Assembly (NCBI GenBank): GCA_001179505.1
Contig: CDMY01000104.1
Coordinates: forward strand, 1 to 64,000
DNA from: Vitrella brassicaformis CCMP3155
Taxonomy: Eukaryota > Protista > Chromerida
Direction of reading: 5' to 3'
DNA: 64,000 nucleotides
Position 1 is the first letter of the stretch. Every line of letters begins with the position of its first letter. Under the pieces are notes generated by a model. The model was not told the origin of the DNA, made no database searches, and worked only from the letters and a program-made list of their open reading frames with translations. The translations under genes were made by a program, and so were the position numbers. Positions 1 through 64,000 of this stretch are shown one piece after another.

Positions 1-53
1 CTAAACCCTAAGCCCTAAGCCCTAAGCCCTAACCCTAAGCCCTAAAGCCTAAA
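1..53. repeat. Telomeric repeat tract (C-strand; mixed CCCTAAG/CCCTAAA/CCCTAA), telomere-subtelomere junction
   Basis: Window begins ctaaa-ccctaag x3-ccctaa-ccctaag-ccctaaag-cctaaa, i.e. G-strand CTTAGGG/TTTAGGG/TTAGGG variants. Confidence 0.93.
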
Positions 54-99
54 CACATAAATTATTGCTCCTCGTCAGCACTACTATCTTCTGTCTATC

Positions 100-1545
100 T
101 ATATGTTTGGGGGTGGTAGCTTGTGTGTGTCTGTCCGCTGATGGCCACGGCACACAGAGAGTGAGAATGAACGCCTACTGTCATCGGGTAGACAGACGGA
201 CGGACGGCAGAAGAGGACACGTCCACTGCCACTGCCGTTAATAACATAATCAGGCAGACGCCTGTGTGTGTGTCAAATTTTCTGTCTACGAGCATCTCTT
301 TCGACTCTCTGTCGCCACTCTTTAAACCCAAAACACCGACACCACACATGGGCTCATACTCTAAAATTGCCGCGTCCCAGCACTGTCCCACCAAAGATGC
401 TCACAGAACGGCTGCAGGAAAACCACACACCATACCACATACACGACACACCATGTCATACACTCTTCCAAGCGAATGACAGACACAGTCACACGCTGTC
501 ACTCTACGGTGAGGTGCACAGAATGGGATGGATATGAGAATACGACGGCAAATTGTGAGTGTCGGCTAAGCGCAATTTCATTCACTTAACAGAGCGTCAA
601 CACATGTCATTCATGGTGGGTGTCGTGTATCTATGTAAGGCGCTCGATGGCCAGCGCACAAGTGATGATCGACACTATGTAAGGTGACGATAGAACGTCT
701 GACAGTCAGCACACCAACACACGGTGCACACCCACACCAAAGGGAAGCAAATATCGGTCTCACACCAATCAGCGACCCCCACTGTAGCGCACACATACGT
801 CAACCACTCAGTTAGAAGCAACACACATAATCACGCCATCCAGAGTGGCGACGGACAACACACCAAACCGGAAAGATAGACAGGGAATCCACCATCACCA
901 GCCGGCCAGCTACGCAAGAAGTATGTCTGTGTGTCTTTCCTTCTTTGATTGTGTGTGCTGTATGATGTCGGTCTCTCTGTGAGATGCTCGACGGCCACCG
1001 CACACAGAGAGTAAGGATCATCACTCAAAGTGTCAGATGGCCATCAACATTGGGACAGCCAGCACACCGACACACGATGCACATCGACGGGAATCGAAAA
1101 GACCCCTACACACACACTGTACCTCCTTCTCACACACACATAGCAATGCGCCAGCCACCATCCGTCGGCACAGAGAGAGAGACACACACCTACCCCTCCC
1201 CGCAGTAAACAGACAGGCACACACAACATAAACCCACATCAGCCATCCGACCATGCACTCATGTGTGCGCTGTGACGACATGGACAAAGTGCGTGTCCGT
1301 GGGTGCGTAATTATGACATACAGACGCTTGGCAAAGAGACCACATACGACTGCCGTATTTGGTGGGGTGGGTAAGCAGTCGTGGTGTGTGTCCATCCATT
1401 CACTCATTTGCCACCCCCTCTGTGGGCATCTCTGTCGCCACCCGGCACCCCCAAAGCACCGACGCCACACATGGGCTGATACTCTATGGTTGCCGCGCGG
1501 CAGGCAAGATGCCCACACAGGGAGACGGCTGGGAACCCAAACACT
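100..1545. repeat. Degenerate subtelomeric duplicated blocks, no credible ORF
   Basis: ~325-430 (caccgacaccacacatgggctcatactcta..ttgccgcg) resembles ~1445-1545. ~135-185 (gatggccacggcacacagagagtgagaatg) resembles ~985-1025. Confidence 0.5.
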
Positions 1546-2289
1546 CTCTCCAAGCAGTGAAACGGACAGATCAGTGTGTAGGTGTGTGTTGGCCTGCCTG
1601 TCTGTCTGTGAGCCGCCCGTCTGTGACGGATGCACCAACGAGAGATCGACACACTCTCGCGCACAACCCTCGCACAATGGCATCACACAGACAGACGGCA
1701 TCCCAAACACCGCACCACACAGCGATTCTCTGTGCAGCCAATCAGCCAATCGTCCCCTTCTCTGTCTGTCTGTCTGTCATATTTCCCCCGCTCCCCACTC
1801 ACCGGCCGACACACTCATGGCAGCAGACAGACGGCCCACAGGCAAGATCCCACACAGTCCACACAGAGAGATAAGGCCGACGAACACACGACAGCCGTCC
1901 CCTCACACACACAGAGCGACAGACAGACAGAGAGAGGGAGTCCGTCGACTCATCGGCCGATCATCCTGCCTCCCACACACAAATGGATCCACACACACAC
2001 ACACACAGACGAGCAGCACTCAGCGGCAGTGGGGGAGAGGGCCATCGCGCCACTCGACGGCCGCATCGTCACCATCAGCGCGGCGAAGCCATCGGCCACT
2101 CAGCCAGACAGCCACACCTGCACGCACACACACAGACATCTGTGTGTCAGTGACACTCAAATGTGTGATTTAATTTCATGAGGATGGAGCGTACGCATTT
2201 CTCCAAGGCCAGTGGCCGTCCCGCCATGGTTGTCCGTCTGTCTGTCTGTCTGTCTCCACACATCGATGGAATGGATGAGTCAGCGCCCA

Positions 2290-2517
2290 TCAGCCATTCG
2301 AGCTATCTGCCGCCTGTTCAGCACGAATGACGGCAAGCTTCTTCTCATACGCACTATGCACCTGCACAGACAGACCACCCACACAAAGCCAGGACAAAAA
2401 CACCGTCAGTCAGTCAATCAATCCACCATCACCGCTCCGAGCACTTGTCTGCCCACCGGATCTTTGATGTCATCATGCTGCTGGATGGCACTCCTCAGCA
2501 GCTCAATCAACTCACCT

Positions 2518-2551
<34 letters not shown>

Positions 2552-3056
2552 ATCGATGCGATGTGTGCAGGTGCGTGTCGAGGTCCCTCCATCTTCCGCG
2601 TCTGTGCTCTTTCTCTCTCGCCTCTGTCCAGCGCGTGTAGCTGTGCGTCCGTGACGTTGCCGAGCATGCGAGTGTTCGGTGAGCGCCGCCGGCCACTGAC
2701 ACTGACACTGACAGCGGGCGGTCCCTCAGCGCCCTCTCTGCCAACAGCTATAAGGACGGAATACATAAGCAAGAATCGATGAACACATCAAAACACGTGG
2801 CTGTGTCTTTTCCATTCACCTCTGTTGGGCGAGGTGGCATCTGTTCGTGGCCGCTTTGCTTGTGGCTCGGCGCTGGCGCCGTCACTATCTGGCGCAGGGG
2901 CTGCTCGGCGGATGCCTCCTGACCTGCACAACAACCAAGACAATCAAGAAATCGATGATGGAGTGCCGTTCGAGATGCGGACCTGCTTTGGTTTTGTGCT
3001 TCCTTCGGCTCGTCAAAGAGATTCTCGATGCCTAGATCTTCCAACGAATCATCCAT
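2290..3056 (-). CDS. Hypothetical ~140-aa protein, 5 exons (subtelomeric paralog of 32811-33567)
   Basis: GT-AG spliced frame MDDSLEDLGIENLFDEPKEAQNQS / RSGGIRRAAPAPDSDGASAEPQAKRPRTDATSPNR / AVGREGAEG..RMLGNVTDAQLHALDR / GELIELLRSAIQQHDDIKDP / VHSAYEKKLAVIRAEQAADSSNG*. Intact in both copies. Confidence 0.75.
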
Positions 3057-3415
3057 CAGAAGCTCTCTCCTCCAAGCTCTCGCCTCCTCCAAGCTCGCAT
3101 TGCGAGCTGAGGATGCTCAGACGGAGACAAGAGAGAATGAGCAGCAGAGAGGCTCCATAGAACCTACACAGGCTAGTCAGGAGCGGCAGCAGCGAGCTGA
3201 CCGGAAAAGAGCTGAGAGCGAGCTCTTGTTCGGAGAGATCGGGGAGAGAGAGATGTTGTCTGTGTGTCTTGTGTGTCTTGTTTGTTGCATTGCACTGCAG
3301 GTGTGCAAGACTGACTGCTGCCACCGAGTCGCCCGCCTCGTAGCTGACATCCATCGTCCATTGTCTGCCGCTGTACTCGCTCTTCCAGCCCAGCCACTCG
3401 CCACCAACCAAACCA

Positions 3416-4660
3416 ATGCAGCAGCCTTGCCTCTTGGTCCTTGCTGGCCTTCTTGTGAGCGGCTATCTGATGTCCGTTCGTGGTGACCCTGCACCAGCTG
3501 CGGGAAGTGACACCTCGGTGACGACCCCTGCACCAGCTGCAGAAAATGACACCTCGGTGACGACCCCTGCACCAGCTGCAGAAAATGACACTTCGGTGAC
3601 GACCCCTGCACCAGCTGCAGAAAATGACACCTCGGTGACGACCCCTGCACCAGCTGCAGAAAATGACACCTCGGTGACGACCCCTGCACCAGCTGCGGGA
3701 AGTGACACCTCGGTGGCGGCGATTGAGGCGACGGAGGCAGACTTTGACGAACACATCAAGGGGAGTCCCCATGTGCTGGTCATGTTCTACGCGTCATGGT
3801 GTTTACCCTCCCAGCGGATGCTGCCTGTCTTCGACAACGTCACCCAGATCTTGGCTACACACGACCCTGCCGTCAAGCTGATCAAGATCGACTGTGCAGA
3901 CGGCACCTTCGACGGTTGGCTTGACCTCTGCGATGATGATGGCTACCATATCGATAGTGTTCCCACCTTCAAGCTCTTCACAGACGGCAGCGTGAAGGCG
4001 GCCGTCGAGCGGCCGTCAAGATACTGGATGAATGCCACGACTGCGCACGGCGGCAATTACGAGGGCGAGACGGGCGTCAACTTGATTGTCGACTGGGTGG
4101 ACGGGCAGCTGAACAACGTACGCCAAACACACACACAGGTGGATGGACGACCACCGATTGTCTGTCTGTGCGTGTGTCGTGCTGTGTGCAGGTGGATGGT
4201 CACAGCGACAAGGGCGGCAAGGGCGGGAACGGCCTGATGATCGCCGGTAGGTGGTGACCTTGGCTTTGGCACTCTGGAGGCTGACCCGACACACACAGAG
4301 GGAGATGTGTAGAGATGTGGAGGTGTCTGTATGTGTCTGTGTCAGCTATCGTGATATCGTTGGTTTTGTTCGCTTCTTTCATTGGGGCCTGTGTCATGAG
4401 ATACCTTTACTGGTCAGTCAGACAACACAACGGCGAGAATGAATGCACATCATCAACCCATCCCCTCCTCCTACCCTCGCCTGTCTGCCGTGTGGTGGTG
4501 GTGGTTCAGGGTAAGATTGCCGGGTGTGTGTCTGCGTGATGTGTGCAGCAAGGACAGCGCGCGGGGCTCCTGCATGATCCGTCAGCCGATGGCGCGGCAG
4601 GAGGGCTCCCCCAGCAGCCTCTCCACTTCATCATCGCGGCTGCCGTTACAACTGCCCTAG
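3416..4660 (+). CDS. Signal-peptide thioredoxin/PDI-like protein with CXXS site (WCLPS), N-terminal 13-aa glycosylation repeats and a C-terminal TM helix (3' end uncertain)
   Basis: ORF 3416 has a hydrophobic leader, repeats and a Trx fold (FDEHIK..VLVMFYASWCLPSQRMLPVF..VKLIKIDC..VPTFKLF). Spliced exon 4346-4412 gives AIVISLVLFASFIGACVMRYLY. Confidence 0.8.
3488..3716 (+). repeat. Coding tandem repeat, 39 bp x ~6 (PAPAAENDTSVTT)
   Basis: Near-perfect units cctgcaccagctgcagaaaatgacacctcggtgacgacc. Four units carry an N-D-T sequon. Confidence 0.95.
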
Positions 4661-5864
4661 CTATCTATGCCAGCGACGTGACGACACTTATTATTCGACA
4701 ATCTGCATGTTGATCTATCTTCGTGTGGGTGTGCGTGCTGTGCGGTGCGGTGGGTGTCTGTGGGGTGTGGGTATTTTATGCCCGCCCACCTCTCGGCCTC
4801 TCTGCCTGCCTGCCTACCTGTCTGCCTGTCGGCCTTTATGGCGACAGGGCGTGTCATCCATCATGTGTGTGCGGATGTGTACAGTGTCTATCGGATTAAG
4901 ATGACGATCGCTTTGTTATTTGTCCACTACTCACTCACTCGCTCACTCACTCACACTCACCCTACCGCTTATGCGTGCAGTTCAGTTCAGTGCAGGCGCA
5001 TCATGTGGCTGTGTGCGAATGGGTTATCGATCGGCAGCAAGTGCGGGGGGTGCGGTGTGATTTGGTGGATCGGTATGTTCGTCTGCTCTCCTCTCTGGTC
5101 GCTCTGTGGGCTGGTGCGACTGGTCACATCAATCTGGTGGACCAGCGACAGACAGACAGACAGACAGAGGGAGGGAGGGGTTGACCTAGTGGATGGATGA
5201 TCACATGCCGGCCCGTTGAGGGCCGGCCGACCTGTCTGTCCTTCTTATGTCCCAGTCGGTGTTGTTTGTCAATCAACAAAGTCAGTGGGTGGCTGTCGAT
5301 TGTCTGTTGTCTGTTGGGCTGGCTGATTGCATTGCGTGGTTCTGTGTGGATGTGCGGTGTGGGTGGGCTGATTAGTTGTGCAGACACGTGCAGAGAGAGA
5401 TAGAAGACTACAGACACATTCGTACGTCAACGAAGATTCGTTGTATACACAGACGGAACGTATGTACTTCCACAGACGAATGAGTGACATGAATCACTCA
5501 CTCATGTCATTCGATTAGCCTGAAGGGTGTCCACGTGTGCAATGAGAGAATTATACAATCGTACCGCTACACCCCGCTCAGCTCAACAGAGAGAATGTTC
5601 GCTTCGCGACACCGTCGAATCGAGCAGGCCAATATAATATGTATCTGTCTCCACAGATTATCTACACACTGATCGATCGACTGCATTCGTCTCCCTGTGG
5701 GTGCAGCGTGACAGAGGGTACCTGAGCAGAGGTACACGTGTGACACTGTGTGAACATACAAAAACATATACTGACGCACCAAAATTGTCAAAACGGTATA
5801 GATGCAGTGTGAATGTGTCAGTGTCGATCACCCACACGCCATGCAAACACTGCCCCCGCAACAA

Positions 5865-8325
5865 TCAGCTGACTTCCATCGCAACCGGGCCTAACCTGCG
5901 AAGACAAAGACGTAGACATTGGCTGCCATGGACAAATATGTGTGTGTCCGTGTGTATTCCCTCACTCACCTGCTGATCTGCGCGGCAGGTGAGTCGATCT
6001 TCTCACGCAGACCGACTGTATGGATCGCATACTGTGAGGGCTTTATGACCTTGACAGGAGAGGGCGAGGGCATCGAGGGCGTCGGCTGCACAAACAGGCA
6101 TATACGTGTGAGCGCATGATGCGCACACACATGGTGTCGTGTGTGCGTCTGTGTACGTACCTGTCTTGTCTCGTCAGTGAAGAGGTGTTTGGTCAGCTCA
6201 TAAGTGCCAAGCAGCACAGCGCACGACGGCATGATCTTCAAGCATCGCGGCACTACCCCAACCCAGAATGCCCTGTAGCCGCCCTCCTTGTAGATGTCTT
6301 TCATCCTGCAACACATACACAGAAACGCCGCACAGACACCATCAGCCACACCTGCATGCGTCTGTGGACATCCATTTCTCCCCTGTGTGTGTGTGTGTGG
6401 TAGCCGCTGACATGTTAACTGTGCCCTTGGAGATGCGGATCTTGTTGCCGCGCATGGTGGAGTGCCGCCCGATCACCTGCACACATCATCACCATCCATC
6501 CATGGATGCACACCCACTCCCACACCCACTCCCTCCGGAACGAACCGACCTGCAGTCGTGTCTTGACCACGTCGAATCTACACACAGGCAGATAGTAGAA
6601 AGATGCATTCATTCATTCATGGCTCCCACCCATCTCTCATGGACAGATGAGATGGATGGATGGATGCTTACGGGTGTGTCACAGCACTGGCCACAAGAGC
6701 ACTCAGACCACCGTTGACGAATGGGTAGAGGAAGCCCCTCACCACGGGATGCCGCTCCTCCACACGATCGTCCAACCTGCATTGGTTTCATTGATGCGAT
6801 CGATGCACACACACACACACATGTGTGTGCATGGCATGGGCGGGTCGATGGCTCACGTAACTTACAAGCGTATGAGGCCTTTGCCTCTCTCGTAGAGGTC
6901 CCAGTAGATGGCGGAGAAGGGCACGTCTCTAACCAGAGTGGGGAACACGCCTCGCCACATGCTGATCGATGGATGCACATATGCATACACACGCCACATG
7001 ACGAATGAATGAATGTGTGTGGATGGGATGGACGGGTCGATGTGCGTGTGTGTGTGTGGCAGGTATGTATGTAGGTACCTGTAGAGGCCCTCTGTTTGGA
7101 CGGCTTCCTTGACCAGGCCGAACCCAGTCTTGCCCATACCCATCTCGACCTACACACAGACAGACACGCACACCATACATACAGAGAGATAAAAGGGTTT
7201 AGGAGGAGTGTCACTACAGTCCAGATGCCTCCCTTTCCCATCGCTTAGCACACTCACTTGCCGCCGAGTGCGCATATACTCGAACGGTGCGACGACAAAC
7301 ACGACCGTACTCCTGGCTTGAACGCCTACACCACAGAACATACATACAAGCACACAGAGCACACACACACGCCGCGCCCATCCATGGACAGACACAGCAC
7401 ACACCATGATATTGCGTGTGTGAGTTCGGGTCGTGCGTACCTGCGATTGCTGGCCCCCTGTGTGATTAACACAGACACAGACACAGACACACAGGGAAAC
7501 GTATGCACTCTTGTCTGTTTTTCTGTTCGTCTGTCTGTCTTCCCACCAGTTCTTCTTCCATCGCTGAACAACACACACACACACACACACACACACGGGA
7601 GAAATGGCGGTGACTTGTCCGCATTGCCCCTTTCTGGCTCACTGACTTCATAAAGTCCGAAGAAGATGAGGTTGGCGGGCAGGATGACGGCCAGTGTGGG
7701 GGTCAGTCCTGTCCAGAAGCCCAGCAGCCCACGGTTTTTATAGACGTCTTGCAAGACACGATACGGTCTGCCACAGAATGGACCACCACCCAAGATGCAA
7801 TCGTGTGTGCGGTCGTCGTGTGTGTGCGTGTCAGCGCACTGACTTGACATTGAGTCGGTTGACGAGGTTGGTGGAGCCCTGAGTGTAGTTCTTGACCACA
7901 TCAAACGGCGTGCATATCACTGAAACCAGCACACCTGTTGACATGGACGCACACACACACACACACACACGCACACACAGAGAGAGAGAGAGTGAATGTG
8001 TGCGCTGGGCGTCAGTGCGTGCCCCTCTCCCTCCCTCCCTCGGTCAGTGTGTGCGTATGTGTGTCCCTCCCTCCCTACCGCTGGTCACGCTGGACAGCAG
8101 GAGGTGTGAGTGGTCCATCTTGGGCTCCAGTGGATCCGGCTGCGCACACATAACACACACACACACAGGGCAAAAAGTTCGGTGATGCTCATGCTTTTGT
8201 TTGCAAACATACAAGGCAACACACATCGAGGGCGCCGTCCGTGTGCGCATCTGATCTGCCTGTCCGCCTGCCCATATGCACGCTCCCACCTTGTCTTGAG
8301 GGACGTTACGGTACCGAGCCGGCAT
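5865..8325 (-). CDS. Mitochondrial carrier (SLC25A39/40-MTM1-like), multi-exon
   Basis: Three PX[DE]XX[KR] motifs (TPFDVVK, APFEYMR, FDVVKTRLQ), plus FWTGLTPTL..LPANLIFFGLYE, WRGVFPTLVRDVPFSAIYW and FWVGVVPRCLKIMPSCAVLLGTYE. Confidence 0.88.
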
Positions 8326-8501
8326 CAACAATCTCTACAGATCAGCACCTCAGCATTCGGCAACTAACATCGCCGTCCATCACTTCACTCGTACACAGAA
8401 CCAAACGCCAGCTTCAGGGGTATTCCGTGAAACCGTGCACTTGAGAGGCTTTGTGTCCCGATATTGCCATCAATCAATCACTCGTGCGTTGAGATTTGGA
8501 C

Positions 8502-9607
8502 ATGATGACCGCCGAGATTATGCGAGAGGTAGGTATGACACACATACCCACCGCAGATCTATCTATCTACTCACGGATGGATGGATGGATGGCTCATTGC
8601 ATGTGCATCACATCATGCTGTGTGCTACGTGTGTGTGCATTTGTATGCAGCTGTGTGCTCTCTATCACGGAAGCGGCGGTGACACCACCGACTCAGATCC
8701 CTCAGCCCAGGATAACCAAATGGCACTCGCAGCCATCGGTACGGCACACATCCATCCATACACAACACGCACGCAAACACAGACCTGTCTGTCTGTCTGT
8801 CTTTTTGTGCGTGTGTGTATGCGATACACACGGGTGGATGAGTGGAGTGCAGGCCGCCGTGTGGGTGTGGGTGTGTCACTGCCGTTTCGCGAGAGGGCCA
8901 TGGTCATGGTTCTCGGGAACATTTCGGCAGGCAAGTCGACGTTGATCAACTGGCTGATCGGCGAGCCCATTCAGAAGACCGGCATGGGCATCGGTGTGTC
9001 AGTACAGACAGACACTCACCCGACCATCCATCCAGCACACTAATTTGATGTGTGTGGTCTGGTGTATGTTCGTTCAGAAACGAGGCACTTCGCCATTGTC
9101 ACCAAGTATGCACCGAATGAATGACCTCTTCTCTGTTTGTGTCGTGTACGTACGTATCTGTGGAGATGTGTGTGTTGCGTCGCATGTGTGTGTGTCTGCA
9201 GGGGTGTGCGTACGTCGTCAGAGCTTGCCGGCGTGTCGACCGTCGAGCTGTTCCCCCAACTCAGACACATCGCCGACAAACATCCAGGTGCGGTGCGCGT
9301 GTGATGGGATGGATGGACGGGTCACATGTGATGTGCAGTGCACTCATTGGTATGATTGGTGCAGGTTTCACTGACGCGCTCATCTGCCGCACCTGCCCGT
9401 CTGAAAGGCAAGCACTTCAGAGGAAGATCACACACACGGACACATACACACACACACATGGATGGATGAGTATATCTCTCTCTCTGTCACTCTGTGTGTA
9501 TTTGTGTGTATGTGTGTATGGATGTAGTCTATCCCTGGTGGATTTCATCGACACGCCGGGACTCACAGATGGCGATGTGGACGTGAGAGCGCATTAATTG
9601 CAGCACA

Positions 9608-9646
<39 letters not shown>

Positions 9647-12069
9647 TGATACGTACACATATGAAAGCATTGCATTTGTATGTGGCTCTCTCTTGTGTTA
9701 ACGTTAGTATGGTTATGACATCGACGGCGTGCTGGACGAGCTGGCACACCAAGTTGACCTCATCCTCGGTACACACACAGACCCACACACCCACACACAC
9801 AGAGCAAGAGGGGGGAGGGAGAAAGGCATCCAGGATGCACAGACATATACACACATTTGTGTGCGTACTGTACAGTGATGCTGGATCCCGTCACACAAGC
9901 CCTCAACAAGTAAGTACACACACAACCATAGCCTGCCTGACGCACGCACATGAGCGTGACTGTGTGGGGCGGCGATTTGTGTGTTTTGTGCATTCATCCG
10001 TGGATGGGATGCACTCAGGCGGACACTCAGTGTGGTGCAGAGGATCCACAAGAGCGTACCCAACAAGGACAAGTCAACACACACACACACACACAGCAGC
10101 CAACACACATGCGTTCATCGATATGTAGGCTGCGGTTTCTGCTGAGCAAAGTGGACGAAATGCCGACAGAAGAGGAGAGAATCAAGGTGAGTGAGTCAGT
10201 GCATCATGAGCTTTCCTTGTGCACCCACATTTCCCATTCCCTCGTGTGCGCGTCTCTCTGTGTGTGTGGTCATATTGATTGATAGGTGTTATGTCAGACG
10301 ACCCAGATGCTAACGAGCAAAATAGACACCGGGTGGGTGGGTTGACTTGTGTGCGGACGAAGCATTCTCCTCTCATTCATTCTGTGTATGTATGTTATGT
10401 GCATATGATTGTGCGTATGTCTGCAGCTATGCCTTCGATCTGATGCCCATCTATATCCCTGGTGCCAAAGGTACGGACACACACACACACAGAAAGCATG
10501 CACACGTGTGTTGGCAGACAAACGCCCTCTCTCTCTCTCTCTCGGTCTGTCTCTGTCTCTGTGAGCACCAGATTCCACATACTTGCTGTCGTCGCACATG
10601 TCGCCCAATTCATCGCCGCTCACCGTCACCACCAAATCGTACGGACCCTACTCAAGAAACATCCAGGCCCATATACAGACACACTTTATTTACTTTGCAG
10701 GTCGTTCAACGACGACCAGCCCACTACGCAATACGCCGCGACTGCCAGCGGCGCATACACATCACAGATAGCCAACCGAATCCAGGCACATTGGCACACT
10801 CTCTGACACACACAGACACGCACATCCATCCCTCCCTCCCTCTCTACGCGTCTCCCTCAACGTGTATTGTATGCATCAATCCTGATATCAGGATTTGCAC
10901 TCAGAGATAATGCACACGATCGACCGGCGCGTGCAGACCGCTTTGCACAGTTGCAAACAGGACACAGAGACCATGATACACAAGACAAAAGAGTACCCAC
11001 TCAACTTATGGATATTCGTACACACGCCCAAGTGGCTTTACATGCTCTCTCGTGTGCATGTGTCTGTCGTGTGTGTGTGTAGGCAGCAATCGGCCGACAA
11101 GGCCCGGCGGGCCTACAACAAACGCGCAAATGTGACAGGTATGTGTGTGGGAGTGTGTGTGTTGGCAGACCCACACACAGACCTTGTCTGCTTCCCTGTG
11201 TGTGTGCAGATCGGTATTACGTCTTTGCGTACGTCGCGTGTGCGTTGCTGCTGTCGGTGGTGGCAATCTGCACATCGGCCAGCCTGCAGGACATGTGCAT
11301 CCGAATGCTGCCCAGGTGTGTAAACACTTACACACACAGCCCGCCACACGCACCCATCCACATGTGCTTGTGTGCAGCTCACGAGTGTATATTGAGCAGA
11401 TGAACACCATCGGCACACACATGCAGACCGGTTCGCTCACACACAGAGGGAGAGGCACCCATCCATGGCTGTCTGTTGTCTGTCTGTCTGTCTGTCTGCC
11501 TGTCTGCACACACGCAGTTGCTCATCTTGAGAGCGGTCTGAAGCTGGTGTTTGCGGCAATCGCTCTGATCTCTTTTCTGGCACACCTGCTGTCTTCTCGT
11601 CAGAAAGTCCTCACTGTATCGGAGATCTCTGTGCTTGAGGTACCACCAAGCAGATGCGTGTGCGCTCATCGATTTCTGTGTGTGAATGTGCAGGAGTACC
11701 TGTCGTTTCTGTATGGCTGCAAAGTCAAGTGCGCACAGCTGACCAAGGCATACACACACCGGCAGCAGGAACAAGACAGCACCCAACACAACGGTACACA
11801 CACATAGACACACACATGGCTGACTGGCTGGGTGCAGTGCAGTGCACGACACGAACGGGTTTGTGTGTGCGTGTGTACATTGATTGATTGATTGACTGAA
11901 GCCATGTCAGCACAGCAGCAGCCAATCGTCAATAATCCCGCAGCCAGCGCGTCGCAGCAGGTGAGGTGAACCAGCATGGGACCGCACCCACTGCTGCATG
12001 GTGCATCCATCCATGTTTGTGTGGATCTTTCAGGTGACCCCCGCACGTGTGATGGACGCCTGGGCGTAG
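8502..12069 (+). CDS. Dynamin/EHD-like P-loop GTPase with two C-terminal TM segments, multi-exon
   Basis: Exons encode VMVLGNISAGKSTLINWLIG (G1), LVDFIDTPGL (G3) and LRFLLSKVDE (G4), then hydrophobic YYVFAYVACALLLSVVAI and LKLVFAAIALISFLAHLL. Confidence 0.8.
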
Positions 12070-12336
12070 ACAGGCCAGAGATGACAGACAGACAGACAGA
12101 CAGATAGATCGGCTCTGTGTACGTACATACATACATTCGTACATACATGTACAGACAACTTAAGAGAATGTGCTGTTGAGTTCACAATGCTGCTTATCGA
12201 TGGCCAACGTTGAAACGCTTTCGTGGGTCAATCACACACCAGACCTTGCAGTCAGCAACCAATGCATCCCCAACCCCCCTATGCACAGACAAAGCGCTAC
12301 AAAACGTCAGTCAACACCCGTCAGCCGGCCAGCTCT

Positions 12337-14100
12337 TCACGTCAGGCCCAGCGAGACGAACGCGTCGTCATCCATGTACCCCAGCTGCTGCCAATGAAAC
12401 TGGCAGTCGGCGTCGCCGAGGTGGGTGTTGAAGTCCTTCTCCACACCAGTTACGCCGTGTCGGTCCGCCTCATCCAACCGTGCCCTGTGGACCACTTCGC
12501 GCAGCCCCAGCAGCCGGTGCTGCCCATCGTGCTGCCGCCTCACGGCGAAACACTGCAGCGGCACTCTGACCGTCCTGCCGCCCACATTGGCCACCACGCC
12601 CACCACCTCCTGATTGCTGTTGGCCCTCAGTGCGGAACGAACGAAATGCTCCGCTGCCGCATGCACACGATCCGCCATGTCGGTGTGCCGCAAGCCGATG
12701 CCCTCTCTGATAGCCCTCATGGCGTTGTCCATGTCGAAGAGGTATGATGCAATACGCCAGGCAAAGACATCCAATGGGCGGACGGCGAGCAAAGGGGTGA
12801 GCAAGGCAGCGAGTGACCGTTGGGGGCCGAGGGCCCGGTTGACAGCTGCCATGGTCACATTCCGTAGCTCGTTGAGCACCGCAGTGTACTCGGTCAGAAT
12901 CAGCTGCCGCTTGTGGCGCTCAACGAGGCTGGCTGTAGGCATTAGGCTGATGTCGGCGCCCGCTTTCAGTAATGAATGGATAGTCGTCTTGATCATGGAA
13001 CTTCGCTGATCATCCTCTAGATGCAAGTTGGCTGCCTGGAGTTGCTGGGACCGTTGGACGAGCGCGTCGGCAGCACAGACGAGGGGTGGGTCAGCAAAGA
13101 TGGGCGTACCGTTGATGCTGCCGGTCTGTGCTCGACTGTTGATCTCGGCAGCGGGCAGCTTGCGACACAGGTAGTCGGCCACAATGGGAGAGCCAAACTC
13201 GATCGCCCGGTCTAGTGGCTTTTGCCGGAGTTGGTCATATGCTGCGATATCGGCGCCGTGCTGGGTGATGAGGTCAAGGTAGCTGTTGATAAAGGACGAT
13301 GCACAGTGCCCCTGTGCGTACTGGGCTGCCATGTGCACTAAGTTGCCCAACATGCTATCCCCGTCTTGTTCGGTTGCGAGTGTGGCGTCATAATGGACGA
13401 GGGTGCGATACATGCTCAGCAGAACCTCCTGATACTCGGGGAGAAGGGGACGCAGCATACGAGGCAGCTCCAACACAACGAACATGTCGACCCGGATGCT
13501 ACTCTGTCGCATCAGCAGCTCGAATGCCGGCTGGTTGATCGATGCGATGGCCACTCGGAGGGGCCTCCGCCGAAAAGTGTGTGGCCATTCGGATGGGATA
13601 TCCGGATGTTGATAGCGCGGGATGCCCCAAGATAAACGGCTGCCTCCCGTCAGATCCGCCCCTCCGTCGATTACTGCGGTGATCATGCCTTCCTCCAGAC
13701 CGTCGGGCCACAGCGGCAAAGCGACGGGACAGCCACGGTAGTTATCATGGGTTTGTGCCTGGACGGTCGGGATAGTGTGGTCTGACTTGTTGTCGATCAC
13801 GAGAGACAGCAACGGGTATATGATGCCCTCTGTGCTGCTGGTGCTGCTGCCCTTCTTCCGCAGCCGAATCATGACACAAGGGTCGGCGCCCTCCTGCTCG
13901 TGGCGGATGAGGTCGGTTGCTTCCTGGACGTCGGTGATGGTGCGACTAATGAGGCCCACGGCTAGCTGCTTAGTGGCGTCGTTGGTGCCCTCGGGGAATC
14001 GAGCCTCAATGTCGTCAGCTCCCAGCCAGCCCTCAGGCACAGCAACTGCAGTGGCCGAGGGAGGAATCGCCACGCCTGCAGCGCAGGGCCCACACACCAT
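12337..14100 (-). CDS. Intronless ankyrin-like repeat protein of a lineage-expanded family
   Basis: 633-aa ORF (likely ATG 14100) with ankyrin-like segments (KPLDRAIEFGSPIVADYLCRK, SLLKAGADIS). C-terminus matches the paralog at 35742. Confidence 0.75.
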   Translation of the reverse strand: MVCGPCAAGVAIPPSATAVAVPEGWLGADDIEARFPEGTNDATKQLAVGLISRTITDVQEATDLIRHEQEGADPCVMIRLRKKGSSTSSTEGIIYPLLSLVIDNKSDHTIPTVQAQTHDNYRGCPVALPLWPDGLEEGMITAVIDGGADLTGGSRLSWGIPRYQHPDIPSEWPHTFRRRPLRVAIASINQPAFELLMRQSSIRVDMFVVLELPRMLRPLLPEYQEVLLSMYRTLVHYDATLATEQDGDSMLGNLVHMAAQYAQGHCASSFINSYLDLITQHGADIAAYDQLRQKPLDRAIEFGSPIVADYLCRKLPAAEINSRAQTGSINGTPIFADPPLVCAADALVQRSQQLQAANLHLEDDQRSSMIKTTIHSLLKAGADISLMPTASLVERHKRQLILTEYTAVLNELRNVTMAAVNRALGPQRSLAALLTPLLAVRPLDVFAWRIASYLFDMDNAMRAIREGIGLRHTDMADRVHAAAEHFVRSALRANSNQEVVGVVANVGGRTVRVPLQCFAVRRQHDGQHRLLGLREVVHRARLDEADRHGVTGVEKDFNTHLGDADCQFHWQQLGYMDDDAFVSLGLT

Positions 14101-14321
14101 GTGACGCACATAGCGGATCCGCGTGTGTGTCCGGCGTACCGTGCTCCTCATATTCGGGCGTCCAGGCGAGATGTTCGTCGTACCAGTCACTCTGCGACAT
14201 ACGGTACTCCGCCCAGTCAGCCCGAGACCAGCAATCACTGATATCGGAGTCCTGCGTACGAGAGCAATGAGGAGGGCAGAAACGAGATGTAATCACATGG
14301 AATCGATGGTAAGTTGACGAA

Positions 14322-16284
14322 TCAGCGCCTCACCGATTGGTACTCAGCTGCCTCAGGAGATGAGACCACATCTGGACTCCTCACAGGAACCTCCTGCTGA
14401 TCAGCTATCTCGTGCTGCTGCTCGCCTAATATGGAGTCACTCCTATCAGCATTGTGGGGCAGCGATGCGCCGTTTGACGTTGCAGTGATGCCAATCGATG
14501 CAGGAATGCCAGCAGGGGGAGACGGTAGGATGGTGGGTCCTCGTGTGGGTGTGGGCTGGGCGTCAGTGGGAGCCGCACGCTGCTGCAACTGCTGCTGCTG
14601 CTGTTGGTGTGTCTGGGTGGGTGGCCTCCGCTGCTGCACATCGCCAGGAGCACGCGAGAAAGCCCGTCCAGCCACACAGACACAGGGAGGGTCGCTGGCT
14701 GCACGGGGCGCCTGAATACACACCCACATCCACGCGGGATATCATGACGACTGCTTTCTCTCCCTCTCTCTCTGTCTCTACGTGTATATGCACCTGGTCG
14801 AGGACGTCCCCATGTTGAATGTGGTAGTTGTCAGCCGTATTATCCCTGCCGCCGCGCCCGTCGTTGGCATACTCCTCACGCATCTCCCTTTCTCCATACA
14901 CATTGCGGCCCGCACCAGGCCGACCCTCACCCAGACGCCGATTCCCCTCTTCCCCCCTCTCGCGCACCACACGCCCGCAGCCATTGCCATTGCCGTAGCC
15001 GTCCTCCACATCGCGACGACGATACGCGGTCCGCTGCTCGTCGTCCTGACCACGATACACCGTCGGCTGCTCACGCTCACGCCGGTCGCCATTCTCAGAC
15101 ATGTACACGGCGTCTCGGTTTGCGCGGGCGTGTCTGTTGTCGGGGCTGTTATGGCGGTGTTGGGGTGGCTGGCTGTGGTGGTCCATGTAGGTGTCGAGTT
15201 CGTCATCGGTGTGTGCGGGATCAATTGTGTGCTGGTGCTGCTGCCGGTCTTGGGGGTGAGGGGGATCTGAGAGAAGGGTGAAGGGCATGTGCATATCACA
15301 TGTGTTTGCATACAGACGTGTGCCGTGTGTGTTGTGTGTGCCTGTGTGCTGCCCACCTGCTGCGCGCGCGACGCGGTGGCGCGGGCCGATATGACATCGG
15401 ATGTCACTCGAAAACTCCCCTGAAAACACGACAACCAGCACCAATCAGGACGGCATAAGCTCTTTCCCTCTTTCCCTCTCTCCCTCCCTCCCTCCCTTGC
15501 TTACCGAACCAGCCCTGCCACTTCCGCAAGCACTGCACCTGCGCCCTTGTGGCCGTCGAGTTGGGGTTCTCGATCATGCTGGCCGTCACCATGTCCGACA
15601 GCACGTCCAGCACCACCGACGAGATGCCTACCAGCATCCGCCCCTCGTGATGCGTGAAGTCGCGAATGTCCGGGCACTCCTCCACCCACTGCCTCAAATG
15701 GTTCATCAGCAGGATGCACGAATGAAAGTCTGGCCGGCTGAGCTTCACTGCGTCGGTGAGCCGGTCCTCGTGTGCGGGAATGCTTGAGATGGGCGGGCCG
15801 AAATCGCCGGGCCGGTTGGCTGTCGTTGGACGGCGGTGGTGGTGGCTGCGCCTGGGTGCCTCGGGGACGGTGTCGCGGTCAAGCTCTGGGTCACCTGGTA
15901 TTCGAAACATGCATGCACGTGTGTGTTTCTGTGCGTGTGTTCGGTGTGTGCATGCGCGGGTCTCACGTGAGTGTCGGGTATCGCGGTGTCGCTTTCGCGA
16001 TCGGTCTCGCTCGTCGTCGAAGCCAGAACGCCCCCCTGTGCACACAGAGGCAACAGATACAACGACAGGCACACATGCACCCAGATCTATTTCCCTTGCT
16101 TCATCTTCTTTGCTCACTCACCTCTTCGCACGCCGGCTTCGCGTCTGTGCACCTCCGGGCTCCCAGCCACCTCATCACAGCCGTTCTCCACACCTGTGCC
16201 ATCTACATCGTCGCGGCGGTGGCGTATGTGGCTGTTCGCATGCACGTCGGACCGCGAGTCGTCGTAGCGCTGTGAGCTATGCAT
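14322..16284 (-). CDS. Hypothetical low-complexity protein, multi-exon (start uncertain)
   Basis: Chain of non-microsatellite exons with GT-AG flanks, including an ordered segment RPDFHSCILLMNHLRQWVEECPDIRDF..VLDVLSDMVTASMIE. Stop at 14322. Confidence 0.5.
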
Positions 16285-16374
16285 CCTCTCCTCCGCCACG
16301 GCAATTTTTTCCGCGCGGGACGGACAGAAGAGATCACAGACGAACTTCAAGAAGGTACTTCAAGAAGGGAGAGA

Positions 16375-19300
16375 ATGGGGGGTGGACCATGGGGAATGGA
16401 CACTGAAAGAGTACGTCGCTCGCTCAGCACAGCGAAACTCATCATCACAGAACCAAATGCGCGTATCCTGCGATCGCCTGGGGGCTGCGAGCCGCAAAAG
16501 ACCGTCTCAGAAACATCGCATCATCGGATTGTTGCCGGCATTGGGAACTGGTTGATATTGCAATGGCGGCCCTGCCAGCCGAGCCCCCAGTTGATGCCGA
16601 CAATGCCTATCTGCGTGAGTTCGCCGCCAAGACCATTCAGAGCTTCTTCAGGGTTACCACCGCACTGCAGACCCTTAAGGACAGAGGAGTGCACCGTCTG
16701 CACGGTCTCAATCATGCAATTGCCGTTCGTTGTCTGTCTTTTTGTCTCACGACGTGCAGTCTCGCCGGCGGCAAGATGAGCACTGTGTTATGAAGAGGCC
16801 CTCTGAGTGCGGCAGTGGGAGCGTGAGTGTGAGCGAGGAGGAGCAGCCCAGGGCACTCAGCCCCACACCGACGCCCTTCAAGACCACCACACGCAACACC
16901 ACCAGAGACAGTAATGATGCCGGTAGTCAGCACATGAGCCAATCAATCAATCACTGCACCAGGCCTGAGCTCGTTCCTCCAACCTGTGTGTGGCTGGCAG
17001 CTGAGTGGCGGCCGATTCCCCCGCCCCCGACGGCTTCGTTGCCATTGCGGGAAGGTATCACATCACGCAGCCACTCATATATAGACATTATGGGGAAAGC
17101 GCTTATGTTATGTGTGTCTCTGTGTGTTGGTGCGGTGCAGAGAGGGTTGTGTGGCGGCCTGTTGGTGATGCTGGTGCTGTTGGAGCTGCTGCTGGTGGAA
17201 TTGGTGATCGCATCACATCGCTATCGACGTGTGGTGCGACTGGGTCTGCTGGTCTTCCCCCACTGCCCCCCAAGAGACCTCAGTTGATGCTGCCGCCCAT
17301 CGCTGCTGACAAGGTGGGTGGGTGGGGCGGCTGACTGGCTGCGTGTGTGTGATCAATCAGCTGGTCGATGGATGCTTTGCTGCGTGTGTGTGTTATAAGA
17401 ATGCTCCTCTCCCTCCTGCTGCGTGTGTGGGTGTGGACATCGCTTTGTCGCCTCCCAATGACGCTAGAAGAAGGTACACTCATCCAGACGTGTGTGTGTC
17501 TCATCTGTTCTCTCTCTCTCTCTCTGTGGGGTCTGTCAGCCCTGCGCTGTGTGACCGACCGATCAGCACCTATCGGTCGTCGTCACCATTCAGATCGTAC
17601 GCATCTTACATAGGCATACATAGTGCTCTTCTACTTGGAATATCTGTGTGTGCATGGTGTGCTTCGCTTCATAGCCACTCCTCCCCCTCTGTCCACGCCG
17701 GGAAGGTGGCATCTTTTGTCCAACAGGTAAGAACAGGCAGGGCACTCACACAACACAAACACACAGCCACGCACAGCAACCCAAGTTGTGATTTCTGTCC
17801 GTCTGTCTGTCTGTCTGTCTGTGTGTCTGCATGCTCGTCTCGTGCAGCTGACCACGCATCCCCGTCGGCTGCCGACGCCCCCATATGTGTCGCGACCTTC
17901 GTCGGCGGACCATGTGTGTAGGACTGCACAGACATGCAGGCATACACAATTGATTAAGCAAGTGTGCTTTCCTTTATGCCTACACACAGGAGAGCGTGCA
18001 TCTGCCCCCGATCACGCGAGCGGCCTCCTCCGTGTCGACACGAGACGTAAGATGAGATGAGATGCACACACATACCATACAGACAGAGAGACAACACAGA
18101 GGCACACGTATCATGTAACGGTACAGCAATCGACCACCCCGTTCATGAGCAGCCGGCTGTCTGTCATGTCGATTGAGCTCGAGGACAAAAGGAAGACCAT
18201 ACACGCCCTGCGAAAAGTCAGTCAGTCAGTACTCACTCAGCCCGACCCGACGCACACAGATAAATGCCGCGTTTCTGCAGGCTCTGGACCTCTCCCGCAG
18301 ACGCGAGACAGCCATCGAGCAAGAGGTCAATGCACGGCTGCAGGTGCGTATGCGCCTCTTATGAACACGAGCCGTGCGCACAGGACTCTGTGCGTGTGTG
18401 TGTGCAGGAGTCCTTCGCGAAGGAGGTGCAGCGGTATGAGAGCACACTCGAGAGGCACCTGCGGCTCATCGACAGGCTGCTGGCTGACAAAAAGGAGCTC
18501 ACCAAACGGTCAAAAGTCGTTCGGGCCGCCCCATATGTCTCTTTCTGTGTATGGGTGTGTGTGTGGGTGTCTCACTCTTTTGCAGGTGTGAGCAGTATGC
18601 CTGTGACATCAAGGCCATCGAGAGGAGATATGAGGCCAAAATCGAAAACATTCAGGTACAGTCTCAAACACGCCCATTCATTCGCCTGATGTGTGTGTCT
18701 TTGTGTGTGGTGCACACAAACATACACACACAGGGGGAGTGCCAGCGGGAGCTGGACAAACAGAGACGGGGTCTCATCCAAGCCGAGAAGGCGCGCAGAG
18801 AGGCCTGGGAGCAGCAGAAGAAGCAAGAGATAAAGGTACACACGGCACGGCCTCCGGCCGTCTGTCTGTCTGCCCTATCCATCCATTTGTGTGGGTGTGT
18901 TGTGTTTATGGCATGGCTGCAGCAAATAACGATCAAGGGCCTGGAGCCAGAGATCGACCGGCTGATGGACAAACACAGAAAGGAGAAGCACGAGCTCGAG
19001 AGGAAACTCGCAGACCAGCTGGAAGAGACAAAGAAGGAGGCGAGGCGCCATAAATGACACACAGACAGACAGACAGACAGACATCTGCACCCCGTTGACA
19101 CGAGCGTATGTTATGTGTGTCATGTCACGTCGATATGATGTGTGCAGCTGGCGATTGAGTATCAGGAGAAGGCCAAGACACTGCGCGCCAAGCTGGACAA
19201 GTTAGTTTGTGCGTATGCTATGCAGCCACCCCACTGTGGGGAATGTCTGTCTGTCTGTCTGTCTGTATGTGTCTCCTCTCTCTCCAGGGAGTACGAGGAG

Positions 19301-19684
19301 AGCATAGAGGAGGAGAGGAAACACCAGAGGTGAGGTGCCCACCCACCTACATACTCAACACCATCACAAGCAAACAAACACCCACACACACACACCCCAT
19401 AGCATAGCATAGCATAGCAAACGTATCTATACTTTTAGACGTCGCCTTCGCGAGCAGTTTGAGACCTTCGAGAAGCAGGTAGAAGGACAGTCTGTCTGTC
19501 GGGCATCTAATCTATCTACCACCCGTTGGTGCAGCTGTCTGAGGAGCGTTCTGCTCACGCGACCGCCATGCTGAGTGAAAGGCAGAGGTGGGAGGACTCC
19601 ATGAGAGACGAACGACGCAAAGTCGAAGACAAGATACGGTAGATGGGTCCGCGGGCATTGGATATGCGCGCATGTCCTTATGTT

Positions 19685-19718
<34 letters not shown>

Positions 19719-21347
19719 CATGTTTGTTTAGGGCCGACACGCAGCACGAGCGCATGACGCTTGAGGCCAAGATCGCCGAGCTGACAGAGAAGACGGAGGA
19801 GGCACAGAGGAGGCAAGCCAACGAACTCAAACAGAGAGATAAACAGGTAAGTACCCTCACACCGACAACATATGCAGAGAGAGAGAGAGAGACGGACACA
19901 GAGAGAGAGGGAGAGAGAGACAAGCAAGAACAAACAAACACCTGACCTGCAGATGGCCGCCGACCGCGACGACTGGCAGCGAGAGTTCTCGGCCAAGCTG
20001 CGGAAGGAGCACAGTGACGCCATCGAGGAGATGAGGGCACAGATGGAGGAGGACAAGAAGAAGGAAATCGCTGCCGTGAGGGAGCAGCTGAAAGAGCAGA
20101 CCACGCGCATGCAGGACAGCCACGCCAGACACCTCAGCGCTGAGGTACGGTACATAGCCATTGTTATGTCTGTTTGATAGATAGACAGGGAGAGAAGGAG
20201 AGAAGGATTGATTGGCCGCACAATGTCATGTGTGTGTGTGTGTGTGTGTCTTCAGATGGATCGCGCCAAGAGAGAGTGGGCGGAGGAGAGAGCCGCCTTG
20301 CAGGAGCGAGTGCACGACACCGGGGCCAAGCTGCAGGTATGCCAACACCTACATACATCCATCTATTCATCCATCCATCTCTGTGTGTCTCCTGCCCATA
20401 TATATACGTGTATAGGCGTCAGTGCATGACATCAACGAGCTGAGAGAGAGGCTGGCGAAGGAAGAGGTCAGGGCACTGGAGGCCGAGAGAGAAAAGAGCA
20501 CCCTTGCGGACCGGCTCAAAGTGAGTGAGATGACACAGTACAGTCAGCACACACACATGATGTGTTTTGTGTGTGTGTGTGTGTGTGTCCACCGTGCAGT
20601 GTGTTGAGAGCGCCATGTCTACGGAGCAAAGTCGGCACGCCGAAAAGCTGCAGGCTGCAAAGCAACACTTCCAAGTAGTGACCCACACACACACATACTA
20701 GGCTAGGCGCATCGCTCTCGTGGACACATAGGCTGCGGAGGAGCGCCTCAAAACCGAGATGACTGAGCTGCAGGAATCCCTCGAGAGGGAACAGGTAAGA
20801 ACACACACACACGGACACGCACTTGGACACACACACGTGTGTCATTGTGTCGTTTGTCCACAGGAGCGTGCTGCGCGTGAATTGGACGAGCACCGGCAGG
20901 GCTCCGCCGAGACCCTCAAACGGCTGGAGGAGAAAGTCAGGGCGGCCGTCGACGAAAAGGTACGAATGTCTGTGTATTTATTGTGTCTCCATCCAGCACT
21001 CAATGCAAGTCAAGTTTTGATGCATGGTTGCATTGCAATGACGTGTTGCTTTGGTGGGGGGCAGGATCAGCTCATTGCGGATCTCTCCGACCAGCTCAAA
21101 GCTGCTGAGATAACAGTCAGTACTCACCTACACACACGGACGGCCACAGCACAGAACAGCACAGCACACTGACGGCTTCCTCTCTCTCTCCCTGTGTGTA
21201 TGTGTGTCTATATAGGAGGGTCAGCTGCGTGCCATGCTCGAGACGCAACGAGAAGAGCTACTGGGCACCATCATCACCCAACCCCCACACACACGCCCAC
21301 AGCCGCCCGCTCCAGCACGCAACAACCCCTACACACACGGTAAGTAA
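16375..21347 (+). CDS. CEP131: Centrosomal/ciliary coiled-coil protein CEP131 (AZI1)-like, multi-exon
   Basis: N-terminal IQ-like AAKTIQSFFR, then YESTLERHLRLIDRLLADKKELTKR, AEKARREAWEQQKKQEIK and TIKGLEPEIDRLMDKHRKE, which parallel CEP131 motifs. Long E/K/R coiled coil. Confidence 0.8.
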
Positions 21348-21765
21348 TATCGGTTGACGCTTTTCATGTGGTCCATGGATGGAAGGGGGTGTGTGTGTGT
21401 GTGTGTGGCTGCAGTGCCGCCGGTGGCGGTGGGCTCCCCTGGCCGGAGAGAGCGGGACAGACACAGACGAGGGTGAAACAAATTGGCGTGTTGAATGGCG
21501 TGGATCGGATGGCGTGTGTATGCTCTGCTCTGCTCTGCTCTGGTGTTTCTTGGCTGACCAATTGGTTCGGGCACAGACGGAGAGATCGCATTGATTGCAT
21601 TCCATATGATTATTAATAATCGGGAAGGACGGGAGTGTCTCAAATGCTATCTATGTGTGTCCGCTGTAAGTGGCACCTACGATAACGACCAATCTGTACA
21701 TCTCGTGGCGCGCGAGAGAAATAAAGGGAATATGCTCACACCCACACCCACACCCAGGATGATCA

Positions 21766-24700
21766 TCATGACAGAGGAAACCGCTGGACACACACACACA
21801 CGGAGAGAGAGAGAGAGAGAGAGAGAGATGCAGAGATCCGTGTTGTGTCTATGTGTGTGTGTACCTTCAAGAGTTTGCCGGGTTTGCCGCGGACATGAAC
21901 CACCGGACTGCGGTCCTCCCTCTGCACACACACACACACACCAACGAGTGCCCCCGTATGTGTCGGCCTAGCCACACACACACACACACACACACGTACC
22001 CGATCGCCGCGCTCTCGGTCGGAGGCCGTGCTCCTGTGATTCACGTGACTCTACCACACACACACACACACACGCACACACACAGATGCACCGTTTTGCG
22101 CCCATCCGCCCCCTTCCCCACCTTTGCACGTACCTCGCTCGTTGCGCGTGTGGGCGGCTCGTCCACCATGGCGGGCACTTGGAGCGCACGAGGCACATGA
22201 CGATGGTGATGAGACGACACATCCCGCTGCTCCTCCGTGGGGTTTTCTGGGGCCTCCCCGCCGCCATCGCCATCGCCGTAGAGCTTCACCATGTCGATCC
22301 TGCACACACATACACACATGTCCGTCCGTCCATTGATCCACCCACCCCTGCCCTGTGTGTTTGTTGACCGTGCGATGTTTCTGCCAGGGACGAGGAACGA
22401 TGCCCTCGGGCACATCCTGACGGAGGGGTGCTTCGGCCGCCGCACATACGCTGGCGGCAATGTGATCCTGTAGATGCGCGACGAGTAGTACCGATTCTCC
22501 TGCACCATACACACACACACACACACATGGATGGATGCATGGATGGATGGATGGATGGGGCCATTTGTGCGCCGGGGTGTGTGGGAAGGCACGCCTGCCT
22601 TTTTCCTGTGGATGGACAGCATCTTCAGCAGCGGTTTCCTCTGCCATGCCACCAAAGCGGAGATGGGCGTGGTTGCTACACAAACACACACACAGAGACA
22701 CACACACACACATATGGCTGGATGGATGGATTGACGCGCACAGGAAGAGGCTGCCTTACCCTTTGTGTGCATGGTGTGCCGCATGAGGTCGGTGAACTGC
22801 GTGCGCACGTGGCCCATGTGGTCTGGCGCCACCCTTTCAACACACACACACACGTGTGATCCGCATACACACACAGATGGATGGCCAGGCATAGCTCACC
22901 ATGGTGATATCTTCTTCGCCTCGACGGCCTTCCTCGTCAAGAGCACATCATCGTCCAGCGAACAGTCAGACAGCGCCCTCTCCTACACCCACACACACAC
23001 ACACATACACACACACACAGAGACACTCCCATGTGTGTGTGTGCGCGTGGTGTGTGTGCGGACCTCCTCCTCCAGCTGCTGCTGCTGCTGGGCGTGGGTG
23101 TGTGTCCGCTGCATGACGGTGTCGGGGTGTGGCGGTGTGGGCACCCAGTAGGGGTCATCGTGCAGCTGATCTGCGTGTGTGTCGCCTGTACAGCACGAGG
23201 AGGGCTGCAGCAGCAGCGTGTTGGTGTTGGTGTTGGTTGTGGTGGCTGTGGCGGTGGGAGAGCACTCCTCCATCGGATGAGGCATCGGGTGGTGCATCGG
23301 TGGGACGGGGCCGTCTGTTCTCCGCTTCTTGGCCGGCCCCTGCTGCTGCTGTCCGTGACTCTGCCACACACGCACACACACACATGGATGGATGGATAGA
23401 TGGATGTCTCGGTCTGAGCGCGTACGTGTGTTGCAAGAGCTGCTGCTGCTGCTGGGGGTGGCGGTGGGGGTGGTGGGATTGGTGGCACAGCCACAGGGAC
23501 CGGTTTGGACATGTCCTGCATCTCGTGGCTGCACGCTCCCCCTCCCCCGCCCCCCTGCTCGATGTCCATCGAGGCTGATGACGGTGTTGCCGGCTGCTGC
23601 TGCTGTTGTTGTTGGGGTGGAGGAGGTTGCCGCATCTTCATGTAGGCCGCGAAGGTGGCTGCACGGGACGGATGCATGAGTGCATCAGCCAACACACCAA
23701 CATGGGTGCGTGTTGGGGCTGCGCGTGTGCCACCATGTGCTGACTGACCTTCTGGCAGCACCCTTCGAAGCACATCGTCCGGCACACAAGACAGGGCGCC
23801 CTCGGACACTACACACACACACACATTGGCCATCCATTCCTGTGTGTGTGTGTGCATGTCTGTGTGCGTCTCTGTCTCTCTCTATCTTACTTGGCCCATG
23901 TGCAAGTGCGTAGTGTGTCGTGTGTCCCGTGTGTGTGGGCAACAGTGGCGAAGGCTTCTTGCCCCGCGCCACTGCTGATGACAATGGGAGGGGTGGAGAG
24001 GGCGAGGGGGGCTTCCTGCACCCACATGTGGCCAAACACACACACCGGACGGATGTGTGTGTGTGTGTGTGTGTACCGTTTTGGAGCATGGCCGTGTTTC
24101 TTGTCTGTCTCCGGCAGCAGCGGCACGCTCTTGTCTCGGTCGCGCACCTAAATGCAGTCCATCCATCCATCCATCCATCCATGTGTGTGTAAGTTCAGGT
24201 GAGGACGGACAGGTACCTTTATGAGCACAGTCCGCCTTTTCGGCGAGTCGGCCGTCTCCTCTCCTTCGCTGCATACATGGATAGATGTGATCACACACAC
24301 ACACGCACACACACAAATGGGGAAGATGGCTTCTCACACACACATATGAAGTGCGCACACACCTGCTCAGAGGCGACACGAGAGCCTCTCTCTCCTCCGC
24401 TGCCACCAACCACCCCACACACAGACACAGACACAGAGATGTATGTGTGCACTCGTGAGGGGCGGGGGTTGCTGCAGTCAGTTATAAACTGACCCGATAG
24501 CCGGCCCTCGATCCTTATTGAGGTTATCGGCTGAGCTTGCCCCGCCCTGCCAACACACACACACACACACACATGGGGGTCCACCCCTCTTGGCTGGTGG
24601 TTGCACCATACCATGGTCATTCTTCATTTCATTCAGTGATACTAACCTGAACGTGTGGATGACTGGCCCGCCGGCTTCGTCGGCCAGCACCCGAACGAAG

Positions 24701-25928
24701 CCCTTCTTGGTCACCTCTATGCCTAAACACACACCACACCACACACAGACAGACGCCACACACACACACACACAGACACAGACAAGAATGTGCGCGCACT
24801 GCAGGCGTGTTGGTGAGTGCAGTGCAGTGCTCTGCAGTGCACATGGCTGACCTTCCATCCAGGTGAGCATAGAGGGGATGATCCACACCAGGCAGCCTGC
24901 ACAGATCGATGGATGGATTATGTGTGTGGTGTGGTGTGGGTGGATGTGACACATGTGCAGCCACCGCACCGGCCGTGATGAGCGAGACCACACACGTGAC
25001 ACCCCTTCACACAGACACACACACACACACACACATATGGACACACACACATCCCCTCCCCGCACAGACATAGTACATTGCACAAAGGTGTGTGGGCCCG
25101 CACTGACTTGAGGAAGGACAGCAAGCCCATCGCGTGTGTCAAATGGGCATCGGTCAGCGCTGAACACACACACCACACATCACCCCCTCCATGAGTGTGA
25201 GTCAGTGTGTGTGTGTGTGTGTGGACGCACCGGTCATGAAGTGGGTCGTTCCGCAGAAGACTTCACACACACACAGACACACACACCCGTGCAGAGAGGG
25301 AGAGAGATAGCCCACCCTGTGGGTGTGGAGGCGTGGCCATGAAGCTCACATATAAACAGCATGAATGTGACGCCCAGCGTCAGCACCTCAACCTGGTCCT
25401 TGGCCGTCAACACCTACGCACGAGAGAGAGAGAGGGAGAGGGAGAAGGAGAGAGGTCAGTCAGTGCATCCGTCTGTGTGTGGTGTGTGTGTGTGCATGTG
25501 TCTGTGTGCCTGGTCGGCGAGCAGCTTCGAGAAGGGGTTGAACTCCGTCGCCATGCGGTACCTTTATCCATCCATCCACACACACTCGTCAGTCAATCCA
25601 TCCATGTGTGTGCGCACACACAGTCAGACACACACCCACATACACACACAGACGCACAGACGCACACACGTCAGGTAGGTAGGGTACCTGACGACGAAGA
25701 AGAAGATCTGAATGGGTATACTGACATAGGCAAAGCTCGTCAACAGGTCAAAGCCTGGCAAGGCAAGTCAACCACACACACACACACACACACACATGCA
25801 ATGAATGAATGAGTGCCCGACAAACAAACACAACACCCTTGTCTGTGTGTGTGTGTGTGTGTGACTGTGTGTCGGTAACCGTACTTACCGATTGTGAGGT
25901 GGAAGAGGTGTGGGCTGATCTGCTCCAT
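21766..25928 (-). CDS. Protein with an N-terminal ETR1-type ethylene-binding TM domain and a long non-kinase cytoplasmic tail, >20 small exons
   Basis: Exons 25928-25889, 25754-25688, 25561-25510, 25413-25350, 25260-25231, 25159-25108, 25004-24970 and 24896-24852 splice in phase to MEQISPHLFHLTIGFDLLTSFAYVSIPIQIFFFVVRYRMATEFNPFSKLLADQVLTAKDQVEVLTLGVTFMLFIFFCGTTHFMTALTDAHLTHAMGLLSFLKGVTCVVSLITAGCLVWIIPSMLTWMEG. Downstream exons continue in compatible phase to ~21766. Confidence 0.8.
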
Positions 25929-25977
25929 CAGACTCTGAGGCGATTGCGGCCTGAAGAGATGTCACAAACACTGTCCG

Positions 25978-26118
25978 CCTGTCTGTCTGTCTGTCTGTCT
26001 GTCTGTGCATCTGTCTGTCTGTCTGTCTGTGTGTCTGTCTGTCTGTGCATCTGTCTGTCTGTCTGTCTGTGTGTCTGTCTGTCTGTCTGTCTGTGTGTCT
26101 GTCTGTGCATCTGTGTGT
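25978..26118. repeat. Compound (TGTC/TCTG)n microsatellite in a 5' intron
   Basis: ~140 bp of tgtc/tctg units. Confidence 0.9.
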
Positions 26119-26411
26119 GACTTACCCGCCATCTCCCCCAAGAGTCAGAGTGCTCAGCCCTTCAGCAGCAGCAGTAGCTGATGCTGCAGCCATCTGACGC
26201 AGACTCATCATCACCATGATCACAATCACCAGCACGCACTTTGTCAACTGATAGCAAGATGCCACGAGGTGCGATGCCTTCCGACGCCGCCGAACGGCAT
26301 CTTATTTTCTCATCTCAATGAGTTTTTTTGCCCAAGGAACCTGCGAGCTTAGAGATGTTGCGAGCTGCGGGAAAGAGCTGCGGGAAAGTGGTCACTCGAC
26401 TGCAAACTACG

Positions 26412-26687
26412 ATGGCGAAGCCCTCTCACGTGCGGTTCAATGTGGGCGGGAAGGAGTTCTCCACCAGCAGGTCTGAGTCGGAGCGAGGAACGCAATCTTG
26501 CAGATCTTTTAGTGCATGCGATGCGATGCATGCGACGATAAAGATCTCTTTGTGTGTGTGCAGGACGACCATCAAGAAGTTCCCGAACTGTTTGCTCTCA
26601 AGGGTGGGGTAGAGAGGCAGGGCAGGGAGGACCGGACAGACATGCATGTGCTGTAGTGAGTGCTGTGTGGATGTCTGGATGGCATTG

Positions 26688-26725
<38 letters not shown>

Positions 26726-28136
26726 TGCAGATGATAGACGACCCCGAGCTGGACCAGACAGAGGCTCTCTACGGTACGGTGTGTCTGTCAGATCAGTCAG
26801 TCACACATAGCCAATCACTGCATGCGGTTGCTATGTGTGTATGTGTGTGTGTGTCGTCATTCGTCATGCGATGCAGTTGACGGCGACCCCGAGCTGTTCC
26901 CCTTCGTGCTGCAGTACATGCGTCACGGCCCGCCTGTCGCTCTCGACCCAAAGGCAGGCAAAGAAGCTGGGATGGGACCACCACGACACACCGCACCACA
27001 ACCACGGGTGGGCGGATGGATGCGTGTGTCTTATATTGCAGATCTCCGCCAATCGTGTGATCAAGGAGATGGTGGCCTACGGCCTGGAAGTCAGCAGGGA
27101 CAACTTTGAGGTCGAGCGACAGGTATGTAGGTACCTATGTAGAGTAGACACACACACACATGGGATGGGTGCTCGCACCGCACATGTGTGTGTGTATGTG
27201 TGTGTGTTTGATGTGTGTGCAGACGGACCACAGAGAAGCGATGTTCGAGCTGGCCAGAACCCTTGCGCTCGGTGAGTGAGTGACTGCATGGCTATCATAA
27301 GGCTGAAAGGCATCCATCCATCCATCCATGTGTGTGTGTGTGTGTGATGCGATGCGTGCAGGCCTGGTCAACAAGACGGTCAACGAATCAAGCGACTTCA
27401 AACTGGGTAGGTGACTCTACACACACCAAACACATCAGATGACGCAGGTAGGCATCTCTGTGTGTGTGTGTGTGTCAGGTGCTTTGCTGACGGAGTCGTG
27501 CCGCGTGCACGGGGGCGAGATAACGCAGCACCGACAGGCACGTAGACCACCACCCAGACACGCACGCACCCTCTTTGATGTGCCTGAGGATCACCCAGAC
27601 ACACACACACACCACACCACACCACACAACACACACACACGTGTGAGCAGACAAACAGACATAAGTGAAGTGGGTGTGCGTCTGTCTGTCTGTCTGTCTT
27701 TCTGTCTTTCTGCAGGTGTGTCAGGCGTCGCCCAGTATCTTCCTCGGGATGGTGGCTCTCGAGCTTCAGCGACTCCAAGCAGGTAAGGTAGCCTCTCTAC
27801 CCACACACACACACGCACACACACGCGTGCATCTCTCTCTCTCCTTGTTTGCATTGCATGTGTGTGTTTGATCGATCAGGTGTGCGCCACGTCTGGATCA
27901 CGCCCCACGGGATGGCCGAGCCCGACGTCTACTCGGTCATCAGCCGCAAGATCGACCCCGGCACGCCCATCAACACACACATGCTACCCTCGCCCAGCTA
28001 CCCACAGCCATCCACACCCACACTACCACCCCCTCCCCCTCTCCACAACGCCGCCACTCACACGCACACCCACATGCCGCAGCCGACCGCGCCGAGCACT
28101 TTGCCCAGCACGGCGGCCACGAGTGACAACAAGTGA
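26412..28136 (+). CDS. BTB/POZ (KCTD/T1-type) domain protein, multi-exon
   Basis: MAKPSHVRFNVGGKEFSTSR / TTIKKFPNCLLSR / ..DGDPELFPFVLQYMRHG / ..RVIKEMVAYGL; proline-rich last exon. Confidence 0.85.
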
Positions 28137-29399
28137 TGTGTATGATGTGACGTGCGTAGGGAGGGAGGAGAGAGTTGCGTGTTGTGTGGTGCCCAGCTGT
28201 GGCTGCCTTACCTGCCAGTACGTTTAGTGAGGGGTGGAGGTGAGAGAAAAGAGAGAGACAGAGGTTATATGTTCAATGAGTGTGTGTGTATCTGTCTGCA
28301 TTTATTGCACACATTTGTACGTCACACCGTAAGTGTTTTGTTGGATCAGATCGAGGGGAGGGAGGGAGGAGTGCTGCTGGGATGGGTGCGGTGGGTGAGG
28401 TGAGCGGTCTTGACAAGACGTCTCAGTGACTGAGAATCGCGAAGTGCGTGGCCGGCGACCGAGTGGCGGCGTTTTTCCATATAATCTGCATACACTCGTG
28501 CACTCGTGTGCTCATTTTAATGGCGTTTTTGCGTGATATGCAAGTGCCGCTGCGTAGAATGAGACGCGTGCGTCTGATCGATGGGTATCATCTTTATCGT
28601 CGAGATCCTGCTGGGCGAACGACAGCTGAGTGAGGTCGAACGCCAGCAGGGGCTCCATAAGAACTTCTGGAACCAGTCGCCACAGCCACGACAGAAGCCG
28701 CCGGGAGCCATAACGCACCCATGATGCAATCGCCGCCGGGGTGAGTCCGCAGTGGCGGGCAACGAATATCCTCAGGGCAAACGCGGTTCGCATATGGACG
28801 TCGCAACTGCTCCTACAATGTACATCAGTGAGGGACGGCCACACCACAACTGACATGTGGCGAGAATTTCTTGATCGCGTTTACGAGACGGCTAGGTTGG
28901 AAACGAAGATTGTTTCCTTTCATTTTCCCCCTGCCCTCTGGTTTTCCAATCGCTCTTGGTGTTTGAAATGTGCCACGCTGTTCTTTCCACAATTAAAGGC
29001 TGTTCTCTCTACAAAGGCAACCTCTGCAAGGGCCATCCATCGGCGTGGCGTCAGCATGCACGTGCAGGAGCCCTTACTGCGGCTCTGAGGGGCACTCGGC
29101 AGCCACCGCCCGGCCCCTGCCCTCTCTCGATTGCCCTCTCTCCAGCTCGAACAAGGCAGGCGGCTCCCGAGAGCATGGAAAGCGGCCTCACGTGCGGCGT
29201 TGGGTGGCCAAGAAGGCACCAGGGTCGTCATCTTCGACTGGGTAAGCACGGGGGTGCATTGAGAATCGGATGCATCTAACGAGAAATAATATGAGGTTCA
29301 CCTTGCACACGCAGAATGCCTCCCATGTTCTGACCGATGTGAGAAGAAAAGGGTACGCACACGCACACAATACAGGCACATTTATGAGATGTATGTATA

Positions 29400-30440
29400 T
29401 GTCCCTTTGTAGAGCAAGGTGGTATCCCTCGGTGTCGGGGATGGTGTCATGTCAGCTCATGGCCGACAACTCAATCGTGGATGCGATCGGATCCTGGGCT
29501 GTTTGAACGACAGCTGATATATTGACGGATGCCAGCAGGCTCCGCTCCACTGGCCACCGTTGCAACAGCAGGCTCGGCTCCATCGAGTCCATCGAGTGCG
29601 AGACCATGAGTGGCCGGCGGAAACTGAGGCGAGGAGAAGGATAAGCCTGAGAGGTTCATAGCGGTTGAGGAAAAGCCGACTGTCGTTGCGGTACGGCCGT
29701 TTCTCGTGTCCTTGTTCGACAACGTGCAGCCTCCAACGCGGACGACGCCACGATCTTCTCTGTGCTTGATGAAAAGCCGCATCTCGTGGGGTCGTACGGA
29801 CGCATCTCGTGGGGTTGTTCGATGACCTGCGGCCTCGTGTCACCCCTGACTCCTGCCAACGACGACCAGATTCCATCACTGGCGTTTGGCAACCATGGGG
29901 TCGCTGGTGCACAAGCGGGTCCCGTACTCGTGTCTGTGACTCGCCGTAAGATGGCCATGGCCCACAATCCAATGAAGCAACGCCAGCGTTGTGTCTTTGT
30001 CGTTCTGTCTGCAGGTCACGTGGCTGTCAACGCTGGCCTCGAGAACCCCAGTTGCTGGGGCAGGTTCCTGGTTTCCTTGTTCAGCATCAAGACGCGCCAG
30101 GGGCTGACAGGGCAAACTTGGTTATAGGGGTGATCAGCGGGATCCTCACCATCGTCTGGCTGATCCTGTTCCTGGAAGCGGCTGGATACGGCGAACAAGG
30201 TGGCGTGGCTGAACTTGATCATCCTCATCATCATCTCGATCATCCTGGCATCTCATAATCGTCTGTCTGTCTGTCTGCCTGTGTGTCAGCTTTTAAAGCA
30301 TCCATCCATCCATCCACACATCACCCCATACAGGCATCAGGCCCAAACACAGATGGGCTTCCTGGTGCACAAGCGGTTCCGGTACTCGTGTCTGTTCCTC
30401 GCCGTAAGATGGCCCACCATCCGATGAAGCAATGCAATGG
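29400..30440 (+). pseudogene. Probable degraded multi-TM protein gene
   Basis: Hydrophobic segments (LVIGVISGILTIVWLILFL; KVAWLNLIILIIISIILAS) lie in different frames without usable introns. A ~90-bp direct repeat occurs at ~29895 and ~30355. Confidence 0.35.
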
Positions 30441-31097
30441 ATCTTTGTCGGGTAGGAGGGTGGAGGAATCAATGCTTATTGTGGGTGTGTGTCTGCGGCG
30501 AGCGCATTCCCTTGTGTGTCTCTGTTGTTCCGTCAGGCTGATCGCTGCCTACATTTTATATCCGTGGTCGCTTTTATATCAGTGAGTGATTCATTTCATT
30601 CGTCGTGGAAGTACGTTCTCTCTGCGCGTCTGCACAATCAGCCCACCCACACACCCACACACCCACACACCCACACAGAACCACGCAATCAGCCCAACAG
30701 GCAGGCTCGACACCCACCCCACTGACTTTGTTGATTGACAAACAACACTGACTGGCACGGAAGAAGGTCGGCGGCCCTCAGTGGGCCGACATGTGTACGT
30801 CACATCTCATCCACCCAACAGACAACAGACAATCGACAGCCACTGACTCTGAATCTGTTGATAGACAAACAACACTTGCAAGTAAGAAAGACAGACAGGT
30901 CGGCCCTCAACGGGCCGACATGTGATCATCCATCCACTAAGTCAACCCCTCCCTCCCTCCCTCCCTCCGTCTGTCTGTCTGTCTGTCTGTCGCTGGTCCA
31001 CCAGATTGATGTGACCAGCCAGCCCACAGAGCGACCAGAGAAGAGCAGACGAACCCCATCACACCACACCACACCGCACCACACGCACTGGCTGCCC

Positions 31098-32473
31098 TCA
31101 CGCACGACGCAGATGGAATCTCTGGCAACGATGCGACGAGTCTGCACGCAAGAGAAGACAAAGAAGGACATGCACTCTGTCTGTCTCTGTCTCTGTCTCG
31201 GTCTCTCTGCGTGTGTGTGTACCTTTTTCGGTTCGCCGCAGAGGAACACCTTCGACGGCCTCATCGCTCTCGTCCCCTGCAAGTGTCGCATCCGCCTGCA
31301 CACAGCACGACATACACACAGACAGACAATCGGTGATCGTCCGTCCATCTGATCCGCGCGTGTGTTTGGCATACCTGATGTGCTGCCATGGTCGTGTTGT
31401 TCAGCTGGCCGTCCACCCAGTCGACGATCGCCTTGACGCCCTTCTCGCCCTCGTACGTCGCCAGCTCAGTCAAGTTGCCGTCTGTGAAGAGCTTGAGCAT
31501 GGGAACGTGCTCAATCCAATACTTCTCGCAGAGGTCAGGGTTGCCGTCACACTCGACTTTGATCAGCTTGACGGCAGGGTCGCGCTCAGTGAGATTCGCC
31601 GTGACGTTGTCGAAGACAGGCAGCATCGCCTGAGAGGCTGGACACCACCAGGCATAAAACATCACCAGCACATAGGGACTCTCCTTGATATGCTCGTCAA
31701 AGTCTGCCTCCGTCGCCTCAATCGCCACCACCGACGTGTCACTTTCCGCTACTGGTGCAGGGTCTGCACACACCAATGCATCCATCCACCCATCAGTAAG
31801 TAATCTGAGTCAGTTTTTATTCATTTGCGTAAGTGCCTAGGTGCGTACCGCTTTGCGTCCGGCGGAAAGGCACTGGCTCCTCTGCAAGTGTCTGATCTGC
31901 CTGCACACACACCACACCACACCACACCACACAGGCAAACGACACGGTGATCGACCGGCTGACTGACAGATCGCTGCTCGTTCATCCATCCATCCCTACC
32001 TGATTGGTCGAGTTGCTCAGCTGGCCTTCGACCCACTCAACGATCTCGTCAGCGCTCGAAGACCCCCCGAGGGGGAGAGGCGTCGGTGAGTCAGAACTGC
32101 CGTCCGCAAACCATTTTAGTGTCGGATACCCAGTGATATTATATCTATCAGATCCACACAACTCACAGCGGACGCCGCCGCAGTCGCAGTCGACCTTGAT
32201 CAGCTTGACGGGAGGGTCGTGGACGGTCAGGTTGGCCGCCGCGATGTCGAATTCCGGCAGCAGCATCTTCGACCAGAAACACCATGGCGCGTAGAACATC
32301 ACCACCACATAGGGATTCTCCTTGATGTGCTCGTCGAAGTCTGCCTCCGTCGCCTCAGTCGTCGCCACCACCGAGGTGTCATTTTCCGCTGCTGCTGCAG
32401 GGTCACCACGCACGGACAGCAGACAGCCGCTCACGAGAAGGCCAGCAAGGACCAAGAGGCACGGCCGCTGCAT
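31098..32473 (-). CDS. Signal-peptide PDI-like protein with two thioredoxin domains, both CXXS (WCFWS, WCPAS), 5 exons
   Basis: MQRPCLLVLAGLL.. leader; domain 1 (VVVMFYAPWCFWSKMLLPEF..GYPTLKWF); linker exon ADQTLAEEPVPFRRTQS; domain 2 (VLVMFYAWWCPASQAMLPVF..VPMLKLF); ends DSSHRCQRFHLRRA*. Confidence 0.85.
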
Positions 32474-32810
32474 TGGTTTGGTTGGTGGCGAGTGGCTGGG
32501 CTGGAAGAGCGAGTACAGCGGCAGACAAGGACGATGGATGCCAGCAACGAGGCGGGCGACTCGGTGGCAGCAGTCAGTCTTGCACACCTGCAGTGCAATG
32601 CAACAAACAAGAGACAGAAGACACACAGACATCTCTCTCTCTCTCCGATCTCTGAACGAGAGCTCTCTCTCAGCTCTTTTTCGGTCAGCTCGCTGGTGCC
32701 GCTCCTGACTCTCTGCTGCTCATCCTCTCTCTGTTCGGTCTCAGTAGAGAGAGCGGTTTCACGGAATGTTTCGGCTCGCCTTTGCGAGGCAGCTGGCTTC
32801 GACTTCTCCG

Positions 32811-33567
32811 ATGGATGATTCCTTGGAAGATCTAGGCATCGCGAATCTCTTTGACGAGCCGAAGGAAGCACAAAACCAAAGCAGGTCCGCATCTCGAACG
32901 GCACTCCATCATCGATTTCTTGATTGTCTTGGTTGTTGTGCAGGTCAGGAGGCATCCGCCGAGCAGCCCCTGCGCAAGATATTGGTGGCGCCAGCGCCGA
33001 ACCACGCGCAAAGCGGCCACGAATAGATGCCACCTCGCCCAACAGAGGTGAACGGAAAAGAGAACAGCCATGTGTGTTGATGCATCCATCGGTTCTTGCT
33101 TACATACTCCGTACTTATAGCTGTTGGCAGAGAGGGCGCTGAGGGAGCCGCTGTCAGTGTCAGTGGCCGGCGGCGCTCACCGAACATTCGCATGCTCGGC
33201 AACGTCACGGACGCACAGCTACACGCGCTGGACAGAGGTGAGAGAGAATGAGCTGAGATGTGGAAGATGGGCGGACAGGACTTGCACACATCGGTTGTGT
33301 GTGTGTGTGTGTGTGTGTCAGGTGAGTTGATTGAGCTGCTGAGGAGTGCCATCCAGCAGCATGATGACATCAAAGATCTGGTGCGTCAGGAAGGGCAGGC
33401 AGATGAGATGCAAGTGCTTGGAGCGGTGATGGTGGATTGATTGATTGACTGACTGTGTTTTGTCTTGCCTTTGTGTGCGTGGTCTGTCTGTGCAGGTGCA
33501 TAGTGCGTATGAGAAGAAGCTTGCCGTCATTCGTGCTGAACAGGCGGCAGATAGCTCGAGCGGCTGA
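32811..33567 (+). CDS. Hypothetical ~140-aa protein, 5 exons (paralog of 2290-3056)
   Basis: In-phase GT-AG splicing from MDDSLEDLGIANLFDEPK to EKKLAVIRAEQAADSSSG*. Confidence 0.75.
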
Positions 33568-33834
33568 TGGGCGCTGACGCGTCCATCAATGTGTGTAGAC
33601 AGACAGACAGACAGACGGACGACCATGGCAAGACGGCCACTGGCCTTGTAGAAATACGTACGCTTCATTCTCATGGAATTTACCACACGTTGATGCACAC
33701 GCATTCTGTCAAACAGACGATGGGATCATCCCTGCACAAGAAAACTACTACTCACGGACAACGTATATAACGACTCGCCCGTCACACACACGGCCCGCCT
33801 GCCCGCCTGCATGCATGCATCACTGCCTGTCGGC

Positions 33835-34823
33835 CTACTCGGCTTTCTTCCCCTCCTCATCCCGTACAAAAATGTAAACCGGCGGTGCCTTGGCCACCAC
33901 CACATAGAGCATCGCCCCCAGCAGAGGAACGAGGCACACCACCATGTACCAGCACCACCACGCAGACAGCAGGGGGTGCTTGACCGTCCACCTGCACCTC
34001 CAACCACACCAGACAGACACAGACAAAGTCTCCTTTGTGTCGGTGCGTTTGTATGTGTGTACCCAGAGTACATGGCCAGCTCCATGGCGGCCAGCCCGAC
34101 AAAGAACACAGGCCACCCAGCCGTCCTGTGCACCTTCTTGACCACCACTGACACGCTCCTCGGCAGAAATCCCCTGCCATAATAGTACAGAGCGCCTCCC
34201 ATGCTCGCGGCAGCCATTGCCAGGAAGGCGGCCAGGCCCACCCACGAGTGATAGGTGGTGAAGTGGGGCTTCTTGTTGATCTGCTTGTTGTAATAGATAC
34301 ACGCGAAACCTGATGGATGGATGGAAGAGCAGCTCATGCACCACCACACGCACGACACGAGCAGGTCGGTGAGTGAATGGCGAGAATGAATGGCCTCACA
34401 CCTTACCGATGCTTATTGCCACGACCGTGGCAGCATTGAGCATGGCGTGTGAGAAGTCCCTGGTAGCGCCGCGCAGTGCAGTGAAGCTCAAGAGGCTGAG
34501 GGGCAGCAGCAGGCCGACGGCAGAAGCCATGCCGATGACATGGCCGCTGAAGATGGACACATTGGGCTCCACTGCTGCAATCACCAAATTGGCTGTCAGC
34601 CTGAAAGACAGACATACACGGCAAAGAGCGCATGACTCGCGGCATGAGTGAACCACTGATGGATCCCGTGTGTGTGTGTGTGTGTGTGTGTTGGCAGGTA
34701 TGTGCTTTGCTGGAGATCCTGCCTCATGCGGGAGTACCCGATGCATGACGCACAGAGCCCTCCGTAGCGCCTCAAAGCGGATGGATTCAGCTTCCACTTC
34801 ACTCGCTTGGACGAATCATTCAT
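33835..34823 (-). CDS. Cytochrome b561-domain protein (CYB561D-like); start uncertain
   Basis: Four heme-ligand His in TM context: SIFSGHVIGM, DFSHAMLN, KPHFTTYHSWVGL, KKVHRTAGW. Confidence 0.85.
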
Positions 34824-35741
34824 TGCTGAAGCCCAGAAGCCACACTAGATAATGGTATGTGATTGAGTGGTTCTCCCCCCTTTTTCCCACTCAGTGCAGT
34901 CAGCAGTTTCAGGAACCACCCTAGGCGGCCGGACGGCCAAGTCCCCTGTGATTGGCTGATCGTTGCTTTGGTGGCTCAGAGAGCGCTCATTTTTCCACTT
35001 CCCCCTTCTGGCTTCTGTACACTTGCCATGGCTCTTGCTGGGCGACAGCGCCCGTTCTTGTGTATGTAGCCAGAATCGGTGTTTGTCAACGTTCTACAAG
35101 GCAGCCAGTGCTCTCTGCTGCCATCTGTTTGTCCGCCGGTGCCAGTGCAGGGAGGGGTAGACAGGCCGTGTGCATGCTTTGCATGTACATGCTGCTAGTT
35201 TAGTGCGTGAGACAACAGGATCCCTCCGGGGTTACAAACACGAGTCTCGTTAAACACACTAACCAACCAACCAACCAACCTGTTGTTTTACTCTCGTCTG
35301 CAAGCATAAGTGCAAGTGGAGAGAGATCTGCACTGGCTTTTAAACGATGCGCGCACTGACCCTCGACGTTCGGGGAGCATGACACCAGGAATCGGCTTCA
35401 TCCTTTGCCACCCAGATGCCTGTGCGTTTTCAACGGTGGACAGACCCACTGACTGTGTGGGACGCTGTTATCTGTCAATGAGATTGAGGTGCACCCATGC
35501 AAACATTTAATTGGCAAGCACACACACACACAGACACGCACAGACCCACACAGATACCATGACATATCAGCGGCCATGCAGCCACAGGTCCACAGCAAGG
35601 CAGCGGGCCTCCCTCCCTATCAACCCCCCAGCCCAACCACATGCACCCATCCATCCCACCCACCCATCCACTATTGCGTGACGCAAAGTGACAGCATCAA
35701 AACACTCATCCGTCAGCACCCGTCAGCCACTCAGCCCTTTT

Positions 35742-37589
35742 TCACGTGAAGCCCAGCGACATGAACACCCCCCTGGTCATGTACCCTAACTGCCGCCACT
35801 GAAACTGGCAGTCCGCATCCCCAAGGTGTTCATTGAAGCCCTTGATCACACCCGCCACGCCGTGTTGCTCCGCCTCGTCCAGCCGGGCTCGATGCACCAC
35901 CTCACGCACACCCACCATGCGCACCGCACGGCCCCCATTGCCGCTGGCAATGGCAAAGCACTGAAGGGAGGGCACGCGCACCGTCTGCCCGCCCTCTTGG
36001 CGCGTCCCGCCCACCACCTCCCTATTGCTCGCCGTACGTGTGGCCGCCTGTCTGACGAAGTGCGCCACGGCCGCCCGCACATGCTGCCTCAGCACCGAGT
36101 CGCCAATCAGGTACTCATCGATGGTCGCCATGGCTGTTGAGGGCTGATAGAGGAATGACCCGACATGCCAGGCGATGGCCTCTCCCTCCTGTGGTCCGAA
36201 TGAGAGGGTGGAGGGGGATGGGTGAGCGGGGTGGCCATCGTGGTGGGTCACCAGGGTCAGCAGACGCGTGAGAAGCATCGAGTAATCGCGCTGGGGTGCG
36301 AGGGCGGTGTTGATTGCCTCCATGACGACATCACGCAGCTCATTCAGCACTGTCGCATACTCGGTGAGCACCATCTGGCGGCAACGGCGGTCCGCCTCGG
36401 TTGCTGTAGGAAGGTGGGCAATCGATGGGGCTGCACCGCCTCTTAGCAGCACAAGGATGCAAGTCTTCTGGACAGGTATCCTCCTGCGAATGTTCTCCTC
36501 CTCTTCTTCCGACACAAAGTCGGCTCTCCGCACCCACTCGGTGAACCAGTCGAGCTGAGAGGCAGCTTCGTCGAGGGCCGTATATCCGTCAGCACCCTGA
36601 TTCGTCCGTCTATTGATCTCCCCAGCCGAAACGTGCCGAGACATCCAATGAATCACGCGGTGGGCCCCGGCGAAGGCCGCCCAATGGAATGCTGTCTGGC
36701 CATCCCCGTCCGCAGCCATAATACTCGCGCCGTTGTCCACCAGCAGATCCAGGTAGCTGTCGAGGAAGGCCTGCGAGTACTCTCCGCCTCTCATCGCTAC
36801 ATAGCGCATCACATGGTCGCCTGAGCCCCATCCGTTTCCTTCGTCTGCCAGTGTGCTGTCGTCTTGGATAAGCCGGCGATAGATGCATAGCAGCTGGCTC
36901 TCGAGGGCAGGGGTAGGACGGAATAATCTGACTATCGGCACATGTGGCAGTTGCATTACCATGAACCCTCGCAGCTGCACGTTGCGCGCCATCAGAAGAC
37001 CGAGTGCCGCCTGGTTGCCCGCCGCCACGGCGATTTGGAAGGGTCTATGTTCTATCCGAGAAAGATCCGCCGCGTTCATGTCAGCCCCGCCATCGATGAG
37101 GGCATTCATGACGGCGTCCTGGAGGTCAGTAGAAGGCCAGCGAGGCATGGCGACGGGACACCTGACACAGATTGAATGCATGTACACATGTCACCCTAGA
37201 TGGGCATCTGTGTGCGTATGTGACGGTGTCTTGCTCACTGACCCGCCAACGAACCCCGCTGGTCGTAGTGCCTCGATGGCTCCGAGGGTGAAATCGGTCA
37301 TGTCATCGATGGAAAGAGCCAGCAGAGGGTACCCCAGGCTACTCGGCTCTCGCTGTCGGTCCGCTGTTGTCAGTAGCGGCCGAGCATTTGGGTTTGCCCC
37401 CTGCTGTATGAGCTGTGTCACCTCGGCGGCACTGGTGAGCGTGCGGTGGATGATGCCCATGGCAAGCCGGCGGGTGACATCGCTGGTGCCCTCATCGAAC
37501 TGGGTCTCCACGGCATCCAGTCTCACCCATCCCTGCGGCAGCAGCGGTGGCGCAGTCGCAGCAAACACCACAGTCGACGTAGACGCCAT
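35742..37589 (-). CDS. Ankyrin-like repeat protein, same family as 12337-14100, one intron (~37165-37243)
   Basis: Exon 1 MASTSTVVFAATAPPLLPQGW..GYPLLALSIDD..GFVGG, spliced to CPVAMPRWP. Ankyrin GQTAFHWAAFAGAHRVIHWM; C-terminus FNEHLGDADCQFQWRQLGY. Confidence 0.8.
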
Positions 37590-37984
37590 CTGATGTGGTT
37601 GGACTTGTCTACACACCTGTACCCAGGACAGGCAGACATCTCTGCGTCCTCTTGTGACGTCCTGTCTACTCGTCATATGACGACCATATACCTGCGTCAA
37701 ATTCAAAGCAGAGGTGGTCACCGTGACGACGACGAGCACTTGCAGACGAGTGAGTGGATCTGGCACACTGACTGAACATCACAAAACACGCAGGGCACGA
37801 GCCAGCCAATACTTGTGCTTCCTGATATGATGACAATGAGAATGCGTGCAACTCACCTCGACGTTAGCAGTCTTCGCCGGGGGGGAGGAGCACAACTTCC
37901 CTGCGAGCTTTGCTGCGAGCTTGGAAAGATCTGCACGTCGAAAAGAGGAACAAAAGGGAATATGTACTCATCGAATGATGCGGG

Positions 37985-38665
37985 ATGCAGACATCAGATG
38001 AAGTGAAGGCGCGAAGGAACAAGCTGACGTCTGCCGCTGCCAATGCCGAGGCCGATGCTGCACCTATCGACGAGGACGAGCAGGAGGCAATCATCGCATC
38101 ATTCAGTCAACAACTCGCCAGGGACGCACTCTTTTGGCGGTCTTTAGTGGGAGGGCTGGCCTCCCTGGCTGCACTCGCGTGTGCCACCGTTGCGGGAGCC
38201 CTCTTTGCGCGGCTGATCTATCCCAACACAGGGCCGACATCGCCGACCTTATCGGACTCAGCCGCTGGGAGGCTTCTGGCGCTGGTGTGTTCCACGGTGT
38301 CGATGATTGGGGCTGCTGCCTGTGCGGCACTAATAGGCTTTACTTTGAGCAGTCCGCAGTCCGCAGAGCCCCAGCCGCCCCCACCCTCGCCCTCTCTCTG
38401 GTCATCTCTCTGCAGCTGTTACGTCCTCCGTCAACACACGAACACTCTGCTGCAGCTGGAGAAGCTGTGTGTGCTGGTGTCGCTGATGGGTGAGTCGGTC
38501 TTCTTCGTCGAGCTCATGAATGGCCGGAGTGTGTCTGTGTGTGTCACTGGGGTGCTGGTGGGGATGGTGGTGGGTATGCGGCGCTGGGTGGAGAGATCGA
38601 TCGGTGAGAGCGCCGAGAAGCTGGGCCAGCTGAGAGGGGCGAGATACAAGTATAGGTCGCTGTAG
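37985..38665 (+). CDS. Intronless conserved-type hypothetical multi-TM protein (226 aa)
   Basis: Clean ORF with PIDEDEQEAII at the N-terminus, several hydrophobic helices and an ARYKYRSL C-terminus. Confidence 0.75.
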   Translation: MQTSDEVKARRNKLTSAAANAEADAAPIDEDEQEAIIASFSQQLARDALFWRSLVGGLASLAALACATVAGALFARLIYPNTGPTSPTLSDSAAGRLLALVCSTVSMIGAAACAALIGFTLSSPQSAEPQPPPPSPSLWSSLCSCYVLRQHTNTLLQLEKLCVLVSLMGESVFFVELMNGRSVSVCVTGVLVGMVVGMRRWVERSIGESAEKLGQLRGARYKYRSL

Positions 38666-39271
38666 TGTATGTAGCATCCATGGAAGCTGTGGGTGCTGTT
38701 AGTGAGCGTGAGTATGTGTGTTTGGGCTGGTTGGCTTGTTTGATCATACCAACAGTAAGTTAAGAGAGAGAGAGACTCATTGAGTGACATCACAGGTCCG
38801 TTAGTTACATGAATGAATCACACGGGTCCACACCTCAGCTACCTGTCAGTCAGTCGTTGGGAGGGAAGGGAAAGCGCTCCGAAAAATGAGCAAGCGAGTG
38901 GCTGGCGCGTATGGCACGGCACGTAGGCACCCACACACTGCGAGTTGGCTGGTTGGTTACACATCATGATGTGTGTCCACTGATTGATCCATTTATCCAT
39001 CCATTCATGGCTCGATCACGACCACACATCACATACAGACAGAAACACAGACAGACAGACAGACAGACAGACAGACCCGGCAGGAAAGGCGGCACGGCAC
39101 ATACATCCCCGCTGCCTACTGATATGATAGACGCCCCGCCCCCCTCTCTCGCCCAGCCCACGCCTCCTCCATCCATCCACACACACGCTCATGCTCATCT
39201 ACCCACCCCAGCCATCTACCAGAAGAATCCATTCCTCAATCAATCGGTTGTCAATCGGTTGGTCTATCTAT

Positions 39272-42200
39272 CTAGCACGGCGTGGCCTGTGACTTGGGCC
39301 CCCTGTCGGCGAGCCTCCGCAGTATCTCTATCAGCAGGCTTTTGTCCAGCTTCTCCAAACCGGGCTGCTTACCAATCCTGATGACCACACCACACCACAC
39401 CACAACACAACACAACACACACCTGATGGATGGATGGATGGAGGCACATGGACGTACCGGTCGAAGTGCGTGACGATGAACTGCAGAGCCATCTCGCGGA
39501 CGGCCTCCACTTTGAGTGAGTGCGAGGCGGCGAATATGTCGAGCACGTGCTCCTCGTTGAAGCTGTTCTTGACCGACAGCTCGCAAAACGACCGCAGCCG
39601 CTCGTTGCTCAGCCCGTAGTATCCCGCGGCCTCTATCAGGTACATGGCCGTGTGCGGCACCAACACCTTCAGCACATTGTCGCCTGCACGCACACGCGCA
39701 TCCAGCCATCCATCCATCCAGATCGGTGGACGTGGTGGTGCGTGTCTTTGTGATGTGTCTGTGCCATGCCATTGGCTGGCTGACCGGCGTAGCAGAATCT
39801 GAGGAATGTTCGGAAGGCTTCAGGGGTCATGCTCTCGTCCGCCGGCACCACCAAATAATCAGCACGGCTCTCTGCAGACACACACACAAGACACCACACC
39901 ACACACCCCAGGCCAAGTGCAGTGCATGGTGTGTGCATCACATGGCGGCCGCCTTGTGTCGGTCGATTCTTCACACGCTCCCACTCACAAACCGCCCACA
40001 AACCACCACTTACCTTGCATGCCCGATGTGACGCTAGCCGCCGCGAAAAAATGACACCGAGCAGCCAACAAAAACTTGTGCGCCTGCAGTGCACAGACGC
40101 AAGGCACGGAAGGACAGAAGCACAGCACACATGACATGACCACACACCAGGTCACGCGGCCATCCACCATCCATCCACATTTCTCTCTCCCCTCTCCTCG
40201 TCTCATCTGATCTAATCTGCTCCCTCTCACCGCAATGGCCTCCCCCTGGCTGCCCTGTGTGCCCTCTACGACGACGGTGTAGTCGGAGAGTATCTGCTCG
40301 ATGAGGAGCCGCTGCAGGTCCTCGGCCAGGCGGCGGGGCGGGATGTTGAGCGAGCTGGGCTCGCCCGACAGGCCCCGCACGCTACTAAACATAGACGATA
40401 TAGCGCTGCTCAGAGGCAGCGAGGCCGTGGTGGACGACCAGCCACCTGGCGGGGGGGCGGCACTGGACGATCCCGCACCACTGGCACTCTCTGCACAGAC
40501 CACACAGACCCAACGGATGGATCGAGAAGCGAGGGGGTGGTGTTTGTTCGCTTGTGCGCGTGTGCGGGCGTGTGTGTGGGTGGGTGGGGGTTGGGTACCT
40601 AACCTACCTGCTTGTGCGGCCGCCCTTTGGTTGCCGAGCCTCATCAGCTCGCATAGCAACCTGCACACACAGAGAGAGAGGAGAGGGGAGGGTGACTAGA
40701 CGCTTCTCGGTATAGTTCGAACGTTCCGATGCTGTCTCTTTCCGCCAGTCTGCCAAGGCAGACTGGGCTGGCTGGCTGGCTGGCTGTCGGTATGTCTGTC
40801 TTACTTGGCCCCCAGCTGTTCGCACTCCTCTCGCTCGGCGCAGGCAGCGTAGTTGTGAAGGAAGAACTTCTTGCAGGCCGCCTCAATGGGCGCCGTGTCG
40901 GGGGAGTCCTTGACGGCACGACTGAGCAGCGGGACCACGTTAGACACCGACAGACGAACTGCAGGGAAGGCACACAGCAGACAGACAGAAGCAGGGCTTG
41001 TTGTGTGGCTGTCTGTGTGTGTTGATGTAGGTGTAGGTCTAGAGGGGTGTGTGTGTGTGGGTGTGTGTGTGGACTTTTGATGTGTCGTTCGATCATGGCG
41101 GCGAGACGGGGGATGTTGAAGCGGCGACCCGCAACGTACAGGTCATACAAATCATTCACCCTGCACACCAACGACACACACACAGACGCACATCCATCCA
41201 TCAGATTTCCGGAGCACGCTCCCCGCTTGTGTGTGGATGTAATGTGACTTACGGCAGCGTGCTAAAGGCCGGCTGGTCGCTGTAGAGGAAGCTAACGAAG
41301 TCCATCAAAATGCTCGGCAGCACGTTGACCCCCACCACAATCGGCTCCATCGGGCTCAGATTCAAAGCGCTAATGTCCGGCCCGCTCGCCGCCTCATTCG
41401 CCGCCCCCTCCCCCTCCCGCCCATCCAGCCCCTCTCCACCCAACTCAGCCTCGCTCCCCATCTCAGGCCACTCCTGCGCGCCGCCCTCGCCTGCAGACGC
41501 CGCTGTCTCATTGGTGTCGGCCGTCTCCTCCCCGTCATCCGCCGACTGGCTCAGCGTCGCGTGTCGGTCGTCATCCGGCGATTCCCCAGCCGAGAACGAC
41601 CCCACTGAGGCGGGGGCCAGCGCAGCAGCGGCAGAGGCGGCCCGGGATGGCTCGAGTGCGTCTGCGGGTGCGGGTGGTTTCTCGCTGTCGCGGCCGAAGC
41701 TGGATCGCTTTGCGGGGGAGGCGATGGATGAAGGGGGGCTCTCGATGGTCGCGGCCGAAGCTGCCGAAGCCGGCCCGGCAGCAGCAGCAGCAGCATCCGA
41801 CACGGAGACAGGGACGGGTGGGGGCGTGGCGGCCGGCATGTGCACCTTGACCTCAGGGGAGCTGATGCACTCCTCCGCCAGCCTGACGGTGGTCTGCGTG
41901 CTCTCGCTGCTCCCGTTGGAACCATGCCCCTCCTGCTGCTGCTGCTGGTCCAAACTCTTGACCCAAACCTCATCAGCCCCAGCCGCAGACACAATGCGCG
42001 GCCGCATGTCCGACCCGCTCCCCCGCGACCACCGCCGGGACGACCGCGACCGGCGGGCCTCCTCGTCGCTGTAGACGTCCACATCCACCTCGGGAATGGT
42101 CCCCACCAGCCCGGGACTGGGCGGGCCGCTCCGCACTCCAGGGCCACCACCACTCACCGAGCGCGTCAAGCTCAAATTGATCAGCGCCAGGTCCTGCGGC

Positions 42201-45200
42201 GGGATGTGGGCATAGGCGCTCACTGCGGGCGGTGGGCGGCTGCCACCCGCCCCTGCGAACCCAGAGGGAGCTGGGGGGCTGCTGCGCTGCCGTGAGAGCT
42301 CCAGAGGGTCATTCAGACCGGCGAGGCTCGGGTAGCCCGTGGCCCAGCTCGTGGGGCAGCCCCGGAAGGGCAACACCGACACGGATGGCGTGGCGCTTCC
42401 GCTGGCGAGGGGTGCGATGGGCGGCGTCTGTCCGCCCGGCCCCTGTGGCTGTGGCTGTGGCTGCGGGGGGTTGAAGCGGTTGGGTGAGGGGCCCATCGGG
42501 GGGCGGCCGAACAAGTTGCGGGGCGTGAAGTACTGCCGGCGTGCTGCGCTCTGGCGGCCGGCAGCAGCGGCAGCAGCAGCAGATGAAGAGGACGAATCGC
42601 CGTCCCCCGGCTGAGTCTGATGCAGCCCTTGCGGGCGTCCCCTGCCTCCGTCCGCCGGCCCAGCTGCCCCGCTGGGCGATGTCGACGACCCACCCAGGCC
42701 GCCCAGAGACACTACGGCCTCCATCAGGTCATCCTGATCGCCACCCAGTGCCGGGTAGGCAGGGAAATGAGACGGCGAGGACTCCTCTGAGGTGCCGGTG
42801 GGCAGCCGGCGGAGGTCAGAGAAGGGCTGGTGTGCTCGCGAGTGGCCCTTGGCGCCGGCTTTGCCGTGCAGGTGCCCTCTGCGTGGCGAGCGAATGCGGA
42901 ATGGTGATTCGTCGGCGAATAGGTCGTCTTCGTCAGTGGGTGGCGGGGGGCGGGTGAGCCGCTGGATGGTGCGGGGGTCCATGCCTTGGTGCTCGGCGAT
43001 GATGCGCCAGATGGAGGGGCACCGAACCAGCAGCAGGTGGGAGTGGCAATGCACCGACACGGCACCCTGTTGACGTACGTGACGAGGAAGGACACGAACC
43101 AAACAAACACGCGGCAATCTAATCTGTTTTGTGTCTGCAATCCTCTTTGCTCGCCTTGCAGGCCAGGCTCCATTCTCACCGGTGGTTTTGACGGCAGGAC
43201 CATTCCGAGGTTGGCGCCATAGGACGAAGCCGACCCGGCTGACGATGCGGCCGAGCCGTCCTTGCCAAACCGACCTGCGGACCGTGACGAGCCGTTGGTG
43301 AGGCCGCCGTCGTGGCCTCCCTGTGTGGGTGACGACGCGGGCGGGCGGTCGGACCGCGGCGAGGAGTCTGGGTCTTCATCTGACGGTGCCGCCACCAGGA
43401 TGACGTCGCATGTGCCCTGCCAGGTGCTCTCTACTTGGCACTTCTCCAGTAGGTTCAGCAGATCCTGACATGACAACAGACAGACAGACAGACGGATGGA
43501 TGGATGGATGTCGGTGTGGGTGTGGGTGGCCTGGCCCTGGTTGTGTGTGGTTGTGTTGTTTGTGACGTGACTGACGTACCTGTGCGAGTGTGCATGGCGG
43601 GATGGGTGGCGTGATGGGCCCGAATCTGAACTCGTAGCAGTCGTTGTGCCGTCGCATGCCGCTCGACCCGCCAAACACTATCATGCACTCCTGCAAAGAA
43701 CCCTGAGCAAACCCAACACACACCACACCACACCACACCACACCACACACAGGCAGAGAGAGGGCATCCGTTCGTCCATCCGTCCGTCCGTATGGATGTA
43801 CAAGTCAGTCGTCAAGTGGGCGTGGCGTGTGCATTGCAATGCATTCATTGGTCGGTGATTTCCTACTCTGCGGAGGACGGCAGCGTGGAAGTCACGGCCA
43901 TGGGGAGGGGACCCCATCACAGACACGCGGGACCATATCTGAGGACAGCCATACATCACACACATAGCTTATCATGGGCAGCCCTGAATGCATTGCATTC
44001 CCCTTGTCTCTCATCTCATCTCATCTGCAGCTCCCTCCCTCCCTCCCTCCCTCCCTCCCTGACCTACCCGTCTCTCCAGGTCCAGCTGCAGCAGGTCGTC
44101 GTGACGCACCCCGTCATTGCCGCCATACAAGTAGATGTACTTGCCTGTTAAAGAACGACACACAGGCAGGGACGGAGGGAGGGAGGGAGGGAGGGAGGGA
44201 GGGAAAAAGCCACCGCCACAGCAATGCATATATAATGATTGTGCATGTCGTGTACCTCTGAGTACGGCGCTGTGTGCGTATCTTCCGTCGGAGAGGTCGG
44301 TGCCGGTGCAGGGGAACCTGCGCCACATGTTGGTGGTGAATCTGAAGGTGAAGACGTCCCCATATCGCTGGTGGCCGCTGCCGCCCACGATGTACATGAC
44401 GTCGTCCTTCACCATGCACTGATGGCTGGAAGTAAGACACACACACACACACACGTCGATCAAAGGCACCACCCTTGGCTGGGTGGGTGTGTTGGTGTGT
44501 GTCATGTGTGTCTGTCTGTCTGTGGTTTGCTTGCTGGCCGACCGGTATCTGCCGACAGGTGCGTCTCCGCTGGTCACGACCAGGTCCCACGTCTTGGTGC
44601 AGATGTCAAACCGATACATCTCTGTCGGGTAGTTGGTCTGACACACACACACACACAGAACGACACACAGAACCACACACAGACAGACAGAATGTGTGCG
44701 TGTCTTGTGGTCTGCTGCTCACTCCCTGACTGACCCCGTGAGTGCCGCCCCAGACGTAGAGGCCCTCCTTGTAGAGGACCATGGACTGGCCGTAGCGAGC
44801 CGACGGGCGGTCCTCGGTGGGGTTGGCCAGCAGCACCCACGTCTCGGTGGCGAAGTTGTACATGTGCAGGTCTCGCTTGTTGGTGTACCCGAAGTGCGAA
44901 CCAGACCCGCCGAACACGTACATCACACCACCTATGTCGTCAGCCACCGCTGAGTGCGACGCGCGACCCGACGGCCGCTCGCCGCGAGCGTTGACGCACC
45001 GCCACACGCGCGTGTCGATGTCCAACTCTAAATGGAGGGAGGGGAGGAAGGAAGACATGCCATGCATGTGTCTGTGTGTTGGTGCTGGTGTGTGGGTGCG
45101 GCGCGGTGCGTACCGTATACATCATCGAAGCAGTTGGCTCCGTCGAAGCCTCCGAAGACGTACAGGTACCTCTCTTTGTAGAGGACGCAGGTGTGGCCAC

Positions 45201-45273
45201 TCCGGTTGGCCGGCAGCTCCCCCGTGCATTCCAGCTTATCCCAGTAGCCCCGCACGTGACGATCAGCGTTCAT
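39272..45273 (-). CDS. LZTR1-like Kelch-repeat plus tandem BTB-BACK protein, multi-exon
   Basis: Six Kelch-type repeats (RSGHT..YVFGGFDG, RASHS..YVFGGSG, RYGQS..YVWGG, YIVGG, YLYGG, IVFGG), then two BTB/BACK units (AHKFLLAARCHFF; EAFRTFLRFCY; MALQFIVTHF). Confidence 0.85.
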
Positions 45274-45488
45274 GGTAGTGGTAGGTAGGGAGACTGACTA
45301 ACAAGTTAAACACTGATCGGCAACTCAACTTCGCCACCACACCAAATAAGAATCTCAAGTGCAGGGTTTGGGTTTGAGGCCCCCAGTCTCCTCGGGAAGC
45401 CCACGGACGGGGCACCGTTGTCTCTGCTGCCGCCCTGGCGAGGAATGTGACGAAGCCGGACGAAGCATTCAGTGACGACGGAGGTCTC

Positions 45489-48400
45489 ATGGACACGCAA
45501 GCGGGTCCACGCCCGTCGCAACTCATGTCTCGTAGATCTCGCCCGTGTAACTCCGCTGTAACTTTCGGAAACAAAAGCCGCAGCAGCTTCTATGCCTACA
45601 GGAGAGCCCTCATCAAACAGGTACAGAGATGCGCTGACAAACACTCATCCGATTCGACCCATCCACCCATCCATGCGCGACGGATGAATGCGCCCGTGTG
45701 CTGTGCTGTGGTGCTGTGTGTTCTTCTTTCTTAGCCCTCCGTTGAGTCAGTCGGCGTCCACGTGCACTGCCAGGGTGCGCCGTGCACTGAGGGTGTGTGT
45801 CCGCGTGAGGCCGCCTCTGGAAAGGGAGCTGGGAGGCTGCCTGCTTTTGCGCCCGGACCAAGTGGTGATCACACCAACATGCTGTTGTTGTATCACTCAT
45901 CAATTGGTCTGTGGTCTTTTCTTTCACCTGTCAGGCGGAGTGTTTGTCTGATGGCCGTACGCTGATTCTGCGTGAGATCCTGTCTTACTCAGTGCCGCCA
46001 TGTCGACCCCAGGGCCTCTCGCGCAATGCCTCTCTGTCGGATCTGCGAGTGAGGGACGGCAATGCGCTGTGGCGGGACGGCGATGCCGAGCAGTGGGCCG
46101 CTCGCCGCCGGTGTGCTGCACAGTATATCTTCACCTTTGACAGAGGTGAGGTGAGGTGGCATGGCGTGGGGCAGTCAGTGATCAGATGGGATGGGACGAG
46201 AGGAGGGGATATGGATGGATGCGCGTGTGTGTGTGTGTGTTCAGTGTTTGGTGTGGGTGCTACCCAGGAGGCCGTGTACGAGAGCATGGTGCGGCCGGCT
46301 GTGCGGCAGGCGAAAGAGGGCTTCTCATCCACCATTTTCGCATATGGACAAACAGGTGGGCTTACACGACTGACGCCCGCATTCTTTCGTCTGCACGCGT
46401 GACGTACTTACAGGGGCCGGCAAGACGTATACGATGGAGGGCATCTTGGACCGGCCAAACCACCCACAGAGAGGTAGGCAGGTCGGAAGGTGGGCAGGCA
46501 CCGACACACACACACACACACACACCAACGTTGGCACCTATTCAGGCATTTGCCCTCGTGCTGTGGCGGACCTGTTTGCCCTGGGGCGGCAGCAGGGCAG
46601 TGGTTTGGGGCCGTTTCGCATGAGAGTGTCGTTCGTGCAGATATACAACGAGGCAAGAAGGAGGGATCAAGAATTCTCGACATCATGTGTTTGTGTGACG
46701 CACGCAAAAATTGTTAAAATTCTTTCGCAGGTAGTGACGGACCTGCTGCAGCCTTCCAACACGAATCTGCCAATGCGGTATGCTATGCGCGCCTCAGCCC
46801 GCACACAAGGCGGATGGCATGGAAACACATGCCTGCCTGCCTGCCTGCCTGCCGTGTGTGGGTGTCATGTCCGTTCATCTGTCAGTGAGGACAAGCGCCG
46901 CGGCGTCTTTGTGGACGGCTTATCGGAGTGGCCTCTCACTCACCCTCAAGACATCTATCGGTCGCTCAACTCAACCAGAAAGAAAGAGAGAGCACTGTTG
47001 CGCATCCCCTGTCTGTCTGTTTGTCTGTCCGTCCGTCTGTCCGTCCGTCCGTCAATCAGCATACTGTCCCAGGTCGACGACGTGCGGCCGATCGCGCCAA
47101 CAACGGTCAACGACAGGTCCTCCCGCAGCCATACCATGCTCACCCTGCAGATAGACAACAACAGCCCCCACCCACACCCACAACCACACGCACACGAGCC
47201 CCAGCCCGCTCTGTGTGCGCCTGGTCGTCGTGGGGGGCGGCTGCATCTGGTGGACCTGGCTGGAAGCGAACGTGTGCGGCTGACTGGGGCCACTGGTGTG
47301 CGTCTGGAGGAGAGCAAGCGCATCAATCAGTCGCTGGCCGCACTGGGGAATGTTGTCATGGCTCTCACACACGGGAGGAAGGTACGAGCGAAACAGGGAG
47401 GGAGGGAGGGAGGGAGGGGTGAACGGTTCCTTCCTTCCGATGTGCGGATGTGTGTATGTGTGTATGTGTGTGTGTGTGTGCGTCAGCATGTGCCGTATCG
47501 TGACAGCAAGCTGACCAGGCTGCTGCAGGACTCTCTCGGCGGTTGGTGCATCACCACTCTCATCGCATGCATCGCACCCACTCCCGAGGTACAGTACTCA
47601 GGCGTCTAGACATTCCGAGCATGGCACAGCACAGCACCCCTTTGTCTTTCTTTCCCGTGTGTGTTGTGTTCTCTCTTCAGTCGTTCGGTGAGAGCCTGTC
47701 CACCCTCAAGTTTGCGCTGAGGTCCAACAGAGTGCACAATGAGCCGCAGATACAGGTAGGTAGCTCGTACACACACACAGACAGAAATCACATATATGCA
47801 CTCATATCCACTACACACAGATAGAGGAGCTGCCCTGGACAGCCTCAATGGCCTCCGCAAACATGCGCCACGTTGCTGCCGGACTTCGGCAAGACCTCAC
47901 CTCAACAAACGACGTAAGCATAGCACACGACAGCAGAAGAGTTGTCAATTGGTCGCCATCCAATCCATGTGCTGCAGGCTGCATCCATCCCCTCAGGCCC
48001 CTTCTCCCGCGCCGGCAGCCGCCCCAGGACGCCTCACGAGGGCCGTGATGCCACGAGCCTTCTCGGCATGGCGACCGACGGCAGCAGGTCGCGGTGCCCG
48101 TCGCGTCGGCGTGAGCGTGAGGGCGAGACGGGCCAGGTCAATCGGTATCGTCAGTTGTTGATGCGGCAGAGGGAGACCATGGCTGGTAGGAATTGCTATG
48201 GCTATCTTTGTATGCATGAATGGATAGATGGATGGATGGGCGGTATGCAGAGTTGGCGTCGAGTCTTGCGCATCGTGACGAGAAGCTTAGGAGCCTGCAA
48301 CACCAATACGACTCGCTGCAGCAGTAGGGACAGCACCCTTACCACATCCACATGGGAGGCGTGGATGGTATGGATGGATGGATGGATGTGTGTGTCAGGG

Positions 48401-49389
48401 AGCACCTGTCGCTCATCTCCCAGCTGCAGCCGGCCCCCCTCGCCCCATCTCGCTCCGTGCAGACAGTGCCCCACACTCCCTCATCCACACCTCTCTACTT
48501 TCCCGGCGCCACAAGGCAAGAGCCATCTGACATCGATATCGACATCGACGACAGCTGCCCACCGCCCTCAATCGGCGTCAGAAGTGGCCGGCAGGTCGAG
48601 CCCTTCCCCGTCGACCACTCCCCTCACTATGTGCCCTCTGCACAGGGGAGCATGGCCATCAGCCAGACGACTCGGCTTCGTCTCGGCGACCCCTCCCCTC
48701 CTCGTGCACGCGCCGCTCGCTCAGCCTGCAGCTCACCCCTGCGGCCAGTTGGGGGCACTGGCGGGCAACCAAGACGGCAGTCGCCATTCGCTGCCCGTGG
48801 GCGGGACCTCCCCTCCGTCCCTATCGTCGAGGGAGTGCCGTCGCCCTTCTCTCATCAGTCCGCCAGAAGGAGGATAGACAACCAGCAGACGTCATCTGCG
48901 CGGCTGGTCGGCGGAGACCGGGCCACATTATCCACTTCCAGTGCTTCGGCAGTGCCAATTAGCAGCACCGACCCTGTCTTCTCCTTCCTGGACGGCCTGA
49001 GAGGCAAGGCCGCGTCGATGAGGGCAGATGAGCCACGAGATGTGGATCATGATCATGGCCCTTCCCAAGCTGACCCTGGCCACCCTCCGGCAGCACCAGC
49101 AGCGGCGTGGGAGGACTCTCCCTCCCTGTGGCTTGACTCCCTTCTCGATGGCCTCGACACATCAGCACCTCCCAGCGGCACCAAGATCAGACCATCATCG
49201 TCTCTGCGTTCGAAGGATGCCGCCCTGATCCGAGACGCATTGGACGATGTGGCACTGTCGAGGGGGCGTGCCATTGCCGTGGGGAGCAAGGCGGATGCGG
49301 CACTGGCTGAGATGGGCATAGGGGGGGAGGGTGTGGGCAAGCGATGGATGGGCACACCTAGCTTTGGCCGGTTGGGGGAGGATAGATGA
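45489..49389 (+). CDS. Kinesin motor protein, multi-exon
   Basis: LRVCVRVRP, FTFDR/VF, TIFAYGQTG/AGKTYTM, SSRSH, LVDLAGSER, HVPYRDSKLTRLLQDSLGG, ESLSTLKFA. Confidence 0.95.
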
Positions 49390-50158
49390 GCTGTGTGGCG
49401 GTCGCTACTTGTGAGTATTTGTCTGTGCTGCACATATATACATAGTGGAATGGAATGGAATGGACCAGCTCGAAAGAAAGTGCCTTCACGTGAAAGCTTA
49501 GCTTGGATCGATCATGGCTCATTGAGCGAATGAATGACACACACGCACATCATGATCTCCACACACATGTACAAGTTTAGGGTAGGTTCGTCAAGAGACA
49601 GGCAGCAGCAGCAGCAAATGAGTCGGACCAATGATTCCGTAACCCCATGAAAATGAGGCATAGCAAAAAAGCAAAGATACATCGATTCAACCGATTCCCC
49701 GAGCAAAGCTCCATTCCCCTCCACCTCTACCAGCATGCACCCTCGCCGATGTCATGCAATCTCCCCGCTAGCAGAGGTGCCTGGCTCGATCGCCCGCTCG
49801 ATCGAATGGTGCTGACTGTCGCTTAAAGGGACACACGTGAGCCCCACATGTCATGGCGTGACATGTGACAGAGACAGAAAACGAGAAATGGCAAAATCGA
49901 TGAGTGTGTTGAGGCTCGTTGAATTCGATTCAATGGATGGACCGGATGTGCATAGGGACACTCACCTCTAATCGCATCATCAGACAATCGTGTGTCTGTT
50001 TTCACCACACGCAAGAACACAGTGTAGCCTGTCCGTAGCATTCGCGTTCACCCCCTGCCACTGGTTGACTGACACAATTAACACACACACATACGCACAC
50101 CCAATGCGCGTTGTGTTCGTATGTGTTCTTGTGTGTGCTTGCTCACTCACTCACTCAC

Positions 50159-52720
50159 TCACTCACTCAGAGCTTGCTGTCTCTGCAACTCGTCCAGGAG
50201 CGCCGCGTGCCTCTCAGCCTCGCTCTGCTGCTGCTGTCCGGTGGAGGGGACGTTGGCGGTGTGGAGCGCCTCTAGAGGGTGCAGCTGCACAAGCGGGCCT
50301 GAGACCATCCATGTGTCCGCCCGATAGAAGGTCAGAGAGAGGCACATGCATGCATTCGTCACATTGTTTGTGCATACCCGATAGAGTTGAAAACATTGAT
50401 GACCGCCTTCTTCTCTCCGTCCTTCCCGTCGGAGCCCCCTCCTCTCCCGCTGCCCGCGCCCTTTGGTGTGGCGTGAGGGGGAGAGTTGGCAGGGACGACG
50501 CCTGAGCCGTGTCCCCATGCTGTTCCCGCATCTCTCTCAGATGCTTGACAGCCTCCATGCTCTTGATGAGGGCCGTCAGGCGGCTTGCGATAAGCTCATC
50601 TATCGTGTCAACGATCTCTCTCTTCAGCGTCTCTTCGCCATGGGGGGCATCACCCCCACTGGCATCCAGTGGAGGCGTGGGCGCGACGGGCTGCGGCTGA
50701 TAGCGGGGTGAGACGATGCTCTCGAGGGCGACGTACGAGTGTGATCCACTCTGCCGTCTGGGTGAGCGGTCGACGAAGGTGCTGCCCCTCCTCATCGAGG
50801 CCGGTTTGGACAGCGGGCCTGACTGAGGGGGGGGTGGCGACCCCCGTGCCTGACTCAGGATGGCCGCCAGGTCTTGTGTGCCCGCACTCATGGGCGGGCG
50901 ATGCCGGTGCCTGCACACACACATTCATGTGACGGCGAGGCATGAAAACGCGGATATACTTAAGGAAGACCTCACCTGACGAAGACGCCGGCTTTCTCGC
51001 CAGGTGGCGATGTCAGCGAGTGGCGCGGTGACTTGTCGTCGCCGCCCCAAGACTTGACGGACTGCGGGCTGCCTGGCGGGCTGCCGCCCTTTGCCTCCGG
51101 AGGTTTCTCGGGCACTACCACCGTCAGTCTGCGGCTGCCCTTCGGTGACGACGGCGCCGGCTGCCTCTTGTCCTCGGCTGACGTGGCAGACACCACCTCC
51201 GCCTCTGATGTGCTGTTGGCGATCGCTGCCGCGCTCGAGGTCACTGCATTTCCCACCACGTGGTCCATGCCCTCTTTCCCCCCCTCGTCAGATACATCCT
51301 CCTTTTTTGCCGTCTGCCTGTCTGCTGGTTTGCGGGGCTGCATGGGCGGCAGGCCGGCGTTGAGTAGGAACCGTGTGCCGTACGGCTCGTCGTTTGCGAT
51401 TGCGATGAAGGTGCGACGAAGTGCGAGCCGGATTTGAAACTTGCGGATGCGGGCAGCTTCTTCGGGGAAGTCGAGGAGGATGTTACCGAGCTCGTCACGT
51501 GGCAAAAACAACACTTCGACATATGTGAGTGCGATGGCAGCGTGCCGATCCATGAGCTCCCACTCCGACAGAATGAGATCCTTTCACACACACACACACA
51601 AGAGCGACCATAGCCAAATGTGCCGGCCCTGCGCGTGAGTGTGTTTGCATACCTCGCCCCAGACGGATCCAACGGACATAATTTTGCCGCGACGAGCGGC
51701 CAAACCTGCAATCCAAAGTATGTGTTTGCAAAAGTCATCGATGAAGCGAGACGGTTACCTCTCTGTACGATGTACAGCGTGGCCGCCATGTCGAGGACTT
51801 CCTCCGGTCCATAGGCGAGCGGCTGCAAACTCTTGGCGATCTCCACCACAAACTGATTGTTCGTGCAGTCGCGCAACCACGATACCTGCACACATCAAAC
51901 CGATGTGTGCATCGAAATTGGTGCTTGATGATCGATGGCTGATCAATGACCTTCTGCAGCCACGGTTTGTTCGCCGCCAGGGCCACTTCTCCCTGCAGCT
52001 GGGGAGACATCTGAGCAGGCAGGAGACACAGACTGTCTCTCTGGGCCTGTCTGTGTCTATGCGTCTGTTTGTATGTGTGACCTTTGTTTCTACCTTGTCG
52101 ATGAGTGTGCGATGAGAGATGAGCCGCTGCAGGTGATGGGCGTTCTGAAAGTACGTCCGAAGCCGCACCTGCAGATTAGGCTCGAGCCTTCTGTCTCGCA
52201 TCATGTCATTGAGATCATCCATAGTGCGCTGATACTCGTGCGTGTGGATGTCGATGTTGGTAATGATATTGACTGCGTTACCGATGATGTACGCCCTGAA
52301 CAATCAATCGACACGCACATCACATCACATCACGTCACATCACATAGGCTGGGCTGGCTCTCAAATCAAGCGTGTCGTGTGTGTCGTTCGTCCCCACCAT
52401 ATCATCCCTCCAATGAGCATACACACCACACACACGCCGTACTCGATGTACGTGAATGGCACAATGTCACCTGAATGCAGTGCACCAAACAAACAGGGAA
52501 GCAACTACGCTCAGCTGGATATGCCTCTCCGTCGGTCCGTCCGTCTGAATGCGCGTACCGTAGCCAATGGATGTGAGCGTCATGAAGGACCAATAGAGTG
52601 AGACGAGGTAGATTTGCCAGGCCGCCGCGATGTGCGGTTCGGGTTTGTCCTCGAGCAGGGCCACAAGCCAAGTGACATCATCCTCCTCACCCTTGTCATA
52701 CCCTGTGTGTGTGTGGATGC

Positions 52721-52755
<35 letters not shown>

Positions 52756-54096
52756 AGAGACAGAGAGTGGGCAATCAGTCAATCAGTCAAGCAAGGAAAC
52801 GCATACCACTGACTGACTCACTTGCGAGGAATGCCCAGGTGCATGCCATCCAGTGGCCGCTGAAGACGGTCAGCAGCACAAACTTCCACAAGGCAATGCT
52901 CTGATAGCTCAGACCGCTCTTCGCCTCCCACCTGCATGCCCACAACACCACGCCATCCATCCATCCATCCACCGCGAATCCTTTTGGTCACATTGCACCT
53001 ACCTCTGCAGCAGCCGCTGCGCCCGCAGGAGTCTCGCCAGCTTGAGCAATCGAAGCAGCTTGAACAGCCGCAGCACCTTGACCTCGTCTCTCAGGTCGAG
53101 CACCAGGAGGGCGATGTCGAAGGGGATCACCGAGAGGAGGTCGATGGTGAACCACGAGGAGAGGTACCGATGTGCGATCTTCTTGCGGTCGTACACCCAT
53201 CCGTGAGGGGATTTGTACATGAGATTGAAGTTGATGGCGATGTGCGCCCAGAACGCCACGTCGACAAAACGGTTAATGCCGAAGTAGACGTCCAGTTTTG
53301 TCGGCAGCAATCCCACTTCATAGGGGGTCCATGTGCCCGTGAACAGCAGCAGGACGATCATCAGCTGATCCCAAAAGCGCATAAAGCTCGAGTTGGGGTC
53401 CAGCACCCGCCCCTGCCTCACCCGCTGACGCAGCACAGCCAGTTGATCACGAAAGGCCAGCTTCTGGGGCAAGCTCTGAGTCGACCCACGGGCCGGAGCC
53501 AACAGAATCGGCTCACCCAGCCGGAACTTCTTGTCATGTTTTTCCATAGGCGACGGATCCGAGTGGCGTCTCTTGTCGTCGTGCTGTGAGTACTTCTTGC
53601 TCCTGGGAGACAGCGCGAGCACCGACAGGCCTCGGGAGAAGTTCGGCAGCCATGACTGGGGCCATGCGCTGCTCCAGCCGTCACTCAGAGCCTTGCGAAG
53701 CCTCTGTAGACCCGTCGGTCTTGCGCGTCCCGCGGCTGTAGGGGTCGGGGCAGACTTGGACCCCCGCGGTTCACCATGTTCTGCGACCGTCTCCAGGCGG
53801 ACCTTGTCTGCCTCCCTCTCGAGCGCATGCTCACAAGACTGCCGTGGTGACGAGCTGCTGAGGATAATCGGCGTGAGCGAGTGATGAGGAATTGTCCGAG
53901 TGCTGCTGTGCTCCGAGAAGTGGGACCGGACAGACGACTGCGTGGCGTGGCCTTCGTCGCCAGCCGCTGGTCTGGGCGCCATGTTCAGCTTGCCGCCTGC
54001 TTGAAGTCTGGCGGGGCCCCGCCTGCCATCCGAATGAGGGGAACTGGATGGCGATGAACCCCCCCGGAAGCTGCCGAGAGCGGCTTGCGCAAACAT
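50159..54096 (-). CDS. Voltage-gated K+ channel with C-linker and cyclic-nucleotide-binding(-homology) domain (KCNH/CNG superfamily)
   Basis: S1-S4 (FWDQLMIVLLLF..LRLFKLLRLLKLARLLR), pore YWSFMTLTSIGYG, C-linker, CNBD exons (YIVQRG/LAARRGKIMSVGSVWGE/DLIL..ALTYVEVLFL). Confidence 0.92.
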
Positions 54097-54210
54097 CGAT
54101 GGTGCCGGACGGATTGATGCACGAGGATGAAAGGAGACGGGGGGCTACTTGGGGGCTGCGAGCTCGAAGACGGGAAAAGGGATGGTGCGGTCTTGAGGAC
54201 GGCTGCTGTG

Positions 54211-55992
54211 ATGGAGCTGAGGACATCCGAGTCGCCTCTTGGCGCCATCCGGCACCGCATAGCCAAGCCAGCATCCCTTTCTTTCGGCCTCTGGACACAC
54301 GAGGAGGACACCGGCACAACAACAAAGGTGCTTCCCTTCCATGTACGTATCCTTCCACACTGCGTGCTGGCCGCTTCTTCTGCCATCCCGCTGCTCGGCC
54401 TTCTTTTTCTTCTGCCATCGGTGGTCGGTAACCACGCACTCCACGCGAAGAAGGAGAGCCAAGGACGACAAACGTTTTTGTATTGGTATGTGCGCCGCGC
54501 CCGTGTGTGCGGTGGTGCAGGCTCCCCTGTCGTCGGCCGTCGGTGTGGTCCACTGGGTGATGGCGGTGTGGACAACAGTGCAGTTCGTCTACAACTTCTG
54601 CATGGCTGCCTTCCACCAGCCGGGGTGGGTGACGCAGAGGCACCAGCCGAGCGCAGACCAGACCTTCGTGATAGGTCAGTCAGCGAGTCAAGTCAAGTCA
54701 GGAAGGAGAGGAGGGAGCAGCGCACGCTGCGTGTTGTGTGTGTTGTGTTGTGCAGGTCCTTATCGTTACGCCCCTCGTCAATGTGACGTGTGTGGTCTGT
54801 TGAAGCCGCCGCGCGCTCGGCACTGCAGTGCGCTGGGCCGGTGTGTGCTGCGGATGGACCACTGGTGCCCATGGATGTAAGTGACCCTGCCGAGGGCAGA
54901 ATGTGTCTGTGGGATTGTCATGTCATGCGTGTGTCAGAGGCAACGCGGTTGGGCTATGCAATCACGGGCACTTTGTGCTGATCTTTGTCTTTGGGCTGTT
55001 GGGCTGCCTGCACGTCATTCTGCTGGTGGGTGGGGGTGGGTGGGTAACCTACCCTAATGGCTGGATTGATAATGGATGCCATCAAACCGACCTGCCTGCC
55101 TGCTCAGGTGGCTCTGCACACTGCATTCGCCGCTCACGACATCGAAGCGGCTGCACACTCATCAATAGCCAGGTGGGCTGACAACCGCACACCCGTGAGT
55201 GCGTATTGGTCCCCATCGTTCGGCCTTGCGTGTCTGTCTTGCAGGTGGGCGTTGCGCTACACCGGTGGCGGCATCACCAGCACCATGATGGCGCTGCACC
55301 TTCACGTCCTGGCTTGGCTCGGGTGGGAGAGCGCACTGCTGCTGGCTGGGGCCTTTCTCGCGCTGCTTGTCATTTCTGCCGTCGGCGGACAGCAGCTGTA
55401 TCACGTGTGGACGGGGCAGACAGTCATCGAGGCCACTGGGTTCGGCTCTCCTGAGTTTGTGGAGGTCAAGCCCAACGTGTGGAGCCCCCTGCCCCACCGT
55501 TTCTACGACCGGGGGCCGGCAGAAAACATCAGGAGCATACTCGGGGATCTTCCCGTCATGCGTCTCCTACTCCCCATTTCTGGTGTGTCTGCACAGCAGC
55601 TGCAAAACTGTATACATGCAACACAAGTGTGCATGTGTTGTGTGCATATATCGCCACTCTCGATCTGTGTGCCTGGTTGCTTGTCAGGTCGGTTTCCGCC
55701 CGGTGCAGGGGTTCACTTCGTGCCGCTTCCCTCCCGCCTGGCGTCTCTCGGCCGCAGAATGAGCTACACCGTCCGTGGGACGCAGAAGCAGCCTGCCCAC
55801 GACAACCACGGGCACTCTGTGCTGCCCTCCCCTGAGCGGCCAACCTCGCCCGACTTTTTGGGATCTGACACAACGGCCTCGCCTTCTTGTCACTCGACCA
55901 CGCCCAATCCGGGCACGTCGCCGGCATTTTCCCCTCTGCCGCAGGCCGAGATGATTGCCGGGGGGGATGAGGGTATGGGCAGGGGAGGATGA
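54211..55992 (+). CDS. DHHC-family S-palmitoyltransferase with variant DHWC motif
   Basis: CDVCGLLKPPRARHCSALGRCVLRMDHWCPW / IGNAVGLCNHGHFVLIF with flanking TM helices; late exon HRFYDRGPAENIRSILG. Confidence 0.85.
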
Positions 55993-56968
55993 CAGACAAT
56001 CAATTGACATGGATGGCGAGTGGAGAGGAGAGGAGCGACTGTGACGGTGACGGCTTTTTCTCTGTCACATACCATACACACAGTGAGAACGAGAGCTATA
56101 TAGTCAGGGAGAGACAGACTGGCTGCATTGGCCAGTGGACACCTCACATCAATGCATTCCTTCGTTCGTTGGTGCGGTGGTTTTTCAAGTAAGCGATTGA
56201 TGCGTGCGGAAACGAGTATGTCCGTCCGTCCGTCCGTCGTGGCGGCTTTTTGTGGGGTGGGTGGTGGCACGCACCGGTGTTTAAGTAAGTGACGGAGTGA
56301 GTTTCGTGTGTGTAGATAGCTGAAGTGGGAACGGTCGATTGGTTGGCACGGCAAAGGGGTGGTGGTGCAGGTGGATCTATGTGAATACGGTGGATGGACG
56401 GATGTGGCTGACGGGGAGGGGATGTGTCTGTTTGTTGTCTGTGTTGGTTCTCTTGTCAGCTGCGTGTGTGTGGTGATGGACGGTGGAAAGACGCGACCTG
56501 TGCGGTGTTGTGTGTATGTTAAGTTAACGAGTGCCAATTCGTCCGCCTAAGCGTGGGTACGGTACATGAAGCACATGCATTCAATAGCCTCCTGGCAGGG
56601 CGGGCGCGATACGATGCGCCCGTCAGTCAGTCAGCATCTACGCATCCATCGAGTCGACTACCCCATTGCGCAGCGCACACAAAAAGTCGTGTCTGTCCGC
56701 CGTGATGTGATGGATATGTACACAAACACAAAGACAAACAAACAAGGCAACAGGACAGGCGCCACCTGTCATGACTAGGCAGACCACGCGGGAGCAGAGC
56801 AAAAAGCGGAGCAGATGTCTGCCTGCCTGCCTGCCTCTCTCTAACCCACTTCTCTCGCGCCTCCTACAATCGTTGCATGCCCTCCTTAATTAACGCCCCC
56901 CCCGCACCTATCAGTATGCGCGCTTCGCTAGGTACCCTCCCTCCCTCCCTCCCTCGTGTGATTTCTCT

Positions 56969-57727
56969 TCAGTCGCCGCCCAGTCTGTACCCACGGCCTC
57001 CGAACTGTCTGGGTGGTGGTGGTGGAGCGGCCCTGCCGGCCTGCCCGCCGGCCGCCGCTGGTCGGCCGCCCTCCTGCACTGCGATCATGAACTGGTCGAT
57101 GAAGCCGGGCGTCTTGAGGAGGGTCATGCCGTTTTCAGCCGGCAGGACCTCCTTGAGGAAATAGTAGGTGTGTCCGGCGGCCACGCCCAGAAGGTCGCCC
57201 CACGGCGAGCCACCCAGGAGCATGTTGAAGAACATAAGGGCCCAGGGGAGCTGGTAGCCCTGGATGGAGAAGCCCCAGTAGGTGAGCTGCGCCCAGGCCT
57301 CCCGCCGGCTCCAGTAGTAGATGATGGCCATGAGGAGCGAGGAGAAGTTCATCGGCAGCCCGTTGGGCCACGCGAGGGCGCAGCTGAGCCCGTCGATGGT
57401 GAGCATGTTGATGAGGAGGAAGAAGAGGTAGCTGCCGGGGGTGCCCTGGCTGGTGAAGCACTCGTTCCTCTCCAGGCGGCCCGAGAAGGTGATGAAGAAG
57501 TAGAGGTTGAAGACGAAAGGAAAGCCGAATTGGCCGATATAGAGGTAGTTGGTGATGGGCCGCCAGATGTGCAGACGGCTGACGACGAGCGGCCAGTTGA
57601 GCAGCAGCACTGAGGGATTGAACAGCTTCAGCTGGGTCACAAGCGTCAGGCAGAAGAAGACGGTCGTCAGCACGCGGGAGAGGAACGGAATACCAAAGTA
57701 GAAACCCTCTATCGTCGTGCCTTCCAT
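56969..57727 (-). CDS. DER1: Derlin (DER1-like ERAD protein), intronless
   Basis: IPFLSR..LHIWRPITNYLY..GRLE..YYWSRR..IQGYQLPW..DLLGVAAGHTYYFL and a C-terminal SHP-like FGGRGYRLG. Confidence 0.92.
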   Translation of the reverse strand: MEGTTIEGFYFGIPFLSRVLTTVFFCLTLVTQLKLFNPSVLLLNWPLVVSRLHIWRPITNYLYIGQFGFPFVFNLYFFITFSGRLERNECFTSQGTPGSYLFFLLINMLTIDGLSCALAWPNGLPMNFSSLLMAIIYYWSRREAWAQLTYWGFSIQGYQLPWALMFFNMLLGGSPWGDLLGVAAGHTYYFLKEVLPAENGMTLLKTPGFIDQFMIAVQEGGRPAAAGGQAGRAAPPPPPRQFGGRGYRLGGD

Positions 57728-57898
57728 CCTTCCTGGCGGCTGTTTGTGTCTGTGGCCGATGGTCAGAGGGAGGAAACACGAGCCGAAAGTTGTCGAAAAG
57801 TCCCGACCAATTAAGCTAGGGTATCACGCTCCAAAGCGCCACACGTTTTTCTTGCAAGCTCGGCTGCGAGCTCGGTCTTGCTCTCGCCTCTTTTCTCG

Positions 57899-58074
57899 CG
57901 GAGATCTGGCTGATCTGACCACACGGCAGTGCGTCCATGCACCCAAAGTGTCTGTCGTGACGGCAGGAAGCCGAGATCTGCAGCCATCGACGAGACAGAA
58001 ACTGAGACAATCCTGCCAGCCATCACCGACTGCAGATCTGTGTCGGCCACTCCCTGCCACTTCTCCAGATCAGC
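57899..58074 (+). promoter_or_regulatory. snRNA-type upstream region of U2 (shared element; core 58017-58039)
   Basis: Highly similar to the upstream regions of U1 and U4; core CAGCCATCACCGACTGCAGATCT ends 35 nt before U2. Confidence 0.75.
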
Positions 58075-58264
58075 ATACCTTCTCGGCCTTTTGGCTAAGA
58101 TCAAGTGTAGTAACTGTTCTTATCAGTGTGACAGCTGATATTGGTTCATTGAACCATGAATTGTCACAAGAATTCTTTCTCCGGGGAGAGCGGTTGCTCA
58201 GGCTTGCCTGTCGCCCTCTCACGTGTCGCCTCGCCCTTACACTCTACGGTGAGTGTGGCACACC
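58075..58264 (+). ncRNA. U2: U2 snRNA
   Basis: ATACCTTCTCGGCCTTTTGGCTAAGATCAAGTGTAGTA-A-CTGTTCTTATCAG; stems IIa and IIb; IIc pairing TGTGACA/TGTCACA; stems III and IV at ~190 nt. Confidence 0.92.
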
Positions 58265-58549
58265 CTCTTCTGGGCCTTCGGGCCTAACCATCACTCCCAT
58301 CTGACTGATTGCGTAGCTCTCTGACTGCACGTGATGGCCGGTTTGCGTTCGCGCAGCTGGTGAGAAAATCTTCATGTGTGTGTGGCGCTTATGCCCATGT
58401 ATTGCGGACTTGCGTTCCAGCAGTCAGTTTAGGATGATTGCCTCGTCATATGCACCGCAGCTGGCAGCAAATTCCTCCCATCCACAGCCAGTTGATGCAC
58501 TCGCAACACACGCTGACAACACACCAAGTCCTCAGCTCACATTCATCCC

Positions 58550-59215
58550 TACGTGTCATACCACATCACACAACACACACACACAGTCACACAACACACC
58601 AACCATGCGGGCAGAGAGATATGAGTCAGCAGGCAGAGAAGAAATGGACCATTCATCCATTCGATCATGAAGGCACCAGGGAGCGGTGCAATGCTCCTCA
58701 TCTGTGAATTGACTCTCTCGCCCGAGGGCGCCGCTTTCACACGCACAGCGCACACAGCAGGCAGGCAGGCAGGCAGGTTGGTAGGCGGGCCCACAGGAAG
58801 CCCGCCATGTAGTGTCCCAGCCAGATAGCTGCACGAGCAGACACCTATCTGTGCATCAATCACATCAAACCATCCTTCCTTCCTACGCCCGAAGGCGCCA
58901 CTCATTCATTCATCGTGCACGACACACATCCACCACGTACCACACAGCACAGCCACAAAGATAGGCACAGGCAGGAGAGGACGACGGACACAGTCCGTCC
59001 GTACCAATGCATCCCGGAAGGAACGCACCCTCCCACTCGCCCGCCTGCCCGCCCATCCATATACCACAGCCATCCATCCACCACATCCAGACAGCACAGC
59101 CCCAGCTGATTGTCCTGCACGAGCTGAGTGGCCACCACGGCTGGTCGCACGTGTGAGTGAGAAGCCGAGGAGCCGCCAACCGCCCACACGCACGCTGACA
59201 CACGCACATACACAT

Positions 59216-59247
<32 letters not shown>

Positions 59248-59870
59248 CCCACAAGACGCGAAGTGATGACGCCGATTCTCTGGCCGTCCATGAATGCAAC
59301 TGTGCTGTGTCGTGTGCAGCGACCATCTATGACAAGTCTACAGCGCTGCTGCGTCCCCGGCGGACAGCCAGGCAGCTGTCTGAGACCGTGGCTGAATCAC
59401 ATACTCGGCCGGCCTGAATCAGCCAGACACATCAGACGGACGGCCAGACAGACAGACAGATGGACAACTGATATCGCGTGTCGTGACGCGTGTGTGTGTG
59501 TGTGTGTGTGTCTCTGCCTGTCCGCCTGGCTTCTCGCCGCGTCAGCCGATGAGAGTTCCGTACTGCGCGGAGGGAAGCAGAGGGCCACACAAAAGATACA
59601 ACGACCTGCACGTGCACAGGAGGAATACCGGCGCTCATACACATGTGAACGCGCTCATCCCGTGGCGAATCCATTTCGATGTCGGTACATTGGCCGCGGT
59701 TCGAAGGCGGATAGCTCCTCTGCGCGACTCGAAGGCATGATATGAAGGCCAAGGAGGCAGAGAGCTGATGGAGGGGTCAAAGATCTGCCACCAGCTGGCG
59801 AAGGGTGACGAGTTTGAGGACATGCAACGCCTCCTCCGGCAAGCAGCGATGAAATGAGGCTCACCAAGAT
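58550..59870 (-). other. Possible small spliced gene or gene remnant between U2 and U1 (frame unresolved)
   Basis: Alternating non-repetitive blocks and microsatellite intron-like blocks; no recognisable domain. Confidence 0.25.
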
Positions 59871-59904
59871 GCCAAAGCCTCTGTTTTAGCGAGCAGATCC
59901 GTTG

Positions 59905-60080
59905 TCATTGCGAGCTTGATCTTGAACACACGGCAGGGCATCCATGCATCCATAGTGTCTGTCGTGACGGCAGGAAGCCGAGATCTGCAGCCATCGATGA
60001 GACACAAACTGAGACGATCCTGCCAGCCATCACCGACTGCAGATCTATTGCTGCCGGGCCCGTGCTCACAGACTTTGAAT
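59905..60080 (+). promoter_or_regulatory. snRNA-type upstream region of U1 (core 60024-60046)
   Basis: Same element as U2/U4/U5; ends 34 nt before U1. Confidence 0.75.
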
Positions 60081-60237
60081 AAACTTACCTGGCTGGGCCT
60101 CGGGGGCGCTCAAGAAGGCCCCTGTGCTGTCGTGGAGCTCCCATTGCATTCGGGGGTACGTGAAGCGGCATGGGGGGGCTATGCTCCTGCCAACAGCGGA
60201 ATTTCTGGCAGAGCTGGCTTGCGTTCGCGCAGCCGGC
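60081..60237 (+). ncRNA. U1: U1 snRNA
   Basis: 5' AAACTTACCTGG; SL1 loop CTCAAGAAG; SL2 loop ATTGCATT; Sm site AATTTCTG (60200-60207); terminal SL4. Confidence 0.9.
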
Positions 60238-60314
60238 AACAAATGCTGATCTGCCTGCCAGGGTCACCCTTCATCGGAAGCGTGCATATGCGGGATCCAT
60301 GCCATGGCTGTGCG

Positions 60315-60719
60315 TTTCTGTCCGACAGGACGGCATCTTTCGCCACGGATCTCACGAAAGCAGGCGAGAGGTTTGGGTGGTGGGAGGAGCTGGCGTTTCT
60401 GTCCGACAGGACGGCATCTGTCGCCACAGATCTCACGAAAGCAGGCGAGAGGTTCCGGTGGTGGGAGGAGCTGGTGTTTCTGTCCGACAGGACGGCATCT
60501 GTCGCCACGGATCTCACGAAAGCAGGCGAGAGGTTCCGGTGGTGGGAGGAGCTGGCGTTTCTGTCCGACAGGACGGCATCTGTCGCCACGGATCTCACGA
60601 AAGCAGGCGAGAGCTTCCGGTGGTGGGAGGAGCTGGCTTTTCTGTCCGACAGGACGGCATCTGTCGCCACAGATCTCACGAAAGCAGTCGAGAGGTTCCG
60701 GTGGTGGAAGGAGCTGGCG
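60315..60719 (+). repeat. Tandem repeat, 81 bp x 5
   Basis: Unit TTTCTGTCCGACAGGACGGCATCTGTCGCCACGGATCTCACGAAAGCAGGCGAGAGGTTCCGGTGGTGGGAGGAGCTGGCG with few substitutions. Confidence 0.95.
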
Positions 60720-60916
60720 TCCGCGCAGCCGACAACAAAGGCTTCAGTTCCGAGATCTGCCCGTAGGGCATGTGCACGGCTGTGCTTCTCATAAGTACGC
60801 CCGATGGCGCAGGAGGTGTGGATCTCGCCACACAACCCATTCAGCGTGGTTCTGTGACTGGATCTATGCACTACATGAAGCGACGCAGCACCCTCCTCTC
60901 AAGGTACCAATGTTCT

Positions 60917-61035
60917 GTTACGCCCGAAGGCAAAGGAGGGTGCAAAAATTGCGTCAGACGCGTTCACTGTGTCCCACGCACGGCATTCTTTAGTAAAAGG
61001 CGAAAGAATGATGCGAATGAGCGGAACACCACGAT
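60917..61035 (-). ncRNA. U5: U5 snRNA
   Basis: Invariant loop 1 CGCCTTTTACTAAAGA; Sm site AATTTTTG; terminal UUCG hairpin; ~119 nt. Confidence 0.92.
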
Positions 61036-61302
61036 GAATCTCTGCAGACGGAGAGGGGGAGGCGCGCACAGATCTGCAGTCGGTGATGGCTGGCGAGATC
61101 GACCTTATCTGATGCCGCCTTTTCAGGCAGAGATCTTGCTGATCTGAGCATGTGGCTGGCTGTCCGTGCACCCAAAGTGTCTGTCGTGGCGGCAGAGAGG
61201 CGAGATCTGCAGCCATCGACGAGAGACACAGACAATCGGGGCAGTCAGCCATCACCGAGTGCAGATCTGTGTTGAAAGGCCTTCTCTTGCTCGCCTCGGT
61301 GT
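61036..61302. promoter_or_regulatory. Back-to-back snRNA promoters for divergent U5 and U4
   Basis: Core element at 61070-61092 (minus) and 61246-61268 (plus), each ending 34 nt before the respective snRNA. Confidence 0.75.
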
Positions 61303-61442
61303 GTCCCTGCGCTGGGGCGGTCGCGCGACAGATGACGCTCAGCGGATGTGCGCGGATTGCTAGTTGAAAACTACTCCAGTTCCGGTGGTTCCTGCCAAAA
61401 GGTATGGTTCCCAATTTTTGAGACAATCGGCCCTCAGGGGCT
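61303..61442 (+). ncRNA. U4: U4 snRNA
   Basis: 5' GTCCCTGCGCTGGGGC; central ATTGCTAGTTGAAAACT (U6 stem I region); Sm site AATTTTTG at 61413-61420; 3' hairpin. Confidence 0.88.
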
Positions 61443-61721
61443 AACAGATACATGTGTTCCACCACTCATGTGGCGTGATTCCGGCACGCCGTGTATGGTC
61501 ATGCAGACAAGTCATGAATCCGTCCGTCCAGGCAAGCAGGCAGGCAGGGCAGGCAGGCAACCGAAACACCAACGCGCACAACGGACAGGCAGGCAGAAAG
61601 GCAGCATCCACCCACTTACAGATAACACCACTCAACCACGGCACACGACAGCCAAGCACCTCCCCTCCCCCTTTCTCACCAATCAACCAACCCAAACTCG
61701 TCTCTCCATGCTACCTACACG

Positions 61722-62300
61722 TCAGTCCGCCAGTGGTTGTGTGTCGACACCCCCGCCTCTCTGGATGCCGCCTCTGCCGCGCATCATGCCGTCCCCGCCG
61801 CCCCGGTGGTTGCCCCCAGCTGCACTGTCCGCCGTCGAACGTGTGTTTGCGGGTGAGTGTGAGGGGCGGTCGTCTCCCGACCGCTCCCATGCGTCCTTGT
61901 CCGCCGACTGGTGCACGGTGCCGTCACGCTCCAGCGCTTTGAGCACGCTCACCATGCGAGTCCCTGACGCACACACACACACACACACGCGGTCAGGTCA
62001 GGTCAGGTCAGGTCAGGCCTGGCCAGGCTACGTCAATGACACACATGCGTGGTCGAGTGCATGTTGTGTGTGTACGTGTTGCTCGCGCTTCATGTTACTG
62101 AACTGGATGCCGAGTCAGCACACGTACCATATTGGGGCTGGCAGCCCCTCTGGTCCTTTGGCCACACTGAAGGGAGCACTGCTGCTGCTGCTGCAACGGC
62201 CGCTGCGGCAGATGCATGATGGGCGGGGGGGTGAAGGGCGGGAGCTTGTGCTGCCTGTCAGCCCCGCACATTGGCAGTGGCGGCGGTTAGGGGAGATTGG
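61722..62300 (-). CDS. Possible 3' exons of a hypothetical gene (polyQ/Gly-rich); structure unresolved
   Basis: Exon-like frames MCGADRQHKLPPF..QQQQQ and MVSVLKALERDGTV..GGGVDTQPLAD*, but phases could not be joined with confidence. Confidence 0.3.
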
Positions 62301-63647
62301 GGAGTGCCACGCGTAGACACGCCACCTGCAGGGCCAGACAAGGACACGCATCCATCCATCCATCAGCAGGCAGTGAGCCACCACCCGACCCGTCTGTGTG
62401 TCTGCGTACCATTAGAGAGGGCGATGAGGTGGCAGAAGCGCCAAGGATAGCTGGCAGATGCTTGCAACTCAAGGCACCCACACTAAGCCCACCCATCAGA
62501 CGCACACACGCGTAGTCTGTCGCTGCGGCAGGAGCCCAGCACAAAAACCTGCAGACACGACACGACACACGTGGATCCGGAAGACCTCCTGTCCCTGCCC
62601 GCCCGCCTGCCTGCCTGCCTGCCTGCCTTCTTGTCTGCCTGCCCACACCTGGAGATGCCTGTCGTCAGTGCTTAGCCAGCCACCACATTCATCCTACTTA
62701 CTCAACCCGGCTGCTCCGCGAGATGGAGAGAGAAAGATGCCATGACGCCCATCACCGTGCACGCGTCATGAGCGGCATGTGAGGGGCTGCAGGCAGGAAG
62801 CCGACTGGCTGTGTGTGGCCTCAACGAACTGCGTCACCAACAGATCTGATGTCCGGAGAAGGCAATACATTCAGTTTTTTGTGAGCATCTGCGCTTGCTG
62901 ACCGACTTGGGAAGACGAGATGCCATCGAGTGCTTGCGCAGATTTCAATCCTCCGAAAGCGAGCTTGGAAAAAAGAACGGTTTCACAGGGCCACAGCTCT
63001 GGCTTATTTTCCTCCCTCGGCGGTTTTCCTGCGTCACCACAGGCTCTGCCGCTCTTCCTGTACGTGAGCCTTTCCCCTTTTTCCCCGCTGCGTGTTCCCC
63101 GCCATGGCGCGCTAGCGATTTGTCGAGGGACAAGCCACAGTTTTCTGATTTGGTGAGCTCGGCCCCTACCGGACGAAAGGAAGCGGTCATCAGAGGTCCG
63201 ACGTACGTACGCACACCCACGACTGAGAGATCTGACGGGTGAGCCCAAAAGGGAGGGTCGATCGAGGAAGCGGAGGCGGGAGGGGGCCACAGGGGTAGAT
63301 CTAGGCAGAGGGGGTGGGTGTGAGGGGCGGGGAGGGCTGGGGAGGCGTGTGGGTGCGTGTGCGTGACGACCGGAGCGAGATGTTGTGTCTATCTCTGTGT
63401 GGTTTTCGGTGTGGGTAGGTACCTAGGTATACTGGTGTGGGTATCCCTTTCGCATCAAGGTAGCGAAGCTGAAGGCTTCACGGGGCGTCCGCTCGACGGT
63501 ACGCACATTCCGCTCACGACCAGACGACACGTGTTCGTTGACAAATGTGGCCTGCTTGTCTGTGTCTGTCTGTCGCCTCTGTCAGGTTAGGAGGGTCAGT
63601 AGTTGCAGCTCGTCGCGCCTTGCCGCGCTCCCAGTAGCTCCCCAGCC

Positions 63648-64000
63648 ATGCCGAAGGAGCACATCCTGATAGAGCGCTATGCCAAGACGAAGCTGTGTCC
63701 CTTCCAGCCGCAGGGCAAGTGCAAGAAGGGAGACAAATGCAAATACGCCCACAGCACCGACGAACTCAGACCCATGCCCGGTGCGTGGCTGGACCTGACT
63801 GACCTGGAACACAACACAACACAACACAACACAAAGCACAACACGCCATACCACAGCCAGACAGACGGAGCGATGGATGGATGGATGTGCCTCTCTCTCT
63901 CTCTCTCTGTGTATGTGTGTGTGTGTGTGTGTGTGTGGTGATGGATCCGTCAGATCTGCGCAAGACCAAGATGTGTGTCCGTTTCATGGAGGGCGGCTGC
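63648..64000 (+). CDS. CCCH zinc-finger protein, 5' part (runs off the window)
   Basis: YAKTKLCPFQPQGKCKKGDKCKYAHSTDELR, then an intron, then DLRKTKMCVRFMEGGC. Confidence 0.9.

What the first reader, a model, noticed from the sequence alone, without database searches (positions are those of the whole stretch)
21766..24851. The ethylene-binding domain appears fused to a non-kinase output: possible new receptor architecture
Seen: downstream exons continue in compatible phase, but I found no GAF, HisKA/HATPase (H, N, G boxes) or receiver motifs. Instead there is a short basic segment, an F-box-like helix (LSCVPDDVLRRVLP, ~23745-23800), polyQ/P linkers and a compact basic C-terminal block (PWVAPDHMGHVRTQFTDLMRH..WQRKPLLKMLSIHRKK..ENRYYSSRIYRITLPPAYVRRPKHPSVRMCPRASF). 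Established: plant and cyanobacterial receptors use GAF plus histidine kinase (with or without receiver). Inference: an ethylene sensor coupled directly to a nucleic-acid-binding or ubiquitin-adaptor output.
Basis: inference. Interest (0 to 1): 0.7.

Follow-up and report, generated by a model that had tools for sequence, protein, structure and literature searches.

The report
Kinase-less ethylene-sensor gene in Vitrella
A gene of the chromerid alga Vitrella joins an intact ethylene/copper-binding membrane domain to a long, mostly disordered tail with no kinase; the gene model is already public, and the proposed F-box or DNA-binding output is not supported.

Summary
The window's minus strand carries a 26-exon gene (26193-21766). 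Exon by exon it is identical to the public Vitrella brassicaformis protein CEL92723.1 / A0A0G4EBQ1 (711 aa), which UniRef already names [quoted passage not shown].

Residues 38-155 are a full ETR1_N domain (53 bits) with the Asp, Cys, His and Lys positions intact. The remaining ~550 residues give no GAF, HisKA, HATPase, receiver or F-box signal. A positive control worked: Flavobacterium relatives of the sensor show their kinase domains in the same scan.

A spliced cDNA-type contig confirms exons from 23475 to the 3' UTR. A sister-lineage genomic contig shows purifying selection on the tail. "One mRNA" therefore rests on the annotation, frame-consistent codon statistics and the compact exon-intron layout.

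The tail has no relatives beyond the sister lineage. The ubiquitin-adaptor and nucleic-acid-binding readings are unsupported.

The scan had already noted the genome's second, equally kinase-less sensor gene on other DNA. Verdict: a real new variant of a known kind, with unknown output.

The parts
21630..26193 (-). Whole transcription unit as far as shown: annotated CDS 26193-21766 (26 exons, 711 aa, = CEL92723.1) plus at least 136 nt of 3' UTR
   Evidence: Exon-by-exon identity to P0004; the cluster look-up names the public protein; transcript contig L005 reaches 21630
26126..26193 (-). E0, the annotated first coding exon (aa 1-22). Coding is doubtful; the real start may be the ATG at 25928-25926 in E1
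   Evidence: Codon log-likelihood is -34.5 in the annotated frame against +7.4 in another frame
24852..25950 (-). E1, E2, E2b and E3-E7: eight short exons encoding the ETR1-type ethylene/copper-binding domain (aa 23-158). Key positions are D46, Y53, I56, P57, I104, C107, H111 and K132
   Evidence: Pfam ETR1_N 53 bits, E 4e-14, aa 38-155, profile 2-96/97; alignment with Flavobacterium domains has the AY.SIP and FMLFIFFCG.TH columns invariant
25414..25509 (-). GC-AG intron after exon E2b
   Evidence: Donor is GC in the exon map; E2b codon score is +19 in the annotated frame. No transcript evidence was obtained
24647..24722 (-). E8, the juxtamembrane segment straight after helix 3 (aa 159-183), shared with the second sensor gene of this genome
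   Evidence: tblastn of P0004 against the paralogue locus aligns helix 3 plus this segment, E 6e-9; in the paralogue its first residues stand in the same open frame as helix 3. Codon score +24.5
23891..24546 (-). E9-E13: five short exons (aa 184-296) rich in charged residues and Pro/Ser, with basic clusters. No independent transcript evidence
   Evidence: Present in the public model. The annotated frame scores best in each exon. Introns are 61-100 nt, like the confirmed ones
23749..23808 (-). With the start of E15 it forms two short predicted helices
   Evidence: AlphaFold2 blocks 301-330 have pLDDT 76-85, helices 307-313 and 316-325. No F-box family at E<=10
23426..23658 (-). E15 (aa 317-394): polyQ, polyG, polyP and polyA low-complexity exon
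   Evidence: Its last 50 nt and the junction to E16 are in transcript contig L005, with the reading frame open to the contig's 5' end
23064..23360 (-). E16 (aa 395-493): KKRR cluster (about 23330-23319), a His/Met/Cys-rich stretch, polyQ
   Evidence: Transcript-confirmed. Against the sister lineage: 91% identity, and the only indels are in-frame, 6 and 9 nt
22900..22982 (-). E17 (aa 494-520): acidic/Leu-rich motif leading into the basic block
   Evidence: Transcript-confirmed; 99% identical to the sister lineage with no gaps
22369..22833 (-). E18-E20 (aa 521-614): the conserved basic block; the intron after E19 (22598-22500) is GC-AG
   Evidence: Transcript-confirmed, including the GC donor. 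The GC donor is kept in the sister lineage. Exons are 96-99% identical, with only two amino-acid changes across aa 494-614
21766..22299 (-). E21-E24 (aa 615-711): acidic/His-rich then basic end; stop TGA at 21768-21766
   Evidence: Transcript-confirmed. The same stop and the same splice sites are kept in the sister lineage
21630..21765 (-). 3' UTR, minimum extent
   Evidence: Contig L005 positions 1005-1140; 81% identical to the sister lineage with indels, unlike the exons

Best explanation
One minus-strand gene (public model CEL92723.1, 711 aa) encodes three parts.

1. A three-helix ETR1-type copper/ethylene-binding domain with the Asp, Cys, His and Lys positions intact.
2. A short juxtamembrane segment shared with the genome's second sensor gene.
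3. About 550 residues with no catalytic or known binding domain. They hold Pro/Gln/Ala/His-rich low-complexity runs, several basic NLS-like clusters, one confidently helical ~25-residue motif, and a basic C-terminal block that is almost unchanged in a sister lineage.

Shown:
- the exon structure;
- absence of GAF, kinase and receiver at profile sensitivity;
- splicing and expression of the 3' half;
- purifying selection on the tail.

Inferred:
- Sensor and tail lie on one mRNA.
- Ligand binding is passed through helix 3 and the juxtamembrane segment.
- The signal is read out non-catalytically, by partner proteins that bind short motifs in the disordered cytosolic tail. This resembles plant receptors, which act through bound CTR1 and EIN2 rather than by phosphotransfer (own knowledge).
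- Release of the basic C-terminal part towards the nucleus is possible but is pure inference.
For: - Gene model: all 26 exons translate to P0004 with no mismatch, and splice sites are canonical apart from two GC donors. The public entry is named for the ETR1_N domain.
- Sensor: ETR1_N scores 53 bits against a cut-off of 27. The AY.SIP and FMLFIFFCG.TH columns are invariant against Flavobacterium sensor domains. The roles of Asp25, Cys65, His69 and Lys91 are described in PMC10266040.
- No kinase: Pfam is blank for aa 150-711. No HATPase_c, HisKA, REC or GAF hit lies near either sensor locus in six-frame scans of the whole genome. hhalign against the relatives' PAS-HisKA-HATPase region gives probability 0.06%. 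Positive control: the same Pfam scan finds PAS, HisKA and HATPase_c in the Flavobacterium proteins.
- The tail is real coding sequence. The spliced contig L005 covers 23475-21630. Against the sister lineage, exons are 96-100% identical and introns 54-89%. There are 20 synonymous and 13 non-synonymous codon changes; indels are in frame; all splice sites and the stop are kept.
- Continuity from sensor to tail. The annotated frame scores best in 8 of 8 linking exons. E8 is homologous to the paralogue's segment after helix 3, whose first residues stand in the same open frame as that helix. No gap between exons from E7 to E15 exceeds 129 nt. The ORF is open at the 5' end of L005.
- Disorder: AlphaFold2 gives the tail pLDDT of about 30-50 (10-residue block means) apart from aa 301-330. 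The ESM Atlas model has mean pLDDT 0.41.
Against: - No transcript evidence was obtained for the junctions E7 to E15. A word search, a DNA pattern scan and a peptide-pattern scan were all blank.
- Coding statistics for E9, E10 and E13-E15 are weak in absolute terms.
- The tail has no relatives outside its own lineage, so no function can be transferred to it.
- Single-sequence structure prediction cannot exclude a fold.
- The sensor might act on its own, making the tail a regulator rather than an output.
- Stand-alone ETR1_N proteins seem to exist in bacteria and phages (a lead only).
Confidence: 0.6

Rival explanations
1. The sensor works on its own and the tail is not an output. In this reading the three-helix domain is a copper-dependent ethylene-responsive membrane module, for example a Ca2+-permeable pore as recently claimed for plant ETR1/ERS1, or a copper-handling protein. 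The disordered tail only tunes its stability, localisation or metal supply.
For: - A 2025 preprint reports that ETR1, ERS1 and algal homologues are Ca2+ permeable and that ethylene raises this permeability (10.1101/2025.10.20.683334).
- The nearest Atlas clusters by features are 107-135-aa proteins carrying only ETR1_N, from bacteria and phages (scores 0.88, a lead only).
- The two Vitrella paralogues share only the sensor and the juxtamembrane segment, not the tails.
- The tail is rich in His, Met and Cys motifs (seen directly).
Against: - The C-terminal block is under strong purifying selection: two amino-acid changes across aa 494-614 while silent sites diverged. That argues for a specific function of the tail.
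- The preprint does not show that the membrane domain alone is sufficient.
- His/Thr runs may simply derive from the CA/TG microsatellites that pervade this genome.
Confidence: 0.22
2. The public model merges two genes. A short sensor gene would end soon after E8, and a separate downstream gene would encode the tail.
For: - The only transcript contig found starts at 23475, and its called ORF begins at an internal Met.
- Nothing was found for the sensor-proximal exons in the word, pattern or peptide scans.
- Coding scores of E9, E10 and E13-E15 are weak.
Against: - The ORF is open at the 5' end of L005, which breaks inside a polyP/polyA-coding repeat where assemblies typically fail.
- The annotated frame is the best in 8 of 8 linking exons.
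- No non-exon interval between E7 and E15 exceeds 129 nt, which leaves no room for a 3' UTR, spacer and promoter.
- The scans state that records near this genome may be left out, so their blanks are weak evidence.
Confidence: 0.13
3. One reading: the tail is a ubiquitin adaptor (F-box) or a nucleic-acid-binding domain directly coupled to the sensor.
For: - The E14 motif has an L..(V)P.(D)(V)L..(V)L pattern like the first F-box helix and is predicted helical with pLDDT 76-85.
- The C-terminal block is basic: 21 K/R against 10 D/E in aa 521-640.
- Several KKRR/PKRK-type clusters are present.
Against: - No F-box or F-box-like profile matches at E<=10.
- Only about 25 structured residues precede polyP/polyQ.
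- The basic block has no Pfam, PDB-sequence or library relatives and models at pLDDT 32.
- The apparent repeat of the motif in E17 is not significant: 679 of 5000 shuffles score as well.
Confidence: 0.05

Closest known systems
Plant ETR1/ERS1 and cyanobacterial SynEtr1 ethylene receptors
   Same: An N-terminal three-helix ethylene/copper-binding domain. Equivalents of Asp25, Tyr32, Ile35, Pro36, Ile62, Cys65, His69 and Lys91 are present (D46, Y53, I56, P57, I104, C107, H111, K132). Helix 3 is in the same register up to the IIP motif. The ETR1 side of this comparison is recalled from memory; residue roles come from PMC10266040 and PMC6682694.
   Different: There is no GAF or cyanobacteriochrome domain, no HisKA/HATPase_c and no receiver. 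The loop between helices 1 and 2 is about 20 residues longer. The paired N-terminal cysteines of plant receptors are absent. The cytosolic part is a lineage-specific disordered tail.
Flavobacterium ETR1_N-PAS-HisKA-HATPase_c kinases (loci L007-L010)
   Same: These are the closest sensor relatives the pattern scan reached, at 29-36% identity. They share the identical helix-2 string FMLFIFFCG(T/A)TH.
   Different: They are ordinary two-component kinases of 521-542 aa; in L007 an ORF that looks like a response regulator follows (read by eye, no family scan). The Vitrella tail shows no similarity to their output part.
Second Vitrella sensor gene (G000:C553, about 317.5-318.1 kb, minus strand)
   Same: It has the ETR1_N exons and the segment straight after helix 3.
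   Different: Its downstream sequence shows no similarity to this tail.
Stand-alone ETR1_N proteins of bacteria and phages (ESM Atlas clusters, 107-135 aa)
   Same: A sensor domain without a kinase.
   Different: They have no tail at all. This is only a feature-space lead (score 0.88) and was not aligned here.
EIN2 of plants (a functional analogy only)
   Same: A membrane domain followed by a long hydrophilic tail with a nuclear-localisation signal that is cleaved off and carries the ethylene signal onward (own knowledge).
   Different: EIN2's membrane part is NRAMP-like and does not bind ethylene. There is no sequence similarity. Cleavage of the Vitrella tail is untested.

Membership tests
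ETR1_N ethylene-binding domain (Pfam PF25487) | Profile match above the curated cut-off over the whole domain | tested here: met
   53 bits against a cut-off of 27, E 4.1e-14, aa 38-155, profile 2-96 of 97
ETR1_N ethylene-binding domain (Pfam PF25487) | Cys and His one helical turn apart in helix 2 (the copper ligands Cys65 and His69) | tested here: met
   C107 and H111 in ...FFCGTTH...; these columns are invariant in the alignment with Flavobacterium domains. Their role is described in PMC10266040
ETR1_N ethylene-binding domain (Pfam PF25487) | Helix-1 Asp (Asp25) and helix-3 Lys (Lys91), the coupled pair | tested here: met
   D46 lies 7 residues before Y53 of AY.SIP, and K132 lies 19 residues before P151 of IIP. 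Both spacings equal those in ETR1. ETR1 itself was not available by reference, so its spacings are recalled from memory; the roles come
ETR1_N ethylene-binding domain (Pfam PF25487) | Saturable binding of copper(I) and ethylene | not testable with these tools
   Needs a 14C-ethylene binding assay of aa 31-185 expressed in yeast
Canonical ethylene receptor (sensor + GAF + histidine-kinase-like domain, with or without receiver) | GAF domain after the sensor | tested here: not met
   No GAF family at E<=10 in P0004. The genome-wide GAF scan hits only contigs C428 and C964
Canonical ethylene receptor (sensor + GAF + histidine-kinase-like domain, with or without receiver) | HisKA and HATPase_c (or degenerate kinase-like) domains | tested here: not met
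   Pfam is blank. There are no six-frame hits on C104 or C553. hhalign against the relatives' kinase region gives probability 0.06%. Positive control
Canonical ethylene receptor (sensor + GAF + histidine-kinase-like domain, with or without receiver) | Receiver domain (optional in the family) | tested here: not met
   None in P0004. The only hit on C104 is weak (E 0.41) and lies about 150 kb away
F-box proteins | Match to an F-box or F-box-like profile over about 45 residues (three helices) | tested here: not met
   No such family at E<=10 for P0004 or for aa 300-420. Only two short helices (307-313, 316-325) are modelled before polyP/polyQ
F-box proteins | Binding to Skp1 | not testable with these tools
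   Needs a pull-down or two-hybrid assay
Known nucleic-acid-binding domains | Profile or fold match of the basic C-terminal block | tested here: not met
   Pfam and PDB sequence searches are blank. The library of 1.84 billion representatives gives only its own transcript and the sister lineage. Models have pLDDT 32 and 0.41, too poor for a fold search

The most novel reading that the evidence does not exclude
The sensor and the signal carrier are one polypeptide. In this reading, copper/ethylene binding in the membrane domain triggers cleavage and nuclear entry of the basic, NLS-bearing C-terminal part: an EIN2-like logic fused directly to the receptor. Alternatively, binding gates Ca2+ entry through the three-helix domain. 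Either way an alveolate would sense ethylene, or another copper-binding small ligand, with no two-component or CTR1-type kinase at all.
Probability: 0.1. Interest if true: 0.8.

Novelty: new variant of a known kind. Interest (0 to 1): 0.5.

Why it matters
Ethylene receptors are taught as sensor plus GAF plus kinase-like domain. The eukaryote-wide survey that reported the first ethylene-receptor homologues in the stramenopile-alveolate-rhizarian group searched only for kinase domains. It listed seven Vitrella kinases, none with this sensor (PMC6324907).

Vitrella has two genes with an intact sensor and no kinase behind it. The domain can therefore be kept under selection with a quite different, non-enzymatic cytosolic part. 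That gives a natural test case for two questions: how the three-helix domain passes on a signal without GAF or kinase, and whether it has an activity of its own.

It is also of interest because chromerids are the photosynthetic relatives of apicomplexan parasites.

The value is limited for two reasons. The gene model is already public, and the tail is an orphan, mostly disordered sequence whose function cannot be read from sequence.

Tried and rejected
No place was reported as human-like.
- Word searches with stop-free genomic pieces were blank. The later look-up explains this: the public protein is 711 aa, outside the length filter.
- Word search with the sensor region of P0004 was blank.
- Metagenome scans: an exact 28-nt pattern from E8 and a peptide-pattern scan with aa 125-350 found nothing. 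The tool warns that records close to this genome may be left out, so this is not evidence of absence.
I redid it with coordinates only.
- My first hand model differed from the public one in four places: a longer E2 instead of exon E2b, GT donors for E19 and E20, and a start at the ATG at 25928, so without exon E0. The transcript contig (for E19 and E20) and the public model (for all three) corrected it.
- The apparent internal repeat of the E14 motif in E17 is not significant (679 of 5000 shuffles).
- Fold searches were not run. Both AlphaFold2 models of the tail are below pLDDT 50, and the Atlas structure neighbours have TM <= 0.31.
- Pfam on the flanking plus-strand exon pieces gave nothing usable.
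- Joined step left out: I sent no self-joined spliced model to any search tool. Exons were searched by reference until the public protein P0004 was returned and could be cited by id.
Full report
WHAT THE SEQUENCE IS

The window is contig C104 of a 72.7-Mb, 1064-contig genome. The cluster look-up identifies the gene product as a protein of Vitrella brassicaformis CCMP3155.

The region is typical of this genome: short exons with G+C-rich third codon positions. Of the introns, 21 are 61-103 nt long; the other four are 129, 134, 126 and 96 nt. Many carry (TG)n tracts just before the acceptor.

On the plus strand, exon-like pieces of other genes end near 21.17 kb and begin near 26.4 kb. Whatever lies on the minus strand is therefore confined to about 21.2-26.3 kb.

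GENE MODEL

I first built the exon chain by hand from GT/AG sites and phases.

A search of the C-terminal stop-free piece against 1.84 billion representative proteins returned two real matches:
- P0001, a spliced 296-aa protein;
- P0002, an unspliced 170-aa protein from a related organism.

The 90%-identity cluster of P0001 also holds P0004. P0004 is CEL92723.1 / UniRef100_A0A0G4EBQ1, 711 aa, which UniRef names [quoted passage not shown].

All 26 exons, translated one by one in their phases, reproduce P0004 exactly. The exons span 26193-21766 on the minus strand. Every acceptor is AG. Donors are GT except two GC, after E2b and after E19.

Minor corrections:
- E19 ends at ...HRKK through a GC donor.
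- E20 runs on to ...GRNIAR.

TRANSCRIPT EVIDENCE

P0001 comes from a 1140-nt JGI record (sample 3300017297), fetched as locus L005.

L005 aligns to the window at 99.7-100% identity in ten blocks, from 23475 to 21630. This confirms nine junctions from E15/E16 to E23/E24, the GC-AG intron after E19, the stop codon and at least 136 nt of 3' UTR.

The reading frame is open right up to the 5' end of L005. The contig breaks inside the polyP/polyA-coding repeat of E15. P0001 therefore starts at an internal Met only because the contig is truncated.

I found no transcript for the junctions between the sensor and 23475:
- a word search, a DNA pattern scan and a peptide-pattern scan were blank;
- the scans warn that records near this genome may be left out.

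IS THE LINKING PART CODING AND CONTINUOUS?

Three independent lines say yes.

1. Codon statistics. I trained a codon model on the sensor exons and the transcript-confirmed exons. In all eight unconfirmed exons E8-E15, the annotated frame scores best of the three. The scores are strong for E8, E11 and E12, and weak in absolute terms for E9, E10 and E13-E15.
2. Paralogue homology. E8 is homologous to the segment that follows helix 3 in the genome's second sensor gene. There its first residues stand in the same open frame as helix 3, ahead of a 19-residue unaligned stretch. E8 therefore belongs to the sensor gene.
3. No room for a gene boundary. Between E7 and E15, no interval outside exons exceeds 129 nt, and the intervals look like the confirmed introns. 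There is no space for a 3' UTR, a spacer and a promoter.

I put "one gene" at about 0.85. It is not proven.

THE TAIL IS UNDER SELECTION

P0002 comes from an ENA metagenome contig (ERZ893784), fetched as locus L006. It is collinear with window 23361-19946 at 87% identity.

| Feature | Identity to L006 | Gaps |
|---|---|---|
| Exons E17-E21, E23, E24 | 96-100% | none |
| Exon E22 | 92% | none |
| Exon E16 | 91% | two in-frame deletions, 6 and 9 nt, in repeats |
| Introns | 54-89% | many indels |
| 3' UTR | 81% | indels present |

(Values.)

Across 318 codons there are 20 synonymous and 13 non-synonymous differences. All splice sites, the GC donor and the stop codon are conserved. The stretch aa 494-614 has only two amino-acid changes.

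WHAT THE PROTEIN CONTAINS

Pfam finds one family only: ETR1_N, 53 bits, aa 38-155, covering the whole profile.

The sequence has these positions, with the corresponding ETR1 residue in brackets:
- D46 (Asp25), Y53, I56, P57 in helix 1;
- I104, C107 (Cys65) and H111 (His69) in helix 2;
- K132 (Lys91) in helix 3.

The roles of Asp25, Cys65, His69 and Lys91 are set out in PMC10266040. [quoted passage not shown] The alignment to ETR1 itself is from memory.

The alignment to four Flavobacterium sensor domains was made here. It shows the AY.SIP and FMLFIFFCG.TH columns invariant, and a loop between helices 1 and 2 that is about 20 residues longer in Vitrella.

For aa 150-711, Pfam at E<=10 and a PDB sequence search give nothing meaningful.

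- Six-frame scans of the whole genome detect the expected handful of kinase loci elsewhere. None lies on C104 within 150 kb of the gene, and none lies on C553.
- The Flavobacterium relatives score for PAS, HisKA and HATPase_c in the same Pfam scan, which serves as a positive control.
- hhalign of their output region against the Vitrella tail gives probability 0.06%.
- The survey of eukaryotic histidine kinases lists seven kinases for Vitrella and reports ethylene-receptor homologues in this supergroup only for a diatom (PMC6324907). That fits sensor genes that its kinase-based search could not see.

THE PROPOSED OUTPUTS

F-box. The E14 motif, with the start of E15, is the only part of the tail modelled with confidence. 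pLDDT is 76-85 for aa 301-330, with helices at 307-313 and 316-325. No F-box profile matches it. The structured stretch is too short for an F-box. Its apparent repeat in E17 is not significant.

Nucleic-acid binding. The basic block (aa 519-614):
- has no relatives beyond its own lineage;
- models at pLDDT 32;
- has Atlas structural neighbours with TM <= 0.31.

I therefore ran no fold search on it. Nothing supports a ubiquitin-adaptor or nucleic-acid-binding domain.

What can be said is compositional. The tail has several KKRR/PKRK-type basic clusters, His/Met/Cys-rich stretches, and polyQ, polyP and polyA runs. Charge changes along it: mixed (aa 156-335), acidic (336-520), then basic (521-711).

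MECHANISM

The best-supported reading is a membrane sensor whose output is non-catalytic. The disordered cytosolic tail would present short motifs to partner proteins, with helix 3 and the conserved juxtamembrane segment as the link.

This step is inferred. It leans on two things: plant receptors also signal through bound partners rather than phosphotransfer (own knowledge), and the tail is under strong selection.

Two further possibilities are open:
- Release of the basic C-terminal part, an EIN2-like logic.
- An activity of the three-helix domain itself. A 2025 preprint claims Ca2+ permeability for ETR1/ERS1. Stand-alone ETR1_N proteins seem to exist in bacteria and phages (a lead only).

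NOVELTY

The gene model and its domain name are public. I checked that partly myself.

I found no paper that discusses a kinase-less ethylene-binding-domain protein in an alveolate. It is a new variant of a known kind: real, conserved and partly shown to be expressed, but with an orphan tail and an unknown output.

PROCEDURE NOTES

- No self-joined spliced model was sent to any search tool. Exons were searched by reference until P0004 became available by id.
- No stretch was reported as human-like.

Noticed in passing
G000:C553, about 317,543-318,088 (minus strand); loci L001, L002, L004: A second ETR1_N gene in the same genome. It shares the sensor and the segment just after helix 3 with this gene, but nothing further downstream. 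No kinase domain lies anywhere on its 339-kb contig.
   Followed up: partly
window 25414-25509 and 22500-22598 (minus strand): Two GC-AG introns in one gene. The second is confirmed by the transcript contig, and its GC donor is conserved in the sister lineage.
   Followed up: yes
window 26126-26193 (minus strand): The annotated first coding exon has a strongly negative codon score in its frame. The real start codon may be the ATG at 25928-25926, which would give a 681-aa protein.
   Followed up: partly
window 23659-23748 (minus strand): The intron between E14 and E15 is 90 nt long, in frame and free of stops, so retaining it would add 30 residues without breaking the protein.
   Followed up: no
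L006 (ENA ERZ893784, contig k147_1258667), collinear with window 23361-19946: A metagenome holds a sister lineage of this organism at 87% genomic identity. It is useful for telling exons from introns across this genome, and it also covers the 3' end of the convergent plus-strand neighbour.
   Followed up: partly
L007-L010 (four Flavobacterium genomes), match at 4001-4279 of each locus: Flavobacterium ETR1_N-PAS-HisKA-HATPase_c kinases carry the same helix-2 string (FMLFIFFCG, then T or A, then TH) as the Vitrella protein. In L007 an ORF that looks like a response regulator follows. The scan was pattern-limited, so this says nothing firm about origin.
   Followed up: partly
ESM Atlas clusters: The nearest clusters by protein-language-model features are 107-135-aa proteins with only an ETR1_N domain, many from phages (Uroviricota). 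Stand-alone ethylene-binding domains in viruses would merit their own look.
   Followed up: no
window 23262-23297 (minus strand; aa 416-427) and other tail segments: His/Met/Cys-rich stretches in the tail resemble copper-binding motifs of copper transporters. They could equally be by-products of CA/TG microsatellites. In the sister lineage one Met becomes Leu and one Pro becomes His here.
   Followed up: no
window 19872-21172 (+) and 26328-27275 (+): These are flanking plus-strand genes. One is a coiled-coil-like exon series converging on this gene's 3' end. The other is a divergent gene whose exons look BTB/KCTD-like by eye. Pfam on single exon pieces confirmed neither.
   Followed up: partly

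What the first reader, a model, noticed from the sequence alone, without database searches (positions are those of the whole stretch)
24852..25928. ETR1-type ethylene-binding domain hidden in eight micro-exons of an alveolate gene
Seen in sequence: eight exons of 30-67 nt, which the ORF track misses, splice in perfect phase (one GC donor at 25509) to FDLLTSFAYVSIPIQIFFFV...FMLFIFFCGTTHFM...KGVTCVVSLITAGCLVWIIP. Established: the Arabidopsis ETR1 sensor reads DFFIAIAYFSIPLELIYFV...FGAFIVLCGATHLI...KVLTAVVSCATALMLVHIIP. The residues needed for Cu(I)/ethylene binding (D25, Y32, I35/P36, I62, C65, H69) all have counterparts here. A ~18-aa insertion sits in the TM1-TM2 loop. Inference: a copper-dependent ethylene/alkene sensor in a chromerid-like alga.
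Basis: partly seen in the sequence, partly recalled or inferred. Interest (0 to 1): 0.9.

Follow-up and report, generated by a model that had tools for sequence, protein, structure and literature searches.

The report
Annotated ethylene-binding domain gene in Vitrella
The tiny exons do splice into a genuine plant-type copper/ethylene-binding membrane domain in the alga Vitrella brassicaformis, but public databases already hold this exact gene model and name the domain, and reviews already list chromerids among organisms with putative ethylene receptors.

Summary
Eight minus-strand exons (40, 67, 52, 64, 30, 52, 35 and 45 nt) all have AG acceptors. Seven donors are GT and one is GC, at 25509. 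They join in frame to a 128-aa peptide with three hydrophobic helices. That peptide scores 60 bits (E 2.4e-16, cut-off 27) against Pfam PF25487 ETR1_N. It keeps the Asp, Tyr, Ile-Pro, Ile, Cys, His and Lys positions that define the Cu(I)/ethylene site.

It is not hidden. A 26-exon CDS read from the window (26193..21766) translates exactly to CEL92723.1 / A0A0G4EBQ1 of Vitrella brassicaformis CCMP3155. UniRef names that protein [quoted passage not shown]. A transcript contig confirms nine junctions in the 3' half, including a second GC-AG intron. I could not check the junctions of the eight exons themselves with reads.

Two papers already list Chromerida among lineages with putative ethylene receptors, none of them tested functionally. 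This scan has also already reported a paralogous domain on another piece of the same genome.

The one unusual feature is the 554-aa tail. It has no GAF, kinase or receiver domain and is predicted to be mostly disordered.

The parts
21766..26193 (-). Whole coding region of the gene: 26 exons, 2136 nt, 711 aa plus stop. Identical to CEL92723.1 / UniRef100_A0A0G4EBQ1.
   Evidence: The CDS assembled from window exons translates exactly to P0003.
26126..26193 (-). Exon 1 (coding part, aa 1-22).
25889..25950 (-). Exon 2 (62 nt, aa 23-43).
25688..25754 (-). Exon 3 (67 nt, aa 44-65). Encodes TM1 with D46, Y53, I56 and P57.
   Evidence: This exon alone hits PF25487 at 20.3 bits. Conserved columns are shown.
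25510..25561 (-). Exon 4 (52 nt). Encodes the first part of the 21-aa loop insertion and is followed by the GC donor at 25509-25508.
25350..25413 (-). Exon 5 (64 nt). Encodes the rest of the loop and the first half of TM2, including F100, F103 and I104.
25231..25260 (-). Exon 6 (30 nt). Encodes the second half of TM2 with the Cu(I) ligands C107 and H111 (C-G-T-T-H).
25108..25159 (-). Exon 7 (52 nt). Encodes the TM2-TM3 loop and the start of TM3.
24970..25004 (-). Exon 8 (35 nt). Encodes TM3 with K132, T135, S139, T142 and A143.
24852..24896 (-). Exon 9 (45 nt). Encodes the end of TM3 with P151 and is the last exon of the domain.
21766..24722 (-). Exons 10-26 encode a 554-aa Pro-rich tail (aa 158-711) with no recognised domain. 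A second GC donor lies at 22598-22597.
   Evidence: Pfam finds only ETR1_N and NCBIfam finds nothing. Atlas feature scores are about 0.5. AF2 pLDDT is mostly under 50.
21630..23475 (-). Span covered by the spliced transcript contig L001 (JGI 3300017297, 1140 nt): the end of exon 17 through exon 26, plus 3' UTR.
   Evidence: blastn of L001 against the window gives 9 exon-exon junctions, with blocks at 98-100% identity.

Best explanation
Shown: the finding is the 5' third of the nuclear gene of Vitrella brassicaformis that encodes CEL92723.1 (711 aa, 26 exons). Exons 2-9 encode a three-helix membrane domain that belongs to the ETR1_N ethylene-binding-domain family. It has the TM2 Cys and His that hold Cu(I) in ETR1, the TM1 Asp and TM3 Lys that ETR1 work links to high-affinity binding and signal relay, and the other TM1/TM2 residues reported as needed for binding. 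Inferred (about 0.6): the domain binds Cu(I) and, through it, ethylene or a similar small alkene. Inferred more weakly: because no GAF, histidine-kinase or receiver domain follows, a ligand-driven shift of TM3 would have to be read out by the largely disordered, Pro/Gln-rich cytosolic tail through partner binding or tail release, not by phosphotransfer.
For: The exon chain and its phases were read directly. The translation is exactly identical to P0003. Pfam PF25487 scores 60.2 bits on the joined peptide and 53 bits on the full protein over residues 38-155, profile positions 2-96 of 97. An HMM built here from 118 bacterial domains scores 51.2 bits. In the 37-row subset alignment (the Vitrella domain plus 36 bacterial domains), all 37 are PF25487 members. 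Columns that my search pattern did not force are also shared: D in 98% of the bacterial sequences, F-x-x-F-I in 98-100%, K in 90%, T 99%, S 100%, T 97% and P 97%. Three hydrophobic segments are found. An AF2 model with that alignment gives long helices at pLDDT 76. Atlas feature neighbours are ETR1_N clusters at 0.89 with 185 shared features. Expression of the gene's 3' half is shown by transcript contig L001. Runs X7 and X8 hold 0.96 of a long exon elsewhere but only 0.21-0.28 of this intron-rich stretch, as RNA would. The roles of Cys65, His69, Asp25 and Lys91 come from PMC10266040. The statement that seven residues are required comes from PMC6682694.
Against: No read-level check of the eight junctions was possible. 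[quoted passage not shown] The N-terminal Cys found in all the bacterial comparators, and reported in plant receptors, is absent. So is the W-x-P-x-Y loop motif of the bacterial ones, and the TM1-TM2 loop carries a 21-aa insertion. Foldseek did not recover ethylene receptors significantly. No output domain is recognisable, so the signalling step is conjecture.
Confidence: 0.8

Rival explanations
1. The domain keeps the copper site but serves another purpose. It could handle or sense copper, or bind a different small ligand, with no role in ethylene signalling.
For: There is no kinase or other known transducer. Both loops and the N-terminus diverge from bacterial domains. Identity to bacterial domains is only 22-34%.
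Against: All residues reported as needed for ethylene binding are retained together, including the Asp-Lys pair tied to high affinity and signal relay. That pattern is what purifying selection for the same chemistry would give.
Confidence: 0.15
2. The three-helix domain acts as a cation-permeable channel, as reported for rice OsERS1/2, independently of ethylene binding.
For: PMC13261662 reports channel activity of rice receptors that does not need Cys65. A kinase-less protein could use such an activity.
Against: In that paper the activity depends on Cys4 and Cys6, the assembly sites. The Vitrella protein has no Cys before TM1.
Confidence: 0.03
3. The gene is a decaying relic, or a partly wrong model whose domain is no longer made.
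For: The tail is low-complexity and predicted to be disordered. No transcript contig covering exons 1-16 was found.
Against: The frame is intact over 26 exons, each with a consensus acceptor (the first coding exon begins at its ATG) and donor. All conserved domain residues are kept. The 3' half is transcribed and correctly spliced.
Confidence: 0.02

Closest known systems
Arabidopsis ETR1/ERS1-type ethylene receptors (rice ERS2 and Arabidopsis EIN4 were the plant hits seen here)
   Same: Both have a three-helix N-terminal domain of Pfam ETR1_N. Both carry the TM2 C-x-x-x-H copper site, the TM1 Asp and the TM3 Lys. Foldseek rows give 23-28% identity.
   Different: The Vitrella protein has no N-terminal Cys pair and no GAF, HisKA/HATPase or receiver domain. 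It has a 21-aa insertion between TM1 and TM2 and a 554-aa tail predicted to be disordered.
Cyanobacterial and other bacterial ethylene-binding-domain proteins (SynEtr1/slr1212 type; 118 fetched here)
   Same: They share the same Pfam family and the same conserved columns in all three helices, at 22-34% identity.
   Different: The bacterial proteins have an invariant Cys and a near-invariant Trp before TM1, an R-x-D loop motif and a W-x-P-x-Y loop motif, all absent here. SynEtr1 and the Geitlerinema proteins continue into PAS/GAF and kinase domains (PMC6682694).
Second Vitrella ethylene-binding-domain gene on another piece of this genome (scan note s1-252815)
   Same: An earlier agent reported it as a kinase-less protein with an annotated ETR1-type domain in the same species.
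   Different: It is a different locus with four exons for the domain instead of eight or nine. I did not see its sequence, so the degree of relatedness is unknown.
Small stand-alone ETR1_N proteins of bacteria and phages (ESM Atlas clusters of 107-130 aa)
   Same: They are the nearest clusters by language-model features (0.88-0.89) and also lack any kinase.
   Different: They consist of the domain alone. The Vitrella protein adds a long eukaryotic low-complexity tail.

Membership tests
ETR1_N ethylene-binding domain (Pfam PF25487) | Profile score above the curated gathering cut-off (27 bits) | tested here: met
   The joined peptide scores 60.2 bits. The full protein scores 53 bits over profile positions 2-96 of 97. 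Residues 25-170 score 59.5 bits.
ETR1_N ethylene-binding domain (Pfam PF25487) | Three transmembrane helices | tested here: met
   Three hydropathy peaks are found. The AF2 model with an alignment has helices at model residues 12-49, 63-93 and 101-135, plus a short extra helix in the loop.
ETR1_N ethylene-binding domain (Pfam PF25487) | Cu(I) ligands Cys65 and His69 of ETR1 in TM2 (C-x-x-x-H) | tested here: met
   C107 and H111 sit in the invariant columns. Their role is taken from PMC10266040.
ETR1_N ethylene-binding domain (Pfam PF25487) | TM1 Asp (ETR1 Asp25) and TM3 Lys (ETR1 Lys91) polar pair | tested here: met
   D46 falls in a column that is 98% D, and K132 in a column that is 90% K. 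My search pattern did not force either column.
ETR1_N ethylene-binding domain (Pfam PF25487) | Other residues reported as required for binding (ETR1 Y32, I35, P36, I62; residue list from my memory of Wang et al. 2006, their number from PMC6682694) | tested here: met
   Y53, I56, P57 and I104 have the same spacing as in the family. The Y, I and P columns were fixed by my pattern in the comparators, so only the Vitrella side is informative for them.
ETR1_N ethylene-binding domain (Pfam PF25487) | Saturable, copper-dependent ethylene binding | not testable with these tools
   This needs a 14C-ethylene assay on expressed protein.
ETR/ERS-type two-component ethylene receptor | GAF domain after the membrane domain | tested here: not met
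   Pfam at E up to 1 finds only ETR1_N.
ETR/ERS-type two-component ethylene receptor | HisKA and HATPase_c kinase core, with or without a receiver | tested here: not met
   There is no Pfam or NCBIfam hit. The tail has pLDDT under 50 almost throughout.
ETR/ERS-type two-component ethylene receptor | N-terminal Cys residue(s) for a disulfide-linked dimer | tested here: not met
   No Cys is present in residues 1-45. The equivalent column is 100% Cys in the bacterial set.

The most novel reading that the evidence does not exclude
The protein is a working ethylene (or other alkene) receptor that signals without any kinase. Ligand binding in the membrane domain would control the fate of the long disordered tail, for example by partner binding or by cleavage and nuclear entry. 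The tail carries a basic K-K-R-R cluster and Gln/Pro-rich stretches. Such a route would recall plant EIN2 C-end release, but built into the receptor itself, in a coral-reef alga related to apicomplexans.
Probability: 0.12. Interest if true: 0.65.

Novelty: already known. Interest (0 to 1): 0.2.

Why it matters
If the domain binds ethylene, chromerids would join cyanobacteria and plants as organisms that perceive this gas. That bears on how widely ethylene serves as a signal in marine microbial communities, and on what the domain did before plants coupled it to kinases. The sequence-level discovery itself is not new. The gene model, the domain name and the statement that Chromerida carry putative ethylene receptors are all public. 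What is still missing is experimental: binding, localisation and the output of a kinase-less tail.

Tried and rejected
I sent it to no other tool afterwards. It had already been scanned against Pfam.
- Three word-indexed protein searches found nothing. The 314-aa frame with exons 16-17 was swamped by low-complexity words and limited by the length window. The frame with exons 9-10 gave nothing. P0003 residues 30-160 gave nothing because its 90% cluster is represented by the 296-aa fragment and relatives are too distant for shared 5-mers.
- Two exact-match scans of JGI metagenome contigs, with exon 3 and with exon 10, found nothing.
- No solved structure is related by sequence. NCBIfam gave no hit.
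- Foldseek against AlphaFold Swiss-Prot and against the cluster representatives gave no significant match. Rice ERS2 and Arabidopsis EIN4 appear only at E 2.7-4.8. A simple helical bundle with an extra loop helix is a poor Foldseek query, so I treat this as uninformative.
- Ranking the bacterial domains by similarity mixed cyanobacteria and proteobacteria, so nothing can be said about origin.
- An F-box reading of the motif A-L-S-C-V-P-D-D-V-L has no Pfam support at E up to 1.
- Papon and Binder 2019 and Wang et al. 2006 are not held in the library.

Full report
**What is in the sequence**

The region is a minus-strand gene built from very short exons separated by introns of 61-175 nt rich in CA/TG microsatellite. 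Each is preceded by AG. Seven are followed by GT and one by GC, at 25509-25508. The joined 385 nt are open and give the quoted peptide. Hydropathy shows three membrane-length segments.

**Is it an ethylene-binding domain?**

- The open frame around the 67-nt exon alone hits Pfam PF25487 (ETR1_N) at 20.3 bits, E 6.8e-4, on profile positions 9-41.
- The joined 128-aa peptide scores 60.2 bits, E 2.4e-16, against a cut-off of 27. It matches in two stretches that together cover nearly the whole profile and are split by a loop insertion.
- As an independent test I fetched bacterial genes with a degenerate DNA pattern for the TM1 and TM2 motifs and extracted 118 distinct domains. All 37 sequences in the subset alignment (the Vitrella domain plus 36 bacterial ones) are PF25487 members.
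- An HMM built from those 118 scores the Vitrella protein at 51.2 bits. Its second alignment block runs from TM2 to the end of TM3, across four exon junctions, with a single two-residue insertion. Misplaced junctions would not give that.

Column by column, the protein matches the family at D46, A52, Y53, I56, P57, F100, F103, I104, C107, G108, T110, H111, K132, T135, S139, T142, A143 and P151. The A-Y..I-P and C-G.T-H columns were fixed in the comparators by my pattern. The Asp (98%), F-x-x-F-I (98-100%), Lys (90%) and the TM3 Thr/Ser/Thr/Pro columns (97-100%) were not.

PMC10266040 assigns Cys65 and His69 of ETR1 to Cu(I) binding, Asp25 to copper and high-affinity ethylene binding, and Lys91 to a polar bridge with Asp25. 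PMC6682694 states that seven residues are required for binding. The identity of those seven (D25, Y32, I35, P36, I62, C65, H69) is from my memory of Wang et al. 2006, which the library does not hold.

**How it differs from the family**

- The loop between TM1 and TM2 is 21 aa longer than in the bacterial set.
- The Cys and Trp that precede TM1 in the bacterial proteins are missing.
- The W-x-P-x-Y motif between TM2 and TM3 is missing.
- Identity to the bacterial domains is 22-34%.

**Is it hidden?**

No. I extended the model downstream by eye and script. Every further exon chained in frame with consensus sites down to a stop at 21766.

The 297-nt exon was the only long clean piece I could submit by reference. 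A search with it found a 296-aa protein, P0001, at 100% identity. P0001 is encoded on a 1140-nt JGI contig, L001. L001 aligns to the window as a spliced transcript in ten collinear blocks with nine junctions, running from the end of exon 17 to the 3' UTR at 21630. One of those junctions is a GC-AG intron at 22598.

The 90% cluster of P0001 has a second member, P0003. P0003 is CEL92723.1 / UniRef100_A0A0G4EBQ1, 711 aa, from Vitrella brassicaformis CCMP3155. UniRef names it [quoted passage not shown].

A 26-exon CDS taken from the window (26193..21766) translates exactly to P0003. It adds one coding exon upstream (26193-26126) and starts the next exon at 25950.

**Literature**

- Kabbara et al. 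(PMC6324907) surveyed histidine kinases only. They list seven for Vitrella and describe ethylene-receptor homologues within SAR only in a diatom. A kinase-less protein would have escaped that survey.
- Bidon et al. 2020 (PMC7700396) state that cytokinin and ethylene receptor homologues were identified in SAR clades including zooxanthellae and chromerids, with varied domain arrangements and no functional studies.
- PMC9603746 lists Chromerida among lineages with putative ethylene receptors.
- The primary source both cite, Papon and Binder 2019, is not held.
- This scan has also already followed up a second ethylene-binding-domain gene on another piece of this genome and reached the same conclusion: annotated, and kinase-less.

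**The rest of the protein**

- Pfam finds nothing but ETR1_N on the 711 aa at E up to 1, and NCBIfam finds nothing.
- Atlas feature neighbours of residues 158-711 score about 0.5, which is noise.
- The tail is 12.6% Pro and 63% disorder-favouring residues. It has Gln, Gly and Pro runs and a K-K-R-R cluster at 405.
- Single-sequence AF2 gives pLDDT under 50 almost everywhere after residue 157. The exception is a short helix pair at about 301-330 with pLDDT 76-85. That pair contains a motif repeated at residue 496.
- With the bacterial alignment, the domain itself models at pLDDT 76 as long helices, with an extra short helix in the inserted loop.
- Foldseek could not place the model significantly. 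I regard that as uninformative for a three-helix bundle.

**Mechanism**

What is shown is homology and retention of the whole ligand-site residue set. Cu(I)-dependent ethylene binding is an inference from that retention, which I rate at about 0.6. How a signal would leave the protein is unknown. There is no phosphotransfer module, so any output must go through the tail.

The channel activity reported for rice OsERS1/2 depends on Cys4 and Cys6, which this protein lacks. A dead gene is unlikely, because 26 exons keep frame, the conserved residues are kept, and the 3' half is transcribed and spliced.

**What could not be done**

The single read-laying run was lost to a filter on the repeat at 26029-26120. 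The junctions of exons 1-10 therefore rest on the profile alignment and on agreement with the public model, not on reads. Runs X7 and X8 behave like RNA libraries: they hold 0.96 of a long exon but only 0.21-0.28 of this stretch. That fits expression but says nothing about junctions.

**Verdict**

This is a real, correctly read feature and a correct family assignment. It was already annotated and already mentioned in reviews, so its novelty is low. The kinase-less tail is the only part that might repay work, and another note of this scan (s1-199381) covers it.

Noticed in passing
window 26029-26120: Intron 1 of the gene holds a long (CAGA)n-type tetranucleotide repeat with periodic variants. 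This is the stretch that made read laying refuse the whole call.
   Followed up: no
window 26200-26470: A plus-strand gene starts head-to-head about 200 nt from this gene's first coding exon. Its first exon reads like the start of a BTB/potassium-channel-tetramerisation-type domain (V-R-F-N-V-G-G-K-E-F). The two genes probably share a bidirectional promoter region.
   Followed up: no
window 23183-23218 (P0003 residues 462-473): The tail motif D-D-P-Y-W-V-P-T-P-P resembles a unit (D-D-P-Y-W-I-P-I-P-P-R) repeated five times in a 158-aa bacterial lipoprotein-like protein, P0002 (E 7.5e-5, 47% identity). It was the only other hit of exon 18 among 1.8 billion representatives.
   Followed up: no
P0003 residues 301-310 and 496-507 (window exons 16 and 19): A motif A-L-S-(x)-C-x-x-D-D-(D)-V-L occurs twice in the tail. 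The first copy lies in the only tail segment that AF2 models with pLDDT 76-85. No Pfam family, F-box included, matches it.
   Followed up: partly
ESM Atlas neighbours of P0003 30-160: The nearest clusters by features are 107-130-aa stand-alone ETR1_N proteins whose recorded members are largely phages (Uroviricota) and bacteria. Ethylene-binding domains therefore seem to circulate as single-domain phage genes.
   Followed up: no
window 22597-22598 and 25508-25509: Two of the 25 introns of this gene use GC donors. The one at 22598 is confirmed by a transcript contig, so GC-AG introns are in regular use in this genome.
   Followed up: yes
window 12337-14238 (minus): There is a 633-aa uninterrupted ORF, unusual in a genome of micro-exons. 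Runs that behave like RNA hold 96% of its words, and it has ankyrin-like stretches.
   Followed up: no
window 26194-26217: Three further in-frame ATG codons (M-V-M-M-S-L-R-Q) lie just upstream of the annotated start, so the real N-terminus may be eight residues longer.
   Followed up: no
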